From Candidatus Thorarchaeota archaeon (lineage in GTDB: Archaea; Asgardarchaeota; Thorarchaeia; Thorarchaeales; Thorarchaeaceae), in assembly GCA_048882385.1 (NCBI GenBank), contig JBHLRQ010000104.1, forward strand, positions 1 through 10,771: 10,771 bases of DNA, in the 5' to 3' direction. The translations under genes and the position numbers were made by a program. The notes under the pieces were generated by a model. The model searched no databases. It saw only the letters and a program-made list of their open reading frames with translations, and was not told the origin of the DNA. Shown one piece after another: positions 1 to 10,771 of the stretch (the stretch's first letter is position 1; every line of letters starts with the position of its first letter).

Positions 1-652
1 GAGCTACTTCGATGACAAGTATAACCAAAAGTGTAATCCCTGCACCAAGTTGCCGTTCGTGAATGTAGACCTGAAGAGCGGATTGTAGTAGAATAGCTGA
101 TAGTAAATTACCTAGAATACTCAGGAGCAAGAGTGTTAATGGAATTGTGAACCACTCAGGGAGATCTAGGAATGTTATTGACGGAATACTCCATGGTGTC
201 ATATACTGGAAATACAACATGCCAAGGAAGAATATCAACTCGAACACCATCATGATGATGGCACCAAATCCAGTGATTCGTAATATCAGATTGTCTACTT
301 TATCAGCCCAATCCATGTTCGCTAACTTCAGATAGTCTTCATTGAGTGGTTTGGCCCATTCACTCTCAGCAATGCAAGCTGGTTTATCGCAATTCACTAT
401 GGTAAGAAGTTTACCTCCGTACTCCCCCACTCTCTTCTGCTCACATTCCTCACAGATAAGGTCTCCACAGACATGACATACCTCTTTTGCTAACGTCCCT
501 GGGTGGTTGACACAGTCTCTACTCTGACTCGAACCAAGAACTGGAGCCGCACAGTATTCGCATCGGTTGACCTTGTCTTTATTGAAAACAGTAACAGGTC
601 CGCCACACACCGGACAGAGAACATTTTCTTGTTTTGTTTCAGTCAGTGTCAA
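1..652 (-). CDS. Zn-ribbon + B-box-like Zn-finger multi-pass membrane protein (partial, runs off the left edge)
   Basis: Not in the ORF track because its stop lies outside the window. Manual translation from TTG at 652 (TTGA overlap with the upstream stop) gives 217 open codons: MTLTETKQENVLCPVCGGPVTVFNKDKVNRCEYCAAPVLGSSQSRDCVNHPGTLAKEVCHVCGDLICEECEQKRVGEYGGKLLTIVNCDKPAC..., followed by at least 3 hydrophobic segments (ITGFGAIIMMVFELIFFLGMLYF; WFTIPLTLLLLSILGNLLSAILL; LGAGITLLVILVIEVA). Confidence 0.88.
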   Translation of the reverse strand, partial: MTLTETKQENVLCPVCGGPVTVFNKDKVNRCEYCAAPVLGSSQSRDCVNHPGTLAKEVCHVCGDLICEECEQKRVGEYGGKLLTIVNCDKPACIAESEWAKPLNEDYLKLANMDWADKVDNLILRITGFGAIIMMVFELIFFLGMLYFQYMTPWSIPSITFLDLPEWFTIPLTLLLLSILGNLLSAILLQSALQVYIHERQLGAGITLLVILVIEVA

Positions 653-2145
653 TGTCTAGACCCCCAGTATGAATCAGCATGTTTTCTCTTCAATTCCCGA
701 TGTCTTTTTTCATAGTTCCCTCGGAATTGCTCACGTCTTCTTTGTTCAAGTTCACGCTTCAACTGTGTAGCTCGATAATCATCCTCCCATGAGCGGACGG
801 TAGGTCTCAGTTTTGATTGAGTGACTTTCACCTTTTGGCGTGTAGCCAGACTCTTTACACGTGCATTGTCTACTGAGACAAAGTCAGTTCTACTTATGAT
901 CTTTGCAGCTTCAATTGTTACAGCAATTAGTCCCGCGTAAAAGAGAATCGGAATTATAATTATTGCACCCAATAACATCAAGACTGCCGCCAATATTGGA
1001 ATCGCGATAATAATAATGACAATGAGTAAAATGGCTCCTGCACAACTATCTCCACCACCACTACCGCCTCCTCCAGACTTACCAATACTTGCTAAGAGTT
1101 CAAGTGGGAGTCTCCAAATGTGTTTCATGCTGTTTGCATAGACTCCTAGGAAACTACGATACATACTCCCTACTCTAGCGAATCTCCCGCCAGCAGAAGT
1201 GAATAGTTTGTCAATCGGAATGACCAAGGATGCCGTTGTGACTGCAGGTCTATATCTTCCTTCGAAACACCTACGACAAAGGTACACTGCTGAACCTTCC
1301 CATTTCTCGTCAACTGGAGGTTCTTGAACAGTCAAACATTGTCTGCAAAAGTGATTTCCACAAACATTGCATGTTGTAGCAGCCAAGAATTCATTGTGAT
1401 TTACACAAGGCACAAAGACACCACTGACTCCAAGAACGACTCCGCAATAGTCGCATTCAACAGTGTTGTCATCCTTTGCCTTTGTAAGAGGAGTGGCTCC
1501 GCCGCAGTTTGAACATAAAATTGCCATTCCTTCTTCTGTGACAACTTTTCGGATATCGAGAATTTTCTTTTCATCATCTGGAGATAGCTTACTCACTCCA
1601 TCCGGTGCGAGGAGCATCGGTTCCAGAGGACTAGGCATGAGCCCCGCTTCGATGAGTCTAGCCTGAGCTTTATCTCTTACAACAATTGCACCAGCAGGTG
1701 GAATGGCCTTGTTCCATCTAACTAGAAGATAGATGATTATCAATGATTGAGAGGCAACGATGAAGGCGGCAACATTTCCTATAGCAATTTCAAAATTTTC
1801 TACTCCGAACAATGGGAAACTCCATGAATACGAAATCCCCTGCACATAGAGTAAAATAGCACACAAACCAATAGCTATGAGACTGTAGAGAACTTGCGAG
1901 ATGACAGCCCATTTTCGAAGATCATCAACGTAATATCCAATTACTAGGCAAGGGAATGCTACACCTCCAAAAATCAGCAAGGTGTAAACATAACCAATAG
2001 AGTCTAATGAGCCAGTGATTGTAGCAATGAGAAGTCCGATTGTAGCAATAACACCAAACAATCCAAATGTCATCTGTGTGACACTTATCAGTCGAAGTCC
2101 TATAGGTCTGTCAAAGATGGTGTAAACTTTATTCTCTTCAGACAA
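649..2145 (-). CDS. Multi-pass membrane protein with a central Zn-ribbon + B-box-like Zn-finger module and a charged C-terminal tail
   Basis: 498-aa ORF with a TTG start preceded by AGGTG (SD-like). It has about 4 N-terminal TM helices, a CSNC..CDYC ribbon, then CVNH-x8-CNVC-x4-CRQC-x19-CRRC, a Gly-rich linker (GGGGSGGGD), a long hydrophobic hairpin and an R/E/K-rich helical tail. Confidence 0.88.
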   Translation of the reverse strand: MSEENKVYTIFDRPIGLRLISVTQMTFGLFGVIATIGLLIATITGSLDSIGYVYTLLIFGGVAFPCLVIGYYVDDLRKWAVISQVLYSLIAIGLCAILLYVQGISYSWSFPLFGVENFEIAIGNVAAFIVASQSLIIIYLLVRWNKAIPPAGAIVVRDKAQARLIEAGLMPSPLEPMLLAPDGVSKLSPDDEKKILDIRKVVTEEGMAILCSNCGGATPLTKAKDDNTVECDYCGVVLGVSGVFVPCVNHNEFLAATTCNVCGNHFCRQCLTVQEPPVDEKWEGSAVYLCRRCFEGRYRPAVTTASLVIPIDKLFTSAGGRFARVGSMYRSFLGVYANSMKHIWRLPLELLASIGKSGGGGSGGGDSCAGAILLIVIIIIAIPILAAVLMLLGAIIIIPILFYAGLIAVTIEAAKIISRTDFVSVDNARVKSLATRQKVKVTQSKLRPTVRSWEDDYRATQLKRELEQRRREQFRGNYEKRHRELKRKHADSYWGSRH

Positions 2146-2210
2146 AACACCTTTCCCCTAACGCGTGCGTTCTAACCTTTACGGTTGATAGCAAACATTC
2201 GGATTGAGTG

Positions 2211-2217
2211 CTTAAAA
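2211..2217 (-). promoter_or_regulatory. Putative archaeal TATA box for the Zn-finger membrane protein operon
   Basis: TTTTAAG on the minus strand, about 65 nt upstream of TTG 2145, in the divergent intergenic region. Confidence 0.35.
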
Positions 2218-2299
2218 TGTCTACGCCTAGACTAGCTAATCATAAACTAGCAACTCAAATAAGGATGTTTTACACCATTCTGGAAACTGAGTGAGAGCT

Positions 2300-2488
2300 A
2301 TGACTGAGATTCCAATGCCCGGTGACTACGGAGCACCTGAGCGACAACCTCCACCGCAAGAGAAAGGCTGTTGCTCTAGATGTTGTGAATGTTGGATGTG
2401 GATTCTTTTAGGATGTGTTGCAATATTCGTAATTTGGATTATCTTAGCCTTGAGTATGGGATTATGGTTCTTTGGTCTCTTTGGTTAA
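2300..2488 (+). CDS. Small Pro/Gln-rich, Cys-rich tail-anchored membrane protein (CYSTM-like architecture)
   Basis: MTEIPMPGDYGAPERQPPPQEKGCCSRCCECWMWILLGCVAIFVIWIILALSMGLWFFGLFG. It fills an otherwise empty gap and has a strongly non-random composition. ATG 2300 is preferred over GTG 2291. Confidence 0.75.
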   Translation: MTEIPMPGDYGAPERQPPPQEKGCCSRCCECWMWILLGCVAIFVIWIILALSMGLWFFGLFG

Positions 2489-2508
2489 AACAACAATAAA
2501 TCCATTAA

Positions 2509-2515
2509 TTTATAA
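2509..2515 (+). promoter_or_regulatory. Putative archaeal TATA box for the VIT1-desulfhydrase operon
   Basis: TTTATAA about 50 nt upstream of GTG 2566. GGAG at 2551-2554 lies within the short palindrome ACTCC-T-GGAGT. Confidence 0.5.
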
Positions 2516-2565
2516 CCAACCTAAATGAGTACGCCAACTATCTGACTCCTGGAGTAACGAACTCT

Positions 2566-3234
2566 GTGGCCGATTCTGAAGAAGATAACAGTCGATACCC
2601 CACCCTTGAAGGTGGGCGAATAAACCGAATTATGAGAGCCCTGGAATTAACTCAGGGTGTTGAAATTGCGCGAAGATACCTAGCAATGAATGCATTCGAT
2701 GGTGCGCTGACAATGCTGGGACTTATTCTTGGTGGGCTAATAACAATCAACCCTGCTATGCCTGAAGAGGCAAGTCTCCAGTTCAATGCTATTCTCCTTG
2801 CTGCTGCAGGTACTAGTATCGCTATGGCCATCTCCGGATTTAGTGGTTCATATTTGACAGAAAGTGCAGAGAGAGACCGAGAGGTTGAAGAAATAGGAAA
2901 AGCAATGTTGAGTGACATGAGTGAATCTATGTATGCAAAAGCCACGCGAACAACCTCTGTTGTTGTTGCTGTAGTTGATGGAGCATCTCCAGCAATAGCT
3001 GCATTTATCATAATCATTCCTCTCTTCTTTGTGCCCTCAGGGGTCCTTGATTATCGAATGGCATTTTATATAGCAATAGTAATCTGCATGGCTCTGCTAT
3101 TTTCTTTGGGACTATTCCTCGGTTCAGTTTCGAAAAAGAATATGTGGTCCTATGGAGCGAAGACATTGTTTGCAGGAATTATGACCGCCATTCTTATGTT
3201 CATAATATCTTTGCTCACAGGTGCGAGCGGATAG
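2566..3234 (+). CDS. VIT1/CCC1 family Fe2+/Mn2+ transporter (archaeal TIGR00267-like)
   Basis: ARRYLAMNAFDGALTMLG (TM1 Asp), IAMAISGFSGSYLTESAER (TM2 Met followed by an acidic cytoplasmic segment), about 5 TM helices. Confidence 0.88.
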   Translation: MADSEEDNSRYPTLEGGRINRIMRALELTQGVEIARRYLAMNAFDGALTMLGLILGGLITINPAMPEEASLQFNAILLAAAGTSIAMAISGFSGSYLTESAERDREVEEIGKAMLSDMSESMYAKATRTTSVVVAVVDGASPAIAAFIIIIPLFFVPSGVLDYRMAFYIAIVICMALLFSLGLFLGSVSKKNMWSYGAKTLFAGIMTAILMFIISLLTGASG

Positions 3235-3237
3235 ATC

Positions 3238-4215
3238 ATGTTTGATGACCTGCCCAGGGAAAAGCTAGCCTTCCTCCCAACACCTTTGCATCGATTAAAG
3301 AATCTTGGAGAATCCATCGGTTTGAATCAGCTTTGGATTAAGAGGGATGATCAGACTGGTGCAGCGTTTGGGGGCAACAAGACACGCAAACTTGAGTTTG
3401 TAGTGGGTGATGCAAAGGCTAACAAAGCGGACACATTAGTAACTGTTGGTGGAGTTCAAAGCAATCATTGCAGACAGACTGCTTCAGTTGCTGCTGCCAT
3501 GGGGTTGCGCTGTATTCTCCTTCTTGCTGGGGAAGAGCCAGAAACCTATACAGGGAATGTTCTGCTCAACAAATTCTTGGGTGCAGAAATGAAGTTCTTT
3601 CCAGATGATGCACCCATGATGCTTGATAACCGATTAGATGAGATTATGAACACATTAACAGAATTCGGTCTTACACCTTATGCCATTCCTGCAGGAGCTG
3701 CTTTTCCAGTCGGGGTTGTTCCCTATGCACTAGCAATGCAAGAATTGAAACAGCAGTTTGAACCTCACAACACTTTTCCTGAGAAAATCATTGTTGCTGT
3801 TGGAACTGGAGGTACCCAGGCTGGCTTGATTATTGGTGCAAACATGCTTGAACTTGATGTTGATATCATTGGAATCACTGTTTCAAGATCTGCAGATGAA
3901 TCCGCCGAAAGAGTTCGAGACTTGATTGAACGGACAATTGACACGTACCCTGAAATCGATTCTTTCAAGCCTAAGATAATCATTGACGACAGCTTCATTG
4001 GCAAGGGCTATGGCGTTTTAGAAGAAGGAGTCATCAGTTCGATTGAGATGTTCGCAAAGATGGATGGAATTATTCTTGATCCTGTGTATACTGGGAAGGC
4101 TGGTCTAGCACTGATTCGTATGGCTTTAGCTGGAGATATATCTGCAGATGTTCCTACACTTTTCTATCACACAGGTGGACAACCTGCTCTGTTCACATAT
4201 TCAGAGCTTGGATAA
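3238..4215 (+). CDS. PLP-dependent D-cysteine desulfhydrase family protein (ACC deaminase/DcyD/CuyA superfamily)
   Basis: Motifs PTPLHRL, KRDD..GGNKTRKLEF (PLP lysine), GGVQSNHCR, VGTGGTQAG, LDPVYTGK and HTGG. DPVYT rather than DPVYE argues against a true ACC deaminase. Confidence 0.92.
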   Translation: MFDDLPREKLAFLPTPLHRLKNLGESIGLNQLWIKRDDQTGAAFGGNKTRKLEFVVGDAKANKADTLVTVGGVQSNHCRQTASVAAAMGLRCILLLAGEEPETYTGNVLLNKFLGAEMKFFPDDAPMMLDNRLDEIMNTLTEFGLTPYAIPAGAAFPVGVVPYALAMQELKQQFEPHNTFPEKIIVAVGTGGTQAGLIIGANMLELDVDIIGITVSRSADESAERVRDLIERTIDTYPEIDSFKPKIIIDDSFIGKGYGVLEEGVISSIEMFAKMDGIILDPVYTGKAGLALIRMALAGDISADVPTLFYHTGGQPALFTYSELG

Positions 4216-4226
4216 GGAGCCTAGAC

Positions 4227-4234
4227 AAAAAAAA
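4227..4234 (-). terminator. Oligo-T (T8) archaeal-type terminator of the alcohol dehydrogenase gene
   Basis: A8 on the plus strand (T8 on minus), about 28 nt past the ADH stop in a convergent intergenic gap. Confidence 0.5.
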
Positions 4235-4262
4235 GCTCAATGCAGTAAAGGACTCAGTGTTT

Positions 4263-5294
4263 TTAGGTTCCTGAATGAGTGGAGTCGTTATAGAGGACGA
4301 TTCGATAGCGTGCCTTGTTCTCCCTCACTTTCTGAATTGCTTCGTTTATCTCATTCATGGAGAGCAATTCTAACTTGGGCATAATGTTATGGGCTTGTGC
4401 GAATGAGAGCATTTCTTGCATTGTTGTTCGATTACCGAGGAAAGATCCTATGATTGAAAGTTGGTGTGCCACGAGGTCAGTTGAATTGAACGCCACATCT
4501 GGGAATCCTACTAGAATCAGTTTACCATTCTTCTTCAGGGTGTTCAACAGCATTTCCCAGTTGATTTTGTCACTGGCGGTGCATAATAATAGGTCGAAAT
4601 TGAATTCAAGTTGTCGCAGGCTTGTTTGGTCATCCGAAAGGACAAAGTGATCAGCGCCAAAAGCGAGAGCTTCTTCCTTCTTCTCTGGAGAAGAAGAAAT
4701 AGCTGTGACTTGATAGTCTAGGGCATTGGCAAACTGCAATGCAAGGTGACCTAATCCTCCCACACCGATGATACCAATTTTCTGTGCAGGTTGTATTGCG
4801 TACGATTGCAGTGGAGAATAAACAGTAATTCCAGCGCACATTAGCACAGCAGCCACCTCTGAGAGCATAGTATCAGGCAATGTATAGGCAAATCGGCTAT
4901 CTACAACAATAGATGACGAAAACCCGCCATAGGGGACCCATGTTCCTGAACGGACAATGTCCATGCAAAGCTGTTCTTCACCCTGTATGCACCATTCACA
5001 TTGCATGCAGGAACGTCCCTGCCATCCGACGCCAACTCGATCCCCCTCTTTCAAATTATAAACTGAGCGCCCTATATCTGACACAGTTCCAACAATCTCA
5101 TGACCAGGGACAAAGGGATAGTCGGTTATTCCATAGTAGTCATCGATGGCATGTATATCAGTGTGACACACACCACAATGCGTGATTGAAACTTGGACAT
5201 CATGTTCACCTAATTTGGGTAGATCGTAGGAGATAGGTTCGAGTAGCTGTCCAACCCCTTTTGCTGCGTACCCTAGAGCTCTCGAAGATGACAT
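4263..5294 (-). CDS. Zn-dependent NADP(H) alcohol dehydrogenase/aldehyde reductase, cinnamyl alcohol dehydrogenase (Ahr/YjgB/YahK-like) family
   Basis: CGVCHTD and GHEIVG (catalytic Zn), CMQCEWCIQGEEQLC (structural Zn), LMCAGITVYSPL, GVGGLGH Rossmann motif, ISSSPEK (no acidic residue after beta-B, so NADP-type), C-terminal ARYRIVL. GAGGCGG SD-like sequence upstream. Confidence 0.95.
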   Translation of the reverse strand: MSSSRALGYAAKGVGQLLEPISYDLPKLGEHDVQVSITHCGVCHTDIHAIDDYYGITDYPFVPGHEIVGTVSDIGRSVYNLKEGDRVGVGWQGRSCMQCEWCIQGEEQLCMDIVRSGTWVPYGGFSSSIVVDSRFAYTLPDTMLSEVAAVLMCAGITVYSPLQSYAIQPAQKIGIIGVGGLGHLALQFANALDYQVTAISSSPEKKEEALAFGADHFVLSDDQTSLRQLEFNFDLLLCTASDKINWEMLLNTLKKNGKLILVGFPDVAFNSTDLVAHQLSIIGSFLGNRTTMQEMLSFAQAHNIMPKLELLSMNEINEAIQKVRENKARYRIVLYNDSTHSGT

Positions 5295-5371
5295 TCGCTA
5301 GACCGCCTCTATTCAATTGTGCTTTTTTGAAGATAGCATATGGAAACTCTAAGGAAAACCTCTAACTTGGA

Positions 5372-5378
5372 TATTAAT
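5372..5378 (-). promoter_or_regulatory. Putative TATA box for the ADH gene
   Basis: ATTAATA on the minus strand preceded by purine-rich GAGAAC, about 78 nt upstream of ATG 5294. Confidence 0.35.
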
Positions 5379-5496
5379 GTTCTCACACGAGTGGTGAGTG
5401 CTTCGAGATGTGTGCTAAAATGAAAGGGATTTTTCTCAGCAATTTGTACTCTGAAAGGACAGGTCTTGCACGAATCGGTATGGCTTTTGCTGGAGA

Positions 5497-5512
5497 GATA
5501 TCAACTGATATC
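5497..5512. promoter_or_regulatory. Perfect inverted repeat, candidate transcription-factor operator
   Basis: GATATCA-AC-TGATATC, ending 25 nt upstream of the TTATATA box of the AAA-VWA operon. Confidence 0.4.
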
Positions 5513-5523
5513 ATGACCCTTTT

Positions 5524-5543
5524 GAAAAAGAGTAGATTATATA
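5524..5543 (+). promoter_or_regulatory. Putative BRE-TATA promoter of the AAA-VWA operon
   Basis: Purine-rich GAAAAAGAGTAGA directly followed by TTATATA (5537-5543). Confidence 0.55.
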
Positions 5544-5582
5544 CCCTGACCAAGTACAAGAGAATACTTCAAATGGGGGCAT

Positions 5583-6494
5583 TTGGTATTGCAGAGTGAA
5601 ATGAAACTTTTCAAGGAGTCCTTTGACGAACGGCTTGCTGCAGCAACAAAAGAGCAAGTTCGTATCGTCATAAAAGAACAGTACGCGGATGCTTTTGATG
5701 TTCTATCTGACTGTGAGAATGCAAATCTCATCCCTGGAATTATAGGTCCTCCAGGTGTCGGCAAGACCTTACTATTACGAGCTTATGCAGAAAAAAGCAA
5801 TAGAGACCTATACTGGATTACTGGAGACGAAGGAGTCCGTCCATCGCATCTAACAGGAGCTTTCAACCCAAGCATTGTGTTGAACAAGGGATTTACACTG
5901 GAAGCATTTGAGCCTGGACCATTACTCAAGAGCATGGTCTTTGGCGGAGTATTCGGTCTCAATGAAGGAAATCGTCTGAGTGAGTATGTTCAGAATTCAC
6001 TGCTTGATCCGTTTGAGGAGAGATCTATCAATGTGCAGAGATTGGGTAGGATTCGTGCTCACGAAGGCTTCTATCCAGTTCTGACAATGAATCCTGAAGA
6101 GATGAGTGGAGCACACAGACTGAGCGAGGCGTTAAGAGACCGTGTCAGAGTCTGGATTCGTCTTGGATACCCACGTAAGGAAACAGAAATTGAGATTGTC
6201 AAGATGAACTGCCCAGAGTACAACTTGAGTGATGCAGTTCTGGAGAAGGTCTATGGTCTCGTATCATCAACAAGAGTCAATACAGACATTGAAATCCCAG
6301 CAAGTATCAGGGCAGGAATTTCCATATCTCGTCTTGCCGCTCAGATGACAAAGAGGCTGAAAGAGAAGACTATCTCTCACAGCACGCTTTCAAAAGCTGC
6401 AACATATGTACTGGTTGGAGCACTTCGTTTCAGACCGGGAATTGATCCCGAACCTGCTGTGAACTCATTGGTCAGACGGAATCTGGGGAGTTAA
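5583..6494 (+). CDS. MoxR-family AAA+ ATPase (GvpN/CoxD/NorQ-like)
   Basis: Walker A GPPGVGKT (5745-5768), helix-2 insert PSHLTG and FEPGPL, Walker B variant VFGLNEGNR, sensor-1 TMNP, LSEALRDR arginine finger, lid motif PASIR. The start may instead be ATG 5601, which is preceded by GAGTGA. Confidence 0.92.
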   Translation: MVLQSEMKLFKESFDERLAAATKEQVRIVIKEQYADAFDVLSDCENANLIPGIIGPPGVGKTLLLRAYAEKSNRDLYWITGDEGVRPSHLTGAFNPSIVLNKGFTLEAFEPGPLLKSMVFGGVFGLNEGNRLSEYVQNSLLDPFEERSINVQRLGRIRAHEGFYPVLTMNPEEMSGAHRLSEALRDRVRVWIRLGYPRKETEIEIVKMNCPEYNLSDAVLEKVYGLVSSTRVNTDIEIPASIRAGISISRLAAQMTKRLKEKTISHSTLSKAATYVLVGALRFRPGIDPEPAVNSLVRRNLGS

Positions 6495-6498
6495 TACA

Positions 6499-9051
6499 AT
6501 GGCTACTCAGCCTAGAGTAACTCCTGTACCAAGTAACGCCCCCCTATTCGCTCACGAGTTCACGAAAAGAATGAGAGCTAGAAAGGATGTTACAAAGAAG
6601 CCTAGTGTACGACAAACACAGGCAATACCTCAACTTCTATCGGCCAGGTTCTTTAGAAAAGGAGAACTCAATCTTGAAGACTTTTTAGAAGCTGCTGTAT
6701 TTTCGACATTTCCAGCTGATCAGGACATTGCTCGTGAGGTGGCAGAGGACATTCTTCTTGGTCGTGAAAAGGTCACCCGACCCAAGTTATCGGATAAAGA
6801 GAGATCGGAATTGGCTGCTGCTGCAGCTAGACAGAACACTGATGCTTTGAAGGCTGTCATGGACCAGATTAGACGTGAACAAGAGTTAGCCAAAGTCATC
6901 AAGAAGGATAAAGTTCAGGCGGGGTATGATTATCTTCAGGATTTGCAGCAGAACGGTGACCAACAGCTCTACCAAGCTGCTACCAACTATCTCACTGATG
7001 GAGACATCGTTCTTCGCGGAATTACAAGTAATGAAGAACTAAAAGAAGTCGCTGGGAGTCAGCTTCTGGACAAAGCTGGAGCATTATCTTCGGATGATAT
7101 TCAGAACTCTCCAACTCTCGATGTACTTGATGAACTCTGTGAAACATCAAACGCTGCAGAACAGCTAGCGGCAAAGGCTCTTCGTCAAGATGGAGATGTG
7201 ATGGAGAATTTCGAGTCACTCGCAGGAGTCGACACATCAACAGCTGCACGTGCATTGCGTCATATCGAAGAGATGGGTACCTTGACGCAGGAGGAACGTG
7301 AGTCACTTGATCAAACCCTACAGAATGAGCTCAATGATCTAAGTGAAGTTGCTGATTACGCTTCAGAGATGAAACGACTTCCTGATAATCTGGACGAACA
7401 TATCAAAAACGCACCCAGTCAATACTCATTGAATGATGCTGCAGCCTTTGCTGATAAAATCAAGAAACATACCGGGCAAGACATCATGGATGACTTGCTG
7501 AAGGCGTATAATGAGGAATATGACAACGGCGGACATAATCATGTTGACATGAGACAGCTTTCAGAGACAGCTCGTGATAACAAAAATTGGGATGACCTTC
7601 TTGAAAAGGAAACAGAGTCAACAATTCAGGATGCACACTCACGATCATCACCTTCTGACTTCTTGAGGACTGAAGTTGCCCAAGGAGTGGGAATGGCTGG
7701 CAATTTACCATCATCCCATACAAAAGAAGAATGGTCCAAGTCTATGCAGAAACTAGCAAATGCAGCAGTAGAAACCTCTCCAACAAAGACTCATCTTCGG
7801 ACCACGGTGAAACAGCTATCAAGGATGGGGCAAGTACCATCCAAAGAAACCATTCGAGAAGCTGGTGAACGCTTAGGCATGACTGAGGCAGAAATCCTTG
7901 AACTCCTTAATCCTTCATACGATGTGATCAAGAAGCTTATTGAGGGTGGTCTTGAGGACTTCGATAGATTACACAATCTTATTTCAGCTGCAGGTTTGAC
8001 TCACCAACAGATGCGTCAACTTGCAGACATTGCTGCAGAACAAGGAAATCAAAGTGCACTAGGTGCCATTGCACACGAAGACCTACATGCAGCACTTGGA
8101 ACTACAAGTCAGCAGTATGGCTATGGTCAACGACGCTACGGAGCCGCACCTGGGAGTGGTGATGGTTCTCAAGCCTTTGACAAAAATCGGGCTGAAATGG
8201 CTATGGGCGGTCTTCTTGGTGGACCTGCAACCAACATTGTTAGAATCTGGTATGCGTATCGAAACCAACTACCTTTTGAGATCAAGAAGCAGCTGCGTGA
8301 GATAGCCAAGCGTCTACTTATTGATCTTGGTATGAGATATGCTCGCCAAACAATGGGTAGTAGTATGTTGGGAGGAATTCAGGAATCAACTACAGTTCGA
8401 CCATTTAAGATTGGAGATGACATGGATTTGATTAACCTTGAGGAAACGATTGACTCACTCCTGAGTCAAGGTAGGGCAAACTTCAAGGTGATAGAGACCT
8501 CAGACTTTCTTGTGACTGAAACCTATCAAGGACACCGTGCATTCTATTGGGCTCTTGATAAGAGTGGATCTATGGATTCAGCTGAGAAATTAGGAATGTT
8601 AGCAATTTCAGTCATGGCTGGCTTGTATGGAGTCAAGAAGGATGATTTTGGTGTCGTTCTCTTTGATAATGATACACATATTGTAAAGAGAATGGCTGAG
8701 AAATCTGTTTCCGTTGAAAAAGTTGCATCAGATCTCCTAGAGGCTAGAGCTGGTGGAGGAACAGGGGGGGCTGTGTCTATCCGGATGGCTCTTGAAAATT
8801 TTGAGGATACACGAGCCAAGGAAAAGATCTTCGTGTTTTCCACTGATATGTTTCTAAGTGATCAACAACAGTGTGAGGAACTTGCCGAGCGAATGAAACC
8901 ACTAGGTATCAAGATGATAATTCTGGTTCCAAAATCATCTTACAATCCACAGGCTGCTAATAGTCTTGCAAGGAAAGCTCATGGTGTGGTTTTAGATATT
9001 GCATCGGTTGAAGAGTTGCCGGAAAAACTACTACGAGTTACTAACTACTGA
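6499..9051 (+). CDS. Large VWA (MIDAS) domain protein, MoxR partner: N-terminal AAA-lid-like segment, long acidic helical middle, C-terminal VWA
   Basis: MIDAS DKSGS (8557-8571), GGGTGG (Thr) and FSTD (Asp). A CoxE-like pre-VWA motif VRPFKIGDDMDLINLEETI precedes it. The gene starts 4 nt after the ATPase stop. Confidence 0.9.
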   Translation: MATQPRVTPVPSNAPLFAHEFTKRMRARKDVTKKPSVRQTQAIPQLLSARFFRKGELNLEDFLEAAVFSTFPADQDIAREVAEDILLGREKVTRPKLSDKERSELAAAAARQNTDALKAVMDQIRREQELAKVIKKDKVQAGYDYLQDLQQNGDQQLYQAATNYLTDGDIVLRGITSNEELKEVAGSQLLDKAGALSSDDIQNSPTLDVLDELCETSNAAEQLAAKALRQDGDVMENFESLAGVDTSTAARALRHIEEMGTLTQEERESLDQTLQNELNDLSEVADYASEMKRLPDNLDEHIKNAPSQYSLNDAAAFADKIKKHTGQDIMDDLLKAYNEEYDNGGHNHVDMRQLSETARDNKNWDDLLEKETESTIQDAHSRSSPSDFLRTEVAQGVGMAGNLPSSHTKEEWSKSMQKLANAAVETSPTKTHLRTTVKQLSRMGQVPSKETIREAGERLGMTEAEILELLNPSYDVIKKLIEGGLEDFDRLHNLISAAGLTHQQMRQLADIAAEQGNQSALGAIAHEDLHAALGTTSQQYGYGQRRYGAAPGSGDGSQAFDKNRAEMAMGGLLGGPATNIVRIWYAYRNQLPFEIKKQLREIAKRLLIDLGMRYARQTMGSSMLGGIQESTTVRPFKIGDDMDLINLEETIDSLLSQGRANFKVIETSDFLVTETYQGHRAFYWALDKSGSMDSAEKLGMLAISVMAGLYGVKKDDFGVVLFDNDTHIVKRMAEKSVSVEKVASDLLEARAGGGTGGAVSIRMALENFEDTRAKEKIFVFSTDMFLSDQQQCEELAERMKPLGIKMIILVPKSSYNPQAANSLARKAHGVVLDIASVEELPEKLLRVTNY

Positions 9052-9789
9052 TCACATTGGAGAATAACCAGTTCTCTCTGTAAGAGATTTTTCCTTGGAT
9101 TCGCAGACCCAGAATTTATACGCGCAGATGTAATCCTCAGTTCCTCTAAGGTCAAGAAGTCTTGAACTAAACAGTCTTCGCATAATTCTCATGTATCTAA
9201 AGAATGGGTCTCCGGGTGGAACTATCTCTGCAACACAATTTACCTGGTAGCTTTGGGCCTCAGGTGCTGTTTCTTGAGACCAGAAAAAGCTAAGTGAAAC
9301 TCTTGGATCGCGTTGAATATTTTGATAGGTCTGATCACCATACATTTCAACCGCTCCAAGCCGGAATCGATCTATCTTGCTATCATCAAGCATTATCTGT
9401 TGATACAGATCAATTCTCTCTTCAATTGTATCTTGAAACGATCTTCCTTGAAATGCTAGTTCTGCTCCTTCTAGCTCAAGTATTTTGTCTTCTAGAGCAT
9501 CGTCATTGAGCGTAAGTCGAATCAACTTCTTTGCAGAGTTTACTGGAAAAATGCCAGTTGAATTCACAGTGGAAACTGTTGGCTTCATCAAGGTCGCTTC
9601 ATAGAGGCACTTCAGTTTCTCGTTTGTATCTTGCACACCCTCAAGTGTATTGACGATAGCTTCGTATATCGCATCTGGAATAGCATTAAGGGGAAATGAA
9701 ACCTTAAGACCACTGATATCAATCTCAATCCTTCTCAATTCGCGATCGATGAACTTGATTGCAGAGGGCTTTTCATCTGACACATTCAT
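9052..9789 (-). CDS. Pyridoxamine 5'-phosphate oxidase-like (FMN-binding split barrel) family protein
   Basis: PTVSTVN...VNSA and EMYGDQTYQNIQRDPRVSLSF...SYQVNCVAEIV match the split-barrel pattern (t..Nl..nP.vsl.f...syqi.g.aei). ATG 9789, preceded by GGGG, is preferred over TTG 9807. Confidence 0.7.
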   Translation of the reverse strand: MNVSDEKPSAIKFIDRELRRIEIDISGLKVSFPLNAIPDAIYEAIVNTLEGVQDTNEKLKCLYEATLMKPTVSTVNSTGIFPVNSAKKLIRLTLNDDALEDKILELEGAELAFQGRSFQDTIEERIDLYQQIMLDDSKIDRFRLGAVEMYGDQTYQNIQRDPRVSLSFFWSQETAPEAQSYQVNCVAEIVPPGDPFFRYMRIMRRLFSSRLLDLRGTEDYICAYKFWVCESKEKSLTERTGYSPM

Positions 9790-9860
9790 AACCCCATCTA
9801 ACTGCAAAAGATTCTCTCAAAGGCTGTATTTTAACATATGTCGGATTATTGAAACCTACT

Positions 9861-9875
9861 GAAAAACATCATAAG
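9861..9875 (+). promoter_or_regulatory. Possible BRE-TATA-like promoter for the gelsolin-wHTH genes
   Basis: GAAAAAC-ATCATAAG about 45 nt upstream of ATG 9919, followed by the direct repeat TCTATAT-GT-TCTATAT (9880-9895), which is an alternative TATA candidate. Confidence 0.3.
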
Positions 9876-9918
9876 CAGGTCTATATGTTCTATATCTAAT
9901 ATTTGTGTAATCTGAGGC

Positions 9919-10206
9919 ATGATGAACATGGTTGAAGCGTTTGAGATCGACTCCCAAGCTAGAATGGTGGCATATGAGGGCGATTCTATTGAAGTCGATA
10001 CAAGCAAAGTTCTCGTGTTTGTTGTGCATGAGGCAAGAACTGTCTATCTGTGGAGGGGAAAGAAAGCAGACATTTTTGAAAAATTGATGGGAACTAGGGT
10101 TGCTGCAAAATTAAGCCACACATATTCAGAGTACAGAATTCGTCCAATCTCAGAAGGCAATGAACCAGCTGCATTTCTGCATTTGATTGGAACGAAACTC
10201 AAGTGA
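9919..10206 (+). CDS. Single-domain gelsolin (Asgard ProGel-type actin regulator)
   Basis: 95 aa matching the gelsolin-repeat consensus along its length: VDTSKVLVFV, TVYLWRGKKA (iy.W.G..s), IFEKLMGTRVAAKL (long helix, E..A..l), IRPISEGNEPAAFLHLI (v.eG.E...F..l). Confidence 0.88.
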   Translation: MMNMVEAFEIDSQARMVAYEGDSIEVDTSKVLVFVVHEARTVYLWRGKKADIFEKLMGTRVAAKLSHTYSEYRIRPISEGNEPAAFLHLIGTKLK

Positions 10207-10232
10207 ACCTTCACCAGAAAACACTTAGTTGA

Positions 10233-10553
10233 TTGTCCTCTTTATCACATGTGGTTCCAGTGCATGAAATAAATCGACTTGCATACCTTAATAGAATACG
10301 GAATGTGAGGAGAGGTCTATTATCACGCACTGAAATCATCAATCACTTGAATGCTGATATCTGGATTACCACCTCAGAGATTGCTACTCGAATTCACCTG
10401 ACACCGCATACTGTACTTTATCATCTTCGAAATATGGAGAGAGAGAAAGTTGTTGAGCGCGACTCAGAGGGGAAAGGCTGGCGGCTTGGTCCCTATGAAC
10501 AGAGTGAATTGGAACAATTTCTGATATCATCGAGAAGTAAGAAAATGAAATGA
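10233..10553 (+). CDS. Winged helix-turn-helix DNA-binding protein (ArsR/Lrp-like HTH)
   Basis: RTEIINHL..ITTSEIATRIHLTPHTVLYHLRNMEREKVVER..KGWRL gives HTH plus wing. The start is uncertain (TTG 10233 or a downstream GTG). Confidence 0.85.
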   Translation: MSSLSHVVPVHEINRLAYLNRIRNVRRGLLSRTEIINHLNADIWITTSEIATRIHLTPHTVLYHLRNMEREKVVERDSEGKGWRLGPYEQSELEQFLISSRSKKMK

Positions 10554-10694
10554 AAGGATCATTGTAGGGACACTATTCCCCACACTCAGCAGCGTCCTGC
10601 ATCACATTCTGCATCGCACTAATAAGCTCTGTCTGTCTTAGAAGGCCAATGTTACTATTCATCTGTATGTTCGTATTGAATATGATGTGATTCC

Positions 10695-10771
10695 ATGAAG
10701 ATTCGTGCAATTGTTCGACCGCCTGGAAAGAAATTCAGAAACTGTCTTTCCAATCATCCTTTGCATCATAC
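10695..10771 (+). CDS. N-terminus of a dimethylarginine dimethylaminohydrolase/amidinotransferase (pentein) family protein (partial)
   Basis: Manual translation gives MKIRAIVRPPGKKFRNCLSNHPLHH. AIVRPPG..F...L is the typical prokaryotic DDAH N-terminus. GATGTGA lies upstream of the ATG. Only 25 full codons are visible. Confidence 0.6.
   Translation, partial: MKIRAIVRPPGKKFRNCLSNHPLHH

Follow-up and report, generated by a model that had tools for sequence, protein, structure and literature searches.

How is a MoxR-class ATPase coupled to the VWA protein encoded next to it? This question is raised by a gene pair in the window analysed here, which is the whole stretch of 10,771 nucleotides of Thorarchaeota DNA. 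The initial annotation had claimed that the VWA partner begins with a second copy of the lid of its own ATPase and docks by lid mimicry. From the ATPase stop codon to the start of the VWA gene there is a gap of 4 bases (Table 1). The pair was found across Asgard archaea, in 140 of 301 genomes, and the two genes are adjacent at every locus where this could be checked. The ATPase gene lies directly upstream of the VWA gene in 48 of 55 loci, the remaining 7 being without upstream DNA, and it is upstream in 19/19 distant loci. PADLOC returned 0 matches, and the NCBIfam models gave nothing near their cut-offs (GvpN, 60.6 bits against a cut-off of 266.8; MadB, 40.5 against 475).

The ATPase was assigned to Pfam AAA_5 with 58.3 bits (cut-off 22), and it aligned to bona fide MoxR proteins with a P value of 1.6e-25. 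Walker A is GPPGVGKT (55-62), and both G55-T62 and the sensor 1 residue N170 are kept in 45/45 partner ATPases. Walker B reads N127-E128 instead of the canonical D-E in all 45 sequences, with N127 aligned to the MoxR Asp. P239, S241 and R243 of the sensor-2 motif are likewise kept in 45/45. The ATPase retains a full lid of its own, and a lid domain on the VWA protein is therefore an extra copy. The top-scoring solved relatives of the ATPase are the AAA domains of midasin, with a summed E of 1e-30. A specific prokaryotic kinship of the pair with midasin was considered and not adopted. The score adds up several AAA domains; the best single midasin domain reaches 26.9 bits, compared with 66.9 bits for the bacterial 2r44_A.

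In the full-length model of the VWA protein, residues 13-87 form a confidently predicted domain. Residues 88-135, of low confidence, lead into a helical body, and the VWA fold occupies 680-848. Its MIDAS motif, D687-x-S689-x-S691 (window 8557-8571), is invariant in 30/30 sequences. Pfam VWA_2 scored 20.3 bits on this domain, under its cut-off of 27. By Foldseek, the VWA fold matched the MIDAS domain of Rea1/MDN1 and the VWA domain of NorD at a probability of 1.00, with Rea1/MDN1 best. For the helical middle region no Pfam family was found at cut-off, and the sub-threshold matches (E up to 10) were weak and scattered. With an adjacent ATPase gene, an N-terminal domain, a flexible linker and a C-terminal MIDAS VWA domain, the protein fits the plan of a MoxR-associated adaptor.

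Table 1 Features of the ATPase and VWA genes, with positions in the window.
Feature	Position	Strand	Basis
MoxR-class (AAA_5) ATPase, 303 aa	5583..6494	+	ORF; Pfam AAA_5
Complete own lid (small helical domain), ATPase residues ~196-303	6168..6491	+	Whole-length alignment to canonical MoxR lids with Pfam AAA_lid_2
Lid part matching the VWA N-terminal domain, ATPase residues 219-275	6237..6407	+	hhalign
Sensor-2 motif P-A-S-I-R, ATPase 239-243	6297..6311	+	Aligns to S-P-R of MoxR
VWA partner protein, 850 aa	6499..9051	+	ORF; full-length homologues
N-terminal lid-like four-helix domain, VWA residues 11-87	6529..6759	+	AF2 model; same helices in full-length model
M25-R26 of VWA protein	6571..6576	+	Aligns with ATPase T230-R231 and 'TR' of MoxR lids
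P-S-V-R, VWA 35-38, copy of the sensor-2 motif	6601..6612	+	Homologue conservation; in predicted interface
Variable linker after the lid-like domain, VWA ~88-115	6760..6843	+	Alignment columns 92-120 vary; pLDDT 43-55
Large all-helical middle region, VWA ~136-533, confidently predicted	6904..8097	+	Full-length model
Highly conserved pre-VWA segment, VWA 620-678	8356..8532	+	Many invariant columns; pLDDT 30-45
VWA domain, residues 680-848	8536..9042	+	MIDAS motif; Foldseek

The similarity was originally noticed as a gap-free alignment of 22 residues, which is present as described between ATPase 230-251 (6270-6335) and VWA 25-46 (6571-6636), with 6 of 22 identities and a BLOSUM62 score of 21. 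Of all ungapped 22-mer pairs that the lid (196-303) and VWA 1-90 can form, it is the top-scoring one. When VWA 1-90 was shuffled, a pair scoring at least 21 appeared in 82 of 300 shuffles, and 71 of the 233,778 22-mer pairs between the whole proteins score as high as 21. BLASTP between the two proteins listed 10 segments, with a best E of 1.8; the 22-mer pair is not one of these. The result indicates that the 22-mer pair taken alone is no better than chance. The annotation had also placed the N-terminus of the VWA protein at MRARKD, which is incorrect because the gene starts at the ATG at 6499, 24 codons upstream; residues 1-24 are conserved in the homologues. At the DNA level, the sole in-register repeat between the lid and the VWA N-terminal region is 13 nt long with 11/13 identity (6388-6400 and 6683-6695). 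This repeat merely codes for LSKAA in one place and FLEAA in the other.

Profile-profile comparison was performed by hhalign. With 30 Thorarchaeota N-termini against 28 partner ATPases, a P value of 0.0076 was obtained at a probability of only 5%. When 123 diverse N-termini were compared with the same 28 ATPases, P fell to 8.6e-5, and against 45 partner ATPases it reached 8.2e-8 with a probability of 94.5%, VWA 14-68 being matched with ATPase 219-275. Against the distant partner ATPases only, P was 7.5e-9 and the probability 95.8%. The register is identical in each comparison and is the one first proposed, and the signal rises with added diversity. The downstream helices that had also been called similar fall within this alignment (VWA F62-A66 and ATPase L269-A273). 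None of the column shuffles reached the observed score in the three sets (0/200, 0/150 and 0/150). Reversed profiles scored 9.6-11.7, and all of the shuffled and reversed controls were at or below 24.8.

The N-terminal profile was further compared with an independent set of canonical MoxR proteins carrying Pfam AAA_lid_2. It matched their lid, with PSxR placed on SPR (P 1.1e-3; shuffles 0/150), and the alignments are mutually consistent through MoxR. A plain HMM built from the Thorarchaeota N-termini only also matched, at 6 of 19 distant loci, the partner ATPase in its lid, with 11.5-18.0 bits and i-E values of 1e-5 to 1e-3 among 117 ORF fragments. The low-diversity full-length VWA alignment gave the same register against the ATPase or its lid at P values that are not significant (0.1 and 0.06); against the MoxR set it matched elsewhere (P 0.29 and 0.47). 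When, as a negative control, the N-terminal profile was compared with the remainder of the VWA protein, P was 0.093.

Conservation of the S-x-R motif had been set beforehand as a point on which the claim could fail. The arginine, R38, which aligns with R243 of the ATPase, is present in 123/123 homologues. R26 is present in 122 of them, F17 in 120 and D61 in 118; S36 is found in 107 (a further 12 have T at this position), and P35 in 103. R26 and R38 are 12 residues apart, and the spacing of R231 and R243 in the ATPase is equal. As read from the alignments, the retention of both lid signature arginines, R26 of the 'TR' and R38 at the S-x-R sensor-2 position, is well supported.

The fold of the domain was predicted by AF2 with a pLDDT of 88.3 and a pTM of 0.80, and helices are found at 11-27, 37-54, 59-68 and 72-87, R38 being at the beginning of the long 37-54 helix as the sensor-2 arginine is in lids. 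Candidate structural matches of the domain include the lids of MoxR, BchI and dynein, and the NorQ lid is the top match of the second-look structural comparison; in a Foldseek search of the PDB no match reached E 0.001, and none fell below E 0.6. NorD's N-terminal domain is absent from the best 50 structural matches listed for the domain, which says nothing about a difference in fold. At a limit of E 10, Pfam assigned no family to VWA 1-110 and none to the ATPase lid 193-303 either, so the Pfam AAA_lid test of the domain has little power. A profile search of PDB sequences started from the N-terminal alignment (E up to 10) gave 3 matches, 6xu6_DA (0.008), 1eq1_A and 9b0x_D, none of which is a lid. 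A profile search of 1.84 billion representative proteins returned VWA-type N-termini and one spurious long protein, with no ATPase among the matches.

The profile-profile register, the HMM matches to partner lids, the predicted four-helix fold and the invariant R38 support the claim of a second copy of the lid. VWA 11-87 is very probably a domain of four helices that stands on its own, has a common origin with the lid of the partner MoxR-class ATPase and lacks only the first lid helix. Since the domain is found across Asgard archaea, it is old.

The docking of this domain was then modelled. Complex predictions of the domain with one ATPase chain scored 0.64, 0.65 and 0.63, compared with 0.30 for the best control. 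The mark used for this score was attained by 116 out of 157 solved complexes, but by only 2 out of 215 mismatched pairs. The runs share at least 97% of their contacts, and the pLDDT of the partner is at least 81. On the ATPase side the modelled interface comprises residues 36-49, 54, 171, 174, 186 and 189-193, with no residue beyond 193; on the domain side it comprises 36, 38-39, 41-53 and 68-75. The model sets PSVR beside ATPase positions flanking the P-loop and sensor 1, near the nucleotide pocket. The neighbour-lid site is empty in this model because a single ATPase chain was used. The domain-side interface is more conserved than the rest of the domain (0.60 vs 0.47, permutation p 0.033); conservation of the ATPase-side interface is not enriched (0.696 vs 0.693, p 0.49).

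The models point to the domain as an anchor that probably holds the adaptor on the ATPase. The lid-like domain would provide the attachment, and the linker, the helical body, the conserved pre-VWA segment and the MIDAS VWA domain would act on the target. That the anchor works by lid mimicry is a tentative step, given somewhat less than an even chance. The earlier claim of docking by lid mimicry stands in part: the complex model passes its controls and brings PSVR near the pocket, but this evidence is computational and was obtained with a single-chain ATPase. Shared ancestry, anchoring and mimicry, whose weights descend in that order, are together judged slightly better than even as a whole statement.

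In clade-7 AAA+ proteins, the available part of the published account (PMC6987120) describes an ATP site that is closed by the lid of the neighbouring subunit, with sensor 2 acting in trans. The proposed mimicry is exactly this geometry. As in RavA, BchI and MCM, a small domain from outside would close the ATP site; unlike in those proteins as described there, it would come from a different protein and not from a neighbouring ATPase subunit. The orphan lid would occupy the place of the neighbour lid on a subunit with an uncovered pocket, for which the seam of an open spiral is the most plausible location. The nucleotide would then be faced by R38, and adaptor binding would thereby be tied to the nucleotide state. 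It is considered rather unlikely that the adaptor in this way completes an AAA+ active site, with the orphan lid on one ATPase subunit, probably the one at the spiral seam, lending its invariant R38 as a sensor 2 in trans. If true, ATP binding or hydrolysis at this subunit would depend on the adaptor, and the grip of the adaptor would depend on the nucleotide.

Some observations run counter to mimicry. A closed hexamer is without a free neighbour-lid site, and the placement of the lid-like domain may reflect AAA+ packing that the prediction model has learned. For NorD and CobT, the two relatives with solved structures, the portions of the reports that are available put the N-terminal domain on the outside of the small domain and not at the nucleotide pocket.

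A less probable alternative is that the domain is lid-derived and sits on the outer face of the ATPase small domain, in the manner of NorD and CobT, as a passive tether or stator in which R38 would form a salt bridge and not extend to a nucleotide. The lack of a free site in a closed ring and the unenriched ATPase-side conservation speak for this arrangement, and so do the two known systems, as far as the accessible text of each report goes. NorQ-NorD, the iron-insertion chaperone of cNOR (PDB 9qh4-9qhg), consists of a MoxR-class ATPase and an adaptor with an N-terminal domain, a long linker and a MIDAS VWA domain, and NorD's N-terminal domain anchors on the small helical subdomain of NorQ (PMC13036017). 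The NorQ lid leads the second-look structural matches of the lid-like domain, and the NorD VWA matches the VWA part. In CobS-CobT, the motor of the aerobic cobaltochelatase, the domains follow one another in the same order, and CobT's N-terminal domain binds the small domain of CobS through a conserved arginine in its second helix (bioRxiv 10.64898/2026.10.09.757910). The modelled interface, which contains no ATPase residue beyond 193, argues against such a position. Moreover, the NorD domain has 241 residues and lies on the outside of the small subdomain, and the CobT domain is set apart by its published description as M48C-peptidase-like with a beta-sheet and is therefore not a lid; on these partial accounts the analogy rests on role, not on fold. 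The Asgard domain, with about 77 residues, is homologous to a lid and is modelled on the large domain of the ATPase. NorD's N-terminal domain is reported not to be conserved across the partners of MoxR proteins (PMC9976466).

It is improbable that the domain is the relic of a BchD/ChlD-like or midasin-like ancestor that lost its P-loop core, kept for folding or target binding and not for contact with the ATPase. The initial annotation had offered a relic of an AAA-linker-VWA fusion as another possibility, and it is retained here as a rival. The order of lid-like domain, variable linker and VWA domain echoes BchD/ChlD, two family members were named 'Mg-chelatase subunit ChlD' by JGI, the VWA fold best matches the Rea1/MDN1 MIDAS, and midasin AAA domains lead the solved relatives of the ATPase. 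The midasin lead is a sum over many domains, as given above, and per-domain scores place midasin no nearer to the ATPase than bacterial MoxR. Midasin/Rea1 shares an AAA_5-type motor and a MIDAS domain with the pair, but it carries six AAA modules and the MIDAS in one chain, whereas in the Asgard pair each ATPase chain has a single module and the adaptor is a protein of its own. BchD of the BchI-BchD (ChlI-ChlD) Mg-chelatase has a whole AAA+ module, unlike the VWA protein with its lid only, and the BchD/ChlD model TIGR02031 of NCBIfam gave no match to the VWA protein. Among 147 family representatives no fused form was found: in 146 the domain begins no later than residue 41, and no P-loop core precedes it. 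The domain also fits the lid of its own partner (P 8e-8 to 7.5e-9) far better than generic MoxR lids (P 1e-3), which indicates the partner family as the source. The invariant surface arginines and the passing complex model favour a working contact. Least probable of all is a convergent or accidental likeness, in which a generic four-helix bundle happens to carry S-x-R, since the profile signal climbs with diversity to the P value of 7.5e-9 in a fixed register above every control, the HMM directly matches partner lids in 6/19 loci, the two arginines keep an identical spacing and the alignments agree via MoxR.

An anchor derived from the lid of the ATPase thus remains the preferred reading, and the coupling of MoxR ATPases to VWA partners is only now being worked out. 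In full-text searches of the literature, no description of a lid copy on a VWA partner was found. The structures of NorQD and CobST appeared in 2026; in both, according to the available parts of these sources, the partner is held on the ATPase by its N-terminal domain, and the folds of these domains are unrelated. The earlier suggestion of a coupling mode not seen elsewhere needs a qualification, since NorD and CobT are also described to anchor by an N-terminal domain, on the small domain; these domains are unrelated to the Asgard one. In the Asgard pair the probable anchor is a copy of the ATPase's own lid, with the arginine that clade-7 ATPases lend to the ATP site of a neighbour. If docking occurs as modelled, the pair would be an example of a non-ATPase protein that completes or caps an AAA+ nucleotide pocket. 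With a widespread Asgard family and an unusual N-E Walker B, the pair therefore offers a tractable way into an uncharacterised machine of the archaea most closely related to eukaryotes.

By analogy with the CobT shaft and the NorD finger, the pre-VWA segment 620-678 might enter the ATPase pore as a shaft or finger. The plan is alike in CobS-CobT, where the shaft just before the VWA fold is described, in the available text, to enter the pore; the Asgard segment is a candidate only.

The N-terminal four-helix domain of the VWA protein (residues 11-87, the orphan lid) was compared with the lid of the MoxR-class ATPase encoded immediately upstream, the small helical domain at about residues 196-303 that carries the sensor-2 arginine, R243. 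The initial annotation had aligned one peptide from each protein, and both peptides are present with the claimed 6/22 identities and a BLOSUM62 score of 21; its placing of MRARKD at the VWA N-terminus was wrong, as residues 1-24 precede it and are conserved. The peptide pair taken singly is not remarkable, because an equal or better score was obtained in 82/300 shuffles of VWA 1-90. The pair was also absent from the 10 segments reported by BLASTP between the ATPase and the VWA protein.

Features of the gene pair and its surroundings
Feature	Window positions	Orientation	Remark
ORF, membrane protein	2-652	(-)	end overlaps next ORF
ORF, membrane protein	649-2145	(-)	
ATPase gene, 303 aa	5583-6494	co-directional with VWA gene	first of pair
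ATPase Walker B (N127-E128)	5961-5966		
ATPase lid peptide, residues 230-251	6270-6335		aligned with VWA 25-46
VWA protein gene, 850 aa	6499-9051	co-directional with ATPase gene	second of pair; 4-base gap between genes
VWA peptide, residues 25-46	6571-6636		aligned with ATPase 230-251
VWA segment, residues 620-678	8356-8532		
PNPOx-like ORF	9052-9807	(-)	abuts VWA gene 3' end
Gelsolin-like ORF, 95 aa	9919-10206	(+)	

The similarity was then examined by profile comparison of homologues, and every significant comparison reproduces the register first proposed, with R26 on R231 and P-S-V-R38 on P-A-S-I-R243. When 30 Thorarchaeota N-termini were compared with 28 partner ATPases (those encoded beside VWA-protein homologues), a single match was found, VWA 14-67 on ATPase 219-274 (P 0.0076). 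With 123 diverse N-termini, drawn from a search of 1.84 billion protein representatives, the value against the same 28 ATPases was 8.6e-5. When 17 further partner ATPases, taken from distant Asgard families, brought the total to 45, the probability was 94.5% and P 8.2e-8; the distant ATPases by themselves gave P 7.5e-9. The observed score was reached in 0/200, 0/150 and 0/150 column-shuffle controls, reversed profiles scored 9.6-11.7, and the N-terminal profile against the remainder of the VWA protein gave P 0.093. The profile also matches 30 canonical MoxR proteins within the lid (Pfam AAA_lid_2), with PSxR on SPR (P 1.1e-3). An ordinary HMM based solely on Thorarchaeota N-termini matches the partner lid at 6/19 distant loci with 11.5-18.0 bits, for example 'PPSIRSSIGMAKML'. 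The lid match was not significant with the low-diversity full-length VWA alignment (P 0.1 and 0.06); no lid was found by Pfam and PDB sequence searches with the domain, and no ATPase was recovered by the profile search of the 1.84 billion representatives.

The S-x-R motif noted at the outset is conserved, with R38 in 123/123 homologues and S36 in 107/123 (T in 12). Other constrained positions are R26 (122), F17 (120) and D61 (118). The domain is N-terminal in 146 of the 147 representatives, and a fusion of ATPase and adaptor was not seen in any. At 48/55 related loci the VWA gene is immediately preceded by the ATPase gene, the remaining 7 having no upstream DNA; the ATPase gene is also upstream at 19/19 distant loci. 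Named homologues come exclusively from genome bins of Thorarchaeota and other Asgard (Promethearchaeota) lineages. The family is present in 140/301 Asgard-phylum genomes, and two families dominate the distribution (57/76 and 59/68 genomes). In the second of these, many genomes hold two domain copies, and six (G294, G099, G077, G222, G040 and G234) show one in-frame TAA/TAG near the start of the domain match, likely where the match crosses the stop codon of the upstream ATPase gene in the same frame.

The domain is confidently predicted (pLDDT 88.3, pTM 0.80) as helices 11-27, 37-54, 59-68 and 72-87. By alignment these correspond to lid helices 2-5, and the first lid helix, which follows core strand 5, is absent. 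Foldseek, from which AAA lid hits had been expected, returned no significant match. Of the 50 structural matches listed, 12 are AAA+ chains; the matched ranges in BchI, CbbQ and NorQ are C-terminal chain ends, and those in dynein and MCM are presumably small domains. The structural evidence thus fits a lid without settling the matter.

The initial annotation had proposed lid mimicry as a docking mode. Models pairing a single ATPase chain with the domain passed the test, scoring 0.64, 0.65 and 0.63 against 0.30 for the best control; the mark was reached by 116/157 solved complexes and 2/215 mismatched pairs. There are serious caveats: the single chain leaves the neighbour-lid site empty, a closed hexamer has no spare one, and the placement may reflect learned AAA+ packing of lids. 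The runs share at least 97% of contacts, with partner pLDDT of at least 81. The modelled interface comprises S36, R38 and Q39 of the domain together with its long helix and loop 68-75, and on the ATPase the helix and strand preceding Walker A (36-49, 54), post-sensor-1 residues 171 and 174, and strand 5 (186, 189-193). In the model, this is the site where a lid covering the nucleotide pocket would be expected. The domain side of the interface is more conserved than the rest (0.60 vs 0.47, p 0.033), and the ATPase side shows no enrichment (0.696 vs 0.693, p 0.49). The domain probably anchors the adaptor on the ATPase. In clade-7 AAA+ proteins the lid is repositioned, and each lid closes the ATP pocket of an adjacent subunit, to which it contributes sensor 2 in trans (PMC6987120). 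More tentatively, the domain may anchor the adaptor by occupying a neighbour-lid site at an open-spiral seam.

Like the VWA protein, NorD and CobT are built from an N-terminal domain, a linker and a VWA domain. According to PMC13036017 and two CobST preprints, their N-terminal domains also anchor on the ATPase, bind the outside of its small domain, and are 241 residues long (NorD) or M48C-peptidase-like (CobT). BchD/ChlD carry an entire AAA+ module, whereas the VWA protein carries the lid only. N-terminal domains such as those of NorD and CobT were described in an earlier paper (PMC9976466) as not conserved among MoxR partners. Full-text literature searches gave no account of a VWA partner bearing a lid-derived domain, or of this Asgard ATPase-VWA pair, although supplementary files might contain relevant models. 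The pair is assigned to the known MoxR-VWA kind, as a variant with a probably lid-derived N-terminal domain.

Pfam AAA_5 matches the ATPase at 58.3 bits (cut-off 22), and canonical MoxR proteins align with it end to end (profile P 1.6e-25). Its Walker B reads h-h-h-h-N-E in place of D-E; N127 is conserved in 45/45 partner ATPases opposite the canonical MoxR Asp, a sequence change that may give weak Mg binding or slow hydrolysis. The full-length VWA protein model shows, after the domain, a low-confidence linker, a confident helical body (136-533), a Gly-rich gap, segment 620-678 and directly the C-terminal VWA fold, whose MIDAS D687-x-S689-x-S691 is invariant in homologues. Segment 620-678, immediately before the first VWA strand, is strongly conserved (T618-G626 and S630-P635 among invariant stretches) with pLDDT of only 30-45, and by analogy is a candidate counterpart of the pore-entering CobT shaft or NorD finger. 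By Foldseek, the full-length model is similar to Ro60 (helical repeat and VWA; probability 1.00, TM 0.17-0.28), and the VWA part matches the Rea1/MDN1 MIDAS (E 1.9e-4) slightly better than NorD (E 6.5e-3). Midasin also provides the top PDB sequence matches of the ATPase. These matches hint at a link to midasin, which per-domain scores do not single out.

A canonical MoxR gene (AAA_3 and AAA_lid_2, sensor 2 'GGSPRAS') is also present in the source genome (locus L002), adjoining an ORF with a VWA-like D-x-S-G-S-M motif; this ordinary system has no orphan lid. Around the pair, the PNPOx-like ORF (Pfam 26.9 bits, cut-off 28.1) is in the same place at 49/55 loci. The two membrane-protein ORFs are partly alike, carry several CxxC zinc-ribbon-like motifs with only a faint Pfam IBR match, and occur together at 21/55 related loci. 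The Gelsolin-like ORF (weak Pfam match; 20.1 bits, cut-off 21, E 5.8e-4) is missing at L057, the most distant of the 55 loci; at 48/55 it follows closely downstream of the pair, as far out as a locus with a VWA protein 43% identical.
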